Shown: positions 1-64,000 of the stretch, piece after piece
Position numbering within the stretch: position 1 is the stretch's first letter
Layout: every line of letters starts with the position of its first letter
The notes under the pieces: generated by a model
What the model saw: only the letters and a program-made list of their open reading frames with translations
Told to the model about the DNA's origin: nothing
The model's database searches: none
Position numbers and translations under genes: made by a program
NCBI GenBank assembly: GCA_017514235.1
Contig: JAFWKK010000016.1
Location: forward strand, 2,221 to 66,220
Source of the DNA: Kiritimatiellia bacterium
GTDB lineage: Bacteria > Verrucomicrobiota > Kiritimatiellia > RFP12 > UBA1067
Direction: 5' to 3'
DNA length: 64,000 nucleotides

Positions 1-1179
1 AGGAACGGCAACTTCGAGAAGGCGTCCCTTGCGGTGGTCGACAGGGTCCATGCGCTCGACTGTGGCTTCTGCTCCGGCGGCGGATGCAACCAGGCGCCGG
101 AGGATTCGCCAGAAGAGCTGCGCGGCGTTCCGAATTCCGATCCGAAGCGCGGCAATCTCGGCTTCAACGTGTGCATCTCGAAGCCGAAAGGGATGGAGCT
201 TCTTTGCCGCCTCAGGAAAGAGCAGATAGAAAAGCTCGCCGGAAGTTCGACCGACTACTTCTGCTACTGGCCGTTCGACGAGGGCGGGTGCGAATGCGAC
301 GGGTGCAAGCCTTGGGGCGGCAACGGATTCCTGCGGCTCATTGAGCGGTTCCGCGCCATGAACAACGCCGCGTTTCCCACGGCCAAGACCATCATCAGCA
401 CATGGGTGTTCCACGATGACGACTGGGAAGGGCTGTACAAATGGCTTGAGACACATGATGGCGTTGATTACATTCTTGCAGACTCGCACACCGACTTCCC
501 GAAATATCCGCTAGAGCACCCGACGCCGAAGGGGATCCCAATCATGACGTTCCCGGAAATCAGCATGTGGGGGCGTTCGCCGTGGGGCGGTTATGGCGCG
601 ACGGCGCTGCCCAAGCGATTCACGCGGTTGTTTCGGCAGGTGGAGCGCATAGCCGACGGGTTCATGAGTTATTCTGAGGGACTTTACGAGGACATCAACA
701 AAGAAGTCGTCAATGGCCTCTACATCAATCCGAAGGCCGACACTGGCGACCTTTTGCGCTCTTATGCCGCCTATTACTTGCCAGGAACCAATCCGGAAGA
801 CTTCGTGAAGCTGTGCGACATTTTCGAAACCAACCACAAGTTCCCCGGCGACCATACGCGCCCATCCTTCAAAGGCGTTGAGCACGACAGTCCCGAACTG
901 GCGGAATACCGCAGCCGAGCAGCCGAGGCATGCCGCATTGTCGAGCGGATGGAGAAGGCGATTCTGCCGACGCTGCGTAGCTCATGGCGTTGGCGGCTTG
1001 TCTACCTGCGGGCGATGATAGACAGAGAGATTCTTGCGACCTGCAATGGAGCGCCGGAATCGGCTCGGAAATACTTCGAGGAGCTTGTCAAGATGTACCA
1101 TGCCGAACGACAGCTCGCCGGATGGCGCGCGACTGGCAAAAGAGGATGGACAACTCCGCAATTCAAAGCGGCAGAATAG
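1..1179 (+). CDS. Hypothetical glycoside-hydrolase-like protein, 3' part (5' end upstream of window)
   Basis: Frame 1 is open from nt 1, with no stop before the GTG at 34, and ends at TAG 1177-1179. It carries a Cys cluster, YWPFDEGGCECDGCKPW, that resembles NWEPSMFYKNGCWCERCRDEF in the 30937 ORF. I could not recognise a family with certainty. Confidence 0.55.
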   Translation, partial: RNGNFEKASLAVVDRVHALDCGFCSGGGCNQAPEDSPEELRGVPNSDPKRGNLGFNVCISKPKGMELLCRLRKEQIEKLAGSSTDYFCYWPFDEGGCECDGCKPWGGNGFLRLIERFRAMNNAAFPTAKTIISTWVFHDDDWEGLYKWLETHDGVDYILADSHTDFPKYPLEHPTPKGIPIMTFPEISMWGRSPWGGYGATALPKRFTRLFRQVERIADGFMSYSEGLYEDINKEVVNGLYINPKADTGDLLRSYAAYYLPGTNPEDFVKLCDIFETNHKFPGDHTRPSFKGVEHDSPELAEYRSRAAEACRIVERMEKAILPTLRSSWRWRLVYLRAMIDREILATCNGAPESARKYFEELVKMYHAERQLAGWRATGKRGWTTPQFKAAE

Positions 1180-1196
1180 AAAGGGGATTGGATAGT

Positions 1197-2153
1197 ATGA
1201 AGACATCACGAAGAGCCTTTCTGGGAGGACTTGTGGCGGCGGCTGGTACGCTGGAGGGGTGCGCTTCAACAGGTATGGGCACGATAGGGAAACTAGATCC
1301 GTATGCAATTGGTGTGATCAGCGACATCCATACAGGATTGCCGTGGGCAAAACAGCAATATCGCACGGGACGGGAGTATCCGTGGCAACCGGACATGTCG
1401 AAAAGACTTGTGCGGGAGATCCTTTCACTTCCGAACCCGCCTGCAAACGTCATCGGGTTGGGTGACATATCGCTGGCGTTTGGCGAGCCCGGGGATTACG
1501 AGATTGCTGCCGAGGTGCTGAAGCCGTTGACGGATGCCGGCATCAAGTTGACGCTTGCCATGGGCAACCACGACATCCGCGCCGAGTTCCTGAAGTTTTT
1601 TCCCGGTTATGACAAGACGACCAAGGTGCCAGGACGGTTCGTCTCGGTCGTGGAGACGCCCCATGCGGATTTCATACTGCTTGATTCGCTCAAGGAACCG
1701 ACGAAGCGCGGCAGCTACAAGGCAGTTGAGGGGTTTGAGTTGGGCGATGCGCAGAAGAAGTGGTTGGAAGCGACGCTTCCGGCGCTCACGAAGCCGACGT
1801 TCGTCTGTTCGCACCACATGGCGGACACGCTGAAGATCGGGCGGCTATGCGCGAAGAGTCCGAAGGTCGTCGGCTATCTGCACGGACACCATCACCATTG
1901 GATGACTAACTACCTCTTCAACGGCTATGCCGATACGGCACGAGAGGTGCGCATGATGGGCTTTCCGTCGCTGGGATTGGACCACGATATTGGCTGGGGA
2001 CTAATCCGTACCACTTCGGAACGCGCCGTGCTGCACTGCCATGCCCGCGACCACTATTTCCCGATCAGGCGCCCTACAGCCGAGCGTCCTGCATCGTGGG
2101 ATGCGTTCGTGAGAGACTGGGACGGGCGGCGGATTACGTTCGAGTTCGCTTGA
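1197..2153 (+). CDS. Tat-signal lipoprotein, calcineurin-like metallophosphoesterase
   Basis: Internal ATG at 1197 follows AAAGGGGA. The N-terminus MKTSRRAFLGGLVAAAGTLEGC is a twin-arginine signal plus lipobox-like Cys. Metallophosphoesterase motifs are present: VISDIHTG, GLGDIS, MGNHD, SHH, LHGHHHHW. Confidence 0.85.
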   Translation: MKTSRRAFLGGLVAAAGTLEGCASTGMGTIGKLDPYAIGVISDIHTGLPWAKQQYRTGREYPWQPDMSKRLVREILSLPNPPANVIGLGDISLAFGEPGDYEIAAEVLKPLTDAGIKLTLAMGNHDIRAEFLKFFPGYDKTTKVPGRFVSVVETPHADFILLDSLKEPTKRGSYKAVEGFELGDAQKKWLEATLPALTKPTFVCSHHMADTLKIGRLCAKSPKVVGYLHGHHHHWMTNYLFNGYADTAREVRMMGFPSLGLDHDIGWGLIRTTSERAVLHCHARDHYFPIRRPTAERPASWDAFVRDWDGRRITFEFA

Positions 2154-2181
2154 AATGAGTTTAGCAAAGGAGAAAACACAA

Positions 2182-3102
2182 ATGAAAAAAGCCATGTTGA
2201 TGATTGTTGCCGCTGCTGCGTCAGTGACGGCCTTTGGCGAGCGTCCCGTTACGCCGGAGGCGCTTGAGACGCTGAAGCATTCGCTGATACACCGTGGCGA
2301 CGGCAAGGGACGTCCCGACAACACGATGGAGGCGCTGCTCTACACGTGGGCGAAGGGCTACACGCCCGAAAGCGACATCCGCTACACGAAAGACGGCAAG
2401 ATCGTGGCGTTCCACGACAACTTCCTCAAGAAGAAGAGGATCAGCGAATGGCTTTGGACGGATTTGCGCGAGGAGGACGTTGGCAGCTATCGTGGCGCAC
2501 AGTATGCCACCTGCCGCGCACCGCTCTGGAAGACGATATTCACCGCCATGGAGGAGAATCCTGTCCGCAAGATTCACATCGACTGGAAGGATGTACCGCC
2601 GGAGAAGGTGGCTGAGTTGGTCAGGGCGCACGGACTGGAGAGGCAGTGCTGGTTCATTACGAGGGAATACGACCTCATCAAGCGCTACAAGGCGGTGCTG
2701 CCCAAGGGCCAGACCCTTCACTGGATGAACCTCGGGAACTGGGGCCGCATCGACTTCAGCAAACCGGATGAACTTGCGAAGTGCGAGGCGTACATGATGG
2801 CGCTCTTCGAAAAGGCGGCGGCTGAGAACTTCAAGGACATCGACAACGTGCAGCTGCACTGCCAGTTGCGGTACGATGCGGACGGGAAACCGACGTTCTG
2901 CCCGAAACCGGAGACGATGAAGAAGTGCGTCGAGCGGCTGCACGAAGCAGGCGTCGAGGCGTCGGTGTGCGTCTGGCAGGAGGAGGCGAACCGTCCTGAG
3001 ACGTATCTGGCGTTGTGGGAGATGGGCTTCGACTCGTTCGGCACGGATTATCCGGAAGCACTGTACAAGGCGGTGGAGATTCTGCGCACGCGCGTCAAAT
3101 GA
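2182..3102 (+). CDS. Secreted glycerophosphodiester phosphodiesterase (GDPD family)
   Basis: ATG at 2182 follows AAAGGAG. Signal peptide is MKKAMLMIVAAAASVTAFG. GDPD signature is HRGDGKGRPDNTMEAL...ESDIRYTKDGKIVAFHDN. Confidence 0.82.
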   Translation: MKKAMLMIVAAAASVTAFGERPVTPEALETLKHSLIHRGDGKGRPDNTMEALLYTWAKGYTPESDIRYTKDGKIVAFHDNFLKKKRISEWLWTDLREEDVGSYRGAQYATCRAPLWKTIFTAMEENPVRKIHIDWKDVPPEKVAELVRAHGLERQCWFITREYDLIKRYKAVLPKGQTLHWMNLGNWGRIDFSKPDELAKCEAYMMALFEKAAAENFKDIDNVQLHCQLRYDADGKPTFCPKPETMKKCVERLHEAGVEASVCVWQEEANRPETYLALWEMGFDSFGTDYPEALYKAVEILRTRVK

Positions 3103-3149
3103 ACTCATAAACAAGAGAAGAAAACAAGAACAGGGAAAAGACGAATAAA

Positions 3150-4220
3150 ATGGCAACGATAGCAATAATCGGTTCGGGCATGATGGGCAGCGCACTGGCG
3201 TTCCCCGCCCGTGAAAACGGAAATACAGTGCGGCTCGTGGGCACGCCCCTCGACCGCGAGATCATCGACGAATGCCGCAAGACGAATCGGCATCCGAAGT
3301 TCGCGAAGCATTTCCCGAACGGCATCCCGCCGTTCCCGGAAGGTTGCGAGTTCTACCAGATAGAGGAAATGACAGACGCCGTCAAGGGTGCGGACTTCGT
3401 GATTGGCGGCGTGTCTAGCTTCGGCGTTGACTGGTTCGGCGAGGAGGTGTTGCCCAAGCTGCCGCCTGCGATGCCGGTTCTTTCCGTTACGAAGGGCCTG
3501 ATGGACACTCCTGACGGGAAGTTGCTTACGTATCCGGCGGTGTGGGAGTCGCGTCTTGCCGAGAAGGGGATTTCGCGCACGATCTGCGCGATCGGCGGCC
3601 CTTGCACGAGCTACGAACTGGTGGCGCACGACCAGACTGAAGTCGCTTTCTGCGGCAAGGACATTGAGACGCTGCGGATGCTGAAGACGGCGATGGCCAC
3701 GGACTACTACCACATCTCGCTTTCCACCGACGTTACCGGCATTGAGAGCGCGGTCGCGCTCAAGAACGGCTACGCACTTGGCATAGCGCTCACGATCGGT
3801 CTCAACCAGAGGGCGTTCGGCATCGATTCCGAACTGCACTTCAACTCGCAGGCGGCGGTGTTCGGCCAGGCGGTCAAGGAGATGAAGAAGCTCCTCGACC
3901 TTCAGGGCGCGGGCACGCTCGAGAACCTGTGCGTGGGCGCGGGCGACCTGTACGTCACGGTATACGGCGGCAGGACGAGGCTTGTCGGCATCCTGCTCGG
4001 ACGCGGCATGAGCATCGACGAGGCGAAGGCCGAGCTGAAGGGCGTTACGCTCGAGTCGCTTGTTGTCGCCGTGCGCGTGGCGCGCGCGGTCAAGGTTCTA
4101 TGCTCGGCAGGCAAACTCGACGCCGCAGACTTCCCGCTGCTCATGCATACGGACGAGATTCTCACGGAAAAGAAGCCTGTTAGCATTCCGTGGGAGAAGT
4201 TCACGTTCGAGCGCGCCTGA
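3150..4220 (+). CDS. gpsA: NAD(P)H-dependent glycerol-3-phosphate dehydrogenase-like protein
   Basis: N-terminal Rossmann motif IAIIGSGMMGSALA. GpsA-like internal motifs are IGGPCTSYEL and ALKNGYALGIAL. Length is 356 aa. Confidence 0.75.
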   Translation: MATIAIIGSGMMGSALAFPARENGNTVRLVGTPLDREIIDECRKTNRHPKFAKHFPNGIPPFPEGCEFYQIEEMTDAVKGADFVIGGVSSFGVDWFGEEVLPKLPPAMPVLSVTKGLMDTPDGKLLTYPAVWESRLAEKGISRTICAIGGPCTSYELVAHDQTEVAFCGKDIETLRMLKTAMATDYYHISLSTDVTGIESAVALKNGYALGIALTIGLNQRAFGIDSELHFNSQAAVFGQAVKEMKKLLDLQGAGTLENLCVGAGDLYVTVYGGRTRLVGILLGRGMSIDEAKAELKGVTLESLVVAVRVARAVKVLCSAGKLDAADFPLLMHTDEILTEKKPVSIPWEKFTFERA

Positions 4221-4222
4221 TA

Positions 4223-4231
4223 TGGTATAAT
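4223..4231 (+). promoter_or_regulatory. Extended -10 box TGGTATAAT (cysE operon)
   Basis: Exact TGnTATAAT, 10 nt before ATG 4242, with no Shine-Dalgarno. Confidence 0.6.
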
Positions 4232-4241
4232 ATGCCGTGAC

Positions 4242-4988
4242 ATGACATTGCCCCAGAGAGTCGAGCGGATCGTTCGGCGCGGGCTTGCCGTACTGCATCC
4301 GTGCGTATACGGCGAGCTTGGCGCCGCTTCTGCCGTTGCCGACCTGGCGGCCGACCTGGAGCGCGAAATCGCGCTGCTCATGACGGAAGAGGACGCCAGG
4401 CGGATTTCCGCCGCTTTCGTTGCCGCGTTGCCGGAGGTGAAGCGGCTGGTGGAGTCCGACGTCATTGCGGCATACGAGGGCGATCCGGCGGCGACTAGCC
4501 GCATGGAGGTGGTGATGGCTTATCCAGGCCTCTACGCGGTGACTGTTCACCGGCTGGCGCACGAGCTCTACCGAATGAAAGTTCCGATCATTCCGCGAGT
4601 GATGTCCGAGCTGGCGCATTCGAAGACCGGCATCGACATACATCCCGGCGCGACGATAGGCGAGAGGTTTTTCATCGACCACGGCACTGGCGTCGTCATC
4701 GGCGAGACGACGGTGATAGGCAGGAACGTGAAGCTCTACCAGGGCGTCACGCTGGGCGCTCTCTCGTTCGACAAGGATCCGGTCACTGGCGCACTCGTCA
4801 AGGGCGTCAAGCGACATCCAAACGTAGAGGACAACGTGGTGATCTATGCCGGTGCGACCATTCTCGGCGGCGGCACCGTCATCGGGCACGATTCAGAAAT
4901 TGGCGGCAACGTTTGGCTTAAGGATTCCGTTCCGCCCAACTCTCGCGTCTACAACCGGCCGCCCGCGCCGTCGATAAGGACGAAATGA
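4242..4988 (+). CDS. cysE: Serine O-acetyltransferase
   Basis: GIDIHPGATIGERFFIDHGTGVVIGETTVIGRNVKLYQGVTLGA is the canonical SAT hexapeptide core. The gene sits just downstream of a TGGTATAAT box. Confidence 0.9.
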   Translation: MTLPQRVERIVRRGLAVLHPCVYGELGAASAVADLAADLEREIALLMTEEDARRISAAFVAALPEVKRLVESDVIAAYEGDPAATSRMEVVMAYPGLYAVTVHRLAHELYRMKVPIIPRVMSELAHSKTGIDIHPGATIGERFFIDHGTGVVIGETTVIGRNVKLYQGVTLGALSFDKDPVTGALVKGVKRHPNVEDNVVIYAGATILGGGTVIGHDSEIGGNVWLKDSVPPNSRVYNRPPAPSIRTK

Positions 4989-5956
4989 TCGGTCTTCTAC
5001 TCGCCCTTGCCCTTGACGTGGGGATGTTGCAGGAGGCCGTCGAGGTCTTTGCTCCTGCCCTTGATGTCTTTCTTGCTGCCGGCGAGCGGAGCCGCGCCTA
5101 CGATGAGTTTCAGCGAGAGATGGGCCGAGAGGATTCGCAGATGTCTCTTTCAGATGCGGTTGAAGTGCTGGAGATCCTTGGAAACAGGTTCTACTTCGAC
5201 GCGGACGGCGAGCTGTGGTACGACGACCGTTTCGTGCGTCCCGACGAGATGGGGGCGATCGAGGCCGTGAACCGGTTTTACCGCAAGCACTTTTCGGATG
5301 CGTCGGCGAAGGCCCGTGCAACGGCTCCGGAGAAGAAGTCGCCTGCCGCGGCTGTCGTCAAGCCCGTTGCAGTGAAGACGCCGAAACTACCGGTCTTCCG
5401 CGGATACGAAGACGCCCGCTACCAGCAGTACGACGATCTCATACTGCGCATGGTGGCCGACTTCAACGCTCGGCGCGGCGAATGGGCCGCGTCCACGCCG
5501 GAGCAGGCGAAGCTGATCCACGACCTGTCGCCGGAGCTGGTGAAGTCGCACATGATAGAGGAGACTGGGGGATGCGACAGCAAGAGCCTGGCGGCCTGGA
5601 AGGTCGATCCTCAGCAGGTCAATGTGCCCGGCGACTGGAATCCGTACAAGGAGCAGCTTGGCCTCAGAAAGCCGGAGCGCCGCAACGAAGGCACCAGCGA
5701 GCAGAACGTCCGGGCGGCGGTCATGTATCTTGCCAGAAAGGGCTTCGGCGTGTCCGGCCAGCCTGCGGCCAACCGCCCCGAGGGTCGCTTTGACGACTGG
5801 TATACGGCCTTGGAACGCTACAACGGACGCAGTGACAAGGTGCAGGACGGGCGGCTTTATCGCAACGTCTACGCCGAACGCATCGTCCGCCGCGCGTACG
5901 AGCCGAAGTCATTCGTGCCGATTTCAATCGTCAGCCGCGGGAGGTCTGCGAAATGA
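4985..5956 (+). CDS. Hypothetical exported protein with lysozyme/SLT-like C-terminal region
   Basis: ATGA overlap with the cysE stop. Hydrophobic N-terminus. SHMIEETGG...VRAAVMYLARKG...WYTALERYNG resembles a lytic transglycosylase Glu-containing core. It is a paralog of the next gene. Confidence 0.6.
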   Translation: MIGLLLALALDVGMLQEAVEVFAPALDVFLAAGERSRAYDEFQREMGREDSQMSLSDAVEVLEILGNRFYFDADGELWYDDRFVRPDEMGAIEAVNRFYRKHFSDASAKARATAPEKKSPAAAVVKPVAVKTPKLPVFRGYEDARYQQYDDLILRMVADFNARRGEWAASTPEQAKLIHDLSPELVKSHMIEETGGCDSKSLAAWKVDPQQVNVPGDWNPYKEQLGLRKPERRNEGTSEQNVRAAVMYLARKGFGVSGQPAANRPEGRFDDWYTALERYNGRSDKVQDGRLYRNVYAERIVRRAYEPKSFVPISIVSRGRSAK

Positions 5957-6711
5957 TTTTCTGCGCAGTGCTTCTTGCCGCGCTGAAGGTGCTGACTGCG
6001 TTAGGCGCTTCGGGTGAATTCTCGGAGCAGGTTGCCGTCGGCGAGGAGGCCGTGCTTGAGAAGGCCGGCCGGCTCGTTTCCGCGCAGAACGGTCGGCGCG
6101 CGAAATGGGAGCGCTATCTCGGCCTGATGGGCTTGCGCGAGTCGCGGCCGTCCCTGGCATCGGTACGCTACCGCCTGTCGGTGGGGCGTCGCGTGTATTC
6201 GTTCACTGTCTACGGCAGGCTTTTCATAGACATCCGGTTCGTCCGTGACGACGAGATGGCGGACGTACTGGCGGTGGAGAGGCTGTTCCGCGAGATGCAC
6301 GCGCGCAGCCCCTGGCGTGGCGAAGCGTTGCGCGACCCGTGGAAGGAGCCGTTGGCGCTTTGCGGCTACGAGGACGGTCGCTTTGCGAGTCTTGACGCTC
6401 CGATAGAGCGTCTCGTAGGCGACTTCAACCGAACTCGTCCCGAGCGCGTGCACGAGCTTTCGCCACGGCTGTTCAAGGCGTTCGTGATAGAGGAGTCGTA
6501 CTGGCGCGGAGGGGAAGTTTCAGAAGGCGAACTGAAGTCCGCGATGTCGCGCCTGGCTGCAGCCGGAAGCCGAAAGGATGGCGCGTTCTGCGGCTGGTAC
6601 GTTGCGCTTCAGAATGCGCGAGACGCCGACTTCGCCGAGCGGGTTGCGGCGAGGAGCAGCCATCCTGAGTTGTTCGTGCCCGTCAGGGCTTGGAAGGAGA
6701 AACAGCAATGA
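5953..6711 (+). CDS. Hypothetical exported protein, shorter paralog of 4985..5956
   Basis: ATGA overlap with the upstream gene. Signal-like N-terminus MIFCAVLLAALKVLTALGA. Blocks shared with the upstream gene: FVRDDEM, GYEDGRF...RLVGDFN, ELSPRLFKAFVIEES, WYVAL, FVPV. Confidence 0.55.
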   Translation: MIFCAVLLAALKVLTALGASGEFSEQVAVGEEAVLEKAGRLVSAQNGRRAKWERYLGLMGLRESRPSLASVRYRLSVGRRVYSFTVYGRLFIDIRFVRDDEMADVLAVERLFREMHARSPWRGEALRDPWKEPLALCGYEDGRFASLDAPIERLVGDFNRTRPERVHELSPRLFKAFVIEESYWRGGEVSEGELKSAMSRLAAAGSRKDGAFCGWYVALQNARDADFAERVAARSSHPELFVPVRAWKEKQQ

Positions 6712-7826
6712 GTCTGTCAGTCGGCATAGTAGGCTTGCCTAACGTCGGGAAGTCCACGCTCTTCAATGCGCTCACGAAACGGCAGCAGGCGGCCGCCGAG
6801 AACTATCCGTTCTGCACAATCGAGCCGAACACCGCCGTGGTCGAGGTTTCCGACGCACGGTTGGACGAGCTTGCCAAGATCGCCAAGCCCGAGCAGGTCA
6901 TCCGTGCGACCGTGGCGTTCACCGACATCGCCGGGCTTGTGAAGGGCGCGTCAAAGGGAGAAGGTCTCGGCAACAAGTTCCTCGCCAACATACGCGAATG
7001 CGACGCCGTGCTGCATGTCGTAAGGTGCTTCGAGAACGACGACATCATCCATGTGCAGGAGGGCGGCGGCAAGTCAGCCCCGATAGATCCCGTGGGCGAT
7101 GCGGAGGTGATTGAGACTGAACTGATTCTTGCTGACATGGAGCAGCTTCAGAAGCGGTTCGACAAGATCCGCAAGGAGGCGCAGGCCAAGCCGCAGCTGC
7201 GTCCCGAGGCTGAGGCTTGCGAGGCATTGCTCAAGCACCTTGGCGAAGGCTCCCCGGTGCGAAGCTTCCCGCGTTCTGAGGGTGATCCGATCCTAAACGT
7301 GCTGAAGGAGCTTAATTTCCTCACCGACAAGAAGGTGATATACTGCGCCAACGTGGCCGACGACGACGTGACTGGCGATTCGAATCCGCATGTCGCGGCG
7401 CTGCGGGAATATGCGGCCCGGCAGAGTTGCGAGACGGTCGTCGTCTGCGCGCAGATGGAGGCCGACCTTGCCGGGCTCTCCGACGACGAAGCCAAGGAAT
7501 TCCTGCAGAGCTACGGACTGGAGGAGTCGTCGCTGGATCGGACCATCAAGCTGGCGTACGAGACGCTGGGTCTGGCGAGCTTCCTGACTGCCGGGCCAAA
7601 GGAGGTTCGGGCCTGGACCTTCCACCGCGGCTGGAAGGCGCCGAAGTGCGCGGGCGTAATTCACACTGACTTCGAGAAGGGGTTCATACGGGCGCAGGTC
7701 GTCGCTTTCGACGATTACGTGAAGTATGGCGGCGAGGCTGGCGCGCGCGAACACGGTGCGCTTCGTCCCGAAGGCAGGGACTACGAGATGCGTGACGGCG
7801 ACGTCGTGGAGTTCCTGTTCAACTGA
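6708..7826 (+). CDS. ychF: Ribosome-binding ATPase YchF
   Basis: MSLSVGIVGLPNVGKSTLFNALT P-loop, a full-length YchF/OLA1 pattern and a C-terminal TGS-like end DGDVVEFLFN. ATGA overlap with the upstream gene; GGAAGGAGA lies upstream. Confidence 0.95.
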   Translation: MSLSVGIVGLPNVGKSTLFNALTKRQQAAAENYPFCTIEPNTAVVEVSDARLDELAKIAKPEQVIRATVAFTDIAGLVKGASKGEGLGNKFLANIRECDAVLHVVRCFENDDIIHVQEGGGKSAPIDPVGDAEVIETELILADMEQLQKRFDKIRKEAQAKPQLRPEAEACEALLKHLGEGSPVRSFPRSEGDPILNVLKELNFLTDKKVIYCANVADDDVTGDSNPHVAALREYAARQSCETVVVCAQMEADLAGLSDDEAKEFLQSYGLEESSLDRTIKLAYETLGLASFLTAGPKEVRAWTFHRGWKAPKCAGVIHTDFEKGFIRAQVVAFDDYVKYGGEAGAREHGALRPEGRDYEMRDGDVVEFLFN

Positions 7827-7848
7827 CGGTCCGGACACGGGGCGCTGC

Positions 7849-8433
7849 ATGAAGGTTGTGGTAGGATTGGGGAATCCGGGCCCGCAGTATGCGGACACTC
7901 CGCACTCCGTCGGTTTTGAGGCGGTTGACCGCATCGCATCCGCGGCTGGCGCGACGTGGGAGGCGAAGCGTGCCTTCCGGTGCTTCATGGCGAAGTGTGT
8001 CATCGAAGGGCAGCAGGTCTTGCTCGTTAAGCCGCAGACGTTCATGAACCTCTCCGGCGAGTCCGTCGCTCCTGTCGTTAGGTATAACAACGCCACTCCG
8101 GCCGATCTCGTCGTGGTGCAGGATGACATTGACCTTCCTGTCGGACGACTCCGTGTCCGCACGGGCGGAAGCTGCGGCGGACACAACGGCATAAGGAACA
8201 TAATCGAGAGACTCGGGACAGGAGCCTTCGTGCGCGTGAAGATCGGCGTCGGCAAGGACCGCGGCAACGTCGTAGGGCATGTGCTCGGCAAGTTCGACCC
8301 CGAGACGCGCAAGGTGATCGACGTCGTGATCGAGAAGGCCGCAGACGCCGTCGGGACCGTGCTCCGCGACGGCCCGGAAAGGGCTATGAACGCATTCAAC
8401 GCATTCAATGCCGTTCCGGCTCCTGAAGGCTGA
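7849..8433 (+). CDS. pth: Peptidyl-tRNA hydrolase
   Basis: MKVVVGLGNPGPQYADTPHSVGF... and GGHNGIRNI motifs. The internal ATG at 7849 gives the typical length of about 194 aa. Confidence 0.93.
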   Translation: MKVVVGLGNPGPQYADTPHSVGFEAVDRIASAAGATWEAKRAFRCFMAKCVIEGQQVLLVKPQTFMNLSGESVAPVVRYNNATPADLVVVQDDIDLPVGRLRVRTGGSCGGHNGIRNIIERLGTGAFVRVKIGVGKDRGNVVGHVLGKFDPETRKVIDVVIEKAADAVGTVLRDGPERAMNAFNAFNAVPAPEG

Positions 8434-8457
8434 GTCGTCCACATCCCTCGCGATTTT

Positions 8458-8466
8458 TGGTATAAT
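8458..8466 (+). promoter_or_regulatory. Extended -10 box TGGTATAAT (ftsB-like gene; leaderless)
   Basis: 7 nt between the -10 box and ATG 8474. Confidence 0.6.
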
Positions 8467-8473
8467 CTTCAAC

Positions 8474-8764
8474 ATGAACGAAAGCCTGAAAGACAAAGTC
8501 GTCGGGTATCTGACGTATTTCGTGCTTGCGTTGATCGCGGTCGGCGGCGTCATGATGATGTATCCTGACTACCGCCGCAGCGAATCGCTGAAGCGGCAGA
8601 ACGCTGAGCTTCAGGAGCGGATCGACCGTCGCAAGCGCGAGATAGAGCAGCTCGTCGACAACCAGCGCCGATTCAAGACGGACGCCGATTTCGTCGAGAA
8701 GATAGCTCGCACGAACCACCGGGTCTTTCCCGGCGAACTGGTGTTCATCTTCGAAAAGGACTGA
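8474..8764 (+). CDS. Septum formation initiator (FtsB/DivIC-like)
   Basis: 96 aa with one TM segment, then a coiled coil (LKRQNAELQERIDRRKREIEQL) and the end ARTNHRVFPGELVFIF. The ATG lies 7 nt after TGGTATAAT. Confidence 0.7.
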   Translation: MNESLKDKVVGYLTYFVLALIAVGGVMMMYPDYRRSESLKRQNAELQERIDRRKREIEQLVDNQRRFKTDADFVEKIARTNHRVFPGELVFIFEKD

Positions 8765-8775
8765 CGGCGGGTAGG

Positions 8776-9480
8776 ATGGCGAACTTCCTGAGGCTCCTGA
8801 CCGGAATCGCGCTGTTGCCGGCGTGCTGGGGTTTCATGCGCGCCCTGTTTGACGCCATTGTCGCGTCCGCCGGCGCGGAGGGCATGAGTCCTGAGGCGCT
8901 GTCCCTCCTTGGCGGCATAGCCGCGTTCGCTCTCGCATGGATGGCTCTCAGCCACCCTGTCAAGGCCTATGTGCTTGGCCACGAGTTGACGCATGCGCTC
9001 TGGGGGCTCCTGTTCGGCGCGCGTCCGAGCGACCTTCGTGTCGGCGAGGGCGGCGGCAGCGTGCGCCTGACGAAGTCCAACATCCTGATCACGCTCGCAC
9101 CGTACTTCTTTCCGTTCTACACGTTTGTCGTAATCGTCTGCGCCCTGGTTACGTTCGCATTCCTGCGTCCCCTGCCTTGCCTTCCGCTTTGGATGTTCCT
9201 TATCGGCTTCACTTGGGCGTTCCACGTGCTCTTCACGCTTGAGACGCTCGGCCAGCGCCAGCCGGACGTCAAGCTGTACGGCCGAATCTTCTCCTGGACC
9301 TTCATCTTCCTTGTGAACGTCATGATAGTCCTCGTTTGGCTGGCTTCGGCGACACCTGTTACGTTCGCCTCCGTCGGCGGCTTCATCGTCGGTCGCGTCT
9401 GCTCCGCCTACTCGGCCGTCTGGGCCTTTGCCTGGTCCGGCGGCAGATGGATTGTCTCGCTATGTACCCGGACCTCATAG
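8776..9480 (+). CDS. Polytopic membrane protein with HExxH motif (M50B-like metalloprotease)
   Basis: Several hydrophobic segments. LGHELTHALWGLLFGARPSDLRVGEGGGSV resembles Peptidase_M50B. This is recalled from memory, not searched. Confidence 0.6.
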   Translation: MANFLRLLTGIALLPACWGFMRALFDAIVASAGAEGMSPEALSLLGGIAAFALAWMALSHPVKAYVLGHELTHALWGLLFGARPSDLRVGEGGGSVRLTKSNILITLAPYFFPFYTFVVIVCALVTFAFLRPLPCLPLWMFLIGFTWAFHVLFTLETLGQRQPDVKLYGRIFSWTFIFLVNVMIVLVWLASATPVTFASVGGFIVGRVCSAYSAVWAFAWSGGRWIVSLCTRTS

Positions 9481-10226
9481 ACATCGGCTTCCTGCATGTC
9501 AGGACGTATGGCGTCCTGATGGCGACTGGGTTCCTGGTCTGCTGGTGGCTCATTGAGAAGCTGAGCGGGCGCAAGGATCTCTCCAACCTGCTCATGGCGC
9601 TGATGATCGGCGGCGTCATCGGCAGCCGGACAGCCTACGTCATCGAGCACTGGAAGGCCGAATTCGCGTCCAATCCGGCGGCGATCGTCCGCGTCGACCA
9701 GGGCGGTCTCATGTTCTACGGCGGGTTCGTGCTTGCTTTTGTGATCTTCTTCGTCTGGTGCCTAGTCCGGAAAGAACATCCGCTTAGGCTGGCGGACCTG
9801 CTGTCGGCGGTCCTGCCGCTCGGCCATGCGTTCGGGCGCATCGGATGCTTCTTCTACGGGTGCTGCTACGGGCGTGACTCTACGGCCTGGTGCGCCGTCA
9901 CTTTCCCGGCTGGAAGCCCTAGCTGGTACGAGCATGGCTGCCGGGCGGTGAGCGTGTTGCCGACGCAGCTTTTCGAGTCGGCGGCGCTGATGGCCCTGTT
10001 CGCGGCGCTGATGGCCCTGTGGCGACGGGGTGCACGCGACCGTCCGGGTCTCGTGACAGGCGCTTACTTGATCGGATACGCGGCAATCCGCTTTGGCATG
10101 GAGTACCTGCGCGGGGATCCGAGGGCGGCGATAGGTCCGTTCAGCATAAGTCAGGCGATTTCCATCGGTATGGTTGTCGTGGGGGTGGGGTTCGTTGAAT
10201 GTTCACGTCATAATCGGCGCGGATGA
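9462..10226 (+). CDS. lgt: Prolipoprotein diacylglyceryl transferase
   Basis: MYPDLIDIGFLHVRTYGVLMATGF start and HAFGRIGCFFYGCCYG signature. It overlaps the upstream gene by 19 nt. Confidence 0.9.
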   Translation: MYPDLIDIGFLHVRTYGVLMATGFLVCWWLIEKLSGRKDLSNLLMALMIGGVIGSRTAYVIEHWKAEFASNPAAIVRVDQGGLMFYGGFVLAFVIFFVWCLVRKEHPLRLADLLSAVLPLGHAFGRIGCFFYGCCYGRDSTAWCAVTFPAGSPSWYEHGCRAVSVLPTQLFESAALMALFAALMALWRRGARDRPGLVTGAYLIGYAAIRFGMEYLRGDPRAAIGPFSISQAISIGMVVVGVGFVECSRHNRRG

Positions 10227-11181
10227 CTACCTCGTGAACGAGGCGGCCAAGCGCATAGTGGGCGACGGTGTCGGCCTGGAGGTTGTGGACTCCCTGAACG
10301 CTACGAACGCCGAGCTGCAGCTGACCGATCTCCGTGCGGCAGACGCCTCGTTCGAGACGCCGCCTTTCCTCGATCCGAAGAAGGTGACCTGGTGGAAGAA
10401 CGTGCACTTCCTTCCCGGCGGGAAGAAGGCTGTCGCCGATGAGGTGCGCTCTGCGCTCGAGAAGTTCGCCGTAAGGCTGGCCGCTGCGACGCTGCCTGAG
10501 AACCAGCACTTCATACTGTCAGGCCCGCACCTGCTGAAGACGTCCGTCTTCGCGAAACGCCTTGCGTCTGCGGTCGAGCTTGTGGTCTTCTCCGAGGACA
10601 GTCCGCGCGAGGCTGCCCGCGCCGCAGTCGTGCGCGCCATCGACTTCGCCGGCGGGATGGGGCTCAAGTTCGAGCCGGGCGCGGCTGAGCGATTCGTGGC
10701 GACAGTCGGCGGCGACGCTCGCTCTCAGATGAGCGAGCTCGGGAAGATGCGCGACTATCTCGGAGGAGAGTCGTCGGTCGTAACCGCCGCAGACGTGGCG
10801 GTTATCGCTAGCCCCGGCGTCGGCGTCGAGCCGGAGGTGTGGGACGTGACTGACGCCATAGGCCGGCGCGACATTGGCGCCGCGCTCGCGGCGATCCGGC
10901 GCTTCGAGCTGGGGACTGGCTTCGCAGTGTTCATGAGCGGCGTGATCGAGCGCTTCTTCCGTCAGCTCGTAGACGTGGCTGGCGGACGTACTTCAGGAAT
11001 GGCCCCGTATGCGGTCAGCAAGGCCAAGGGTTTCCTGCGGAACTGGTCGCTCCAGGAAGCTCGAATGGCGCGCTGGCGCTTCCTGATGTTGCGCGAAAGG
11101 GTGGTGACTGGAACGGCGAGCGGCGATGCGCTGGTTGTCAGCGAGCTCGTGCGCGCGATGCGAAAGGGGCGTGGACGGTGA
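10195..11181 (+). CDS. holA: DNA polymerase III delta subunit-like protein (start uncertain, TTG 10174 or 10195)
   Basis: About 330 aa. N-terminus NVHVIIGADDYLVNEAAKRIV and the overall HolA-like length and pattern. The call is weaker than for the neighbouring genes. Confidence 0.6.
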   Translation: MNVHVIIGADDYLVNEAAKRIVGDGVGLEVVDSLNATNAELQLTDLRAADASFETPPFLDPKKVTWWKNVHFLPGGKKAVADEVRSALEKFAVRLAAATLPENQHFILSGPHLLKTSVFAKRLASAVELVVFSEDSPREAARAAVVRAIDFAGGMGLKFEPGAAERFVATVGGDARSQMSELGKMRDYLGGESSVVTAADVAVIASPGVGVEPEVWDVTDAIGRRDIGAALAAIRRFELGTGFAVFMSGVIERFFRQLVDVAGGRTSGMAPYAVSKAKGFLRNWSLQEARMARWRFLMLRERVVTGTASGDALVVSELVRAMRKGRGR

Positions 11182-11891
11182 GCCGCGAGATGCTTACGCT
11201 TCGGCAGGCCGCGGCGCACATACACCTGTCAGAGAACGAGCTGCGGCACTGTGCGCAGCGCGGCGAGGTGGAAGCATTCCGGCGCGGCGACGACTGGTGT
11301 TTCGAGCACCGGACTTTGGACGAGTGGGCGCAGCGCGCGCTGTTGGCGGCGGGCGAGCGCGACCTTCGCACCAAGCACAGGTCGATGATGGACGAGGCCC
11401 GCCGCGATTCGCAGGCAGACTGGTCGGTCGCATCGCTCTTCGGCACGGCAACCATCGACCTGTCCGTCGGAGCGAAAGCCAAGGCCGGCATTCTGCGCGA
11501 CATGACCGACCTGGCCGAACGCGGCGGCCATGTCTACGATTCCGACGCTCTCTTCCGGGAGTTGCTGGCGCGCGAGGAAGCCGCCTCCACCGCCATCGGG
11601 GAAGGCGTTGCGCTTCTGCATCCAAGGTTCCACGACCCGTATCTCTTCGAGGAAAGCTTCATCGCCTACGGACGCACCGTGCGGCCTATCTTCTTCGGCG
11701 CGTCGAACGGCGAAGGCACCCGTCACTTCTTCCTGATCTGCTCCACCGACCACGCGCAGCATCTTCGCATTCTCGCCCGCCTTGCCGTGCTTGCGCACGG
11801 GACCGGACTGATGCCGTTGCTGGACGTTGCCGAGACAGCCGAGGACATCGTCTCCGCAGTCGCCTCGTGCGAGGCGGAGTTCCTGTCCTGA
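11178..11891 (+). CDS. Excisionase-type HTH fused to a PTS EIIA(Ntr/fructose type 2) domain
   Basis: GTGA overlap with holA. N-terminus LTLRQAAAHIHLSENELRHCAQRGEVEAFRRGDDWCF is HTH-like. The C-terminus has GEGVALLHPRF (EIIA-2 phospho-His context) and HFFLICS. Confidence 0.72.
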   Translation: MSREMLTLRQAAAHIHLSENELRHCAQRGEVEAFRRGDDWCFEHRTLDEWAQRALLAAGERDLRTKHRSMMDEARRDSQADWSVASLFGTATIDLSVGAKAKAGILRDMTDLAERGGHVYDSDALFRELLAREEAASTAIGEGVALLHPRFHDPYLFEESFIAYGRTVRPIFFGASNGEGTRHFFLICSTDHAQHLRILARLAVLAHGTGLMPLLDVAETAEDIVSAVASCEAEFLS

Positions 11892-11906
11892 CATGTGCGC
11901 ACCCCC

Positions 11907-12976
<1,070 letters not shown>

Positions 12977-13003
12977 CGGCGTGTCATTGAGACATTGCGG
13001 ACA

Positions 13004-13036
13004 AGAGACGGCTTTCGGGCCGTCTCTTTCCGTCTT
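13004..13036 (+). terminator. Intrinsic terminator after gap
   Basis: AGAGACGGC / GCCGTCTCT is a perfect 9-bp stem with a 6-nt loop, followed by TTCCGTCTTT. Confidence 0.75.
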
Positions 13037-13092
13037 TATGCGCCGTGCAGGGCGCCCCTTTGACACTTGCGCTTTACGTGACGGGGTCGATT

Positions 13093-13101
13093 TGCTATCA
13101 T
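13093..13101 (+). promoter_or_regulatory. Extended -10 box TGCTATCAT (nagA / glycan locus; leaderless)
   Basis: 7 nt between the -10 box and ATG 13109. It lies downstream of the gap terminator. Confidence 0.5.
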
Positions 13102-13108
13102 ACCTTTG

Positions 13109-14299
13109 ATGAAAGCGATTAAAGGAAGCTTTGTCATAACGGGCGCGCGGGTCGTGACGCCGGGAAGGGATCTAGGCGTGACGCCGGTGCGCGTAGAGGC
13201 GGGTCGAATCGCCGCCGTAGGCGCTGACGTCGCAAAGAAGGAAGGCGACGGGCTTGTCGAGGCGGATGGGCTGACGCTTCTTCCAGGGTTCGTGGACATA
13301 CATTCGCACGGCCGAGGCGGCGCCGACTTCTGCGATGCCACGGACGACGCATTCGACACGATCGGCCGTGGAAAGCTGAAAGACGGCGTGACCGGTTTTC
13401 TCGCGACAGGGCTGACGCGTCCCGAGGAGGAGCTTGCGGAACTCTGTAGCTGCGCCGAGCGCTACAAGAAGCGTGCAGAAGGCTCAAGTTGCCTTGGCGT
13501 CCACCTGGAAGGGCCTTTCTTCAACGCTGATATGGCAGGCGCCCAGAACCCGGCGTATCTCCGCAAGCCTGATGCGGCGTTCGTGAAACGCCTTGATTCA
13601 GTTTCGCCCGTGAAGAAGGTCTCGCTTGCACCGGAGTTGGACGGTGCCGAGGAATGCATACGCGAACTGACGGCGGCGGGGATCGTGACGTCTGGCGGAC
13701 ATTCCACTGCCGACTACGATGCGTTCGAGACGGCGCGCGCGGCAGGAATGACGCACCTTACGCACTTCTGCAACGCTATGATGCCGATCCATCACCTTCG
13801 CCCCACGATGGTGACTGGCGGGCTGCTTGCAGATGACGTGTACGTCGAGATAATCACGGACGGCGTGCACCTCTCCGACCCCATGATACGTCTCATCTCA
13901 AGGGCGAAGGGGCCTGGTCGCGTCATGATCATTACGGACGCGATGTGCGCTGCCGGCGAGCCGGACGGCATGTACTCGCTCGGCGGCTTGCGCGTCAAGG
14001 TGGAGCGAGGCAGGGCGACGCTGGCGGACGTGCCGTACGATCCGAAGGCAGTAGTCTCTAATGTCGCAGGGTCAGTTGCGCTCTTCCCCGACTGCTTCCG
14101 TCGCTTCGTGCGTGTCGCAGGCTGGCCGCTCCACGAGGCGGTCAAGGCGGCTGGATACAACCAGCTTCGCTCGCTAGGCATAATGGATCGCGGCGAGATC
14201 GCGCCGGGGCAGGTTGCCGACCTCGTGCTTCTTGACGGTTCACTGACGCCGCGTATTACGGTTTCTGGCGGAAACATAAAAACCTCAATAGAGACATGA
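13109..14299 (+). CDS. nagA: N-acetylglucosamine-6-phosphate deacetylase
   Basis: GFVDIHSHGRGGADF, HLEGPFF and LTHFCNAM motifs. The ATG lies 7 nt after the TGCTATCAT box. Confidence 0.9.
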   Translation: MKAIKGSFVITGARVVTPGRDLGVTPVRVEAGRIAAVGADVAKKEGDGLVEADGLTLLPGFVDIHSHGRGGADFCDATDDAFDTIGRGKLKDGVTGFLATGLTRPEEELAELCSCAERYKKRAEGSSCLGVHLEGPFFNADMAGAQNPAYLRKPDAAFVKRLDSVSPVKKVSLAPELDGAEECIRELTAAGIVTSGGHSTADYDAFETARAAGMTHLTHFCNAMMPIHHLRPTMVTGGLLADDVYVEIITDGVHLSDPMIRLISRAKGPGRVMIITDAMCAAGEPDGMYSLGGLRVKVERGRATLADVPYDPKAVVSNVAGSVALFPDCFRRFVRVAGWPLHEAVKAAGYNQLRSLGIMDRGEIAPGQVADLVLLDGSLTPRITVSGGNIKTSIET

Positions 14300-17200
14300 A
14301 TGAATGCTGCAATCGGCCATTTGTCATTTGCCGTCGCGTTGACGCTCGTGGCGGGGAGTCTTGACGCAGGCTTCTACCGCGTCGCTCGCGATGCCGACGG
14401 CGGGTGGCGGCTGACAGATCCCGCAGGGCGGCCGACCGTCTGGCTCGGCGTGGACCATGTGAAGTTCAACGGTTTCCGTTGCGAGGCGGACGGCAACCGC
14501 ATGCGCTACCGCGAGGCAAACATACGCAAGTTCGTAACACGTGCCGCATGGGCCAGCAATACGGTCGAGAGGCTTCGCATCTGGGGTTTCAACGCGCTCG
14601 GAGCCGGATGCGACAACGCCGACTTCAAGGGTTCCGGGCTGGGGCGCACGGTGTTTCTCGCATTGGGAGATTCGGCAACCTCGGGCAACGAGAACGATCA
14701 CGAGCATTATCTCGCAAGAAACCTTCACACGCCAGGCACCGCATTTCCGAACGTGTTCGGTCGCGATTTCGCGGAACAATGCGACCGCGCGGCGGCGAAG
14801 GCTTGTTCCGCCAACCGCGACGACCCGGAGGTGCTCGGCTACTTCATTGACAACGAACTCGCATGGGAAGGCCGCAACCGCGGCGCGACGCGTCCTTGGG
14901 GACTGTTCGACGCGGCGTGCTCCAAGCCGCAGGACAACACGGCGCGAAAGGCGGTTGACGCTTTCCTGTCAACGCATGGCCTTAAAGTCGGCGATGACAT
15001 TCCAATCTCGGTCAAGCAGGAATTCGTTGGCATCGTGGCGGAGAAATACTTTTCCGCGACAGTGGCGGCGATCCGCAGGCACGATCCAAACCATCTCGTG
15101 CTGGGTTGCCGCTTCGCTGGAGCAATCGTTCCCGATGCAGTATGGCAGGCGGCCGGACGGCATTGCGATATCGTGACGTTGAATGCGTATGCGCGGGCAG
15201 AGCTGGAGAAGGGCGAGGTGCTCCTGTGGTATCGTGACCGTTATCTCCCGATAGGTGAAGCGCTGTCAAGGGTCAGTGCGCTTGCGGACCGTCCTGTGAT
15301 GCTGACCGAATGGAGCTTTCCGGCGTTCGACGCAGGGCTTCCGTGCAGGTACGGTGCCGGACAGCGCTTCGACACGCAGATCGAGCGTGCCTGGGCGTCC
15401 GCGCTTTATGCGCGGACGGTGCTGTCGCTGCCGTGCATTGTCGGATATGACTACTTCATGTGGGTAGACATGCCGGCGAAGGGCATCAGCTACGGATTCC
15501 CAGAAGACACGAATTACGGGCTGGTGCGTGAAGACGGAACGGAGCACCGTGAACTGACGTCGGCTCTTGCGGAAGTGCAGAAGTCAAGGATGCGCGGAGT
15601 GTCCATGCCGGGAGGTGCGCGATTCAACGCGTCCGCACGCGACATCCTTGCCGTTTTGTACGATCCCGTGACTAACTCCGCTGCGCGGCCACCGTCATTT
15701 TCCTTCTCGAATGGCGCGTACCGCGTGAAGAACATCGCCGGACTTGAAATATCGGGACGTGTTGGCGGAAAATTTCCGATCGAGAGGATCGCCATGGACG
15801 GCAAGAATTACGGAAAGTTTTCCGCAATGCTCCAGACGCAGGGCGCGTTCAATCCGAAAGACCGCAGCGGATACAACATATCCTCGTATGGGATAAAGAA
15901 AATCGGCAGCGTGGAATGGCACGAATCGGCCGGGCGCGGCATGCTCTCGCTCATGTGCGATACGGGCGTTGCCATGCTTGAACTTGAAATCGGAATCGGA
16001 CCGGGAAGCCGCAACTTCATCGCCGAAGTGAAACGCGTAATCAACACAGGAAGCAAACCTATTGCCGTTAACGAGGTGTTGTTTTTGCCGTACTCACCGT
16101 TCACAAACGTGATTGAATCGGTCAAAAGGCCGACTCCGTCGCAGATGGAGATGGCACATTGTGCTTGTGCGTGGCTGGAGCGCGGCTCCGGCCGCTATCT
16201 AGGCGTGCTTACAGATTCGCCTTTTACGGAGGGGATGGACTTCTGGAAGGACAGGAGCGGAGGCTGGCATCCTGACGTGCGTTTCTCCCCAAACCGTCCC
16301 GCGCATGGCGGACGGCTCGTAATCGCGCCGGGCGAGTCGTGGATCCCCGAAGTGCCGCTCCATGCGCTCGTTCGGGCCGGCGCAGACGGCTCCGACGGAT
16401 GGAACACGTTCTCGCGCCGAATCCCCCGCGTTGCCGTTTCAGTTGATTTCTCGCGGACCAAAGGCAAGGTCAAGCCTGTGAACGGCGTGGGTCAGCCACC
16501 TTTCATCGGAAGGAACTACAAGCTAATCCCGTATCTGAAGGAAGCGCATGTCCCGTATTCGCGCCTTCACGATGTCGGCGGCGCCGTGACAGGACAAGGT
16601 CTGTACGTTGACATTCCAAATGTCTTCAAAGACTTCGATGCCGACCCTGCGAACCCCGATTCCTACTTTTTCGCATTCACTGACGACCTGCTCAAGGCCG
16701 TCGTCACGAACGGCATCGCGCCGTACTTCCGCCTTGGAGTGTCAATCGAGAACTATGCCAACGAACTTGGAGCGCGCAAGATATATCCGCCAAAAGACAA
16801 CCTCAAGTGGGCGAAGATCTGCGAAGGGGTCGTGCGCCATTACACCGAAGGCTGGGCTGGCGGCTTCAAGTGGAAAATCGACAATTGGGAGATATGGAAC
16901 GAGCCGGACGGCGAGGAGCCGCCGGAGCAGAACAGCATGTGGCGAGGCACGTTCGGACAGTATCTCGACCTTTATGGAACGGCCCTGAAACACTTGAAAA
17001 AGAAATTTCCGCACTTGAAGTTCGGAGCGTACGGCAGTTGCGGTTTCGAAGCGCTCTGCTCGAAGTGGAAGCCCGAACGCACCGCTCATCACATGCGCTG
17101 CTTCAACGAGTTTCTCGATTACGTGCAGAAAAACAGATGTCCGCCGGACTTCTTCTCGTTCCACTGCTACGGACCGTGGTGGAAGATTGAAAAGCAGGCA

Positions 17201-17722
17201 AACCATGCTCGGCGCGAACTGGACAAGGCCGGGCTAAAGGACGTTCCGCTTCACCTTACCGAGTGGCTTTCGTCGCACGGCAACGGAACTGCGCGGCAGG
17301 CCGCGCTTCTTGCCTATACGATCGTGCGCCTTCAGGGGTCTGTTGTCGATCTCGCGACGATCTACGACGCGCGTTGCAGCTCCGGCTTGTACAGTCCGCT
17401 CTTCGACCCTGCTGCGTGGGCTCCGCGAAAGGCGTATTATGCGTTCAGGGCGTTCGGGGATCTTTATGCCCTCGGCACGGAGGTGCGTACGGCGTGCTCA
17501 AGCAAGGATGTTGTGGCGCTGGCCGCAACAGGCAAAGGCGGCGAAGCCGCGATGATGGTGGTGAATCCGACCGACATGGCGGTGCCTTTCATATCTGATT
17601 TCGGCGGGCGTCGAGTCAAGTCAGTGCGCGTGACGGATGAAAGTCGCGACTGGTCCGAATCCGAACGTCCGGCCGTGCTCACCCCTTGGAGCGTATGGCT
17701 CTTCAGCCTTTCTAGGCATTGA
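14300..17722 (+). CDS. Secreted double glycoside hydrolase (two clan GH-A-like TIM-barrel modules; the C-terminal module is GH39-like)
   Basis: 1140 aa with a signal-like N-terminus. Module 1 has FIDNELAWEG (acid/base NE) and MLTEWSF (nucleophile E). Module 2 has WEIWNEPD and LHLTEWLS. Confidence 0.72.
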   Translation: MNAAIGHLSFAVALTLVAGSLDAGFYRVARDADGGWRLTDPAGRPTVWLGVDHVKFNGFRCEADGNRMRYREANIRKFVTRAAWASNTVERLRIWGFNALGAGCDNADFKGSGLGRTVFLALGDSATSGNENDHEHYLARNLHTPGTAFPNVFGRDFAEQCDRAAAKACSANRDDPEVLGYFIDNELAWEGRNRGATRPWGLFDAACSKPQDNTARKAVDAFLSTHGLKVGDDIPISVKQEFVGIVAEKYFSATVAAIRRHDPNHLVLGCRFAGAIVPDAVWQAAGRHCDIVTLNAYARAELEKGEVLLWYRDRYLPIGEALSRVSALADRPVMLTEWSFPAFDAGLPCRYGAGQRFDTQIERAWASALYARTVLSLPCIVGYDYFMWVDMPAKGISYGFPEDTNYGLVREDGTEHRELTSALAEVQKSRMRGVSMPGGARFNASARDILAVLYDPVTNSAARPPSFSFSNGAYRVKNIAGLEISGRVGGKFPIERIAMDGKNYGKFSAMLQTQGAFNPKDRSGYNISSYGIKKIGSVEWHESAGRGMLSLMCDTGVAMLELEIGIGPGSRNFIAEVKRVINTGSKPIAVNEVLFLPYSPFTNVIESVKRPTPSQMEMAHCACAWLERGSGRYLGVLTDSPFTEGMDFWKDRSGGWHPDVRFSPNRPAHGGRLVIAPGESWIPEVPLHALVRAGADGSDGWNTFSRRIPRVAVSVDFSRTKGKVKPVNGVGQPPFIGRNYKLIPYLKEAHVPYSRLHDVGGAVTGQGLYVDIPNVFKDFDADPANPDSYFFAFTDDLLKAVVTNGIAPYFRLGVSIENYANELGARKIYPPKDNLKWAKICEGVVRHYTEGWAGGFKWKIDNWEIWNEPDGEEPPEQNSMWRGTFGQYLDLYGTALKHLKKKFPHLKFGAYGSCGFEALCSKWKPERTAHHMRCFNEFLDYVQKNRCPPDFFSFHCYGPWWKIEKQANHARRELDKAGLKDVPLHLTEWLSSHGNGTARQAALLAYTIVRLQGSVVDLATIYDARCSSGLYSPLFDPAAWAPRKAYYAFRAFGDLYALGTEVRTACSSKDVVALAATGKGGEAAMMVVNPTDMAVPFISDFGGRRVKSVRVTDESRDWSESERPAVLTPWSVWLFSLSRH

Positions 17723-17827
17723 AGAACCTGACCGTGCATCAGCGCCATGATATGATACCTCCCTTTGGTTGCAAAGCGGCAAGATTATGACAAAATCATC
17801 TTTTCTCGGCAACGCACGGTGGATTTA

Positions 17828-17836
17828 TGGTATAAT
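17828..17836 (+). promoter_or_regulatory. Extended -10 box TGGTATAAT (five-module repeat protein)
   Basis: Lies in an AT-rich 170-nt intergenic region. A leader of about 55 nt carries AAGGAAA before ATG 17894. Confidence 0.6.
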
Positions 17837-17893
17837 GCATGCATGAAACATTGTATCACTTGTGTAATGTTATCTTAAATCAAAGCAAGGAAA

Positions 17894-20800
17894 ATGCAAA
17901 TGAAGAAGCTGATTGTGGCTGCTGCGTTGCTGAGCGCGGCCGAACTTTTCGCTGACGAGGCGTATATTCAGTCGGATGGAACGCAATCCATCAACACCGG
18001 CTACTACATCAACGCCAAGACGAAGATCGAAATCGACTTCCAGATGACGGAGATAACGTCGCAGGGGCGTCTTTGGGGGCAGAACGGAACAGGTTGCGGG
18101 AACATGGCAGTCGTCTATTTCGGCGACACGGCCAACAATTTCAAGATCGGCTACGGCAATGCCACCTTCAGCGGTGCGTTTCTGGCCGCGAACAACCTTG
18201 AGCGCAACACAATCATCTACGACGGCCCAGGCAACAAGGGATATCTCTATCAGAACGGAGCTCAAGTTGCGTCTTGCGACTTGACGGCTGCGCACAACGG
18301 AACCGCCACGTTCCCGATGTCAATCTTCGGGCAGAGTTCCAACGCAAAGGGAGCAGCGGCAAACGGTCTGGTAAAGATGAAACTCTACGGTTTCAAGGTC
18401 TATGAGGACGATGTCCTCGTCCATGACTACGCGCCGGCCTTCAGGGGCAGCATAACGGGACTTGTCGATACCGTGACGGGCACGTTCCTCTACGATACGC
18501 GTGCTTCTGGCGGTGCGTTGACGGGCAGCGGCAATCTTGTTGAGGTGGAAGACGATCCCTACATCGAATCCGACGGCACGAGCGCGATCAACCTTGGCAT
18601 CAGCGCCTCGCCCAAGCTCAAGGTCGAGATCGACTATGAACTTACAGACGTCACAGACCCGACGCCTGATGGCTCAAATCATTACCAGCAGCGTTTGTTT
18701 GGCGAGGATACTACCTCCGCAACCCCGCGCATGTCAGTATATGTCAACGGCAGCAAGATCATTGCCGTCGCGACAGGCGATGGTTGGGACGCGAAGTCAA
18801 CGGGCGTCACGGCAGACTTCAGGCGCCATACCGTAATCATCGACAATGTTGCAGCGGTGCGCGCCCTAATGACGGGCGTGACGACAAACTGGAGCGACAC
18901 CTGCACGGACGTCACCAAGTGTGCAACACGGCCGCTTGCTCTTCTCGGCAATACTGCCAACGATGCGGGCACCTCCTTCGCCAACCTTTGCAAAACCAAG
19001 GTCTATGGCTGTAGAATCTGGTCCGGCGGAACGCTTATCCGCGACCTCTCGCCGCGCAACATCGGCGGCACAGCGGGCTTCGAGGATCTCGTGACGGGCA
19101 GGTTCTACACGTGCAATGGCCTCACGGCGAGCGAGAATGCCTCGACCGAGCTTTCCGGTGCGTCGAGGGACGGCGATGCGTTTGTAGAGTCTGACGGCTC
19201 GTTCTACTCCGTCGTCAACACCTACTATTTCGTCAAGCCGAGCACGAAGATTGAAATCGACTACGCGCTCGCCGCCATCGTCTCCGGCGCCGGCGTACTT
19301 GGCGGCTACGGCGCGAACGCCGGGATTTCCACGATCCTCTGGTGCAACAGCACCACCAAATTCGTACTTGAGATGCGCGACGGGAACCACGACGCTACGG
19401 CGGACGACCTGCTCTCTCCGGCGATTCCGCTCGATCTCGCGCGGCACACGGCGGTGCTTGACGGTCCAGGACGGCATCTCTCGCTCTCCTCGCACGACGG
19501 GACGGTCGAGGCGGAGTCCGATTTCCATGAAAGCTGGACGCTAAACACGGCTCAGGCCAACTGGCCGGTGCTGCTCTTCGGGTTCGCGACTGATGCCTAC
19601 GGTCACAACAAGCAGCGCGCAAAAGCCCGCATCTATGGTGTGAAGTTCTATGAAAACGGCTCGCCCGTGCTGACGCTCACGCCGGCGGTCAAGGGCGGCG
19701 TGGCAGGCTTCAAGGACGGCGACGGCAACTTCTACTCCGGTGACGGCCTGATTGCCGGCGGCGCAGTCGAAACAATCGACGAGGATCCTTATGTCGAGAA
19801 CCCGGACGGCGGACGCTTCTTCGACACTGGCTACTACGTGACGAGCAACACGTGCGTCAAGGTCGATTACATGCCGCTCATGCAGCAGAATGGGCAGCAG
19901 TTCCCGTTTGAGGCAGGGGACTCCATCTCTGCGACAAACGCCAACAAGAAGATGTACATGCGCACATACGGCAACGGCAGCTCTGGGCAGGGCGACATCG
20001 CCTACGCCTGCGGTGGGCAGCTCTTCATAAGCACGAGCGTTCCCTATGCCCCGCATGTCCGCCGTCAGGTCACGCTTGACGCCTACAATCTCAAGTGCAA
20101 TGTCGAGACGGCTGGCGTTTTGGTCCGGGAGGTGACGATTGGCGCAATCGGAAGCGTGGCGCAGTCCAGCTCGACCTTGAAGCTGCTCAGCAACGCTGGC
20201 ATGAACTCGGGCAGCTGCAAGGCGCGACTCTATGGCGTTCAGATATACGAAGAAGGAACGCTCGTCCGCGATTACGTGCCAATCTGTCAGGCTGGATCAT
20301 ACGCGCTTTTGGACAAGGTGCAGGGCAAGGTGCTCGCCAAGGCGTCGAATTCGAAGGAATTCACGGGATATACCTCTAACAACGACCTCGACGACGCCTT
20401 CTTCACCGCGCCGATGCGCGCCGAGGACGCCTACATCGAGTCGGACGGTACGCAGGGCATCAACCTCGGCTACCAGACGACGCCGAACACGCGCTACGAG
20501 ATCGACTACGCGCTGACGGCCATTGTCGGACAGAACCGTCCCTTCGGCGAGGCGGGCGGCAATCTCAGCGCAGAACTTTACATTCAGGGCGAAGCAACTG
20601 GCTCCGGCAATGTGGCGTTTGGCGTCGGCGAAACGTGGAAAGGACAGTACACAAGCATGGGTGCAGACCTGAACCGTCATCTTGCTGTCCTCGACCTGGC
20701 CAACCATCAATGCGGATATAGTGGGAAAGGGATGTTTAAGTTTGGAACGGACGTCACTACCAAGAAGACAGCGACGAACCTGATGTGGCTCTTCGCCAAA

Positions 20801-21319
20801 GGGACGAGCGGCGGCGGACTTTATGCCAACAACTCACTTACGGCGATGAAGCTCTACGCATTCCGCATCTTCGAATCGGGAATGCTCGTCCACGAGTATT
20901 TGCCCTATAAGGTCGGCTCGACCGTCGGCCTCTACGACACGATGACTGGCGATGTGGTGACGAGCAGCATTTCCGGGAGCAACGCCTTCACCTACGGCGG
21001 CGGGCTTGGCTACGGCAAATATGCCGGCACGCGGCGCAACCTCGTCATTGCGCCGACGTCGACGTCTGTCTACTTTGATTCGTCGCGGACGCTCACGGCT
21101 TATGCTCCGGGTGCGGTGGCGTATCGCTGGACGTGCAACGGCGAGGAGGTTGCCGGCGGCGAGAACGGCGAACTTGCCGTGACGTGGCGCAAGACCAAGA
21201 CGCCTGACAACTATACTGTCGCGCCCGTCTATCTCATCAATGGCGAAGAGGCCGAAGGCGAAACCTCTTCCTTTGTCATCGAGAACGTGCCGCTCGGCAT
21301 GATGATCTTGCTTCGCTGA
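17894..21319 (+). CDS. Secreted repeat protein: five ~200-aa modules, an Ig-like region and a short C-terminal tail motif
   Basis: Signal peptide is MQMKKLIVAAALLSAAELFA. Five modules each start with [AP][YF][IV]E[SN]xDG and end with K[AMT][KR][LIV]YG.[KQR][IVF][YWF].. No catalytic motif was recognised. The protein ends in VPLGMMILLR. Confidence 0.85.
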   Translation: MQMKKLIVAAALLSAAELFADEAYIQSDGTQSINTGYYINAKTKIEIDFQMTEITSQGRLWGQNGTGCGNMAVVYFGDTANNFKIGYGNATFSGAFLAANNLERNTIIYDGPGNKGYLYQNGAQVASCDLTAAHNGTATFPMSIFGQSSNAKGAAANGLVKMKLYGFKVYEDDVLVHDYAPAFRGSITGLVDTVTGTFLYDTRASGGALTGSGNLVEVEDDPYIESDGTSAINLGISASPKLKVEIDYELTDVTDPTPDGSNHYQQRLFGEDTTSATPRMSVYVNGSKIIAVATGDGWDAKSTGVTADFRRHTVIIDNVAAVRALMTGVTTNWSDTCTDVTKCATRPLALLGNTANDAGTSFANLCKTKVYGCRIWSGGTLIRDLSPRNIGGTAGFEDLVTGRFYTCNGLTASENASTELSGASRDGDAFVESDGSFYSVVNTYYFVKPSTKIEIDYALAAIVSGAGVLGGYGANAGISTILWCNSTTKFVLEMRDGNHDATADDLLSPAIPLDLARHTAVLDGPGRHLSLSSHDGTVEAESDFHESWTLNTAQANWPVLLFGFATDAYGHNKQRAKARIYGVKFYENGSPVLTLTPAVKGGVAGFKDGDGNFYSGDGLIAGGAVETIDEDPYVENPDGGRFFDTGYYVTSNTCVKVDYMPLMQQNGQQFPFEAGDSISATNANKKMYMRTYGNGSSGQGDIAYACGGQLFISTSVPYAPHVRRQVTLDAYNLKCNVETAGVLVREVTIGAIGSVAQSSSTLKLLSNAGMNSGSCKARLYGVQIYEEGTLVRDYVPICQAGSYALLDKVQGKVLAKASNSKEFTGYTSNNDLDDAFFTAPMRAEDAYIESDGTQGINLGYQTTPNTRYEIDYALTAIVGQNRPFGEAGGNLSAELYIQGEATGSGNVAFGVGETWKGQYTSMGADLNRHLAVLDLANHQCGYSGKGMFKFGTDVTTKKTATNLMWLFAKGTSGGGLYANNSLTAMKLYAFRIFESGMLVHEYLPYKVGSTVGLYDTMTGDVVTSSISGSNAFTYGGGLGYGKYAGTRRNLVIAPTSTSVYFDSSRTLTAYAPGAVAYRWTCNGEEVAGGENGELAVTWRKTKTPDNYTVAPVYLINGEEAEGETSSFVIENVPLGMMILLR
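17960..21002 (+). repeat. Five tandem in-frame coding repeats (module starts at 17960, 18557, 19178, 19787, 20429)
   Basis: Module starts are AYIQSDGTQSINTGYY, PYIESDGTSAINLGIS, AFVESDGSFYSVVNTYY, PYVENPDGGRFFDTGYY and AYIESDGTQGINLGYQ. Module ends are KMKLYGFKVYEDDVLVHDYAP, KTKVYGCRIWSGGTLIRDLSP, KARIYGVKFYENGSPVLTLTP, KARLYGVQIYEEGTLVRDYVP and AMKLYAFRIFESGMLVHEYLP. The period is 597-642 nt. Confidence 0.85.
21287..21316 (+). other. Extreme C-terminal tail motif VPLGMMILLR-stop
   Basis: Shares G-h-x-I-x-[LI]-R-COOH with 30001..30030 and 37528..37557. Confidence 0.6.
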
Positions 21320-21344
21320 GCGAACGCGTCTAACAAACACCACG

Positions 21345-21383
21345 GGCTTCAGTTGTCATTGTGACTTGAGGCCCGTCTTCTGG
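21345..21383 (+). terminator. Weak terminator-like hairpin after the repeat-protein gene
   Basis: GGGCTTCAG / TTGAGGCCC is a 9-bp stem that includes two G-U pairs, with a 13-nt loop and the tail GTCTTCT. Confidence 0.3.
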
Positions 21384-21384
21384 A

Positions 21385-23829
21385 GTGAATGTCATGAGCA
21401 AAGCAATGGTTTTAGCCTTTTCGACAACCGCATTAGTTTCGTGCGGAGTGTGCGCGGCGGAGGTGGAGCAGGTGTTTAGACCGGAGCGGTATTCGCGCGG
21501 TGACACGAACGTGCGCGTGCAGCAGCCTATCGACGAGGCGTCGTGGGTGTGGGCGCAGGGCAGCGAAGTGTGGGGCGGGGCCGTATTCTCCAACACGCGC
21601 ACCGATCCCGCGACGCTCGCCAAGATGCCGCAGTCGTTCTTCCGGTTCCGCCGCGACTTCACGGCTGAGGAGGAGCCGCTGGAGATTGACATTTCCGCCG
21701 ACGAGCGGTTCGTTCTGCTTCTTGACGGCAGGGAGATTGCTAGAGGCCCTATGCGAGGTCTTCCAAACCGCTGGCACTACCAGAGCTACAGGGTTGCGGG
21801 GCTTGCTCAGGGGACGCATCGTCTTGAGGCGGTCTGCTGGCAGGTTGGCGAACATGCGCCTCTCGCGCAGGTCTCCGTGCGCGGCGGTTTCATAGCAAGG
21901 GCCTACGGCGGTTACGATTCGCAACTCACTACGGGCAAGGCGACGTGGAGAGTCGCGCCGCTTCACAGTACGCGCATGACGCATAAGGGGAAGTCGGGCG
22001 CGTTCGGCGTCGGTTCGCAGTGCGAGGTCTCAGGAGCGTCGCTGCTTGACGAGGAACCGTCCGCCGAATCGTGGCAAGACGCCGTCGTCGTGCGCGGCCC
22101 CGTCAAGACCTGGGCCGGGCTTACGGTGCAGGGCTGGAAGCTGTTCCCCTCGCCCCTCAGGGACTTGATGCACGAGCTGAAGACGCCTGGCGAGGTGAAG
22201 CGCGGATTCGACGTCCTGAAAGCGGGTGCGGTCGTGTCCGCCAACACGAAAGTCACGGCGTGGTGGGATCTCGGCAACTACTACTGCGCGTATCCGTCAT
22301 TGACTGTCTCCGGCGGCAAGGGCGCAAGAGTCAGCTGGGACTGGGCTGAGTGCCTGACCGGGGCGGACGGCAAGAAGGGGGATCGCGCGGCATTCGGAGA
22401 TGGACTGGACATGCCTCGTCCGTTCGGCGACGTGTTTCTCTGCGACGGGCGCGCACGTGCCCGTTTCTCCACGCCGTGGTGGCGCTGCGGACGCTGGTGC
22501 CGGCTGACGATAGAGACGGCGGACGAGCCGTTGACTCTCGACAAGGTCGAAATCGCCGAGACGCGCTACCCTGTTGAAATGGCCGCCTCGTTCGATTGCG
22601 ACGATCCGTTTGTCATGAAGATGCAGCCCGTGTGCGCACGCGCCTTGCAGATGTGCATGCACGAGATGTTCTTCGACTGCCCGTACTACGAGCAGCAGAT
22701 GTATCCAGGCGACAGCCGCGTTCAGTACCTTGTCTCCGGTCTTTTCGACACCGAGGACCGCATGGTTCGCAACGCGATTACGCTCTACGACACCGACCGA
22801 CGCGAGAACGGCATGATTCCCATGAACTGTCCGACACGCGGGATGCAGGACGCGCTGGGCTTCACGTGCTGCGAGGCGATGATGTTCGGCGACTACGCCT
22901 GGAATCATACGAACCGGGACTGGCTCAAGGCGCGGCTTCCTGGCCTCAACCACACGCTGATGGGAATGGAGCTGTTCTTGAACGGAGATGGGCTGCTTGG
23001 CAAGACGCCTGGCTGGAACTTCGTTGATTGGGTTTCGTCGTGGAGAGACGGCGTGCCGCCTGACGGCGACGATGAGAGGCCGAACGCCGAGATGAACCTG
23101 CAGTATCTCCACGCGATCCTTTCGGCTGCGATTGCCGAGGAGGCTGTCGGCGACGCTACGCTGGCAGCGCATTGGCGGACGCGAGCCGAGGTGCTAAAGG
23201 CTGCCCTGCGCAAGGCGTTCTGGTGCGCGGACAAGGCGCTGTTCTCGTCCGATGTGTCGAAGACAAAGTTCAGCGAGCATTCGCAGTGCCTTGCGCTTCT
23301 GGCTGACGTTGTGACGGGCGAAGAGGCCGAGCGTTGCTTCAAGGCTTTGGTCGAGACGCCTGATCTTGCCCGCGGCACGATCTATTACAAGCACTATCTC
23401 TTTGCGACATGCTTCAAGTTCCGACGCTCCGATCTCTTCTTCGGCAACCTCGGCTTCTGGCGCGATTGCCTTAACTGGAACCTCTCGACTATCCTTGAGA
23501 CGCCAAACATCAACTCGCGCAGTGACTGCCACGGTTGGGGGTCTCATCCGCTCTGGCACCTGCATACGGGCGTTGCGGGCGTGAAGAGCGCCGCGCCGTT
23601 CTACGAGAAGGTCCTTGTAGAGCCTCAGCCCGCGCACCTGAAGCATATTCGCAGCTCCACGCCTACACCGAGGGGAGACGTGAAGCTTGACCTGGCGTTT
23701 GACGGAGAAGCGGTGTCCGGCACGGTTGCGCTGCCGGAAGGTCTTGCCGGAGTCTTTCGGTGGAAGGGCCATGAGCTGCCGCTCGCAGCCGGCAAGCCAT
23801 GTAACATAAGTATCTCAACTGGCAAATGA
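21385..23829 (+). CDS. GH78-like alpha-L-rhamnosidase family protein (start GTG 21385 or ATG 21394)
   Basis: Signal-like N-terminus. FFDCPYYEQQMYPGDSRVQ is typical of the six-hairpin domain of the bacterial rhamnosidase family. An N-terminal rhamnosidase-like beta domain has RFRRDF...LLLDGREIARGP. Confidence 0.7.
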   Translation: MNVMSKAMVLAFSTTALVSCGVCAAEVEQVFRPERYSRGDTNVRVQQPIDEASWVWAQGSEVWGGAVFSNTRTDPATLAKMPQSFFRFRRDFTAEEEPLEIDISADERFVLLLDGREIARGPMRGLPNRWHYQSYRVAGLAQGTHRLEAVCWQVGEHAPLAQVSVRGGFIARAYGGYDSQLTTGKATWRVAPLHSTRMTHKGKSGAFGVGSQCEVSGASLLDEEPSAESWQDAVVVRGPVKTWAGLTVQGWKLFPSPLRDLMHELKTPGEVKRGFDVLKAGAVVSANTKVTAWWDLGNYYCAYPSLTVSGGKGARVSWDWAECLTGADGKKGDRAAFGDGLDMPRPFGDVFLCDGRARARFSTPWWRCGRWCRLTIETADEPLTLDKVEIAETRYPVEMAASFDCDDPFVMKMQPVCARALQMCMHEMFFDCPYYEQQMYPGDSRVQYLVSGLFDTEDRMVRNAITLYDTDRRENGMIPMNCPTRGMQDALGFTCCEAMMFGDYAWNHTNRDWLKARLPGLNHTLMGMELFLNGDGLLGKTPGWNFVDWVSSWRDGVPPDGDDERPNAEMNLQYLHAILSAAIAEEAVGDATLAAHWRTRAEVLKAALRKAFWCADKALFSSDVSKTKFSEHSQCLALLADVVTGEEAERCFKALVETPDLARGTIYYKHYLFATCFKFRRSDLFFGNLGFWRDCLNWNLSTILETPNINSRSDCHGWGSHPLWHLHTGVAGVKSAAPFYEKVLVEPQPAHLKHIRSSTPTPRGDVKLDLAFDGEAVSGTVALPEGLAGVFRWKGHELPLAAGKPCNISISTGK

Positions 23830-23879
23830 CTGCTTGTCATGACGCACGGACAAGCAGAGGCAAGGGCGTTGCGTTTTTT
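23830..23879 (+). terminator. Terminator-like structure after the GH78-like gene
   Basis: CTGCTTGTC / GACAAGCAG is a perfect 9-bp stem with a 10-nt loop. It is followed by the small hairpin GCAAGGGCGTTGC and a T6 run. Confidence 0.45.
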
Positions 23880-23910
23880 ACAGGCGAATTGTAAAAAGTA
23901 CAGTTGATTT
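23871..23910 (+). promoter_or_regulatory. Conserved 40-nt upstream element, copy 1 (core ATTGTAAAAAGTACAGTTGATTT)
   Basis: 35/40 identical to 35763..35802, with the last 23 nt identical. Contains TGTA-N5-TACA and T[AG]CAG-N15-TACAG. Its 3' TTGATT serves as the -35. Confidence 0.7.
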
Positions 23911-23932
23911 TGCGTAGCTGGTGGCGTATAAT
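23904..23932 (+). promoter_or_regulatory. Promoter TTGATT-17 nt-TATAAT (DUF4091/GH123-like operon)
   Basis: The -35 is embedded in the conserved element. GCGTATAAT is the -10 region. The leader to ATG 24038 is about 100 nt. Confidence 0.6.
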
Positions 23933-24037
23933 AAACGCGCAATGGAATGCTGTTCGCGCAAATCGTTTATAACCGGCTCTGCCGCGTTTGCGGCGTGCGG
24001 GCGTCGGGCCATTGAAACCAAGGCAAGCGGATGAGAT

Positions 24038-26842
24038 ATGGCAAAGCGACTTCTCATTGTCTTGGCCCTGCTTGGTACGTTTGCGGCAATTGCGGATGCG
24101 GACCTGCCAAATGCTCGGTTCGATAAGGCCCTGGAAGGCCAGCCGGATGGCTGGCGGCTTACGGCGTCCGACGGCGGTGACTGGCTGAAGAATGTCGGTC
24201 GTGATGGTGATGCCGCGATACGGGTGACAGGCAAGGGCTCCTCGTCCGGGCAGTGGCGATCCGATCCCGTGGAACTGGCGACAGGACGATGCTATGTCTT
24301 TTCGTTCTGGAGCAAGGGGAACGGGTCAGGCTGCGTCACCAGCGGAATCGACGACATGAACGTGGATTGGGGTTGTGCGGGAGAGCAGTGGACTCAACGC
24401 CTCAACGTTTTGCGGACTCCAGATCGGCCAGGCGTCTACACCCCGGCATTTCATCTGGGCCAGTGGATGATGGATGGCGAAGCGCTTTTTGACGATGTGG
24501 CGTTGACGCCCGTCAGGCCCGTCTACGTGAAGGCTGGCGATGTGGAGCTTGGCCATGGCGAACAGGTTGACGGCAACCGATATTCGTTCTCTACGCAATA
24601 TGGCGCAGTGTCGCGGAACCATGCGCGGACGCTCGTGGAGGGGACGTCATCCTTCAATTCGGACCGTTGGGACATTGGGCGAGGGCGTTGCATCGCTTAC
24701 CGCTTTGCCCTTCCCCGCCGCACATGGAGCTCCGCAAAGGTCGGTGTGACCTGCGGACATTATACAAAAGGAACGGCGGATGTCGAGATTTCGTCCGATG
24801 GGGAAAAATGGAAACAGCTTGCCATGGTCACAAGTGCGACGACGGTGGAACTTGACGTTCCGGCGTCACTCTTTCCTGCTGCCGCAATTTTCGTCCGTGT
24901 TCGCGGGAACGATCCTTGCCAGCTGCAGATATATCACGTATCCTTCATTGGTGAATTTTCTGGCGTGCCTGTGACGGCTGTAGGTGCTACGAAATATTTG
25001 GACGAGAAGTCGGGGACTGTCGTATGCAAGACAGCCGGATGTACGTTCTTCTCTGACGATTACGGCGAAATCTTGCCGTGCGGCGGCAATGACGTGAATC
25101 TCTGGCGGGCGTCGAGCGGATGGAAGATTCCACGAGTGCGAGAGCTTCCGAAGAAGAAGGCCAAGGGTCTTTTCATCCAAACGGCGGCGAATGAGGCGGA
25201 AGCCGTGCAGCTTGTAGTTTCGCCGAAGGATGCCCTTGATGACGTCCGGGTCGAAGTGGCAGGTCCGCTGGTCTGCCGCTCTGCCGGAAAGGAACTGACG
25301 GCAGTCTCCGTGGAGGTCCTTCGTGTCGGATATGTTTCAGTGGACGTTCCGACAGACGAAGTGGGGTGCCGTGCGCGCTGGCCCGATCCTCTGCCGCCGC
25401 AGGACGGCGCGGCATTCCCTGTTGCGGCAGGAGAGAACCAACCGTTCTGGGTGCGCGTGAAGCCGCCTAAGGGAACGCCTAAGGGCGTCTATGCCGGCTC
25501 GCTGCAGGTGGTCTGCTTAAAAGCAAAGAGCCGACAGAAGATGACTTTCTCCGTTCCGCTGTCCGTAGAGGTGTTTGGATTCGAGTTGCCGGATGTGATG
25601 ACATGCGAGACGGCGTTCGATTTCTCGCTATGGACCGTCTCGAAGTATCATGGGCTCAAGACCGCCGAGGAGAAAAAAATTGTCGCGGAAAAGTATCTCC
25701 GTTCGCTTGGCGACCATCACATCTCGCCATACGATCCTGCGCCCAACGTAAACTGGAGCGTGAAGTGGAAGGGGATGGAGAATCCCATGACCGCCGAGCC
25801 GGCGTTTGACTGGGCGTCTTGGGACAAGGCGGTGGAGGAGGCGCTCGCCAAGCATCACTTCAACACGTTTCTCATTCGTGTAAAAGGGCTTGGCGGAGGC
25901 AACTATCAGAAATGGTCGCAACCGGAGTTCATGGGAATTCCTGCCGACAATCCGGCGTATGATGTCCTGGTCGGGAAGTATCTTCACGGGATTGAACGTC
26001 ATCTGGAGGAGAAGGGCTGGCTGGATAAGGCGTTCCTCTACGCCTTCGATGAGCCGGAGCCGAGGCACTATCCGATTGTGATGCGGATATTCGAGACAGT
26101 GAAACGACATGCGCCGAAGCTGCGTCGTATGGTCACGGAGGAGGCCGTCGAGGCGCTTCACGGCGGGCCGAACCTCTGGGTGCCGCTCACGCCGAACCTT
26201 CACGTCTCCGGAGAGAAGAAGGCTCGCGCTGCAGGTGACACATTCTGGTGGTACGTGTGCTGTGGACCGAAGGCCCCGTATGTCACGGAGTTCATCGACC
26301 ACCCCGGCACGGAAATGCGCCTGTGGCTGTGGCAGACGTGGGGAGAGAACGTGTCAGGCATCTTGATCTGGGCGACGACATGGTGGACCAGCGCGAACGC
26401 CTACCCCGATCCAGCCCATCCGCAGAACCCCTACGAAGACCCAATGGGCTGGTGCGAGAGCGACAGCCTCGGGAGAGGGACGAAAAGTCCGTGGGGAAAC
26501 GGCGACGGACGCTTTCTCTATCCGCCGCGTGCTGCGGCCCAGCCGTCGCCCACGCCAGTCCTGGACGGGCCTGTCGATTCGTTCCGCATCGAGATGCTTC
26601 GTGACGGCATCGAGGACTATGAGTATTTTGCGATGCTGAAACGGCTTCTTGACGAACGGCGAAATCTTCCTCCGGCCTTTCGCGCCAATGCCGAAGCGCT
26701 ACTGAAGGTGCCGTCGTCCGTCTATTCGTCGATGACGGAGTTCACGACGGATCCGGAGCCGATGGAGGCTCACCGCAAGAAACTTGCGCGTGCAGTCGAA
26801 AAGATTTTGATACAATACAATGCAGCCGGGGTGAAATCATGA
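24038..26842 (+). CDS. Secreted DUF4091/GH123-like glycoside hydrolase with an N-terminal carbohydrate-binding-like region
   Basis: Signal peptide is MAKRLLIVLALLGTFAAIADA. The C-terminal half has YAFDEPEP, WWYVCCGP, GILIWATTWW, GDGRFLYP and FRIEMLRDGIEDYEYF, recalled as DUF4091 features. Confidence 0.7.
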   Translation: MAKRLLIVLALLGTFAAIADADLPNARFDKALEGQPDGWRLTASDGGDWLKNVGRDGDAAIRVTGKGSSSGQWRSDPVELATGRCYVFSFWSKGNGSGCVTSGIDDMNVDWGCAGEQWTQRLNVLRTPDRPGVYTPAFHLGQWMMDGEALFDDVALTPVRPVYVKAGDVELGHGEQVDGNRYSFSTQYGAVSRNHARTLVEGTSSFNSDRWDIGRGRCIAYRFALPRRTWSSAKVGVTCGHYTKGTADVEISSDGEKWKQLAMVTSATTVELDVPASLFPAAAIFVRVRGNDPCQLQIYHVSFIGEFSGVPVTAVGATKYLDEKSGTVVCKTAGCTFFSDDYGEILPCGGNDVNLWRASSGWKIPRVRELPKKKAKGLFIQTAANEAEAVQLVVSPKDALDDVRVEVAGPLVCRSAGKELTAVSVEVLRVGYVSVDVPTDEVGCRARWPDPLPPQDGAAFPVAAGENQPFWVRVKPPKGTPKGVYAGSLQVVCLKAKSRQKMTFSVPLSVEVFGFELPDVMTCETAFDFSLWTVSKYHGLKTAEEKKIVAEKYLRSLGDHHISPYDPAPNVNWSVKWKGMENPMTAEPAFDWASWDKAVEEALAKHHFNTFLIRVKGLGGGNYQKWSQPEFMGIPADNPAYDVLVGKYLHGIERHLEEKGWLDKAFLYAFDEPEPRHYPIVMRIFETVKRHAPKLRRMVTEEAVEALHGGPNLWVPLTPNLHVSGEKKARAAGDTFWWYVCCGPKAPYVTEFIDHPGTEMRLWLWQTWGENVSGILIWATTWWTSANAYPDPAHPQNPYEDPMGWCESDSLGRGTKSPWGNGDGRFLYPPRAAAQPSPTPVLDGPVDSFRIEMLRDGIEDYEYFAMLKRLLDERRNLPPAFRANAEALLKVPSSVYSSMTEFTTDPEPMEAHRKKLARAVEKILIQYNAAGVKS

Positions 26843-29800
26843 ATGAAGCCAAAGGGAAGAGACGCATGAAAAGAAAGACTGTTTTCATAGTCGCGGGAGT
26901 TTTCCTGACAATGTCAGTCTCTGCGGACACCTACTACTGGCGCGGGTCCAACACCGCCTGGTCGGACTGGACAAACATCGCTGATGGCGGCTGGTCGCTT
27001 GCGCGCGATTCATATGTCGCGCCATCGCATGTGCCCGGCACGGATGCGGGCGACACGCTTTGGCCGTTTGGTGTTCAGTCACAAAACTATATAGGCAACT
27101 TCAATCTTGGCGGCGGCAGTTACACAGTTGCAGGCTACTCGTCGGAGGGCAATGTCCCTGCGAATTGGCAACTATATCAGTTGCAGATTACGAATGGAAC
27201 GCTGACGGTATCCAGTTTCCAGAAACCATTCAAGACGGGCAGCACTTCAGATCGTGCTCCAGTTGCATGGAGGTATGATGTCTGGAACGGCGCGACATTC
27301 AATTTTAATACGGTGCTTGGAGGCTTTGACCGGGCATACGGTGCAAGTGGGCTCTATGAATATTGGTATGTGATGTCTGGTGGTCGCATGAATCTTCCGG
27401 GGCCTTTGGTGCCTTGCGCTTTGGATGTTACCGTGAACAGCGGTGGCGTCCTGAATGTTGCAGACGGCACATTCCGCGTCAACAATAACTCTCATCGTGA
27501 TTATCCGAACAAGATCACAAACTTTGGCACACTACTTCTTCCGAATGGCTTTGAATGGGTTGCCGGCGATCCGTGGTCGCCTACCGCCAACAACTCAAAA
27601 GCCATGATCGTTACGCAAAGCGCCGGAGAAACCCGGATGGGCGGCGATTTCAAGAAGACCGGTCTTGAATCGCACAACTATACGGTGATGATGAAATTCG
27701 TGCTCCAGGGCGGAACGCTTACGGTCGAGGAGAACAAGTCGGTCTCGTTCATCAGCCACACGGACCGCAACTCAGGCTACACCAAGAGCGAGGAGGTGTT
27801 TGCCGAAATGCCTGCATCTGCATCGGCAACAGTGCAGACGCTTGCCGGCTCAGTGCTTGACATGTCACTCTTCACATACGGCAACGGGGCTGCGTTGACG
27901 AAGACGGGATCTGGCACTCTGATTATGAAGGATCGCCCGGCGACAGTCAATGTGACGGCGGGCATGCTCAAGTTGACGAATTCTGTTGCCGATCTTTCGG
28001 GTGTCAGCCTTTCGTCTGGCACGACGCTTGAGTTTGCGCAGGCTGGAAATGTTGCAGCTGTGGCTCCGACCGGCTATGCCAGCGCAGTCTTTGCGCTCGA
28101 CAACTCCGGAGGTGCCTTTACCGACGGCGCTAACGTGATCTCTTCGAACGACGCTGATTTTCTTGCGGCTGTGGCTACATCATTGAATGCCGGCGGCACG
28201 GTGCCGGCAGGCCTGGCCGCGATAGTGTCCGGCGGTGCGGTAAAGGTGATGACGCCGCCGTCGCACACGTTCACGAGCGATGGCGAACTTGACCTTGGCG
28301 ATGCGTCAGGCTGGAACATGCCAGGCTACGTCGGCACAAACGTGTTTGTAAGCGGCGCATCGACAGTCGCCCTGATTTCGCCGGCCACCCCTGCGTTCGA
28401 CAGCATCACGCTGAGCGACGGCGCGACGCTGAAGGTTTCTGGCGATGGCATCGAATTGCCGAAGATTACGTTGCTTACCCCGTCAACGCTCCTCGTGCCG
28501 GGCGGATCGAGCGCGGTGATGACCAATGGCTTCACGGCTGCTGGCGATGTGAGCGGACTGCCTGTCGTCAAAGTAGAGACGAACGGAGTTCTCACCGTGG
28601 CGCGCGGCACGAAGTTCAAGAACTGCGCGGTGAAGCTCTATGGCGAGATCGGCGTGCCGCCGGTCTATGGCGACGTCAAGCTTGCGGATGACCAGGGCAT
28701 TCAGTTCGGCTATGCAGCGGCGGGCGAGACGACGTACTTCGCGATGGAGTCCATCGGAGGCAATATAAATGTCTCCGGCAATACGACGGTGGACCGTCAG
28801 AAGGAGCTGACTTTTGCATGGGCGGACAACGGCGGCCGGGTGCTGACGTACGGAGACATCCTGCTGAAGGACACGACGTTCAAGACGCCGCAAGGAGCCT
28901 GGCATTACATCGGCAAAATGATCGGCGGCTATAATCCGGACGATTCCGGCATTCGTGTGGTGCTTGACAACACGGTGTTGCCGTTGCGGCGCTTCAACTG
29001 GTTCAATTCCGGTACTGTCGTCTGCCGTAATGGCGGGAGGCTGGAGCGTCAGGACTATCATGCAGGAACCGACTGTCGCCTGACTGTCGACAGATACACG
29101 AGGATCGAATGCGAGGGCGAAGGCTCTGGACTTTTCCTGCCGTACGCGAACGTATGGCGTCCGTTCTACTACGACATCTGGCTAGATGGCGGCGTCGACC
29201 AGTTCACGTTCAGGGACGGCGCGGTTATGGCGGCGCACTACTACTGGGGCGGCAACCATTCTGTTCTCGTCTTCTCCAACGGCGTCTACCAGGTGGGTAC
29301 GCTTCCGTTCGTTTCCAGCGACAGGAATCCCAACCCGCCGAATGGAGATCCGCACAACTGGATGACCAACGCATTCACCGGGGCACATTCTGTGCGTATC
29401 GAACGGGGCGGCAAGCTGTTCTTCCAGTCCGCGTCCGTTCTCAGCGGAACGGAGTGGGACCGATACATGACGCTTGCCGACAAGCCGATCAAGGGCGAAG
29501 GCGACTTCGTGATGACTAACGGCGTGCCGGGACGCGGTTTTTCTGCGACTGTGGTCTGCAACCGCAACACCTCGACCGGCTCGATCTCCGTTGCGCCGTC
29601 CGCCGATCCGACTACGCTCTTCTTCAACGACGGTGCGAACTGGGCGGGCACGGTCGTAGCGGGCAATATAGCGCTTACGAACCTGACAGCGGCGGCGAGC
29701 CCTTCGACAGTCAGTTTCAAGACGCTTGACCTTTGCGGAATCTTCCCGATCCGCATCATGGATAATGGCGGAATCCACACAAACGACGTTGTGAACATTT

Positions 29801-30033
29801 CAACGGCATTGACGGGTGGCGGCGCGATCAAGCCGATCGTGCAGCCGGGGCTCAGGCTGTCAGGCGGCGAGACCTTCGTGCTGGGAACATGCCCGGCGGC
29901 CGGCGTCGACACGTCCGGTCTGCAGTCGCATGTGACGCGCAACTGGGAGCTCATGTCCGAAGACGCAGGCGGCGGCAAGGTGCGGTTGCTGCTCAAGTAC
30001 ATGCCTCGCGGGCTGCTCATTTCAATAAGGTAA
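26839..30033 (+). CDS. Large secreted beta-helix/adhesin-like protein with a PATR (autotransporter-associated beta-strand) repeat and a short C-terminal tail motif; no beta-barrel
   Basis: ATGA overlap with the upstream stop. Basic N-terminus plus a hydrophobic signal. LTKTGSGTLIMKDRPATVNVTAGMLKL matches the PATR pattern. Ends in MPRGLLISIR. Confidence 0.8.
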   Translation: MNEAKGKRRMKRKTVFIVAGVFLTMSVSADTYYWRGSNTAWSDWTNIADGGWSLARDSYVAPSHVPGTDAGDTLWPFGVQSQNYIGNFNLGGGSYTVAGYSSEGNVPANWQLYQLQITNGTLTVSSFQKPFKTGSTSDRAPVAWRYDVWNGATFNFNTVLGGFDRAYGASGLYEYWYVMSGGRMNLPGPLVPCALDVTVNSGGVLNVADGTFRVNNNSHRDYPNKITNFGTLLLPNGFEWVAGDPWSPTANNSKAMIVTQSAGETRMGGDFKKTGLESHNYTVMMKFVLQGGTLTVEENKSVSFISHTDRNSGYTKSEEVFAEMPASASATVQTLAGSVLDMSLFTYGNGAALTKTGSGTLIMKDRPATVNVTAGMLKLTNSVADLSGVSLSSGTTLEFAQAGNVAAVAPTGYASAVFALDNSGGAFTDGANVISSNDADFLAAVATSLNAGGTVPAGLAAIVSGGAVKVMTPPSHTFTSDGELDLGDASGWNMPGYVGTNVFVSGASTVALISPATPAFDSITLSDGATLKVSGDGIELPKITLLTPSTLLVPGGSSAVMTNGFTAAGDVSGLPVVKVETNGVLTVARGTKFKNCAVKLYGEIGVPPVYGDVKLADDQGIQFGYAAAGETTYFAMESIGGNINVSGNTTVDRQKELTFAWADNGGRVLTYGDILLKDTTFKTPQGAWHYIGKMIGGYNPDDSGIRVVLDNTVLPLRRFNWFNSGTVVCRNGGRLERQDYHAGTDCRLTVDRYTRIECEGEGSGLFLPYANVWRPFYYDIWLDGGVDQFTFRDGAVMAAHYYWGGNHSVLVFSNGVYQVGTLPFVSSDRNPNPPNGDPHNWMTNAFTGAHSVRIERGGKLFFQSASVLSGTEWDRYMTLADKPIKGEGDFVMTNGVPGRGFSATVVCNRNTSTGSISVAPSADPTTLFFNDGANWAGTVVAGNIALTNLTAAASPSTVSFKTLDLCGIFPIRIMDNGGIHTNDVVNISTALTGGGAIKPIVQPGLRLSGGETFVLGTCPAAGVDTSGLQSHVTRNWELMSEDAGGGKVRLLLKYMPRGLLISIR
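30001..30030 (+). other. Extreme C-terminal tail motif MPRGLLISIR-stop
   Basis: Same motif as above. Encoded with AT-rich codons (TCA ATA AGG TAA). Confidence 0.6.
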
Positions 30034-30058
30034 CCCTAAAAGCAAGGAGGAAAATAAA

Positions 30059-30922
30059 ATGACACACAAGGAACGGAAAGAGGAAGTGCGCGAGATTCTC
30101 GCGCTGGATACGGATGAACTCGTGAAGCGCGCGAAGGGACAGCTGGTGCTGTTCCCGACGCTTGACGAAGTGTACGACTATCTCGCAGAAGAGATGGTGA
30201 AGGAGTTCGCCAAGGCGGCGAAGGGCAAGAAGATAGTGAACTTTATCATGCCTGTCGGCCCCACGCAGCCATACCGCCTGATGGCCGAGAAGATCAACTA
30301 CCGCCAGCTGAACCTGAAGAACGTCCGCTTCTTCTTTATGGACGAGTATGTCGACGACGAGAAGGACGAGCTTATCCCGAAGACTAGCCCGCTTTCGTTC
30401 CGCGGGCAGATCGGCCCGTTGCTCTTCAACCGCATCCGCCCGGACCTGATGATGCCGAAGGACCAGATAATCTTCCCGACACCGAAGAACGTCAAGGACC
30501 TCCCGAAGATGATAAAGGACGCCGGAGGCATCGAGGTGTGCTACGGCGGCATAGGCATCCACGGGCATGTCGCGTTCAACGAGCCGGCGCCGGGCGTGGC
30601 GGAGTCTAACCCGCGCATACTTGAGATCAACGAGTTCACGCGGACGATCGACTCTACGCGTCATTGCGGCGTCGGCGGCAATCTTGAGAACTTCCCGCGC
30701 CGCGCGATCACGATGGGCATGAAACAGTGTCTTGAAGCGCGCAAGATGCTCCTCATGACGCGCAACGAGACGACGGCGTACCTCTGGGCGAACACGATTC
30801 TCAGGATTGCCGCGCTCGGCAAGCCGGGCGACGACTATCCCGTCACCCACGCGCGCTACCACAAGAACCTGCGCATCGTCTCGGACTACGGCACGGCCCA
30901 GAAGCCCAGATTCAACATCTGA
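30059..30922 (+). CDS. nagB: Glucosamine-6-phosphate deaminase/isomerase family protein (NagB-like)
   Basis: AAGGAGG Shine-Dalgarno upstream. FFFMDEYV and GGIGIHGHVAFNEPAPG motifs. Confidence 0.78.
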   Translation: MTHKERKEEVREILALDTDELVKRAKGQLVLFPTLDEVYDYLAEEMVKEFAKAAKGKKIVNFIMPVGPTQPYRLMAEKINYRQLNLKNVRFFFMDEYVDDEKDELIPKTSPLSFRGQIGPLLFNRIRPDLMMPKDQIIFPTPKNVKDLPKMIKDAGGIEVCYGGIGIHGHVAFNEPAPGVAESNPRILEINEFTRTIDSTRHCGVGGNLENFPRRAITMGMKQCLEARKMLLMTRNETTAYLWANTILRIAALGKPGDDYPVTHARYHKNLRIVSDYGTAQKPRFNI

Positions 30923-30936
30923 CGGATTGCTGCCAG

Positions 30937-33141
30937 ATGTCGGGATTGCTTGCAGCATTTCTGTGCGCTGTCGGAATGCCGTCCTTGGCGTTTGACGAGG
31001 GCGGCTTTTCCATCGACTTCGCCGCTGCTTCGGCCCGGCGTTTCGCCAATGGCGCGAAGTTCACGGAACGGTCGGGCTATCCCGTGTCGGTGACGAACCG
31101 TCCGTTCGGATACATCGACAACCGCTTCGCGATTTCCGAAGGGCAGTGCGGAGTCGTGTCTTTCGGCTGGCGACGCGACAGCGCCTATCCGTGCAAAGTC
31201 CATACCAAAGACTTCCACTTCGAAATCGGCATTCCGCGCGGCTATCGCCTGCTGGGAACGACCTTTGGAGACGTCGCGTCGCGCAGAACGGATACGTCGC
31301 CTGACGGGTCGGCCGTCGTCCGCTGCAGGATCCGCGACGGACTCGAGCCGAGCTCGTGGATGAACAACCAGTCGCCATGCAATGTGCTTGTCGCGCCGAA
31401 TGACGGAGCGGGGACGGGGAACCTGACGTTCCGGGTCGTAGACCCGCGCGGAACCCCGCTTTCCAATCTTGCGTCCGTCGAGCTTTACTTAGTGCCGCCG
31501 GTGAAGGCGAAGGCGGTTCCGAAGCGTTTCCGCAACGGCATGGACGCCTCGTTGCACATATATTTCCGCGAGGCGTCAGCCTATGAGGAGCTAGCCAGAC
31601 TGTTCGGGGACATCGGCGCGAGGTGGCTGGTGCAGGACATTCGCAATGGGGCGTTCATTCCTTATTGGCGCAAGCATGCGGGAGGCCCTGTCACGCCGAT
31701 GTGGGAAAAAGTCATCGAGAACGGTTTCCGCGTCGGCCGTCCCGAAACCTTGCCTGCCTCGGAGCATTTCGTATGCGACCCGAAAAGTCCGCGCGTAACC
31801 CGTAAGGAGGGGCGTGCGAAGTACCTCTCAGACTCGACGTGCCCGACGACAGTCTACCGCGAAAGCGAGCATTTCAGGACCGTGACGATGGCCGAACTGG
31901 ACAGGCTTCTTGCCGGGGCGGACGGACTGTGGGGCAATTGGGAGCCGTCGATGTTCTACAAGAACGGCTGCTGGTGCGAACGTTGCCGCGACGAGTTCAC
32001 ATCATGGTCAATGCTGCCGGCGGACGAAGTGAAAAGGGAATGGCCGAAGCTTATCCAGGAAGGGGGACGTCTTGAAAGGCTGGGGTTGAAGTTCCATTCG
32101 TGGCAGCACGCTAACGTCGTGAGGACGCTTGACCGTTACGTCCGCAAGGCAACGGGCGGCGAGAAGTCCTGCGGATTCATTCCAGGCGTCGCTGCGGTGG
32201 AGATGTCCGATTACTGGCTGCGGACCGGATACCCGCAGGCAATGCTGCAGATCGACTATTCAGGCGACGTCAGGTGGATGAACCCGTGGGGGCCGTATGT
32301 GCGCTGGGAGTCGGAACACCCGTACGTGCATGAGCGCCGGGCCTCGCTGATCTACTGGGTTTACGCGCAGGACGTCAAAAGGACCGTGGCGATCGACCAT
32401 CGGGACGGGCGCATTCCGAAGCTGCTTTCGTATCCGCAGGGTGGCCAGTGCGGAACGTGGGTGACGCAGCCAGAGCAGATCGGCCTTGCGCTCGACTCGT
32501 TCCTGCTAAACGGCTGGGACGCCAATTGCGTCTATTATTTTCCGAACGGATACGATGCCCGTTACTTGAAGGCATTCGCCGAAGCCAACGAGCGCGCAGC
32601 CGTTGCGGAGGATTTCGTCTTGGACGGGACACCTGCGGACGACCGCGTTTTGGTCTCTCCGGTTGCGGAGTATGCCGTGCCGGTCAGGACAGTGACGGCA
32701 TGGCTGCCGGCTTACACTAACGTATCGCTCTTGCAGTCCAAGGCGTTCGACTTGAAGGGCAGCCGGCTGGTTGCAGTTCTTAACTTCTGGGATGCGGGGA
32801 TGGCGTTTGCCAGTCTGAAATGCAGCGGTCTTGCCGCAGGGGAGTATTCCGTGGTTTCGGGTGACATGGCCTGGGTCAAGGACCTCGAGCGTCCTTATTG
32901 GACGGCCGAAGAGCTGGCGAACGGGATTCGCGTTGCGGTCGGCGCGGCGAGATCGTCGTTCTTCGTGGTCCGTCCGCGGGGGACGCGCGTGCCGAGGGGA
33001 TTGGCCAGGCTTGTGACGAGCGACGCAATTGACGCGCTTTACGCGCAGCGCCGTGCCGCGCTCAGAGACGCGGCGGAACGCGATGCGGAAGAAGAGCGCC
33101 GCCTGCCGCCGCCGAAAATGGATTGGATGGGCCTTAACTGA
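30937..33141 (+). CDS. Hypothetical secreted protein (734 aa) with a CxCxxC motif
   Basis: Signal-like N-terminus MSGLLAAFLCAVGMPSLA. WGNWEPSMFYKNGCWCERCRDEF. No family recognised. Confidence 0.65.
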   Translation: MSGLLAAFLCAVGMPSLAFDEGGFSIDFAAASARRFANGAKFTERSGYPVSVTNRPFGYIDNRFAISEGQCGVVSFGWRRDSAYPCKVHTKDFHFEIGIPRGYRLLGTTFGDVASRRTDTSPDGSAVVRCRIRDGLEPSSWMNNQSPCNVLVAPNDGAGTGNLTFRVVDPRGTPLSNLASVELYLVPPVKAKAVPKRFRNGMDASLHIYFREASAYEELARLFGDIGARWLVQDIRNGAFIPYWRKHAGGPVTPMWEKVIENGFRVGRPETLPASEHFVCDPKSPRVTRKEGRAKYLSDSTCPTTVYRESEHFRTVTMAELDRLLAGADGLWGNWEPSMFYKNGCWCERCRDEFTSWSMLPADEVKREWPKLIQEGGRLERLGLKFHSWQHANVVRTLDRYVRKATGGEKSCGFIPGVAAVEMSDYWLRTGYPQAMLQIDYSGDVRWMNPWGPYVRWESEHPYVHERRASLIYWVYAQDVKRTVAIDHRDGRIPKLLSYPQGGQCGTWVTQPEQIGLALDSFLLNGWDANCVYYFPNGYDARYLKAFAEANERAAVAEDFVLDGTPADDRVLVSPVAEYAVPVRTVTAWLPAYTNVSLLQSKAFDLKGSRLVAVLNFWDAGMAFASLKCSGLAAGEYSVVSGDMAWVKDLERPYWTAEELANGIRVAVGAARSSFFVVRPRGTRVPRGLARLVTSDAIDALYAQRRAALRDAAERDAEEERRLPPPKMDWMGLN

Positions 33142-33150
33142 AACGGTGAA

Positions 33151-34551
33151 ATGAAACGATTTGATTTCTCTCGACGAGGATTTTTGCGGCTGGGCGTCGC
33201 GGGGGCGGCGATGTCTGCGGCCGACTGGCGACTGTGGGCGGCGGAGGAACGCCTGCCGGCCTACTACGGCGAGCATCTTGCAAAAGTCGCCGAGCGCATG
33301 CGCACGCTGTCGAAGAATTGCGACGACGCATTCTTCTTCATCACAGACCTGCACACGCCTTCAAACAGATGCGTTTCAGGACGGATTCTCGCCAAGTTGA
33401 TCGCCGAGACTGGCGTGAAGAAGGTGCTGTGCGGAGGAGATCTGACGGAAGCGTTCGGCGGCAAGGCGTCCGTCGACCGCACCGTAGCCGATTACCGCGA
33501 GCAATGGGTGGCGACGGTCGAGCGCGCTGGCGGCGAGTTCTATCCGGCGAAGGGCAACCATGATTTCACGATCAAGGACAGCCCGACGGCGCAGAGCGGC
33601 TTTACATACGACGGAAAGTCCGCGCACGACATCCTGATGGACACCGCAGCCGTCAGGGCGAATGCCGTCACGAACCCTGACGATCCTGAGGCATGCTACT
33701 ACTACGTCGACTGCCAGGAATCGCGCATGCGCTATATCGTAGCCGACACGACTGACAGCATAAGAACCGACCGCACCTATTGGGCGGTGCAGTACGGCAT
33801 TGGCGAAAGACAGCTCAGCTGGTTGGCGGAAAAGGCGTTTTCGACAATCCCTTCCGGCTGGGGCGCGCTAGTCATGCACCATATCCCAGTGACGGGAATC
33901 GCAAGCGGCGAGGACGGGAACCTGACTCTGTTCGCGCCGTGGCGGAATCTGCTTGAGGCATATCAGAACCGCAGCAAGGCGTCGGTTGGCGGCAAAGCAT
34001 ACGATTTCTCTTGTGCGCACGGACGGATCATTTGCAGCCTGACCGGACATGAACATGCGGAGAGACAGACGTTTCAGAACGGGCTCTGGCACATCACAGA
34101 ACCGTGCGACGCCGCATACAGCGACTACATCGTAGGCTCCTTGCCGTGGTGCAGGAACCTGCCGACGAAGGAGAAGGGCACGGTTTACGAACAGACGTTT
34201 GACGCCATCCACATTGACAGGCGCAACGATGTCCTGCACTTCACCCGCATAGGCGGCGGCGGAAACCGCATGTTCCATCTTGACTCCCTCCGCGCCAAGG
34301 TCGGCGAGCCGTTGCGACTCGCTGCGGCAAAGTTGAAGGGCGACGTGGCATGGGGATGCTACGACGCAGACAGGGCGACAAAGAAGCGGAATCCGAAGAA
34401 CAGGTACCAGCACTTCTACGGCTACTTCAACGATGTCGCGGATGTTTCGGCAGACGGCATGTTCACTTCAAAGAAGCCAGGCGAGTCGGTCGTTCTTGCA
34501 ACAGCCGCAAACGGCGACAAGGAGTTGTTTGCCGTGAGCACATCGTGTTAA
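33151..34551 (+). CDS. Tat-signal metallophosphoesterase
   Basis: MKRFDFSRRGFLRLGVAGAAMSAA twin-arginine signal. FFFITDLHTP, CGGDL, KGNHDF, MHHIP and TGHEH motifs. Confidence 0.8.
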   Translation: MKRFDFSRRGFLRLGVAGAAMSAADWRLWAAEERLPAYYGEHLAKVAERMRTLSKNCDDAFFFITDLHTPSNRCVSGRILAKLIAETGVKKVLCGGDLTEAFGGKASVDRTVADYREQWVATVERAGGEFYPAKGNHDFTIKDSPTAQSGFTYDGKSAHDILMDTAAVRANAVTNPDDPEACYYYVDCQESRMRYIVADTTDSIRTDRTYWAVQYGIGERQLSWLAEKAFSTIPSGWGALVMHHIPVTGIASGEDGNLTLFAPWRNLLEAYQNRSKASVGGKAYDFSCAHGRIICSLTGHEHAERQTFQNGLWHITEPCDAAYSDYIVGSLPWCRNLPTKEKGTVYEQTFDAIHIDRRNDVLHFTRIGGGGNRMFHLDSLRAKVGEPLRLAAAKLKGDVAWGCYDADRATKKRNPKNRYQHFYGYFNDVADVSADGMFTSKKPGESVVLATAANGDKELFAVSTSC

Positions 34552-34557
34552 TTGCGG

Positions 34558-35736
34558 TCAGGAGGGCGTCCGCTCGCGCCAGTCGGACGGGGTCAGCCCC
34601 GTTGCCGTAGAGAATGCGCGAGACAGGTATTCCAACGTAGAGAAGCCAGTTCGTGCCGCAACCTCCTTGATCGGCAGGGAAGTGTGCGAGAGAAGCTTCT
34701 TCGCCTCTTCAATTCGCGTTTCTGCAATTTGCCTCTGCACAGATGTGGCGATGTTGTCCCTGAAGGTGCGCTCCACGAGCGTGCGCGAGAACCCTACATG
34801 CCTGAATACGTCTGAAGCCGATATGCCCTTGGTGGCGTTAGAACGGATGAATGCGAGTGCATCTGCAAACCATTGTGGCGCATGCGGGTAGATGTTGGTA
34901 GATGCACGTTCGACGATTCCTTTGGGCGGTATGATCACCTGTGGAGGATTTTCTCGTGCATTCTTTTCCGACAGCATTTTTGCAAGCGCAGAGGCTGCGG
35001 CCCGTCCGATGGCAGGGGCGCCGGGGTCTATGCTTGAAAGGCGTGGCGTCGTGAACATGCAGAACATCGGGTCGTCATCCACGCCGAGTATCGCTACGTC
35101 GGACGGGGCCGAGAGTCTTAGCAAATGGCATGCGGCGAGAACGTGCGAAGCCCGAAGGTCATCGCAACAGAACACGCCTATGGGTTTCGGCAGCCGCTTA
35201 AGCCATTTGGAAAGGTCGTCAAAGTCAGGAGGCGATTCGATGTGGTCGCCCAGCAGGAAGTCGCGTCTGAAGCGGTTCTGGGGATGAAACGGCGGACGGT
35301 AGATTGCGGGACGAATCTTGTTCTTCTCAAGAAATGTGGCGAATGCGTTGCGACGCCTGTCCGAGAAGGAAACGCGGCGGTAGCCGCAGAACGCGAAGTT
35401 TGAGAATCGGTGCCGCATCAGATGCTCTGCGGCTAGGCGTCCGATTGCATCGGCATCAGTCTTGACTGTGGCGAACCTCGGCTGTGAGATTGCACAGAGG
35501 CAGTCAACGACAGGACTTTCGCATCGGGCCAGCGCCTTTGCCGTGCGGATGTCGACAACGCGGCAGATCCAGCCGTCGAATCCGTTGGACGCCTTGAACG
35601 CGGCTTGCTGGGGATCGACAAGCACGAGACTCCATTCCGGATGCTGTTCGGCGATCTCGGCAACGCCGCATATGCAGTTGCGTCCATAGGCACTAGACCG
35701 TTCTACGGCGACCGCTATGTTTATCTGTCGCTTCAT
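34558..35736 (-). CDS. XylR-like transcriptional regulator (periplasmic-binding-protein-like sugar sensor domain plus AraC-type HTH)
   Basis: N-terminus MKRQINIAVAVERSSAYGRN... is LacI/PBP1-like. The C-terminus SASDVFRHVGFSRTLVERTFR...IKEVAARTGFSTLEYLSRAFSTATGLTPSDWR is an AraC double HTH. The ATG lies 7 nt after TGTTATAAT on the minus strand. Confidence 0.85.
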   Translation of the reverse strand: MKRQINIAVAVERSSAYGRNCICGVAEIAEQHPEWSLVLVDPQQAAFKASNGFDGWICRVVDIRTAKALARCESPVVDCLCAISQPRFATVKTDADAIGRLAAEHLMRHRFSNFAFCGYRRVSFSDRRRNAFATFLEKNKIRPAIYRPPFHPQNRFRRDFLLGDHIESPPDFDDLSKWLKRLPKPIGVFCCDDLRASHVLAACHLLRLSAPSDVAILGVDDDPMFCMFTTPRLSSIDPGAPAIGRAAASALAKMLSEKNARENPPQVIIPPKGIVERASTNIYPHAPQWFADALAFIRSNATKGISASDVFRHVGFSRTLVERTFRDNIATSVQRQIAETRIEEAKKLLSHTSLPIKEVAARTGFSTLEYLSRAFSTATGLTPSDWRERTPS

Positions 35737-35743
35737 GCTCTGT

Positions 35744-35752
35744 ATTATAACA
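35744..35752 (-). promoter_or_regulatory. Extended -10 box TGTTATAAT on the minus strand (XylR-like regulator; leaderless)
   Basis: The reverse complement reads ATCTGTTATAATACAGAGCATG, with 7 nt between the -10 box and the ATG at 35736. Confidence 0.6.
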
Positions 35753-35762
35753 GATCTCCGTG

Positions 35763-35802
35763 GCGTTTTGTGCAGATGGATTGTAAAAAGTACAGTTGAT
35801 TT
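35763..35802 (+). promoter_or_regulatory. Conserved 40-nt upstream element, copy 2
   Basis: See copy 1. It lies between the divergent regulator promoter and the LamG-protein promoter. Confidence 0.7.
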
Positions 35803-35825
35803 CATGGAGATAGATTAAGTATAAT
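35796..35825 (+). promoter_or_regulatory. Promoter TTGATT-18 nt-TATAAT (LamG protein operon)
   Basis: The -35 is embedded in the conserved element. The leader to ATG 35908 is about 80 nt. Confidence 0.6.
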
Positions 35826-35907
35826 ACCCTGCAGAAGGAAAAACTGTGCACTTGACCACCGATTTCCATAACATCGGCTGCCCAAGCAGGGCGTCAGAAA
35901 GGAAACT

Positions 35908-37560
35908 ATGAAAAGGCCACACGCCTTTACCGTCGCATGTCTGGCAGGTTGTGCTTTTGCAGCCTTTGGAACGGCCTGCGCAGAAACGGTCGCGTGGTAT
36001 CGGTTCGATGATGCGGATCCGGGCACGAAGACTACCGGCGGCATGGCCGTAACAAACTGTGTGGACGCTTCGTATCCTGCCATGCCGCGCACGATTTATA
36101 ACACGACATACCATGACAGCGCGTCCCCGAACCAGAACTATCTACCGACCTTCGCCGAGTCCGCTCCGACAAACTATGTAGTCTATGACCCTGTGAGCGG
36201 ACGGCGTGTCGCAAATCGCGGAGGACTTCACTTCCACACGAACGGAAGCTCTGACCGAAATGGCGGCCTGCTGCGCATCGAGGATAACGCGGCTCTTCGG
36301 GCGATTACGAATTTGACGCTGGAAGCGTTCATCCGTCTGCCTACAGATGTAGCCATTGCGGCAAACTATATGCGCCCGATCATTCTCAAGATGAATGATG
36401 GGTATCAAGGATCGTGGGGACTGCATGTGTTCGAGTCCAACCTCATGCATCGCGCAACGCTTCTTCTCGCTGACAACTCGACGAAGGTCTGTGCGTGGGG
36501 GAACAAGTCGCAGAGCGCGCGGGTGGATGACGGGCGGTGGCACCATATGGCCGTGACGTATGATTTCGGCACTCGGAAGGCGCGTTCCTACGTGGACTAT
36601 GAGTGTATAAACACGTTGGATATTGATGCCAACGCAGTCGGGTTCTATCATCCCGAGAACAGTCCATTGCTGATCGGCGGCAACGACTTGAATAATACGC
36701 GCCGGTTCTGCGGCGACATCGACGAGGTGAGGATTTCGAACGAGGCCTTGCCGCCGGAGAAGTTCCTGCGGTACATCCCGTTGCGCGAGATTGATGCGGA
36801 CACTGCGTTCTACATGCCGTTTGACGATGGCTTGGCGGAGTGGTTCAGCGCGTCGTATCCGCCGCTCAACGCGGCGACGAATGCGCCGGGAGGAGTATTC
36901 TGCTACCGCAATGAAGGGACTCCTGCCGCAGCCCGCGTTTTGGATGTGCCTGGCGACGGCATTCGTGCGGGGCGGCAGTCGATGACAAGATTCGCAGACG
37001 GCGGTGCAATCAATCTTCCGGTTACAGCGGTAGGCGTACACAACGGCACGAGTTTCACGTTGCAGGATCCGAACAAGTCGGTGGCTTCTGGCAGCTATAC
37101 GTTCGAGGCGTTCTTCAAGACGGACCGCCAGGTGACGAAACCGGCGGAATCGACGTATGGCGATTCGTTCTGCATCTTCAATGCGGCTTTCATGAAGGTG
37201 CTCATAAACGGCGGCGCGGGCGGCGATACGCTTTTCCGCCACAAGAGCGTGGATGGCGATACGAGCCTGCAGCTTGGCCCTCGTCTTGACGACGGCGTAT
37301 GGCACCATATCGCCCTTGTGTTCGATGCCGACACGCTGACAATGACCGGCTATGTCGATTACAAGGCTGTCACATCCTCCGCCGTTAAGGCAAAGGATTA
37401 TTCCGGTTCCGGCGATATTCGCTTGAGCGGCGAGAACTCCGGCTATCAGACGTTTGCCGGAAGCTTCGATGAGGTACGCATTACGCGGCGGGCGTTGGAA
37501 ACGAGAGAGTTCCTGACGACACGTCCCATTACTGGGGGTGTAAGGATATTAATCCGTTGA
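35908..37560 (+). CDS. Secreted protein with two LamG (concanavalin-like) domains and a short C-terminal tail motif
   Basis: Signal peptide is present. LTLEAFIRLP...GRWHHMAVTYD...CGDIDEVRISNEALPPEKF, then YTFEAFFKTD...GVWHHIALVFD...FAGSFDEVRITRRAL. Ends in ITGGVRILIR. Confidence 0.85.
   Translation: MKRPHAFTVACLAGCAFAAFGTACAETVAWYRFDDADPGTKTTGGMAVTNCVDASYPAMPRTIYNTTYHDSASPNQNYLPTFAESAPTNYVVYDPVSGRRVANRGGLHFHTNGSSDRNGGLLRIEDNAALRAITNLTLEAFIRLPTDVAIAANYMRPIILKMNDGYQGSWGLHVFESNLMHRATLLLADNSTKVCAWGNKSQSARVDDGRWHHMAVTYDFGTRKARSYVDYECINTLDIDANAVGFYHPENSPLLIGGNDLNNTRRFCGDIDEVRISNEALPPEKFLRYIPLREIDADTAFYMPFDDGLAEWFSASYPPLNAATNAPGGVFCYRNEGTPAAARVLDVPGDGIRAGRQSMTRFADGGAINLPVTAVGVHNGTSFTLQDPNKSVASGSYTFEAFFKTDRQVTKPAESTYGDSFCIFNAAFMKVLINGGAGGDTLFRHKSVDGDTSLQLGPRLDDGVWHHIALVFDADTLTMTGYVDYKAVTSSAVKAKDYSGSGDIRLSGENSGYQTFAGSFDEVRITRRALETREFLTTRPITGGVRILIR
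37528..37557 (+). other. Extreme C-terminal tail motif ITGGVRILIR-stop
   Basis: Same motif as above. Encoded with AT-rich codons (GTA AGG ATA TTA ATC CGT). Confidence 0.6.
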
Positions 37561-37571
37561 CGGTGAGATTA

Positions 37572-38912
37572 ATGAGGCATGCTTGTTTCGTCCTGGCTAT
37601 GACGGTCGTATGGCTGTCGGCGCTTGGGGCGGCTGGCGACGGCGGCAAAAGCGTACGCTACTTCTCAAACGACGGCAACGATGCCGCCGACGGACTGACG
37701 CCCCAAACGGCTTGGCGAACACTGGAGAAGCTTTGCAAGGACCTGCCCGCCGGCGCAGAGGCGCGTCTTCGCCGAGGCGACGTGTTTTACGGCAAGGTAG
37801 AGTTGAAGCCTGGCTTGAGTTCAGAACAGCCAACCGTGCTCACGTCATACGGCGAGGGCGCAAAGCCGGAGATATGTGCGTTCAAGGTGGCGAAGCCCGA
37901 CCCGGCCGTGTGGACGCCTGCCGGCACGAACAACCTCTGGCGGATAGACCTCGGCGACTATTCGAAGTTCGGCGGCAACCACATGACAAGGAACGGCAAC
38001 GTAGGCTTCCTGAAGGTGAACGGCCGCATATTCGGCCGTAAGTTCTTTGCGAAGCTGAAGAAGCCTCTTGAGCGGCAATGGGACTTCATTGACGACGGAC
38101 GCAACCTCACTGTATGGAGCAGAGGCAATCCTGCGCTTGCAGCGAAGGACATCCGCATCGCCCCGTGCATGGGCACATTGCCGTTCAGGAATCACATTGT
38201 GGTGAGCAATGTCGTTGTGCGTGGCACTGGCGCTCATGGCGCAAACGGCTGTGGCGTTGACATCCGAATCTTCAACTGTGCGTTTCTGGAGATAGGCGGT
38301 TCGCATCTGTATGGACACGGCGAGGGCGTGTCCCGCTACGGCAACGGCGTGGAATGTTGGGGAGGATGTCGCGACGTGCAGGTGCGCCGATGCGTGTTTG
38401 CGGATGTTTACGATGTTGGTTTCACCATGCAAGGCAGGCAAGCTCCGTTTTCGTGGGAGAACATTCACGCTACTGACTGCGTATTCGTCAGGTGTTCGCA
38501 ATGCTATGAGCTTTGGTTGAACAACTGCCTTCCTGGGATCGGCATGAAGAACTGTTCTTTCATGCGCAACCGTTGCATCGACACCGCGCGCGGCTGGGCG
38601 TATGACGTGCGTCCGGACAAGGCGAATGCCGCGCCGCTCCTGATGTACACCATGGCTACGGACACATGCGACATTCTTGTAAAGGACAACATCTTCATCA
38701 ACTCGCGCGGATATCTCATATTCAAGTCGGGCGGACTGGCCAACCTGCCGGAATCATACCGCGTCGTCGACAACACGGTCGTAGGACCTACGAACCAGCC
38801 CCTTGCCAATTGCGTGGGGCAGGGAAAGGCAGCGGCCGAGGCCGTGCGCGAGCGGACCATCCGCGCCGCGAACAGATTTGTCAGCCGCATGAAAGACGTT
38901 CACTCGCATTAA
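37572..38912 (+). CDS. Secreted right-handed parallel beta-helix repeat protein (start ATG 37572, or TTG 37557)
   Basis: Signal-like MRHACFVLAMTVVWLSALGAAG. SNDGNDAADGLTPQTAWRTLEKL is typical of the N-terminus of pectate-lyase-fold proteins. Repeated G..G/N..V segments are present. Confidence 0.65.
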   Translation: MRHACFVLAMTVVWLSALGAAGDGGKSVRYFSNDGNDAADGLTPQTAWRTLEKLCKDLPAGAEARLRRGDVFYGKVELKPGLSSEQPTVLTSYGEGAKPEICAFKVAKPDPAVWTPAGTNNLWRIDLGDYSKFGGNHMTRNGNVGFLKVNGRIFGRKFFAKLKKPLERQWDFIDDGRNLTVWSRGNPALAAKDIRIAPCMGTLPFRNHIVVSNVVVRGTGAHGANGCGVDIRIFNCAFLEIGGSHLYGHGEGVSRYGNGVECWGGCRDVQVRRCVFADVYDVGFTMQGRQAPFSWENIHATDCVFVRCSQCYELWLNNCLPGIGMKNCSFMRNRCIDTARGWAYDVRPDKANAAPLLMYTMATDTCDILVKDNIFINSRGYLIFKSGGLANLPESYRVVDNTVVGPTNQPLANCVGQGKAAAEAVRERTIRAANRFVSRMKDVHSH

Positions 38913-38925
38913 AGGGGAGATTGCA

Positions 38926-40353
38926 ATGAGTACACTTGGAATTCTAGCTGCCGTTATTGCGCTTGTGCCGGCTCCGCGAGAGCAGGCCTGGCGCGATGGC
39001 GTCTGCAACCTTGCGGAGAAGGGCGTTCGCTTCGTGCAAGATGCAACGCTGCCGCCAGAGGGCTATCGGCTCGACATCACGCCTGACGGCGCGACCGTGG
39101 CGAGCGCGGACGATGCGGGCGCGTTCTATGCCAGGAAGACGCTTAAGCAGCTTGGAACCAATGCGGTTCCGTGCGGAACCGTGACGGACGCGCCGGCATT
39201 CCGCTGGCGCGGTTTAATGCTTGACGAGGGCCGGCACTTCTTCGGCAAGGAGACGGTGAAGGCGCTGCTCGACCAGATGGCCGATCACAAGCTCAACGTG
39301 TTCCATTGGCATCTGACCGAAGACCAGGGCTGGCGGCTCGCCATCGACCGCTTTCCGGAGCTCGTGCAATACGGGGCCGTGCGGCCAGAGTCGCCGGTAC
39401 ATGGGTGCACTGGCAGGCCGAACGAATACCGCGGCAACGGACAGGTTTACGGTCCTTACTTTTACACGGCGACGGACGTGCGCGAAATACTCGCCTATGC
39501 GAAGGAACGCTTCATAACGGTCGTGCCGGAGATCGAGGTTCCGGGGCATGCCCGCGCGCTCCTCGCTGCGCACCCTGAGTTTGCGTGCCGCGAAGGGCTG
39601 CCGCGCGTGCCGCGCACGATGAACGGCATCGAGGACGATGTTCTCTGCGCCGGGAACGATGCGGCGATCCGTTTCATGGAACAGGTCTATGACGAGGTGT
39701 GCGCGCTCTTTCCCGGAACATACGTTCACATCGGCGGTGACGAGTGTCCGAAGAAGCGGTGGAAGGAGTGTCCGAAGTGTCAGGCGCGCATAAAGGCGCT
39801 TGGCCTCAAGGACGAGGACGCCCTTCAAGCATGGGTGACGCGACACTTCACCGACTATCTCGCGAAGAAAGGTCGGCGGACCATCGGTTGGGACGAGATA
39901 CTGGCCGGGGACCCTGGCTTGGAGACGGTTGTGCACAACTGGCGCAAGCCCGAATATGGAATTGAGGCGGCGGAGAAGGGGCATGACGTGGTCGTGTCCG
40001 CGCTTGGAGCGACGTACTTCTCCGTGCCGCAGGGCGTGAAGGACGATCCGTTCACCTATCTCAGCCCCAAGAGGCGCTGTCCGCTCGAAACTGCCTATGC
40101 GTTCGACCCTCTTGCAGGCATGACGGAGACGGCGAAGAAACGCGTTCTGGGCGCTGAATGCTGCATGTGGAGCGAATGCGTATGGAACGAGTACGACCTC
40201 GCCTTCAAGCTGTGGCCCCGCGCCTGCGCGTTCGCGGAGGCGGTGTGGACCGCACCTGCCGCCCCGCGTGATTTCACGGACTTCTCGCGTCGCATGGCCG
40301 TTCACCGCTCGCGTCTCATATCCGCAGGCGTCAACTGCGCTCCTTTGGAGTGA
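38926..40353 (+). CDS. Beta-N-acetylhexosaminidase (GH20)
   Basis: FRWRGLMLDEGRHFF, KLNVFHWHLTEDQGWRL and HIGGDECP motifs. GGGGAG Shine-Dalgarno upstream. Confidence 0.9.
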   Translation: MSTLGILAAVIALVPAPREQAWRDGVCNLAEKGVRFVQDATLPPEGYRLDITPDGATVASADDAGAFYARKTLKQLGTNAVPCGTVTDAPAFRWRGLMLDEGRHFFGKETVKALLDQMADHKLNVFHWHLTEDQGWRLAIDRFPELVQYGAVRPESPVHGCTGRPNEYRGNGQVYGPYFYTATDVREILAYAKERFITVVPEIEVPGHARALLAAHPEFACREGLPRVPRTMNGIEDDVLCAGNDAAIRFMEQVYDEVCALFPGTYVHIGGDECPKKRWKECPKCQARIKALGLKDEDALQAWVTRHFTDYLAKKGRRTIGWDEILAGDPGLETVVHNWRKPEYGIEAAEKGHDVVVSALGATYFSVPQGVKDDPFTYLSPKRRCPLETAYAFDPLAGMTETAKKRVLGAECCMWSECVWNEYDLAFKLWPRACAFAEAVWTAPAAPRDFTDFSRRMAVHRSRLISAGVNCAPLE

Positions 40354-40392
40354 ACGGCCCTACTTGAAGCCGTGGATTTTCAGGCGGGGTTT

Positions 40393-40401
40393 TGGTAAAA
40401 T
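40393..40401 (+). promoter_or_regulatory. Extended -10 box TGGTAAAAT (Tat phosphatase gene)
   Basis: Followed by ACC, matching the TGGTAnAATAC pattern. AAGGAGGA Shine-Dalgarno lies before ATG 40443. Confidence 0.45.
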
Positions 40402-40442
40402 ACCTTCATCAAGGTTTCAGCAATCCAAGGAGGACTTCTGTG

Positions 40443-41768
40443 ATGGATCAGAGCAGGCGCGAGTTCTTGACGAACACGGCTTGGAAGGGTGCTGCCGCAA
40501 TGGCGGCGGCAGGTGCTGCAAAATGCGGCATGGGGATGCTTCCAAGCGAACAGGCCGCTTACGACAGGTACAACGCGCTGACGATACCAAGGCCTGACGG
40601 CATTCTGGACGGAGAGCCGGTTCTGCAGGTCCCGGCGCCTGACTCGATGGGCGTTGCGTTCGCCGTGACTGCGCTTGCGAACGGTTTTGTGGAATTGGCG
40701 GACAATGCCCAGATGAAAGGTTCCGTGCGGTTCATGGCGGAGGGAATGCCGCAGGCAGGCATCGACGACCGCGTGCTGCAGGTGCGGATGACCGGACTCA
40801 AGTCCGGAACGAGGTACTGGTACCGTGCCGGAGCGGCGAAGCTTGAGCACCCGGTCGGCTACTGGACGAAGCCGTCGGAGATCGTATGGAGCGCGGTCCA
40901 CACGTTCGTCACCCCCGGCGAAAACGCGCCGTCCCACTTCGGCATGATGTGCGACACGCACGCCCACTTCGAGCAGATGGGGAAGATCACGAAGAAGTAC
41001 CGTGAGCTTGGCGTACCGCTGATGGTCTGGAACGGCGACATTCCTCGGAGTCTCACGAACAATCGAGAGGATTTCGTTCGGCACTATCTCGTGCCGCCGC
41101 ACAACGCAGGATACGCCGCAGACACGCCGATCATCCTGAACCGAGGCAACCATGACTACCGCGGCACTGCGGTGAAGCGCCTGGGAGAAGTGATGATGCC
41201 GCGCCTGCCGACAGAGCGTTCGGCGCGCGACTTCGCGCTCGACCGCAACTTTGCGTTCCGCATGGGGGAAGTCGCGCTTATAGGGCTTGACACCGGGGAG
41301 GACAAGCCAGACCATCATCCCGCCAACGGAGGCCTGTCCAGGTTTACCCCGTTCCGCATAGCGCAGACAGAGTGGCTGAGGGATCAGTTCAAGCGTCCGG
41401 AGATAGCAAGAGCTCCGTACGTCGTTGCATTCGTGCACATACCTTTGATCGAGCTTTGGCCCGGGGCCAACCCAGGGACGCTGCTTGAAGACTATGCCGT
41501 ATGGCAGAAGGAGTGCGCGGACCTGTGGGGCCCGATCCTCACCGAAAACAAGGCGCAGCTTGTCCTCGCCGGTCATATCCACCGTTACCGCTACGATGCC
41601 GCGACGCCGACGCGCTCGTGGGCGGAGATAGTGGGCGGAGGACGCGGGGACAGAACGTTTCAGACGCTGGTCGAGGGAAAGGTTGAGAACGGTCGGCTAG
41701 TGATACGCGTCTACAACACAGACGCCGGAACTGTCGTAGGCGAACATGTCTTCGCCCCGCGTGCATAA
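40443..41768 (+). CDS. Tat-signal purple-acid-phosphatase-like metallophosphoesterase
   Basis: MDQSRREFLTNTAWKGAAAMAAAGAA signal after AAGGAGGA. N-terminal PAP-like beta domain (LKSGTRYWYR). MMCDTHAH, WNGDI, RGNHDYRG and AGHIHRYRY motifs. Confidence 0.8.
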   Translation: MDQSRREFLTNTAWKGAAAMAAAGAAKCGMGMLPSEQAAYDRYNALTIPRPDGILDGEPVLQVPAPDSMGVAFAVTALANGFVELADNAQMKGSVRFMAEGMPQAGIDDRVLQVRMTGLKSGTRYWYRAGAAKLEHPVGYWTKPSEIVWSAVHTFVTPGENAPSHFGMMCDTHAHFEQMGKITKKYRELGVPLMVWNGDIPRSLTNNREDFVRHYLVPPHNAGYAADTPIILNRGNHDYRGTAVKRLGEVMMPRLPTERSARDFALDRNFAFRMGEVALIGLDTGEDKPDHHPANGGLSRFTPFRIAQTEWLRDQFKRPEIARAPYVVAFVHIPLIELWPGANPGTLLEDYAVWQKECADLWGPILTENKAQLVLAGHIHRYRYDAATPTRSWAEIVGGGRGDRTFQTLVEGKVENGRLVIRVYNTDAGTVVGEHVFAPRA

Positions 41769-41815
41769 CGCTGCTGCGGGAATGGCAAAGCAAGCAAAGA
41801 AACAGGAGGACGTTC

Positions 41816-42676
41816 ATGATGACAAGAAGGGATTTTCTGTCCGCATCTGCACTCGCTGCAGGCGCGTTCGTGGCAGGCGGCTGCGTTACGGCGGCGGCGA
41901 AACGCCGTCCGCAGGTAGCGGCGCAGCTCTACTCGATATGGAAGATTTTCTGGAAAGAGCCAGAGAAATGCCTTGCCGCCTTGAAAGCAGGCGGATTCGA
42001 TGGCGTTGAGTTCGCCGGATACGAGAACCACACGGCGAAGGAGATACGCAAGATGCTTTCCGACGCCGGGCTGAAGGCCGCGGGCACGCACGTGAACGGC
42101 GACATCGATCTCGTGGGCGACGGGCTGAAGCGATCTCTCGACTTCTGCGTCGAGGCTGGGATCGAAAGCATAACGACGCCGCACGCGAAGCGCGATTCCG
42201 CCGACGCCTACCGCCGCTTCGGGCATGACATGGGGCTGGCTGCCGAGGCCGCCGCGCCGTACGGCATAAAGGTCGGGGTTCACACGACGTACCATCACTT
42301 CACAACCGTCTATGAAGGCGGGATGACGGCGTGGGACGCCATCTACAGCGATGCGTCTAAACTGCTTCAGCAGCAGATCGACACGGCTAATGCGCTCCAC
42401 ACGGGCACTGACGTGGTCGCCCTCCTGAAGAAATACAGGAACCGTCATCACTCGATACACCTGAAGGAGAACGTGCCTACAGTGGCCGGCATCTTCGGCG
42501 AACGCCCGACGGACGGCGGACCGCTCGTTCCGTGGGACGAAGTCTTTGACTACATGTCCACCGAGCCGGGGTGCAGGTGGTACATCATAGAGGCGGAAGG
42601 CAAGCCGGACTCGCTTGAGCCTTGCATAGCCAACTGCCGTTTCGTGATGAAGGAGCTGGAGAGATGTCGCTTGTAA
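41816..42676 (+). CDS. Tat-signal sugar phosphate isomerase/epimerase (xylose-isomerase-like TIM barrel)
   Basis: MMTRRDFLSASALAAGAFVAGGC signal. GFDGVEFAGYENH and other AP-endonuclease-2/TIM family features. AGGAGGA Shine-Dalgarno upstream. Confidence 0.78.
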   Translation: MMTRRDFLSASALAAGAFVAGGCVTAAAKRRPQVAAQLYSIWKIFWKEPEKCLAALKAGGFDGVEFAGYENHTAKEIRKMLSDAGLKAAGTHVNGDIDLVGDGLKRSLDFCVEAGIESITTPHAKRDSADAYRRFGHDMGLAAEAAAPYGIKVGVHTTYHHFTTVYEGGMTAWDAIYSDASKLLQQQIDTANALHTGTDVVALLKKYRNRHHSIHLKENVPTVAGIFGERPTDGGPLVPWDEVFDYMSTEPGCRWYIIEAEGKPDSLEPCIANCRFVMKELERCRL

Positions 42677-43491
42677 ACATGAGGGAGATGCTGTGCGAGG
42701 CGCGGAACGCGCATCGCGCCGCAGGTGCCTTCAACGTCACGAACTACGAAACGGCTGCGGCTGTACTGAAGGCTGCGGAAGCCGAAAATGAGCCTGTCAT
42801 CATACAGCTTTACATGCGTCTCTTCGACACAGGCAAGGCATATGACCTCGCCGGGACGCTTCAGCGTCTCGCTTTCCGCGCCAAGGTTCCGGTAGCCCTG
42901 CATCTCGACCACGGCAATACGGTGAAGCAGGCGACGGACGCCCTCGCATGGGGCTATACGTCGGTCATGTACGATGGCTCGCGCTCGCCTTATGACGAGA
43001 ACGTGAAGTGGACGAAGCATGTGGCCGACTACGCCCATGCCCTCGGCGCCACGTGCGAAGGCGAAATCGGCCACGTCGCCCAGGGCGACGAGACAGCCCT
43101 GACCGACGTGGACGAGGCTGTGTCTTTCGCCAAGGCTACGGGCGTGGACGCGCTAGCCGTCTCGATCGGCACGGCGCACGGCTACTACAAGGCGGAGCCT
43201 AAGCTCGACATCGCACGCTGCGCGGCGATTGCGGATGCCCTGCCTGACGTTCCGCTCGTCCTGCACGGCGGCAGCGGAACCCCGCTCGCGGACGTGAGAA
43301 GGGCGATAGAGAGCGGCATCGCCAAGGTGAACATCGCCACGGAGTTCCTCGACGGCTACATCAAGTCGACGCTCAAGGTCTATGGCGATCTTCAGGGCGC
43401 GTTCGTGCCGCCTGACAAACTGGCGGATCCGATCATCGACGCGTGCGCCGCGCACGTACGACGGCTGATAAAGTTCTTTGCGGGAAGATAA
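42664..43491 (+). CDS. Class II ketose-bisphosphate aldolase (tagatose/fructose-1,6-bisphosphate aldolase family)
   Basis: AFNVTNYE, LHLDHG, SVMYDGS, CEGEIGHV, IGTAHGYY and LVLHGGSG motifs. It overlaps the upstream gene by 13 nt. Confidence 0.88.
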   Translation: MSLVNMREMLCEARNAHRAAGAFNVTNYETAAAVLKAAEAENEPVIIQLYMRLFDTGKAYDLAGTLQRLAFRAKVPVALHLDHGNTVKQATDALAWGYTSVMYDGSRSPYDENVKWTKHVADYAHALGATCEGEIGHVAQGDETALTDVDEAVSFAKATGVDALAVSIGTAHGYYKAEPKLDIARCAAIADALPDVPLVLHGGSGTPLADVRRAIESGIAKVNIATEFLDGYIKSTLKVYGDLQGAFVPPDKLADPIIDACAAHVRRLIKFFAGR

Positions 43492-43512
43492 ACAGGCGAA
43501 CGAAAGGGCGAG

Positions 43513-44766
43513 ATGACGGAAACGAAGTCTGATTCGCGCTACAAGTGGGTGATGCTTGGCCTTCTGGCGGTCACCTACTTTCTGATGCATTCCTCGAGAC
43601 AGGTGTTCAACGCATCTCTTCCGCAGATAAAGGCCGACCTCGCAGGTCACGGCGCGACCGACGCGCAGCTTGGGCTGTCGCGCACGATCTTCCTCTTCGC
43701 GTATGGCTGCATGGTGCCGTTTGCGGGGATGGCTGCGGACTTCTTCCGTCGCAAGTGGGTGATAGTGATCGGCGCGGCTCTATTCTCGACAAGCGTGTTC
43801 TTCACGGGTTTTGCCGATTCGATGCTGGTGTTCTTCGTGCTGTACGGACTCATGAACGGCGTAGGACAGTGCATGATTCCCGGACCGGCGTCTTCGCTTA
43901 TAGCGCAATACCATACTGAGACGCGGTCGACCGCGCTCTCCATCTACCAGTCTGCGCTTTACGTCGGCATTCTCGTATCGAGCGTGCTAGCCGGCTGGCT
44001 GGGCGGTGCGTCGCAGGGCGGCTGGAGGATTTCCTTCTGGGCGTTCGGAGGCGTTGCGGTCGCCTGGGTTTTTGCGCTTCTGTTCCTCCTGCGCGACACT
44101 CCCGCGCTAAAGGTCGAGGGCCATGACGACAAGCCGAGGTTCTCCGAGGCGTGTTCTGCGTTCTTCTCGAAGCCGTCCGCGCTTCTTCTCACGTTCGCCT
44201 TCGGCATGCTCGTCTTTGGCTCGAACTGCTTCCGCACGTGGATGCCGGCCTTCATGCAGCAAAAGACTGAATGGGGTCTTACGCCAGGATCCGCGGCGTT
44301 TCACTCGGTCTTCTGGTTCTACCTTGGCAGCTTCATAGGCATCGCGGTTGGCGCTCGCACGTCCGACAGGCTTTCGCACTTGCGGCCCGGCATAAGGCTT
44401 TCGGTCATGGCAATCGGACTGGCCATCTCCGCGCCGACGATGGCGGGAATGGTGCTTGTGCCAACGCTGACGCTCAGCTGCGTCATGATGTTCGTATTCG
44501 GGCTTGGAGGCGGATTCTTCGACTGCAACCTCTATGCGGGGCTCTTTGACGTCGTGGCTCCGCGCTTCAGGTCGGCCGCGATGGGAATGTACCTCTGCGG
44601 CGCGTTCTTCCTTGGCTGTCCTGCCACATGGGTGCTCGGCAAGGTGGGCGAGCATTATTCGCTTCAGGCCGGCATCGCGATCTTCGGCGGCACTTACGCG
44701 CTGGGTGCGCTTGCGATCTTCCTCGCACGCGTGCTGTTCTTCCGTCGGGACCGCTGCGGAGCCTAG
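43513..44766 (+). CDS. MFS transporter (anionic-sugar/ACS-like)
   Basis: 417 aa with about 12 hydrophobic segments and an MFS-like N-terminus RYKWVMLGLLAVTYFLMHSSRQVF. Confidence 0.85.
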   Translation: MTETKSDSRYKWVMLGLLAVTYFLMHSSRQVFNASLPQIKADLAGHGATDAQLGLSRTIFLFAYGCMVPFAGMAADFFRRKWVIVIGAALFSTSVFFTGFADSMLVFFVLYGLMNGVGQCMIPGPASSLIAQYHTETRSTALSIYQSALYVGILVSSVLAGWLGGASQGGWRISFWAFGGVAVAWVFALLFLLRDTPALKVEGHDDKPRFSEACSAFFSKPSALLLTFAFGMLVFGSNCFRTWMPAFMQQKTEWGLTPGSAAFHSVFWFYLGSFIGIAVGARTSDRLSHLRPGIRLSVMAIGLAISAPTMAGMVLVPTLTLSCVMMFVFGLGGGFFDCNLYAGLFDVVAPRFRSAAMGMYLCGAFFLGCPATWVLGKVGEHYSLQAGIAIFGGTYALGALAIFLARVLFFRRDRCGA

Positions 44767-44816
44767 TGCGCGACCCCGCCGCCGCGCAATAAGTTCAACA
44801 ACGGAGCGTGGCGAAA

Positions 44817-44825
44817 TGGTATAAT
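44817..44825 (+). promoter_or_regulatory. Extended -10 box TGGTATAAT (etfBA; leaderless)
   Basis: 7 nt between the -10 box and ATG 44833. Confidence 0.65.
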
Positions 44826-44832
44826 ACGCAGC

Positions 44833-45630
44833 ATGAGAACCTACAACTGCGTTGTCTGCGTCAAGCAGGTGCCGGACACCAAGAAGGTGACGGGCGATGC
44901 CATGAAGGCGGACGGTACTATCAACCGGGCGGCACTGCCGGCGATATTCAATCCTGAAGACAGGAATGCGCTTGAGGCCGCGCTCTACGTCAAGGAGACC
45001 TACGGCGGAACGGTAACCGTTGTCACTATGGGGCTTCCGGCGGCGAAGGCGGTCCTCCGCGAGGCGCTGATGTGTGGGGCTGACAGGGCGGTGCTGCTAA
45101 CCGACCGCAAGGCCGCCGGCTCCGACACTTTGGCGACTAGCTACATACTCTCGCAGGCTGTCAGGAAGCTCAATCCTGACCTTGTGTTCTGCGGACGCCA
45201 GGCCATCGACGGCGACACGGCGCAGGTCGGTCCGCAGATCGGCGAGAAGCTTGATTATGCGGTCGTGACGTACCTTGAGAAGCTGGTGCTGGACGGAGAC
45301 TACGCCGTGGCGACGCGTGACATCGGAACTGGCATCGAGACCTGCCGCGTGCAGCTGCCCGCTCTCTTCACGGTCACCGAGAAATTCGGCGAACTGCGTC
45401 CCTTCCAGATGCGCCGGGTGATGAAGTACAAGGACGCCGAGCCGGAGGTTCTTTCTTGCGACGACGTGGGCTGCGCGCCGGAGCGATGCGGCTTCGCAGG
45501 GTCGCCCACGAACGTCAACAAGATCATGTCTGTCGTGCTGGCCGGCGGCGAGTTCAAGGAGGTTCCGGCGACGGACGAGGGAATAGGCGGGCTCGTCAGC
45601 GAGCTGATTGCGGACCATACGATCGGTTAA
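44833..45630 (+). CDS. etfB: Electron transfer flavoprotein beta subunit
   Basis: MRTYNCVVCVKQVPDTKKV start; 265 aa; canonical EtfB pattern. The ATG lies 7 nt after TGGTATAAT. Confidence 0.92.
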   Translation: MRTYNCVVCVKQVPDTKKVTGDAMKADGTINRAALPAIFNPEDRNALEAALYVKETYGGTVTVVTMGLPAAKAVLREALMCGADRAVLLTDRKAAGSDTLATSYILSQAVRKLNPDLVFCGRQAIDGDTAQVGPQIGEKLDYAVVTYLEKLVLDGDYAVATRDIGTGIETCRVQLPALFTVTEKFGELRPFQMRRVMKYKDAEPEVLSCDDVGCAPERCGFAGSPTNVNKIMSVVLAGGEFKEVPATDEGIGGLVSELIADHTIG

Positions 45631-45639
45631 GGAGGGTTT

Positions 45640-46683
45640 ATGGATCGTGCGAAGGGTGAAGTCTGGGTGTTCGCCGAGCAGGAGGAGGGCAAGCTCTCCG
45701 ACGTGCCGTTCGAACTGCTTGGCAAGGCACGCGAACTGGCCGGCAAGCTGGGCGTGAAGGTCGGCGCCGTGCTGATGGGAGACGGAGTGGAGCCGCTTGC
45801 AGGCAAGCTGATTGCGGGCGGGGCCGACGTCGTGCATCTCGTGGAGGATCCTGCGCTCAAGGTCTTCCGCAACAAGGCGTACCGTCATTCGCTCGTCGAG
45901 CTGGTGAAGGAGTGCGGCCCGCAGATCGTCATCTTCGGCGCGACGCACATGGGGCGCGACCTTGCGCCGTCCGTCGCCTCTGCGCTGCAGTGCGGCCTCA
46001 CGGCTGACTGCACTGATCTCCAGATCGGCGACTACACGGACAAGAAGTGCGCATGCGAGGATGGCGAGCCAAAGGTCGTCAAGAATGTACTTCTCCAGAT
46101 TCGCCCGGCGTTCGGCGGCAACATCATCGCGACGATCGTTAACCCGTACAACTGGCCTCAGATGGCTACGGTGCGCGAGGGCGTGATGAAACCGCTGGCG
46201 GCGGACGCGTCGCGCAAGGGCGAAGTCGTGCGTCACGATTCGCGCCTTGGCGGAGTTGAGATTCCGACGGAGGTCCTGGAGATAGTCCGCAAGGTGTCGT
46301 CCGTCAACCTAAAGGGCGCACGCATCATCGTGTGCGGCGGTGCGGGCGTGGGGTCAAAGGAAAACTTCGCCCTCCTTCACGAACTTGCCGCGGCGCTTGG
46401 CGGCGCTGTCGGCGGGTCGCGCGCGGCGGTGGACCTCGGCTACTGCGAGCACGAGCGGCAGATAGGCCAGACGGGTGTCACGGTGCGCCCGGCGCTCATG
46501 ATAAGCTGCGGCGTTTCCGGCGCGGTACAGCACCTCGCCGGCATGCAGGACTCTGCGAAGATCATCGCCATCAACACCGACAAGGACGCTCCGATATTCA
46601 AGGTCGCGCACTATGGCATCGTCGGCGACCTCAACGTTGTCATCCCCAAGCTTATCAAGGCAATCAAGACGAAGGGCGAATAA
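45640..46683 (+). CDS. etfA: Electron transfer flavoprotein alpha subunit
   Basis: SCGVSGAVQHLAGMQDSAKIIAINTDKDAPIFKVAHYGIVGDL FAD-binding signature. Confidence 0.92.
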   Translation: MDRAKGEVWVFAEQEEGKLSDVPFELLGKARELAGKLGVKVGAVLMGDGVEPLAGKLIAGGADVVHLVEDPALKVFRNKAYRHSLVELVKECGPQIVIFGATHMGRDLAPSVASALQCGLTADCTDLQIGDYTDKKCACEDGEPKVVKNVLLQIRPAFGGNIIATIVNPYNWPQMATVREGVMKPLAADASRKGEVVRHDSRLGGVEIPTEVLEIVRKVSSVNLKGARIIVCGGAGVGSKENFALLHELAAALGGAVGGSRAAVDLGYCEHERQIGQTGVTVRPALMISCGVSGAVQHLAGMQDSAKIIAINTDKDAPIFKVAHYGIVGDLNVVIPKLIKAIKTKGE

Positions 46684-46857
46684 GAAGATACGGCCTTGGT
46701 GACGCACGATGCATCCACGGCCGTCAATTTGGTTTTATTGTAATGAAGGGTGCTGTCATTGTATTATCGTCGTACGCTTGCAAAAATGAAAGTATGGTTG
46801 CGCATTTGCACGTAGTTTGATGTTGTGTAGTGGGAAGAGTGTATGATAGAAAAAGAC

Positions 46858-47110
46858 ATGGCGGTAAGGGCGCGTGAATTAAGGCATAAATACCCTGTGC
46901 TGACCTGACTGGCCCAAGACAGTCCGGCAGGACTACGCTCGCCCGCAGCGTTTTTCCTGACGCAGAATATGTGGATCTGGAGGATCCGGAGATTCACGTC
47001 ATGGCGCTTTATGACATGCGTGAGTTCCCTAGGCGACATCCCGCTCCTGTGGTGTTCGACGAGGTTCAGTATGTCCCTGAACTTTTTCGTTATGTTCCCG
47101 AATTTGGCGA
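46858..47110 (+). pseudogene. Remnant of a DUF4143-type AAA+ ATPase gene (N-terminal ~85 codons only, frameshifted)
   Basis: ATG 46858 gives MAVRARELRHKYPVLT, then a stop. After a frame shift near 46905 the reading continues as LTGPRQSGRTTLARSVFPDAEYVDLEDPEIHVMALYDMREFPRRHPAPVVFDEVQYVPELFRYV. This covers the Walker A region (with K replaced by R) and the DE(V/I)Q box of that family. The remaining ~300 codons are absent. Confidence 0.65.
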
Positions 47111-47183
47111 AATGGGGCGGTGCAGGCGTCGGAGTGTCTGCCATGTCGCACACCTTCGCCGCTGGCAGCCGTCAAGATTGTGG

Positions 47184-47555
47184 TTAGATGGCGACCTCCT
47201 TTGATTGTTGTCTACCAACTGCATCACAAAGCATATCAACAATGTCGGCGAACATCTGCCCGTTTATCGCGCCAAATGCTATGGGCTTCTGTGTCGCGTC
47301 GGAATTTACCGTGACAATTCGATAGCCACGATCCACCGAAAGCACATCGGACAATTTTATGATGCGGTTTTTCTTGTCCCCGTCGAAAATAATGCGCTTG
47401 TTCGTCACATATAACGCGCCTTGTGATATTTCGCGCCATTCGTCGTGCGACTCCGAGCGGAATCCTCCGGAGTGGACTGTTAGACCCTTCGCTACGCGAA
47501 AAGACGCGCCTCCGACGTTGCCATGGCGAACAGCGCGGTACACAGGAGGACACAC
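47184..47555 (-). CDS. PH/GRAM-like domain ORF, possibly a gene fragment
   Basis: GALYVTNKRIIFDGDKKNRIIKLSDVLSVDRGYRIVTV looks like a bacterial PH-like fold. GTG start. The frame is open for only ~25 codons further upstream. It lies in a low-GC patch. Confidence 0.35.
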   Translation of the reverse strand: MCPPVYRAVRHGNVGGASFRVAKGLTVHSGGFRSESHDEWREISQGALYVTNKRIIFDGDKKNRIIKLSDVLSVDRGYRIVTVNSDATQKPIAFGAINGQMFADIVDMLCDAVGRQQSKEVAI

Positions 47556-47707
47556 GACTGCCCCACTATGACGAGACGTGTAAAGCCCATGAAGCGGTGA
47601 ACCGCTGGAAATGGACGAGGGAGTTCATTGTCGGAAGCTGGTCTGAAAGCAGTTCCGTGACAAGGCTAAACACCCTGCCGTCGGAAGACAACCGGGCCGG
47701 AGAGGAG

Positions 47708-47887
47708 ATGAGGAACGAGATCGACCAGAAGATGAGGTGGTTCGGGTTCGTCACCGTGGGATGGAGCTGTATGGGACACACACGGGCACGGTGGCAGACA
47801 GAGGCCGTCTGCGAATGGGCTAAGAAGGTTCATCCAGAGTGGAAGGTCAGGAACAACGGGTACGACTGCCTTCTCAAAGCCAAATGA
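47708..47887 (+). CDS. Small hypothetical ORF (59 aa)
   Basis: GGAGAGGAG lies directly upstream of the ATG, and the ORF is followed 7 nt later by a strong intrinsic terminator. No similarity recognised. Confidence 0.25.
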   Translation: MRNEIDQKMRWFGFVTVGWSCMGHTRARWQTEAVCEWAKKVHPEWKVRNNGYDCLLKAK

Positions 47888-47893
47888 CAACCG

Positions 47894-47938
47894 GGACGCC
47901 CTGCGGGATTGCTACAGGTTCCACAGGGCGTCCTTTTT
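47894..47938 (+). terminator. Intrinsic terminator
   Basis: GGACGCCCTG / CAGGGCGTCC is a perfect 10-bp stem with a 20-nt loop, followed by TTTTT. Confidence 0.7.
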
Positions 47939-47994
47939 CATGACTCAATGGAAACGGACGGAAACCCAAAGAGCGAACACGCCGCACCAGATTT

Positions 47995-48003
47995 TGGTAT
48001 AAT
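47995..48003 (+). promoter_or_regulatory. Extended -10 box TGGTATAAT (acyl-CoA dehydrogenase)
   Basis: Embedded in the palindrome TTGGTATAATACCAA. A leader of about 55 nt carries GGAGAA before ATG 48067. Confidence 0.6.
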
Positions 48004-48066
48004 ACCAACCAAACGGTGCGGCAACGGCATGGTGTTCGGTTTGCCTCACGGACAGGAGAAAAATTA

Positions 48067-49800
48067 ATGGGCAATTTCTACGAAGACAACAAGGACATCG
48101 CGGCGACGATCGACGTGCTCGACCTCACTGAGGTCGCGACGCTGTTGGAGGAAAACTTCCGCTTCGCCGAAGAGTACGACTTCGCGCCGAAGGACGCGGC
48201 GTCTGCAATCGACAACTACAAGAGGGCGCTCTCGCTCTGCGGCGACATCTGCGCGAACAGGATCGCCCCGACGGCCGAGGAGACGGACAAGGTAGGCAAC
48301 GTCCTGAACGAGGACGGCACGGTTACCTATGCGCCAGGCATCAAGCTCGCGATCAAGCTCCTCGGAGGCTCTGGCCTTATGGGCGCCACGATCCCATACC
48401 GACTCGGCGGACTCAACATGCCGTGCGTGGTGCTGACGGCCCTGAATGATATCGTTTCGCGCGCCGACGCTTCGCTCATGAACATGTTCGGGCTACAGGG
48501 CATTGCCGAGACGATCAACGCTTTTGCCGACGAGGACCTGAAGCAGAAGTACGTGCCGAAGCTTGTCACAGGCGAGTATACCGGCGCTATGGTGCTTACA
48601 GAGCCTGACGCCGGGTCTGACCTGCAGAGCGTAAAGGTGTCTGCGCACCAGGATGCGGACGGCAACTGGTTCGTGAACGGCGTCAAGCGCTTCATCACCA
48701 ACGGCTGCGGAGATGTCCTTATCGTTCTCGCCCGCACCGAGCCTGAGTTCTCGGACGGGCGCGGGCTCAGCTGCCTCTTGGTCGAGAAGGGCCCATGGGT
48801 GAAGGTGCGCCGTCTGGAGCACAAGCTCGGAATCAACGGTTCGCCTACGTGCGAGCTCGTGTTCAACGAGGCGCCTGCGAAACTTATAGGCTTGCGCAAG
48901 CGCGGGCTCATCACGTACATAATGGCGCTCATGAACGGCGCCCGCATGGGCATTGCCGCGCAAGGCACGGGCATCGGCGAGGCCGCGTACCGCGCCGCGC
49001 GCGACTACGCGGCAAGCCGCAAGCAGTTCGGCACGACGATCGACACGTTCCCTGCGGTTCGCGACTTGCTCTGCGGAATGTCCGTCGACGTGCAGGCGAG
49101 CCGTGCGCTCGCTTACTATGCGGCGAAGTGCGTGGATCTGGAAACGGGGCTCTCCCGCGCCTTCGAGAAGGCAAAGGGCACCCCCGAGGCTCCGGCCCTG
49201 CGTACGCGCATGAAGCTCTACGGCGGATTCAACAAGATGCTCACGCCGATGGCGAAGTATTTCGCGTCCGAGATGTCGATGCGCGTCTCCAACGGTGCGG
49301 TCGCGGTTCTTGGCGGCTCCGGCTACATGAAGGACTACCCGGTCGAACGCTATCTGCGCGACGCCCGCATAACTACGATATACGAGGGCACGTCGCAGCT
49401 GCAGGTGGTGGCGGCCATCGCAGGCGTAACCGGCGGACTGGTTGCTGCCGTCGTCAATGACATTCTTGGAGAAGGCTGGTCGTCCGCGCATCCGCGCATG
49501 GCGGCGCTTCTCTCGTCGCTTGACGAGGCAATCGCATACGTGAAAGGCCGCGAGGATGCGAAGGACTACCACGACCTCTCGGCGCGGCGGCTCGTCGACG
49601 CCGGAATCGCGCTTGTCGTCGCCGCGCTCTTCGTGAAGCTGGAGGAGAAGGGCGTAGCCGGAAAGCACGAAGCGCTCTGGTACTGGCTGAACGTGGAGTT
49701 CCCGCGCGTGCGCGCCGGCCTCGAAGTCGTCAAGGGCGGTTATGCCGGCGCGGTGACAGACTTCGAGGCGCTTGCTCCTGCCGTACCCAATCTCGACTGA
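48067..49800 (+). CDS. Acyl-CoA dehydrogenase (long, ~577 aa form)
   Basis: GGAGAAAAATTA then ATG. MVLTEPDAGSDL, RFITNG and YEGTSQLQ motifs. Confidence 0.9.
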   Translation: MGNFYEDNKDIAATIDVLDLTEVATLLEENFRFAEEYDFAPKDAASAIDNYKRALSLCGDICANRIAPTAEETDKVGNVLNEDGTVTYAPGIKLAIKLLGGSGLMGATIPYRLGGLNMPCVVLTALNDIVSRADASLMNMFGLQGIAETINAFADEDLKQKYVPKLVTGEYTGAMVLTEPDAGSDLQSVKVSAHQDADGNWFVNGVKRFITNGCGDVLIVLARTEPEFSDGRGLSCLLVEKGPWVKVRRLEHKLGINGSPTCELVFNEAPAKLIGLRKRGLITYIMALMNGARMGIAAQGTGIGEAAYRAARDYAASRKQFGTTIDTFPAVRDLLCGMSVDVQASRALAYYAAKCVDLETGLSRAFEKAKGTPEAPALRTRMKLYGGFNKMLTPMAKYFASEMSMRVSNGAVAVLGGSGYMKDYPVERYLRDARITTIYEGTSQLQVVAAIAGVTGGLVAAVVNDILGEGWSSAHPRMAALLSSLDEAIAYVKGREDAKDYHDLSARRLVDAGIALVVAALFVKLEEKGVAGKHEALWYWLNVEFPRVRAGLEVVKGGYAGAVTDFEALAPAVPNLD

Positions 49801-49809
49801 ATATCTGCG

Positions 49810-50451
49810 ATGGACATAGCTGACATACTTCGTACGGCAGGAGTGGTGCCGGTCATTGTCATTGAGCGGGAGGACCAGGCGGTTCCCCTTGCCCGCGCCC
49901 TGACGTCAGGCGGACTGCCCGTACTTGAAGTGACGTTCCGTACCCAGGCGGCGGCCGGTGCCATAGCGGCGATCCGTCGTGAAGTGCCCGAGGCCGTTGT
50001 AGGCGCGGGGACGCTTCTGACGGCCGAGCAAGTGCGCGCGGCAAAGAAGGCTGGCGCGGCATTCGGCGTGGCTCCAGGCTTCGACCCGGCCATCGTGGAC
50101 GAGGCGAAGAGCCATCTCCTGCCGTTCTGCCCCGGCGTGGCCACTGCAAGCGAAGTCTCGCAGGCGCTGTCGGCGGGCTGCACGACGGTGAAGTTCTTTC
50201 CGGCGGAGGCTGCTGGCGGAGTGAAGATGATCAAGAACCTGTTGGGGGCGTTCCGATTCGCCGGAGTGCGTTTCATGCCGACAGGCGGAGTCAGTGCCGC
50301 GAATCTGGCGGATTACCTTTCTGTGCCGGAGGTGATCTGCTGCGGCGGAACATGGGTCGTGCCGAAAGACGCGCTCGCGGCCGGCGACTACGCTGCAATC
50401 GAAAAGCTCGCATCCGAAGCCGCGGCAATTGTGAGACGCCTGCGAGCGTGA
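49810..50451 (+). CDS. eda: 2-dehydro-3-deoxyphosphogluconate / 4-hydroxy-2-oxoglutarate aldolase
   Basis: VIVIEREDQAVPLARAL, LEVTFRT, GAGTLL, CPGVATASE, VKFFPAE and PTGGV motifs. Confidence 0.85.
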   Translation: MDIADILRTAGVVPVIVIEREDQAVPLARALTSGGLPVLEVTFRTQAAAGAIAAIRREVPEAVVGAGTLLTAEQVRAAKKAGAAFGVAPGFDPAIVDEAKSHLLPFCPGVATASEVSQALSAGCTTVKFFPAEAAGGVKMIKNLLGAFRFAGVRFMPTGGVSAANLADYLSVPEVICCGGTWVVPKDALAAGDYAAIEKLASEAAAIVRRLRA

Positions 50452-50533
50452 CCGAACATGGCTGCATTTCTCAAAATTCGGCGTGTGCCGTAATGGAGAA
50501 ACAAAAAACAGACGAAAATCAAAGGAGTAAAAA

Positions 50534-51097
50534 ATGGGATTATTTGACAGGATGAAGACCTCCGCGGCAGGAATCGGTGCCGCCGTATCGAGGGGTGTAG
50601 GGCAAGTTACCGGGAAAGCTACGGTGGAGGCAAAGGAGGCGGCCAAGATCACTGCCGTTAAGGCTGACATCGCCGCACTCCAAGCCGACATTGACGCTGG
50701 TTATCTGCAAATCGGCAAGGCTTATGTCGATGCGTGCATTGCAGGCACGAACGTACCGGACATCGGGGTAGGTGGAACGCTCAAGCTGATGGAACCTAAG
50801 CTTGAAAAGAAGATTGCACTCGAAAAAGAGCTTATAGAGCTCGAGAAGGCTCTGGCAGATTCGCAACTGATGCAGGAACGCGCCCTTGTGCAGGCGGAAG
50901 TTGACGATGTCAAGGCAAAGCTCGACAAGGCGAAGGCCATGGGAGCCATAACCGAAGCAGACTACAACGCCAAGCTTGCGCAGGCTAACAAGAAGCTTGA
51001 GCACTTCGAGGATATCCGAATGCTGAAGAAGCAGAAGGAACTGGGACTGCTCACTAGCGCAGAGTTGGACGCCAAGGTCAAGGCTCTTCTCGCGTGA
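50534..51097 (+). CDS. Coiled-coil protein with SHOCT-like C-terminal motifs
   Basis: AAAGGAG Shine-Dalgarno upstream. Heptad-rich centre. GAITEADYNAKL and GLLTSAELDAKVKALL resemble SHOCT. Confidence 0.55.
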   Translation: MGLFDRMKTSAAGIGAAVSRGVGQVTGKATVEAKEAAKITAVKADIAALQADIDAGYLQIGKAYVDACIAGTNVPDIGVGGTLKLMEPKLEKKIALEKELIELEKALADSQLMQERALVQAEVDDVKAKLDKAKAMGAITEADYNAKLAQANKKLEHFEDIRMLKKQKELGLLTSAELDAKVKALLA

Positions 51098-51107
51098 TCG
51101 GCATATA

Positions 51108-51129
51108 GTTCCACGCATGGAACGCTTTT
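51108..51129 (+). terminator. Intrinsic terminator after the SHOCT-like gene
   Basis: GTTCCA-CGCA-TGGAAC is a 6-bp stem with a tetraloop, followed by GCTTTTC. Confidence 0.5.
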
Positions 51130-51211
51130 CGTGTCCCATGCACAGCCAACAAGCGCGAATCAAGATTCTGTCGCATTTGCCCCGTCCAGATGCGCGAACG
51201 GATGCGGATTT

Positions 51212-51220
51212 TGGTATAAT
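51212..51220 (+). promoter_or_regulatory. Extended -10 box TGGTATAAT (GNAT gene; leaderless GTG start)
   Basis: 7 nt between the -10 box and the in-frame GTG 51228. Confidence 0.55.
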
Positions 51221-51227
51221 ACGTCGA

Positions 51228-51719
51228 GTGGAACGGAATACGACAGTAAGGCCGGCGACGCTGAAGGACGCGGAGACGATCTATGCGCTTATAGACCGCC
51301 ACCGCGACGAGCTGGTGCCGCGGTCGCTCGGCAACGTAGTCGAGTCGATAGACCGGTTCGTCGTCGCCGAGTGCGACGGCGAGACAGCCGGTTGCGCCGC
51401 CTACCAGATACACCCTGAGATCGGCAACGCCGAGGCCGCTACGGTCGAGATAGTGTCCGTCGCCGTCGACCGGCAGTTCCGCATGCGCGGGATCGGGCGG
51501 AAGTTGGTTGAAGCCGTAGTGGACGGGGTGCGCCGTTTTCGTCCGCACGAGGTGATGGTCCTCACGTTCGCGCCTGGATTCTTCGGCAAGCTCGACTTCG
51601 TGGAGTTCCCGAAGACGGAAATAATGCACAAGCTCTACACCGGGTGCATCAACTGCACGAAGCACGCCAATCCTTACACGTGCCCTGAAGTCGCGATGCG
51701 GCGCAGGCTGGATTCTTGA
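51228..51719 (+). CDS. GNAT family N-acetyltransferase
   Basis: In-frame GTG 7 nt after TGGTATAAT. VAVDRQFRMRGIGRKLVE acetyl-CoA binding motif. C-terminal Cys cluster CINCTKHANPYTCPE. Confidence 0.75.
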   Translation: MERNTTVRPATLKDAETIYALIDRHRDELVPRSLGNVVESIDRFVVAECDGETAGCAAYQIHPEIGNAEAATVEIVSVAVDRQFRMRGIGRKLVEAVVDGVRRFRPHEVMVLTFAPGFFGKLDFVEFPKTEIMHKLYTGCINCTKHANPYTCPEVAMRRRLDS

Positions 51720-51759
51720 ACAAGCAACAAACCACAACCAACCAAGGAGCAAACGGAAG

Positions 51760-52602
51760 ATGAAGTCGGTCAAGGACAAGGGAGTCGAAGGCAAGGTGAT
51801 CGTATGCACGGGCGCGGCAGGCGTCCTCTGCTCGTCGATGACGGAGGACCTGCTACGGCACGGAGCGAAGGTGGCGGTGCTGGATCTCCGCAAGGACGTC
51901 GCAGACAAGTTTGTCGCCTCTCTCGCGAAGAAGGGCCTTAAGGAGTGCATTGCCGTGGAGGCGAACGTGCTCGACAAGGATTCGCTGGAGGCGGCGAAGA
52001 AGGTGGTGCTGAAGAAGTGGCGCCGCATCGACATCCTTATAAACGGCGCAGGCGGCAACCACCCGAAGGGCACGACGCCGGCCGAGCAGATGACGAAGGG
52101 CGTTCCGCTCGAGGACACGTTCTTCGGCCTCACGGCGGAAGGCTTCGAATTCGTGAACAGGCTGAACCTCGTCGGCACGATCCTGCCCTGCCAGGTATTC
52201 TGCAAGGAGATGCTGAAGAAGGGCGGCGCTGTGCTGAACTTCTGCTCGATGGCGGCGTACCAGCCGCTCACGAAGGTGGCCGCCTACGGCGCGGCGAAGG
52301 CCGGCATCATGAACTTCACACGCTTCCTGGCGACGCATCTGGCGCCGATGGGAATCCGCGTCAACGCGCTTGCGCCAGGCTTTTTCATCACCAACCAGAA
52401 TCGCTTCCTTATGTTGGAGAAGGACGGCAAGACTCTCACTGCACGCGGCAACAAGGTGATTGCCAAGACGCCGATGCGCAAGTTCGGCCAGCCGAGCGAC
52501 CTGCACGGTGCGGCGCGCTTCCTGCTTTCCGACGAGGCAAGCTTCATCACGGGCGTGACGCTGCCGGTGGACGGCGGCTTCGTCTGCTATTCAGGCGTTT
52601 GA
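51760..52602 (+). CDS. SDR family oxidoreductase
   Basis: VIVCTGAAGVLC, NGAGGN and YGAAKAG (YxxxK) motifs; 280 aa; AAGGAG Shine-Dalgarno upstream. Confidence 0.9.
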   Translation: MKSVKDKGVEGKVIVCTGAAGVLCSSMTEDLLRHGAKVAVLDLRKDVADKFVASLAKKGLKECIAVEANVLDKDSLEAAKKVVLKKWRRIDILINGAGGNHPKGTTPAEQMTKGVPLEDTFFGLTAEGFEFVNRLNLVGTILPCQVFCKEMLKKGGAVLNFCSMAAYQPLTKVAAYGAAKAGIMNFTRFLATHLAPMGIRVNALAPGFFITNQNRFLMLEKDGKTLTARGNKVIAKTPMRKFGQPSDLHGAARFLLSDEASFITGVTLPVDGGFVCYSGV

Positions 52603-52607
52603 TCCCG

Positions 52608-53399
52608 ATGAGAGACCGTCCGGACCGCCGCGACCACAAGGGTCCCCGCGAGCTTGTCTCCGGGGGCGAGTGGCTGTTCGGACGGAATCCAGTGGAGGAG
52701 GCCCTCGCCGCCGGACGGCGGACTTGCTCGGAAGTAGTGCTGCCTCCGGCTTCGCCTGACGAAGACGGCCAGATCCGCCGAATCCGCGACGAGGCCCGCG
52801 CCAGGCGCCTGACCGTCCGCACCATGACGCGCGACCAGCTCGACCGCCTTACCAGGTTCGGGCACCATCAGGGCGTAGCGCTCAAGACGTCCGGCTATCC
52901 GTATGTAGGTTTCGATGAGATCGTTGCGGATGCGGAGGCCGACGAGAACGCCATAGTTCTCATGCTCGATCACCTTGAGGACCCGCAGAACGTCGGCTCG
53001 ATACTGCGGACTGCGGCGGCAGTAGGCGTTACCGGCGTCGTCATCCCGGAGGACCGCGCCTGCGGCATCACTCCGGCAGCGGTCCGTGCTTCCGCCGGTG
53101 GTGCGGAATACGTGCGCGTCGCCCACGTAGTGAACCTGCCGAGGGCGATGAAGGCCTTGCAGGAGGCAGGCGTGTGGATTACGGGACTTGACTGGGGCGA
53201 TGACGCGAAACCCTACACGAAGCTGGATTTCAAAGGTCGCGTAGGACTTGTTGTCGGTGCGGAAGGGGCAGGGCTTTCCCGTCTCGTCCGCGAGACCTGC
53301 GACTTCATCGGCGTGCTGCCGATGCCCGGCGGATTCGAATCGCTCAACGCTGGCGTGGCGGCTGCAGTCGCGCTTTACGAGATAGTGAGGCAACGCTAA
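52608..53399 (+). CDS. rlmB: 23S rRNA (guanosine-2'-O)-methyltransferase RlmB-like SpoU/TrmH methyltransferase
   Basis: WLFGRNPVEEAL, LEDPQNVGSILRTAAAVG and ESLNAGVAAAVALYE motifs. The internal ATG at 52608 was chosen because the long upstream extension overlaps the SDR gene out of frame. Confidence 0.85.
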   Translation: MRDRPDRRDHKGPRELVSGGEWLFGRNPVEEALAAGRRTCSEVVLPPASPDEDGQIRRIRDEARARRLTVRTMTRDQLDRLTRFGHHQGVALKTSGYPYVGFDEIVADAEADENAIVLMLDHLEDPQNVGSILRTAAAVGVTGVVIPEDRACGITPAAVRASAGGAEYVRVAHVVNLPRAMKALQEAGVWITGLDWGDDAKPYTKLDFKGRVGLVVGAEGAGLSRLVRETCDFIGVLPMPGGFESLNAGVAAAVALYEIVRQR

Positions 53400-53824
53400 T
53401 GACCGTTCTCAGGCTCAACCGCGAATTCTTCCTGCGCCACCTTGGCGTGGCCGTTCTTTTCTTCTGCATGGGCTGCTGGTTCGGATATGACGGCTATGTA
53501 GCGTACCCTGAGCATGACGACGCCTGGTTCGAGGCGCAGCACCTTCGGCGCGACAACGCAATAAGAAGACAAAAAGAGTTCATGGTTCTGGCATTCATTG
53601 CGTCGGCTTTGGTAGGCGGGCACCTTTGGGCCGTCTCGCGCCTTCGCTTCGCGTTCGACGACGACGGCTTCGTGTTCCGCGGCAAGCGTACGGCTTATGG
53701 CGACGTTAAGACGGTTGACCGTTCCAAGTGGGAGAAGAAGGGCATCGTCAAGGTCGACGGCATAACCCTCGACGCCTGGCATCATACGGGTGTCAGGGAA
53801 TTCGAGGAGAAGCTAAAACGGTGA
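53399..53824 (+). CDS. Hypothetical membrane protein
   Basis: TAATG overlap with rlmB. Two hydrophobic segments and a small soluble C-terminal domain. Confidence 0.5.
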   Translation: MTVLRLNREFFLRHLGVAVLFFCMGCWFGYDGYVAYPEHDDAWFEAQHLRRDNAIRRQKEFMVLAFIASALVGGHLWAVSRLRFAFDDDGFVFRGKRTAYGDVKTVDRSKWEKKGIVKVDGITLDAWHHTGVREFEEKLKR

Positions 53825-54282
53825 GACGGATCTGCCTGTTCGTTGCAAGCGGCCTTGGCCTCGGTCTTGTCGCGCCGTTCGCACCGGGAACGTTCGGGTC
53901 GCTTCCGGGCGTCGCGCTCGCCTACGCCACGACTGCACTGTCGCTTCCGCTGCAGATCGCGGCATGCGCTGCGCTTGCGTTTATGGCGGTCCCGATATGC
54001 GGCGCGGCGGAACGTGCGTTCGGCATCAAGGACGACGGGCGCATAGCTGCTGACGAATGGATGCTCTACCCGATCGCGCTCGTCGGCATTCCGCTCGCGT
54101 CTCTCCCGTGGTGGTCGATGGCCGTTTTTTTCTGCGTGGTGCGCGCCGTAGACATTCTGAAGCCGTGGCCGTGCCGCGGGCTGCAGGCCCTGCCGGGCGG
54201 CTGGGGCGTCGTTCTCGACGACCTTGTCGCGAACCTCTATTCGCTGGCGGTCAATTGGACGATTGCCGCAAGTATGCTATAA
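53821..54282 (+). CDS. pgpA: Phosphatidylglycerophosphatase A
   Basis: GTG start. GLGLGLVAPFAPGTFGSLPGV, DDGRIAADEW and GWGVVLDDLVANLY motifs. Confidence 0.85.
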   Translation: MRRICLFVASGLGLGLVAPFAPGTFGSLPGVALAYATTALSLPLQIAACAALAFMAVPICGAAERAFGIKDDGRIAADEWMLYPIALVGIPLASLPWWSMAVFFCVVRAVDILKPWPCRGLQALPGGWGVVLDDLVANLYSLAVNWTIAASML

Positions 54283-54283
54283 T
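54275..54283 (+). promoter_or_regulatory. Extended -10 box TGCTATAAT (lptF/G; leaderless)
   Basis: 8 nt to ATG 54292. The pgpA stop codon TAA (54280-54282) lies inside the TATAAT hexamer. Confidence 0.55.
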
Positions 54284-54291
54284 AGGCGGCG

Positions 54292-55389
54292 ATGAGAATA
54301 CTTACTCGCTACGTCCTCAGGGAGTTCCTGGTCCCGCTGTTTTACTGCCTGACCGGGTTCATTTCCATCTACGTGCTGTTCGACCTGTTCGGGTCGTTCT
54401 CGCGGATGGCGGCGGCGAAGCTTCCGGCAAAAACGGCTGCGCTGTACTTCTGCGGATACCTGGCCCCCTATTTCCATTACATCGTGCCAGCCGCGCTGAT
54501 GCTGGCTACGCTCTACACAATGTGGAGCTTCTGCCGACACTCGGAGATCGTCGCCATGCGCGCGAGCGGCGTGAGCTTCATCGCGATCGTCCGTCCTCTC
54601 CTGTCCGTCGCTCTTGTGATGGCGGCTTGCGTAGCATACGTGAACGAGGTCTTCGTGCCGCAGAAGGCGCAGTGGGCGGCACAGATGAAGAAAGACCGCT
54701 TCGACCAGGCCAGCATGTCCAAGGGCGACAACATCGTCTTCCGCAACGCACAGGCCGGTCGCATCTGGAACATTGATGCGTTTCGCGACGAGGAGGGCAA
54801 GAGCCTCTCGAACGTCCAGGTCACGATAGACCGTCCGGGCGGGGGGCGGTGCATGAGCGTGTCTGCGCCGAGGGCCGACTATCTTGACGGAGAGTGGTGG
54901 TTCTTCGGTCCCAAGGTGCAGCATTACGGCGCACAGGGTCAGGAGATTGCGACACCGGTGCCTGAACTGGACGCGCTGCCGCTTCGGTGCTTCAGCGATT
55001 TCGGGGAGCGTCCGACGGACTTTGTCATGCAGAACCGTCCGTGGAAGTTCAATTCCGTGCGGGACCGCCTGCGCTATCTCCGCACCCACCCAGAGCTCTC
55101 CGCCGAGACCCGGCGCGACTGCGTGTACGATGTCTGGGCGCAGATTGCGGCGCCATGGGCCTGCATCGTGATCACGCTTTTTGCCATTCCGGCCGGCATC
55201 GCGTCGGGGAGGCAGTCAGTCTTTCGCGGAATCATCGGGGCCCTGGCCATGTACTTCTCGTTCTACGGCGTCGTCATCGCCGGAATGGTCGCTGCCAAGA
55301 ACGGATGGTGTCCGGCGATCCTTGCCGCGCTTTTCCCGTACGCGCTCTTCCTGGCGCTGGGCGTCCGCGCGTTCTGGAAGCAGCGTTGA
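54292..55389 (+). CDS. LptF/LptG family lipopolysaccharide export permease
   Basis: MRILTRYVLREFLVPLFYCLTGFISIYVLFDLF is the YjgP/YjgQ N-terminus; 365 aa with TM segments at both ends. The ATG lies 8 nt after TGCTATAAT. Confidence 0.85.
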   Translation: MRILTRYVLREFLVPLFYCLTGFISIYVLFDLFGSFSRMAAAKLPAKTAALYFCGYLAPYFHYIVPAALMLATLYTMWSFCRHSEIVAMRASGVSFIAIVRPLLSVALVMAACVAYVNEVFVPQKAQWAAQMKKDRFDQASMSKGDNIVFRNAQAGRIWNIDAFRDEEGKSLSNVQVTIDRPGGGRCMSVSAPRADYLDGEWWFFGPKVQHYGAQGQEIATPVPELDALPLRCFSDFGERPTDFVMQNRPWKFNSVRDRLRYLRTHPELSAETRRDCVYDVWAQIAAPWACIVITLFAIPAGIASGRQSVFRGIIGALAMYFSFYGVVIAGMVAAKNGWCPAILAALFPYALFLALGVRAFWKQR

Positions 55390-55415
55390 CAAGGCGGAAG
55401 GGAATTTGGTAAACT
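55386..55415 (+). promoter_or_regulatory. Promoter TTGACA-18 nt-TGGTAAACT (leader peptide and aromatic supraoperon)
   Basis: Perfect -35, which overlaps the lptF/G stop TGA at 55387-55389. An extended -10 is present. The leader-ORF ATG lies 11 nt downstream. Confidence 0.65.
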
Positions 55416-55426
55416 ATTCGCGTCAC

Positions 55427-55492
55427 ATGAACAAGAGCTACCAGATCAAGTGGTTTTACTACTTCGGCTTTACGCCGGGGCGGGCCTGTTAG
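55427..55492 (+). CDS. Candidate aromatic-amino-acid leader peptide (21 aa: MNKSYQIKWFYYFGFTPGRAC)
   Basis: The ATG lies 11 nt after a TTGACA-18 nt-TGGTAAACT promoter. 7 of 21 residues are aromatic, with the run W-F-Y-Y-F-G-F. A terminator-like hairpin follows, and the ORF lies upstream of pheA and the aro genes. Confidence 0.6.
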   Translation: MNKSYQIKWFYYFGFTPGRAC

Positions 55493-55528
55493 CGCTGCGT
55501 TCAGATGACATCGGTCATGAATGAAGAC

Positions 55529-55571
55529 AACGGCCCCGCTCCACAGAAGCGAGGCCGTTTCTCGTTCTCGG
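55529..55571 (+). terminator. Attenuator-type terminator between the leader ORF and pheA
   Basis: AACGGCCCCGCT / AGCGAGGCCGTT pairs at 11 of 12 positions and is GC-rich. The loop is CCACAGA and the tail TCTCGTTCTC is pyrimidine/U-rich. Confidence 0.55.
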
Positions 55572-55614
55572 CCATTCTCCGCAAGAAAGACGATCGAAAG
55601 GAAGAGTCAATCGA

Positions 55615-56763
55615 ATGAAAAATCTGGAAGAGGCACGAAAGGAAATAGACGACATCGACGGACGGTTGGTGCCGCTCCTCAAGAGGCGCCTGGAAATCGC
55701 TGGCGACGTGCTGCGGGCCAAGATCGAGAAGGGCTTGCCGATTCTCGACCCGGCGAGAGAACGCGAGGTGATGGCACGGGTCGCCGAGGAGATCGGCTCC
55801 GGAATGGAAGACGAAGCACGTCTCGTCTTCACCACTCTGTTTGCCATTTCCCGCGCAAGGCAGCGTTCCGCGCTTCCGGACAGGTGTGCGCTTGGAACCG
55901 AGATCGCCGATGCGGTCGCTGCTGCAGGCGGCAAGGCATTCCCGTCGCGCGCCACGGTCGCCTGCCCTGGCACGGAGGGAAGCTATTCGCAGCAGGCGCT
56001 GTGCGCGATGGTCAAGTTCCCGTCGATACTCTACTTCAAGGGGTTTGAGGACGTGTTCATGGCCGTCGAGAAGGGAATGTGCGATTACGGCGTGTTGCCG
56101 ATCGAGAACTCGAAGGCTGGCAGCGTTACCGCAGTCTACGACCTGATGGCACGGCACTCGTTCCGGATAGTCCGTGCGACGCGCCTTCGAATTCACCACG
56201 TGCTGCTTGCCCCGAAGGGCGTGCAGATATCCGACTTGCGCGAAATCACGAGCCACCCTCACGCGCTCGCCCAGTGCGCCAACTTCCTTGCTGCCCATCC
56301 CGGAATCAGGTGCGTGCCGGCGTCCAACACGGCTGCCGCAGCGAAAGAGCTTGCCTCATCAGGGCGTCGCGACAGCGCCGTGATAGCATCGCGCGAGTGC
56401 GCTGTGCTTTACGGGCTCGAGCCGATCGCCGAGGAAGTCTCCGACACCACCAGCAACTTCACCCGCTTCATCTGCATATCAAAACGCGGCGAGATATATC
56501 CGAAGGCGAACAAGATGTCGCTGCTGATGAGCCTCGGGCACCGGCCCGGAGCTCTGGCCGACGTGTTGGTGCGCTTCGCCGCCGTTGGCGTAAACCTCAC
56601 GAAGCTCGAATCGCGGCCCGTGGAAGGGTCGGACTTCGAGTTCCGTTTCATCTTCGAGCTGGAGGCGTCGGTCAATGACGAGCGGACGGTGCGGCTGCTC
56701 ACCGGCCTTGCCAACGACCCGGACATCGAACACTTCACGTTCCTCGGCGCTTACGAGGAATAA
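55615..56763 (+). CDS. pheA: Bifunctional chorismate mutase / prephenate dehydratase
   Basis: N-terminal AroQ-type CM (IDDIDGRLVPLLKRRLEIA), then a PDT domain (ACPGTEGSYSQQA...TSHPHALAQC) and a C-terminal ACT (SLLMSLGHRPGALADVL...ESRP). Confidence 0.92.
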   Translation: MKNLEEARKEIDDIDGRLVPLLKRRLEIAGDVLRAKIEKGLPILDPAREREVMARVAEEIGSGMEDEARLVFTTLFAISRARQRSALPDRCALGTEIADAVAAAGGKAFPSRATVACPGTEGSYSQQALCAMVKFPSILYFKGFEDVFMAVEKGMCDYGVLPIENSKAGSVTAVYDLMARHSFRIVRATRLRIHHVLLAPKGVQISDLREITSHPHALAQCANFLAAHPGIRCVPASNTAAAAKELASSGRRDSAVIASRECAVLYGLEPIAEEVSDTTSNFTRFICISKRGEIYPKANKMSLLMSLGHRPGALADVLVRFAAVGVNLTKLESRPVEGSDFEFRFIFELEASVNDERTVRLLTGLANDPDIEHFTFLGAYEE

Positions 56764-56805
56764 CGAGCCGGATTTCCATGGAATGACAGGTAAAGGAGTG
56801 CTGAA

Positions 56806-57819
56806 ATGATAATAGTGCTGAAGAAGGACGCCGACAAGGGCCAGGTCGAGTCGCTGCTCGGTTGGCTAAGGGCGCGGAACATAAAGCCGAACGTATCTGC
56901 CGGTGACCGTGAAACGGTAATCGGCTGCGTCGGCGACGTAGCGAAGATGGACATCGGACTGGTCCAGGCGCTTAGCGTCGTGGAAAGCGTCCAACGCATA
57001 CAGGAGCCATACAAGGCGGCGAATCGCAAGTTTCATCCAGAGGACACTGTCGTCGACTGCTCCGGCATGAAAATCGGCGGCGGCAACTTCCAGGTGATCG
57101 CTGGGCCGTGCAGCGTGGAGTCGGTCGAACAGATGGTCGGCATCGCAAGGAGCGTGAAGGCGTCAGGAGCGACGCTGATGCGCGGCGGCGCGTTCAAGCC
57201 GCGCACGTCGCCTTACTCGTTCCAGGGCCTCGGCAAGCGCGGGCTTGAGATCCTTCTTGAGGCGAAGCGGGAGACGGGCCTGCCCATCGTCACGGAGCTT
57301 ATGGCGATCGAGCACCTGCCGCTCTTCAACGACGTTGACGTCATACAGATCGGAGCCAGGAACATGCAGAACTTCGATCTCCTCAAGGAGGTCGGCTCGA
57401 TGTCAAAGAAGCCGATACTTCTTAAGCGCGGCATGAGCGCGACGCTGCAGGAACTGCTGATGAGCGCGGAGTACATCATGGCGAGCGGCAACCCGAACGT
57501 CATGCTTTGCGAACGCGGCATACGCACTTTCGAGACGGCTATGCGCAACACGATCGACCTTACGGTGATTCCGGTGCTGAAGAGGCTCTCGCACCTTCCT
57601 GTCGTGATCGACCCGAGCCACGCGACCGGATACGCGCACCTGGTCGAGCCCGTCGCCATGGGTGCGACGGCGATGGGGGCGGACGGGCTCATCATCGAAG
57701 TGCACAACGATCCGCCGCACGCGCTGTGCGACGGCGTTCAGTCGCAGACGCCGGAGATGTTCGCCGAAACCATGAAGAAAATAGCGGCGATCCGTCCGCA
57801 CGCCTGGCGGAGAGCCTGA
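56806..57819 (+). CDS. 3-deoxy-7-phosphoheptulonate (DAHP) synthase, type I-beta with an N-terminal ferredoxin-like regulatory domain
   Basis: MIIVLKKDADKGQVESLL...VIGCVGD is the regulatory domain, as in the Thermotoga-type enzyme. VIAGPCSVES, GAFKPRTSPYSFQG and VIDPSHATG motifs. Confidence 0.92.
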   Translation: MIIVLKKDADKGQVESLLGWLRARNIKPNVSAGDRETVIGCVGDVAKMDIGLVQALSVVESVQRIQEPYKAANRKFHPEDTVVDCSGMKIGGGNFQVIAGPCSVESVEQMVGIARSVKASGATLMRGGAFKPRTSPYSFQGLGKRGLEILLEAKRETGLPIVTELMAIEHLPLFNDVDVIQIGARNMQNFDLLKEVGSMSKKPILLKRGMSATLQELLMSAEYIMASGNPNVMLCERGIRTFETAMRNTIDLTVIPVLKRLSHLPVVIDPSHATGYAHLVEPVAMGATAMGADGLIIEVHNDPPHALCDGVQSQTPEMFAETMKKIAAIRPHAWRRA

Positions 57820-57820
57820 T

Positions 57821-58597
57821 ATGACTGTCGGCATCCGCGGCATGGGGCTTATAGGCGGCTCGTTCGAAAAGGCGTTCCGCGCGGCCGGGCATGAGGTCGT
57901 TGACCTTAAGGCCGCCTCGCCGGAAGCATTCGCCAAGTGTGGACTTGCCGTCGTATGCCTGCCGCCGCGTCTCGTAGCGCCATGGGTAAGCGCACACGCC
58001 GGCGAATTCGCCGACGGCGCGTTCGTCGTCGACGCCGCCGGGGTGAAGGGCGCCGTCTGCCGCGAGCTTGCAGACGTCGCCCGAGCCGCGCACTGGACGT
58101 TCGTCGGCGGGCACCCGATGGCCGGCAAGGAGGTAAGCGGCTACGAGAACTCCGACGCCACGCTTTTCCACGGCGCGTCAATGGTGCTTACTCCGTACGA
58201 CTGGACGCCGCCGGCGGCCGTGGAACGCCTCAAGGAACTTCTCGAGCCTGCCGGCTTCTCGCGCTTCGTAGTAACCGATCCCGATCACCACGACGAGATG
58301 ATAGCCTACACAAGCCAGCTCGCGCACGTCGTGTCGTCCGCCTACGTGCGCGACCCGCTCTCCGCGTCGCACGCCGGCTTCTCCGCCGGCAGCTACCAGG
58401 ACATGACGCGCGTCGCCACGGTCGACCCGGACATCTGGACCGACCTCTTTCTCTTCAACGGCAAGTCGCTCGATGCCGTGCTCGGACGTCTCATCGACCG
58501 TCTCGCCGACTACCGCAACGCCGTTCGCGACGGCAATGCCGCCGCGCTCAGGAGCCTGCTGGCGGAAGGGCGGGCCGCCAAGGAAAGGACGAAGTGA
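57821..58597 (+). CDS. tyrA: Prephenate dehydrogenase
   Basis: VGIRGMGLIGGSF Rossmann motif, GGHPMAGKE, and SQLAHVVSSAY (catalytic His region). Confidence 0.88.
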   Translation: MTVGIRGMGLIGGSFEKAFRAAGHEVVDLKAASPEAFAKCGLAVVCLPPRLVAPWVSAHAGEFADGAFVVDAAGVKGAVCRELADVARAAHWTFVGGHPMAGKEVSGYENSDATLFHGASMVLTPYDWTPPAAVERLKELLEPAGFSRFVVTDPDHHDEMIAYTSQLAHVVSSAYVRDPLSASHAGFSAGSYQDMTRVATVDPDIWTDLFLFNGKSLDAVLGRLIDRLADYRNAVRDGNAAALRSLLAEGRAAKERTK

Positions 58598-59574
58598 TGG
58601 AACTGCCGAACATCGAAGTGGACTTCTCGAAGTTCCCGAGGGCAAAGACGGTCGCGCTGGTCACGGACTCCAACGTGGATCGTCTTTACGGCGATGCGGC
58701 GGTGAAGCGGCTTGAGGCGTCCGGACTGCGCGTTGAGCGCATCGTGTTCCCTGCAGGCGAGCGTTCCAAGACGCTTGACACGTACGCCGAGCTCGTGCGC
58801 GGATTCGCAGCGCTTGGCATGACGCGTGCCGACGTGGCCATAGCGCTTGGCGGCGGCGTCGTAGGCGACCTTGCTGGTTTCGCTGCCGCAACATATATGC
58901 GCGGCATCAGTTTCGTGCAGGTTCCGACCACGCTTCTTGCCATGGTCGATTCTTCCATCGGCGGCAAGACAGGCGTTGACATTCCGGAAGGCAAGAACCT
59001 TGTCGGCGCGTTCCACCTGCCGAGCCAGATCGTCCGTAACGTCGGCTTCCTCGCCACGCTGCCGGAACGGGAGATGAAGAACGGATTCGCCGAACTTATA
59101 AAGACGGCTGTGCTTTTCGATCCTGAACTATTCGCCGCACTGTCGCCGCGTCCTTCGCTAGGCGCACTCGCGCCGCTAGTGGAGCGATGCGCCCGCTGGA
59201 AGGGAGAGGTAGTGGCTGCAGACTTCCGCGAAGTGGGACGCCGAAAGCTGCTCAACCTCGGCCATACGTTCGGCCACGCCATCGAAAGCGCGAGCGGATT
59301 TCGCCTTTCCCACGGCGAGGCTGTGGCTGTCGGAATGCGCATCGTCGGGCGCGATGTGCCGGAAATCGGTGCAATGCTCGACAAATATGGATTTCCTCAA
59401 GCCGACGATGTTTTCTCCGAACCGCTCAACCTGACTCCGGACGATCTGCGCGGCTATCTGGCCAATGACAAGAAACGCTCCGGCGACATGATAACCCTCG
59501 TCGTGCCGAAGCGCATCGGCGAATGCGAACTGAAAGATGTCCCGATGTCGGAACTGGACGCATGGCTAAAGTGA
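58597..59574 (+). CDS. aroB: 3-dehydroquinate synthase
   Basis: TGATG overlap with tyrA. LGGGVVGDLAGFAAATYMRG, VPTTLLAMVDSSIGGKTGV and LNLGHTFGHAIE motifs. Confidence 0.92.
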   Translation: MELPNIEVDFSKFPRAKTVALVTDSNVDRLYGDAAVKRLEASGLRVERIVFPAGERSKTLDTYAELVRGFAALGMTRADVAIALGGGVVGDLAGFAAATYMRGISFVQVPTTLLAMVDSSIGGKTGVDIPEGKNLVGAFHLPSQIVRNVGFLATLPEREMKNGFAELIKTAVLFDPELFAALSPRPSLGALAPLVERCARWKGEVVAADFREVGRRKLLNLGHTFGHAIESASGFRLSHGEAVAVGMRIVGRDVPEIGAMLDKYGFPQADDVFSEPLNLTPDDLRGYLANDKKRSGDMITLVVPKRIGECELKDVPMSELDAWLK

Positions 59575-60581
59575 TAGAACCAGGGCGGCGACGCGGTTCG
59601 GCAACGGTGCCGTCGTCGAAGTCGATCGCACACCGCGAGCTGATAGCGGCGGCGCTTTCCAACGCCGAACCGCCCGTCATTCGCGGCGAATCAAAAGACA
59701 CGCTGGCGACACGCGCATGCCTGAAGGCGATGATGTCAGGAGAAAGCGTCTGGCCGTGCGGCGAAAGCGGCACCACGCTTCGGCTTCTCGAGCCGATTGC
59801 AGGCGTCATGGGCTGGAAGGGAGACTTCGCCTGTGAAGGACGGCTTGGAGAGCGTCCGCGCATGCCGTTCGAGAGGAAGTCTCGCTACGTCGTGCCTGGC
59901 AACGTCTCCTCGCAGTTTGTGAGCGGACTTCTCATGGCGCTGCCGCTTGCCGACTGGGATTCAGAAATAGCGGTCGAAGGCAGGCTGCAAAGCGAGGCAT
60001 ACGTGCGCCTGACCGAGGATACGCTTAGGGCATCTGGCATTTCGTTCGAGCGGCCTGGAGAAGGCGTATGGCGGGTGCCGGGGCGACAGTCATATCGATT
60101 CTGCGGCGGACGCGAGGTTGAGGGCGACTGGTCACAGGCAGCGTTTTTCATTGCTATGGGCGTTGAGGCGAAAGGGCTTCGAGCCGATTCGCTGCAGGGC
60201 GACCGCGCCGTCGTCGGCCTGCTGGCGGAAATCGATTCGGCGCAAGCGGCGGGCGTGACGCTCGACATTTCGCAGACGCCGGATCTTTATCCGGTCCTTG
60301 CCGCATATGCCGCCGCGACCGGACGCGCCGTCGCCTTCACCGGCACCGAGCGGCTGCGACTGAAAGAGTCGGACCGCATAGCGTCAACTGCCGCACTGAT
60401 CGAGTCCGTGCGGCGCGGCGAAACGGTAAAGGCGTTCGGCGACCATAGGATCGCCATGTCTGCGGCCGTAATGGCATGCTATTCAGACAAGCCAATAGCC
60501 ATCGACGACCCTGACTGCGTCGCAAAGTCGTATCCGCGTTTCTGGGATGACTTCGATGCGCTCGAAAGGAGTGCCCCGTGA
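59562..60581 (+). CDS. aroA: 3-phosphoshikimate 1-carboxyvinyltransferase (compact, ~340 aa; start ATG 59562 or GTG 59571)
   Basis: VPSSKSIAHRELIAAAL, GESGTTLRLL, GERP, NVSSQFVSGLLMA, VEGDWSQAAFF, LKESDRI, GDHRIAMS and KSYPRFWDDF motifs occur in the canonical EPSPS order. Confidence 0.85.
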   Translation: MAKVIEPGRRRGSATVPSSKSIAHRELIAAALSNAEPPVIRGESKDTLATRACLKAMMSGESVWPCGESGTTLRLLEPIAGVMGWKGDFACEGRLGERPRMPFERKSRYVVPGNVSSQFVSGLLMALPLADWDSEIAVEGRLQSEAYVRLTEDTLRASGISFERPGEGVWRVPGRQSYRFCGGREVEGDWSQAAFFIAMGVEAKGLRADSLQGDRAVVGLLAEIDSAQAAGVTLDISQTPDLYPVLAAYAAATGRAVAFTGTERLRLKESDRIASTAALIESVRRGETVKAFGDHRIAMSAAVMACYSDKPIAIDDPDCVAKSYPRFWDDFDALERSAP

Positions 60582-61519
60582 AGATCAAGACGTTCGGTGA
60601 ATCCCATGCGCCGGAAATCGGCGTTGAGATGGAAGGCGTGCCGCCGGGAACACGCATAGACATGGATGAGCTTCAGGCTTTCCTCGACAGACGTGCGCCG
60701 GGCAACGGGCAGGGCGGACTTTCGACGCCGCGCCGCGAACCGGACAGGCCTGAGTTCGTCGCCGGCGTCGTTGACGGCATTGCGGACGGCACGACAATCC
60801 GCGCCGTGATCCGAAATACAAACGTGCGTCCGCAAGACTACGCCAACGTTTCTACTGTGCCGCGTCCGGGTCACGCCGACTATGCGTCGTGGCTCAAGTG
60901 CGGAAACATCCCGACGGGCGGCGGCAAGTGGTCGGGACGCATGACCGCACCGCTATGCATTGCAGGCGGCATTGCGATGCAGCTGCTGAAGCGTCGTGGC
61001 ATTGCGGTTTCGTCAGAGGTGCGACGGCCGTCGCTGGACGGCGTGCATTCCGGCGACTCCGTAGGCGGAACAGTGCGTCTTGTCGTCACAGGTTTTCCTG
61101 CGGGCATAGGCGATGCCGGCACGGACGGCATCGAGTCGCGCCTTTCAGCGGCGCTTTTCGGGATTCCGGCCGTCAAGGGCGTCGAGTTCGGCGACGGATT
61201 CGCTCTCGCCGAGATGCGCGGTTCGGAGGCCAACGACGCGTTCGTAGTGGAGAATGGGCGCGTGACGCTCCGTACGAATCATTGCGGCGGCATGCTGGGC
61301 GGCGTCTCGGTCGGAACGCCGATCGTGATCAGGATCGCGTTCAAGCCTACGCCTTCAATTTCCATCGAGCAGGATTCAGTAGACCTTGCGACAATGACTC
61401 CAGTAAAACTGACGGTGAAGGGGCGACACGACCGATGCGTAGCGTTTCGCGGCGCGGTCGCCGCAGAGGCGGCCGTGGCACTGGCGCTAGACGACATGCT
61501 GCAGGAGGCGGGACGATGA
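60578..61519 (+). CDS. aroC: Chorismate synthase (compact, 313 aa)
   Basis: GTGA overlap with aroA. FGESHAPEIGVEMEGVPPG, RPGHADY, SGRMTA, GVEFGDGF and GGMLGGVSVG motifs. Confidence 0.9.
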   Translation: MKIKTFGESHAPEIGVEMEGVPPGTRIDMDELQAFLDRRAPGNGQGGLSTPRREPDRPEFVAGVVDGIADGTTIRAVIRNTNVRPQDYANVSTVPRPGHADYASWLKCGNIPTGGGKWSGRMTAPLCIAGGIAMQLLKRRGIAVSSEVRRPSLDGVHSGDSVGGTVRLVVTGFPAGIGDAGTDGIESRLSAALFGIPAVKGVEFGDGFALAEMRGSEANDAFVVENGRVTLRTNHCGGMLGGVSVGTPIVIRIAFKPTPSISIEQDSVDLATMTPVKLTVKGRHDRCVAFRGAVAAEAAVALALDDMLQEAGR

Positions 61520-62664
61520 AGGCCGGGCTGCTGGGCCGTCGCCTCGGCCATTCCCTCTCGCCGCAGATACACCGCTTCTTCGGCGACTACGACTATTGCC
61601 TTTACGAACGCGAACCGGAGGATGTGGCGGACTTCGTACGCGAATCAGGACTGGACTTTCTGAATGTCACGATTCCCTACAAGCAAACTGTCGCGCATAT
61701 CTGCGACGAACTGACGCCCCTTGCCGAACGGCTCGGCAACGTCAATCTCGTCACACGTCTTTCCGACGGACGGTTTCGCGGCGACAACACTGACTACTTC
61801 GGGTTCTCGCAACTGCTTGACTTTGTCTGCGCGGCGGCAGGAAAGGCCGTGCCGCCGCGTGCGGCGGTTCTTGGCGCGGGCGGAGCCGCGCTTACGGCGA
61901 AGGCTGTGCTTGAGGACCGTTGCGAGGAGGTTGCGCTCGTTCGGCGAGGAGAAATTCCACCGCAGGACGCAGAAATCATCGTGAACGCGACACCGGTCGG
62001 AATGTTCCCAGATGTAGACGGTCGGCGAATCGACATCGCCGGGTTCCCTGCATGCGAAATCGTGCTTGATCTCGTGTACAACCCTTCGCCAACGCGACTC
62101 GTAAGGGAAGCAAGGGCGTGCGGCAAGACTGCAGAAGACGGCATGGTAATGCTTGTTGCACAGGCGTACCGTGCGTTCCAGCTAGCGTCGCCTGACGCGT
62201 CCGCACCCGCAGGGAACCTCTACATTTACGGCCCTCCGGCGTCAGGGAAGACGACTTGGGCGAGGAGGATTGCGGCGGCAACGGGCGCCACCCTTGTTGA
62301 CATAGACGAGGAGATCGTACGCAAGGAGGGACGGACTATTGCCGACATCTTCACTAATGACGGAGAAGCAACGTTCAGGCGCATCGAAAAGGCGACGTTG
62401 GCACGTGTCGCGTCTTCGAGAGGGCAGGTGGTTGCACTCGGCGGCGGCGCACTTCTGGACGATGAATCGCGCAGCATTGCAGAGGCGACAGGTCGCGTGG
62501 TTCTGCTGGAATGTCCCGAAGGGGAGCTGCTGCGGCGTGCCGCAAATTCGTCTGACCGCCCTCTTCTTGCCGGAGACAAGGCGAACAGGCTTGCAGCCTT
62601 GCTTGCCTCGCGCAGGAATCACTATGCCTCGTTTCCCGTAAAGATTTCGACATGGCGTCAGTAA
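61516..62664 (+). CDS. aroE/aroK: Shikimate dehydrogenase - shikimate kinase fusion
   Basis: ATGA overlap with aroC. The N-terminal part has LGHSLSPQIH, NVTIPYKQ, GDNTDYFGF, LGAGGAA and NATPVGM. The C-terminal part has IYGPPASGKTT (Walker A), DIDEEI, FRRIEK and ALGGGAL. Confidence 0.88.
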   Translation: MKAGLLGRRLGHSLSPQIHRFFGDYDYCLYEREPEDVADFVRESGLDFLNVTIPYKQTVAHICDELTPLAERLGNVNLVTRLSDGRFRGDNTDYFGFSQLLDFVCAAAGKAVPPRAAVLGAGGAALTAKAVLEDRCEEVALVRRGEIPPQDAEIIVNATPVGMFPDVDGRRIDIAGFPACEIVLDLVYNPSPTRLVREARACGKTAEDGMVMLVAQAYRAFQLASPDASAPAGNLYIYGPPASGKTTWARRIAAATGATLVDIDEEIVRKEGRTIADIFTNDGEATFRRIEKATLARVASSRGQVVALGGGALLDDESRSIAEATGRVVLLECPEGELLRRAANSSDRPLLAGDKANRLAALLASRRNHYASFPVKISTWRQ

Positions 62665-62688
62665 CAGCAGTTTCAAAGGAGGAACAAC

Positions 62689-63333
62689 ATGAATAGCAAA
62701 GAGAAAGTCAAGGCATGCCTTGCGGCGACGAAGGTCGTCGCAATCATTCGCGGAATGGCGCCTGAAACATGCGTCAGGCTGGCGGAGGCATATCATGAGG
62801 GCGGCATACGCCTGGTGGAGGTCACGTTCGACCAGACAGGCGACCCGGAGGCTACTGTGGCGGCCGTTCGGGCGGTTCGTGCGGCGTATCCCGACATGCA
62901 TGTCGGCGCCGGGACCGTCGTGACGGCAACCCAACTGGACCGTGCGATCGCCGCAGGGGCGGAATTCATCGTCACGCCGAACTGCAATCCACAGATCATC
63001 AGCGCGGCCGGGACCGCCGGGCTTGTCACGATGCCTGGCACGTTCACGCCGACGGAAATGGAGATAGCTCACGAGGCAGGTGCCGACTACGTCAAGGTTT
63101 TCCCGGTCCGCGCGTTAGGTCCGGCATACGTCAAGGACGTCCTTGCCCCTCTGAAGCATCTGAAGCTGATTGCCGTCGGAGGCGTGTCGCCGGAGAATGC
63201 TGCGGACTACATCAAGGCCGGCTGCATCGGCGTCGGTGCAAGCGGCTCGCTGGTGAACAAGGAATGGATTGCGGCAGGCGAGTACGGTCGTATAGCCGAC
63301 GTCGCCCGGAGGCTCGTTGAAAATTGCCGTTGA
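62689..63333 (+). CDS. KDPG/KHG aldolase family protein (second Eda paralog), last gene of the aromatic operon
   Basis: AAAGGAGGA Shine-Dalgarno 24 nt after the aroE/K stop. VVAIIRG, VEVTFDQ, GAGTVV, IVTPN, MPGTFTPTE, VKVFP and AVGGV motifs. Confidence 0.8.
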   Translation: MNSKEKVKACLAATKVVAIIRGMAPETCVRLAEAYHEGGIRLVEVTFDQTGDPEATVAAVRAVRAAYPDMHVGAGTVVTATQLDRAIAAGAEFIVTPNCNPQIISAAGTAGLVTMPGTFTPTEMEIAHEAGADYVKVFPVRALGPAYVKDVLAPLKHLKLIAVGGVSPENAADYIKAGCIGVGASGSLVNKEWIAAGEYGRIADVARRLVENCR

Positions 63334-63381
63334 CCGAGCCCGTTGCCGCAGGAGTCGAGAACAGCCGGCGAATCGCAGATA

Positions 63382-63390
63382 TGATATAAT
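63382..63390 (+). promoter_or_regulatory. Extended -10 box TGATATAAT (batA-like gene)
   Basis: 17 nt before ATG 63408, with no Shine-Dalgarno. Confidence 0.5.
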
Positions 63391-63407
63391 ACGCTTCAAA
63401 AGCGATT

Positions 63408-64000
63408 ATGAAATTTGCGAATCCGATGTTCCTGTTGCTTGTCGCGGCGGTTCCGCTTGCGGGGCTCTTCTGGGCGTTCCTGCGGGCACGGCGTGAAAAG
63501 TCGCTCGACAGGTTGGTGGCGCCGTCGTTGCGCCATCGGCTGATGCCGGCCGGCGTCAACCTTTGGGGTCTTCAGGCATGGCTTATACTTGTAGGAATGT
63601 TCCTATGCCTGTTCGCCGCGTCGCGTCCGCAGTGGGGCAAGACGACCGAACGGACGGTGGAGCGCAGCCGCAACGTGGTGGTTGCCATAGACGTGTCGCG
63701 CTCGATGCTTGCCGAGGACGTGCGTCCGAACCGCCTGGAGCGGGCCAAGGCCGACGTCGCAGACCTCATAGACTCCCTTGAGGGAGACCGCTGCGCACTT
63801 GTGGCGTTCCGGCGCACCGGCGTAGTGATATGCCCGCTCACGACTGACCACGGCTACCTGCGCAGCGCGCTCGAGCAGCTTACGCCGGAATCCGCGCCAC
63901 GCGGCGAGACGGACCTCGGGAGCGCTATCCGGGCGTCGCTTGAGGCGCTGGATCCGGCGGCGGACGACCACAACGCTGTCATAATGATTTCAGACGGCGG
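63408..64000 (+). CDS. BatA-like membrane-anchored von Willebrand factor A domain protein (3' end outside window)
   Basis: My own translation: MKFANPMFLLLVAAVPLAGLFWAFL...VVVAIDVSRSMLAEDVRPNRLERAK...DRCALVAFR...GETDLGSAI...VIMISDGG (MIDAS DxSxS). The frame is open to the window end, so it is absent from the ORF track. Confidence 0.8.
   Translation, partial: MKFANPMFLLLVAAVPLAGLFWAFLRARREKSLDRLVAPSLRHRLMPAGVNLWGLQAWLILVGMFLCLFAASRPQWGKTTERTVERSRNVVVAIDVSRSMLAEDVRPNRLERAKADVADLIDSLEGDRCALVAFRRTGVVICPLTTDHGYLRSALEQLTPESAPRGETDLGSAIRASLEALDPAADDHNAVIMISDG

Follow-up and report, generated by a model that had tools for sequence, protein, structure and literature searches.

The locus and its operon

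The window, by which we mean the whole 64,000-nucleotide stretch of Kiritimatiellia DNA analysed here, carries an operon of genes for aromatic amino acid biosynthesis, preceded by a short aromatic-rich open reading frame (ORF) and a hairpin (Table 1). Pfam assignments bear out the pheA-aro-tyrA supraoperon that the initial annotation had named, in the order pheA-aroF-tyrA-aroB-aroA-aroC-aroE/K; with a KDPG/KHG-aldolase-family gene at its end, the operon has eight genes, those after pheA spanning 56806 to 63333 (+), and neighboring genes overlap or are separated by gaps of at most 42 nt. The PheA protein is 100% identical to a Kiritimatiellae MAG protein. No convincing internal terminator was found on the + strand of the operon. 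For the region between lptF/G and pheA, the initial annotation had described a near-consensus promoter (TTGACA, an 18-nt spacer and a −10 box), a leader ORF with seven aromatic residues among its 21, and a GC-rich hairpin, paired at 11 of 12 positions, with a U-rich tail; all of these elements are present at the coordinates that it gave.

Table 1. Coordinates of the leader region and of the genes behind it, numbered from the first letter of the window
Feature	Position	Strand	Remarks
−35 hexamer TTGACA	55386–55391	+	overlaps lptF/G stop codon TGA (55387–89)
Extended −10 TGgTAAACT	55407–55415	+	TG 55407–08, TAAACT 55410–15; 18-nt spacer from −35
Leader ORF MNKSYQIKWFYYFGFTPGRAC	55427–55492	+	21 codons + stop; predicted 5′ UTR ~4–6 nt, without Shine-Dalgarno; frame and aromatic run kept in relatives
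Regulatory aromatic codons W9 F10 Y11 Y12 F13 (predicted)	55451–55465	+	from constrained folding and family codon geometry
P1 hairpin	55463–55479	+	UUCGGC (55463–68) × GCCGGG (55474–79), loop UUUAC
Antiterminator strand GGGGCGGGCCUGUU	55477–55490	+	codons 17–21 and first base of stop; pairs with 55529–55542
Spacer hairpin UGAC-AUCG-GUCA	55505–55516	+	inside the loop of the antiterminator structure
Intrinsic terminator hairpin	55529–55559	+	55529–40 × 55548–59, 11/12 pairs, loop CCACAGA
U-rich tail UCUCGUUCUC	55560–55569	+	weak, interrupted; last UU of the stem may also be read as tail
pheA, first regulated gene (predicted)	55615–56763	+	Pfam CM_2 + PDT + ACT (chorismate mutase / prephenate dehydratase / ACT)
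aroF (DAHP synthase with FXD domain)	56806–57819	+	Pfam
tyrA	57821–58597	+	Pfam
aroB	58597–59574	+	Pfam
aroA	59523–60581	+	Pfam
aroC	60578–61519	+	Pfam
aroE-aroK fusion	61516–62664	+	Pfam
KDPG/KHG-aldolase-family gene	62689–63333	+	Pfam

Promoter and leader ORF

In a promoter scan, the site scores 10 of 12 matches plus the TG, and it was the one site found, as compared with 0.4 expected in shuffles. Most relatives have TTGACA or a near match 17–18 nt 5′ of the −10 box, despite differing upstream genes, and a TGnTAnnnT motif stands 5′ of 35 of the 37 Kiritimatiellia leaders. The leader ATG of the window lies 11 nt after the −10 box with no Shine-Dalgarno (SD) sequence before it, and a predicted 5′ UTR of ~5 nt is not strictly leaderless. 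The near-leaderless, SD-less transcript envisaged by the initial annotation is nonetheless plausible from promoter spacing; the gap is conserved at 8–12 nt in the closest relatives, and the same layout is found at other genes. Since extended −10 boxes 7–12 nt 5′ of the start codons of long ORFs recur in the window, lptF/G itself included, leaderless starts would look normal for the host organism. Across the family, the gap between −10 box and ATG is bimodal, with 4–14 nt in 22 leaders and 20–29 nt in 15. By eye, a GGAA-type SD sequence is often present in the leaders with the longer gap.

The aromatic density of the leader ORF is far outside chance, since among the 550 ATG ORFs of 10–45 aa on both strands of the window it alone has at least five aromatics in any eight residues. 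Its peak is six aromatics per eight residues, a count reached by 3 of ~107,000 stop-free 8-codon windows in six frames, two of these three being the leader ORF itself. No further credible combination of a leader-type ORF and a terminator emerged when the window was scanned, and an exact look-up of ten leader peptides found none of them in a collection of 15 billion proteins. A 37-aa ORF that overlaps the terminator (55505–55618) was set aside, its reading frame not being conserved. Could the sensing frame instead be a second one? A GTG ORF at 55450–55524 (VVLLLRLYAGAG...) overlaps the aromatic ORF, encodes L-L-L-R-L and has the same terminator downstream, as a leucine-type leader would. This frame, however, begins inside the aromatic ORF, far from the promoter, and precedes genes of the aromatic pathway rather than of leucine biosynthesis; a stop interrupts it in L166, and inspection of the peptides by eye indicates that other clades do not retain it. 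The lack of conservation already refutes it as the sensing frame, and the probability that we would assign to it is negligible.

Conservation of the element

The comparison with relatives and the covariation analysis, both of which the initial annotation had suggested, find the ORF, promoter, terminator and alternative pairing all conserved. Aromatic-rich leaders (F/Y and usually one W) with a promoter and a terminator are present at ~50 of 107 Kiritimatiellia loci, where they precede the first gene of the aro operon, pheA or aroF, and two deltaproteobacterial MAGs also carry an aromatic-rich leader. About half of the Kiritimatiellia loci are without the element; many of these are cut off upstream, and some clearly lack it. 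Relatives at 96–68% PheA identity keep M-x-K-x-Y-Q-x-x-W-[FY]-[FYL]-Y-F-G-F, with changes that consist of synonymous TAC/TAT exchanges, F/Y swaps and an in-frame 6-nt indel, and more distant lineages have other peptides that are still rich in F/Y/W. Aromatic enrichment is conserved in 41 distinct leaders, and the family has 4–9 aromatic codons per leader, usually including one Trp. The upstream gene in close relatives is not lptF/G but one for an ABC ATPase, aroA, or a gene of the GFO/IDH family or of the Iso_dh (isocitrate/isopropylmalate dehydrogenase) family, so that the element accompanies pheA; in loci ordered aroF-pheA, the leader is found ahead of aroF. Codon identity, too, tracks the regulated gene: in the locus L012, a related element with an F-W-W leader precedes the gene of a TrpB-like enzyme.

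These comparisons weigh on the simplest of the rival explanations, namely that the ORF is a chance or untranslated one and the hairpin a plain terminator or insulator of lptF/G transcripts, with pheA expressed from elsewhere. The lack of an SD sequence before the ORF would fit such a reading, as would the position of the hairpin, which is the first terminator 3′ of lptF/G, none lying between the lptF/G stop and the leader. However, the element stays with pheA or aroF where the upstream gene differs, the ORF has a conserved promoter of its own behind lptF/G, synonymous changes and F/Y swaps preserve the aromatic frame, and the ORF has no equal among the 550 small ORFs of the window. The comparative data have largely refuted this rival already, and we hold it to be extremely unlikely.

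Conservation extends to RNA structure. A covariance model running from P1 to the terminator has one match in the window (55457–55566, 84.7 bits, E 8e-21) and matches ~50 loci at E < 1e-5. RNAalifold on a first MAFFT alignment (17 sequences, full leader) recovered only six terminator pairs because clades were misaligned; a shorter alignment and named structures were used instead, and the pair counts given here come from a plain MAFFT alignment of 28 sequences. In this alignment, P1 and the terminator together have 88% of cells paired, compared with 34–56% when the partners are slid, and their covariation score is 0.248, compared with 0.139 for shuffled alignments, none of the 500 shuffles reaching the observed value.

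Terminator and antiterminator

Every family member has a terminator hairpin, with a fold energy between −19 and −34 kcal/mol, and a U-rich tail behind it; the stem is paired in 86% of cells with six covarying pairs (28 aligned sequences). The arms in the window, AACGGCCCCGCT and AGCGAGGCCGTT, enclose a 7-nt loop and contain one mismatch, C55536 × A55552, at a position that is unpaired in 15 of the 28 aligned sequences. The same site is a G-C pair in the antiterminator helix of the window, and the mismatch may be a built-in kinetic barrier against displacement of an already formed antiterminator by the terminator 3′ arm. The sequence after the full stem is TCTCGTTCTC; if the two terminal A-U pairs are taken as tail, it reads UUUCUCGUUCUC. 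A simple terminator scan of the + strand does not call the hairpin of the window, with T in only four of the first eight tail bases after the full stem.

Two further elements complete the RNA. The first, the P1 hairpin, which had no place in the initial annotation, connects the last aromatic codons with the start of the antiterminator strand: its 5′ strand is formed by codons F13-G14, and its 3′ strand runs 3 nt into the antiterminator strand. Across the 28 sequences, five of the six P1 pairs reach 95.7% pairing, and one pair covaries (CG 15, GC 10, GU 2, AU 1). P1 is possibly the analogue of the segment 1:2 structure of classical attenuators, i.e. a pause or anti-antiterminator hairpin. The second is the antiterminator. 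The initial annotation had proposed a comparison of terminator and alternative pairing by folding, and had pointed to CGGGGC (55476–81), which is indeed exactly complementary to GCCCCG (55533–38). Constrained folding does find an alternative pairing between the same two strands, but in a shifted register, the favored helix being 55477–55490 × 55529–55542 with 13 bp and one C × C mismatch; the 6-bp register has a probability of 0.00 in every constrained ensemble. Close relatives fit the favored register, for example L081 with GGAGCGGG × CCCGCUCC, where the window has GGGGCGGG. Equivalents of the spacer hairpin can be seen by eye in some relatives (CUGGC/GCCAG in L163, UGAC/GUCA in L166 and L081).

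Support for the antiterminator among relatives comes both with and without an alignment. In the alignment, 71.8% of cells are paired, compared with 41–54% for slid partners, and the observed covariation is reached in a single one of 500 shuffles. In an alignment-free test, pairing of the leader 3′ end with the terminator 5′ arm outperforms 95% or more of the control windows taken from its own locus in 32 of the 41 leaders, with a median percentile of 1.3% and a mean z of −2.4. The antiterminator covaries with quite different terminators: L002 (CAGGG/CCCUG), L027, L140, L059 and L062. As for the geometry, in 40 of 41 leaders the footprint of a ribosome that has reached the stop codon would cover the antiterminator strand, and 79% of the aromatic codons of the family are at least 13 nt 5′ of that strand.

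What sets the switch? A trans-acting factor or ligand might do so, be it a TRAP-like protein, a T-box-type tRNA or a metabolite, in which case the switch would be real and the ORF would have arisen incidentally from U-rich RNA. No part of the element is better supported than its alternative RNA structures, and translation of the leader is predicted; both points would leave room for such a factor. Yet what is conserved 5′ of P1 is a reading frame and the aromatic class of its codons rather than any nucleotide sequence or structure; the position of the antiterminator at the stop codon in nearly every leader is explained only by a ribosome-based switch; the W-W version precedes a TrpB-like gene; and no Rfam family, T-box and known leaders included, matches even at E up to 10. 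We judge a trans-acting factor or ligand to be very unlikely.

Alternatively, the peptide itself could be the effector, either as a TnaC-like arrest peptide that senses free aromatics or as a functional small hydrophobic protein. The peptide is hydrophobic, and residues after the aromatic run look conserved, e.g. F-T-P-E-R and T-R-G. However, the conserved C-terminal stretch maps onto the antiterminator strand of the RNA (GCGGGGC / GGAGCGGG), and it is altered wherever the terminator has another sequence. Between clades, the peptides differ freely in length and sequence but retain their aromatic content and its position; an intrinsic terminator rather than a Rho site lies 3′ of the ORF; and the hallmarks of TnaC (conserved W12, D16 and P24) are absent from the leader peptide. 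An effector role for the peptide itself is, in our estimation, improbable in the extreme.

Folding with a ribosome in place

Constrained folding of the window sequence with a ribosome placed codon by codon gives a terminator probability of 0.86 without a ribosome, of 0.01–0.21 with the A site at W9, F10, Y11 or F13, and of 1.00 once the ribosome has reached F15 or any later codon up to the stop. Termination is also predicted in the run with Y12 in the A site, where it is caused by pairing across the masked ribosome; such ribosome-spanning pairing is probably unphysical. Among the 41 leaders, a dip of terminator probability at the aromatic codons is seen in only about one third at equilibrium, and in about two thirds of the family the terminator, when wholly present, is dominant at every ribosome position. 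Because the terminator wins at equilibrium in most family members, the switch would have to be kinetic, not an equilibrium one, and for the same reason the equilibrium test is uninformative about it.

Proposed mechanism

The region is, very probably, a ribosome-mediated leader-peptide transcription attenuator that sets expression of the shikimate/Phe/Tyr operon by the charging of aromatic tRNAs. The initial annotation had also read it as an attenuator, and support for this comes from the ORF, promoter, terminator and leader/terminator pairing conserved in relatives. Our description of the ORF, promoter, terminator, alternative pairing and geometry draws on the sequence, its relatives and folding, and from it we infer where transcription starts, that the ORF is translated in coupling with polymerase, and which of Phe, Tyr and Trp count. 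A sigma-70-type promoter with an extended −10 box would direct initiation ~4–6 nt 5′ of the leader AUG, and a ribosome would load on the near-leaderless RNA and trail the polymerase. A shortage of Phe-, Tyr- or Trp-tRNA should stall the ribosome at W9–F13, where its footprint would melt P1 while leaving 55477–55490 free to pair with the terminator 5′ arm (55529–55542) before the 3′ arm is transcribed; with no terminator formed, polymerase would continue through pheA and the other seven genes of the operon. An ample supply of aromatic tRNAs would let the ribosome proceed to the stop codon (55490–92) and cover the antiterminator strand, upon which the terminator would form and transcription would end near 55560–70. 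In the case of an untranslated leader, P1 and neighboring helices would hold the antiterminator strand, making termination the default, and default termination would insulate the operon from lptF/G read-through.

Relation to known leaders

The classic multivalent leaders are those of Enterobacteria, ilvL (Leu/Val/Ile) and thrL (Thr/Ile). As in these, the proposed leader peptide joins codons for several end products of a branched pathway, although ilvL and thrL concern other pathways and amino acids and rely on Shine-Dalgarno initiation. Closest in gene context is E. coli pheL-pheA, which likewise lies directly 5′ of a chorismate mutase/prephenate dehydratase gene and combines an aromatic-codon leader ORF with a terminator/antiterminator switch of four-segment logic (Rfam Phe_leader; PMC3082878, PMC11802643). 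The two differ in that pheL has runs of Phe codons only, uses a Shine-Dalgarno sequence and controls pheA alone (PMC3082878, PMC11802643), whereas the element described here mixes F, Y and W codons, has a predicted near-leaderless start and precedes eight genes that include the Tyr branch as well as the common pathway. With Rfam at E up to 10, no similarity to pheL in sequence or structure was detected. More broadly, a cmscan of 55200–55800 at E up to 10 returned only two chance matches, mir-2071 and HgcE, no Rfam family reaches its gathering score anywhere in the 64 kb, and there is no covariance-model match that would assign the element to Phe_leader, Trp_leader or another curated leader family.

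In Corynebacterium glutamicum, the aroR leader before aroF has a Phe-Tyr-Phe motif, and stalling at its Phe/Tyr codons raises transcription (Neshat et al. 2014, as summarized in PMC11802643). The likeness is that of a mixed aromatic leader before a DAHP synthase operon, many Kiritimatiellia leaders also standing before aroF; the actinobacterial motif has only three aromatic codons, without Trp, whereas the Kiritimatiellia leaders have 4–9, usually with one Trp, and a much larger operon. The resemblance is functional only. In experiments on aroR, Phe limitation was effective and Tyr limitation was not (PMC11802643), and codon content alone does not justify the assumption that all three aromatics are sensed. 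The uORFC-13-1 motif of Acholeplasma aroF similarly places a candidate Phe-codon uORF beside an intrinsic terminator and was predicted by comparative genomics only; this Mollicutes motif differs in having an RBS and a U run coding for at least one Phe, with no mixed F/Y/W run (PMC8632094). Finally, mycobacterial polycysteine attenuators are leaderless short ORFs that sense an amino acid and control an operon (bioRxiv 10.1101/834739); they concern cysteine and Actinobacteria, and the leaderless start in the window is predicted from promoter spacing.

The view of the initial annotation that a mixed leader is unusual, classical leaders being enriched for a single amino acid, is therefore overstated, given that ilvL, thrL and aroR (PMC11802643) are already multivalent or mixed. 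Mixed-aromatic, multivalent and leaderless leaders are all known, the mechanism is ordinary, and the mixed-aromatic design is a sensible variant rather than a surprise. Full-text literature searches found no description of an aromatic leader in Kiritimatiellia or delta-proteobacteria. We lean towards the view that the loci constitute a widespread and so far undescribed attenuator family of Kiritimatiellia, with look-alikes in deltaproteobacterial MAGs, in which one often-leaderless peptide integrates Phe, Tyr and Trp charging and gates the whole shikimate/Phe/Tyr pathway at a single point, with the stem mismatch perhaps acting as a kinetic barrier.

Outlook

The general understanding of attenuation is unchanged by these findings; what they add is a family of ~50 loci that Rfam does not recognise. 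The family would illustrate multivalent sensing cleanly in a natural setting, one leader being predicted to read three amino acids, and it probably also illustrates how a leader peptide can be made from a leaderless or near-leaderless RNA outside Actinobacteria. The covariance model can be used to annotate these operons as well as Trp-type variants, such as L012 with its F-W-W leader before a TrpB-like gene. For the Kiritimatiellia, a gut/rumen lineage known here only from metagenome-assembled genomes, the proposed attenuator offers a concrete and testable model of how aromatic amino acid synthesis may be controlled.

Promoter, leader ORF and operon

Direct reading of 55100-55900 bears out the positions that the initial annotation had assigned to the promoter, the leader ORF, the hairpin and the pheA start. 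The promoter matches at 10 of 12 positions and has the TG, and a promoter scan found one such site vs 0.4 expected in shuffles. The leader ORF is far more aromatic than chance would allow: of the window's 550 ATG ORFs (10-45 aa), no other contains five or more aromatics in eight residues, and only three of ~107,000 stop-free windows in six frames reach six aromatics per eight codons, two of these being the leader ORF itself. Two other ORFs touch the element, i.e. the leader ORF, the small hairpin P1, the antiterminator strand and the terminator: one (55450-55524) begins with GTG, contains VVLLLRL and overlaps it, and the other (55505-55618, 37 aa) crosses the terminator and stops within the pheA ATGA; neither frame is kept in relatives.

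Features of the element, its operon and similarly spaced promoter boxes
Feature	Position	Strand	Remarks
LptF/LptG-family permease gene (lptF/G)	54292-55389	+	upstream neighbour
-35 TTGACA	55386-91	+	overlaps lptF/G stop codon
Extended -10 TGgTAAACT	55407-15	+	after 18-nt spacer from -35
Leader ORF MNKSYQIKWFYYFGFTPGRAC	55427-55492	+	starts 11 nt past -10
P1, UUCGGC x GCCGGG	55463-68 x 55474-79	+	5' strand within the last aromatic codons
Antiterminator, GGGGCGGGcCUGUU x AACGGcCCCGCUCC	55477-90 x 55529-42	+	13 bp, one C x C mismatch
Terminator hairpin	55529-40 x 55548-59	+	11/12 positions paired; mismatch C55536 x A55552; tail UCUCGUUCUC
pheA (CM-PDT-ACT)	55615-56763	+	
aroF (DAHP synthase with ferredoxin-like domain)	56806-57819	+	
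tyrA	57821-58597	+	
aroB	58597-59574	+	
aroA	59523-60581	+	
aroC	60578-61519	+	
aroE-aroK fusion	61516-62664	+	shikimate dehydrogenase and shikimate kinase in one ORF
KDPG/KHG-aldolase-family gene	62689-63333	+	last of operon
Extended -10 boxes close to starts	4223, 8458, 13093, 44817, 47995, 51212, 54275 (lptF/G, start 54292)	+	
Extended -10 box close to start	35752	-	

Downstream lies a tight eight-gene operon whose genes overlap or lie at most 42 nt apart, and within which no + strand terminator is convincing; its PheA matches a protein from a Kiritimatiellae MAG at 100% identity. A KDPG/KHG-aldolase-family gene would not be expected in an aro operon, and none of the ten ORFs scanned was recognised as encoding a dehydroquinase.

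How is the leader translated? An extended -10 (TGnTAnnnT) stands upstream of 35 of 37 Kiritimatiellia leaders at a bimodal distance from the ATG (4-14 nt in 22 leaders, 20-29 nt in 15), and many of the longer UTRs carry, as judged by eye, a GGAA-type Shine-Dalgarno. The 11-nt gap in the window predicts a 5' UTR of ~4-6 nt, without a Shine-Dalgarno. Elsewhere in the window, some long ORFs (96-594 aa) have TGnTATAAT-like boxes 7-12 nt ahead of their start codons; from this recurrent spacing leaderless expression looks routine, and this Kiritimatiellia genome appears to use leaderless mRNAs widely. The nearly leaderless start proposed initially is plausible given the short gap, the missing Shine-Dalgarno and the same spacing elsewhere, as a prediction and not a proven start. 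Leaderless regulatory short ORFs have been described in mycobacteria (bioRxiv 10.1101/834739).

Extent of the family

The survey covered 160 genomic and metagenomic loci that encode relatives of PheA, and ten more obtained by exact protein look-up. The leader is kept at 96-68% PheA identity (MNKSYQIEWFYYFGFTSGRVC, MNKSYQFAWFYYFGFTSERVRSC, MKKSYQFGWYFYFGFTPERVRSC, MSKNYQFAWYLYFGFRPERVRAC, MSRNYEYAWRFYFGFTPERELAC, MNNILQFAGYFSYGFTPERVRAC), the differences among close relatives being synonymous changes, F/Y swaps and one in-frame 6-nt indel. The gene upstream in these close relatives is not lptF/G; it encodes an ABC ATPase, AroA, a GFO/IDH-family protein or an Iso_dh-family dehydrogenase, and the element travels with pheA. 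Scanning distant lineages for short ATG-initiated ORFs with four or more aromatics in eight residues, a hairpin and a T-tail yielded many more leaders, whose peptides are unrelated yet F/Y/W-rich (e.g. MTRTAYFFFGYWYFAFEKRGAASCC, MNNNRYFYFSFFYFAFTKRGVS); each lies upstream of the operon's first gene, which places it before aroF where the order is aroF-pheA. Across 41 distinct leaders there are 2-8 F and 0-4 Y, with W in 29, usually exactly one.

A covariance model running from P1 to the terminator has a single match in the window (55457-55566, 84.7 bits, E 8e-21) and matches ~50 loci at E < 1e-5. The element is present in 50 of 107 Kiritimatiellia-type loci; of the remaining 57, many are truncated upstream and some are clearly without it. 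Loci L003, L019 and L115 are without the element, and no aromatic leader was found in L024 and L039, Kiritimatiellia loci with the order aroF-pheA. In the latter two, a TTGACA-17-TAGAAT promoter followed by a non-aromatic ORF (MKAMLSDDVVRLRNFRYGAGS...) lies ~130-200 nt upstream of aroF. Upstream of pheA in L167 (1-330), a scaffold gap (run of N) separates duplicated partial copies of the leader ORF, which looks like an assembly artefact inside an attenuator.

Outside Kiritimatiellia, the same kind of element occurs in two deltaproteobacterial MAGs (L059, 157-249; L062, 157-252), where a mixed aromatic leader precedes aroF-aroB-pheA, and on an unassigned contig (L157, 272-391). In such leaders, e.g. 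MDRKLNAINNFYGYWFYTYFALVCPSRTED, the terminator sequence is unrelated and the antiterminator matches it (z -3.4 and -4.8). A related attenuator with a Trp-type leader, MSKLVNNTFWWRLHASEAR, its ATG 8 nt past TGTTAAAAT, is found at L012:340-500 and precedes a gene for a TrpB-like PLP enzyme (L012:497-1888; NF009057, 670 bits), then pheA. Codon identity thus tracks the regulated gene, which argues for amino-acid sensing by translation.

Alternative pairing and ribosome position

A strong hairpin (-19 to -34 kcal/mol) with a U-rich tail behind it is common to all family members; in the window the tail is weak, and a simple terminator scan of the + strand missed the hairpin. Ahead of the terminator, a conserved CATGAATGAAG resembles an A-rich tract pairing with the U-tail. 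When 28 sequences are aligned with plain MAFFT, 88% of cells in P1 and the terminator are paired vs 34-56% with slid partners, and covariation is 0.248 vs 0.139 in shuffles, none of 500 reaching the observed value. One P1 pair is CG in 15 sequences, GC in 10, GU in 2 and AU in 1.

The 3' end of the leader ORF, abutted by the 3' strand of P1, is complementary to the 5' arm of the terminator. In a test that uses no alignment, 32 of the 41 leaders show stronger pairing here than at least 95% of control windows from their own locus (median percentile 1.3%, mean z -2.4). It covaries with wholly different terminators: GGAGCAGGGUCUC x GACGGCCCUGCUCC in L002, CGGAUUCGGUCU x GGGCCGAAUCUCG in L140, UGGUCUGCCCAU x AUGGGUGGAUCA in L059 and a perfect 14-bp helix in L121. 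In the MAFFT alignment the paired share is 71.8% of cells vs 41-54% when slid, a figure that understates the signal because the alignment blurs clade-specific registers, and one of 500 shuffles reaches the observed covariation. At one position of the terminator stem (alignment columns 99 and 120), 15 of 28 sequences lack a base pair. The window has C55536 x A55552 there, with the same C paired to G in its antiterminator helix, and this recurring mismatch may adjust how the two helices compete.

We folded the window transcript with a 28-nt ribosome mask at various positions. With no ribosome, the terminator has probability 0.86, the antiterminator strand being held by P1 and neighbouring helices. 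With the A site at W9, F10, Y11 or F13 of the leader ORF, it falls to 0.01-0.21 and the antiterminator helix reaches 0.64-0.94; from F15 through the stop the terminator stands at 1.00. An A site at Y12 gives termination via pairing across the masked ribosome, which is probably unphysical. The shorter register proposed in the initial annotation, CGGGGC x GCCCCG, has probability 0.00 at all ribosome positions in constrained folding. In 40 of 41 leaders the antiterminator strand lies inside the footprint of a ribosome at the stop codon, and 79% of aromatic codons are at least 13 nt upstream of that strand. With the full terminator present, folding makes it dominant at equilibrium in most family members; we therefore infer that the decision between helices must be kinetic, as in classical attenuators. 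The element is very probably a ribosome-mediated attenuator, and the initial interpretation, given the conservation, the alternative pairing and the folding by ribosome position, was right in substance, though not in its antiterminator register.

Relation to known regulators

Leaders that are mixed or multivalent have precedents in ilvL, thrL and aroR, and describing the one in the window as an unusual design was overstated. In C. glutamicum, aroR is a Phe-Tyr-Phe leader upstream of aroF (PMC11802643), and in Acholeplasma a Phe uORF is predicted before aroF (PMC8632094). The mechanism is like that of trpL and pheL, i.e. classical leader-peptide attenuation (PMC11802643, PMC3082878). No Rfam family matches the element, a look-up found the leader peptides absent from a 15-billion-protein collection, and a literature search found no paper linking Kiritimatiellia with attenuation. 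The element represents a new, well-populated family of a kind of regulator that is already known.
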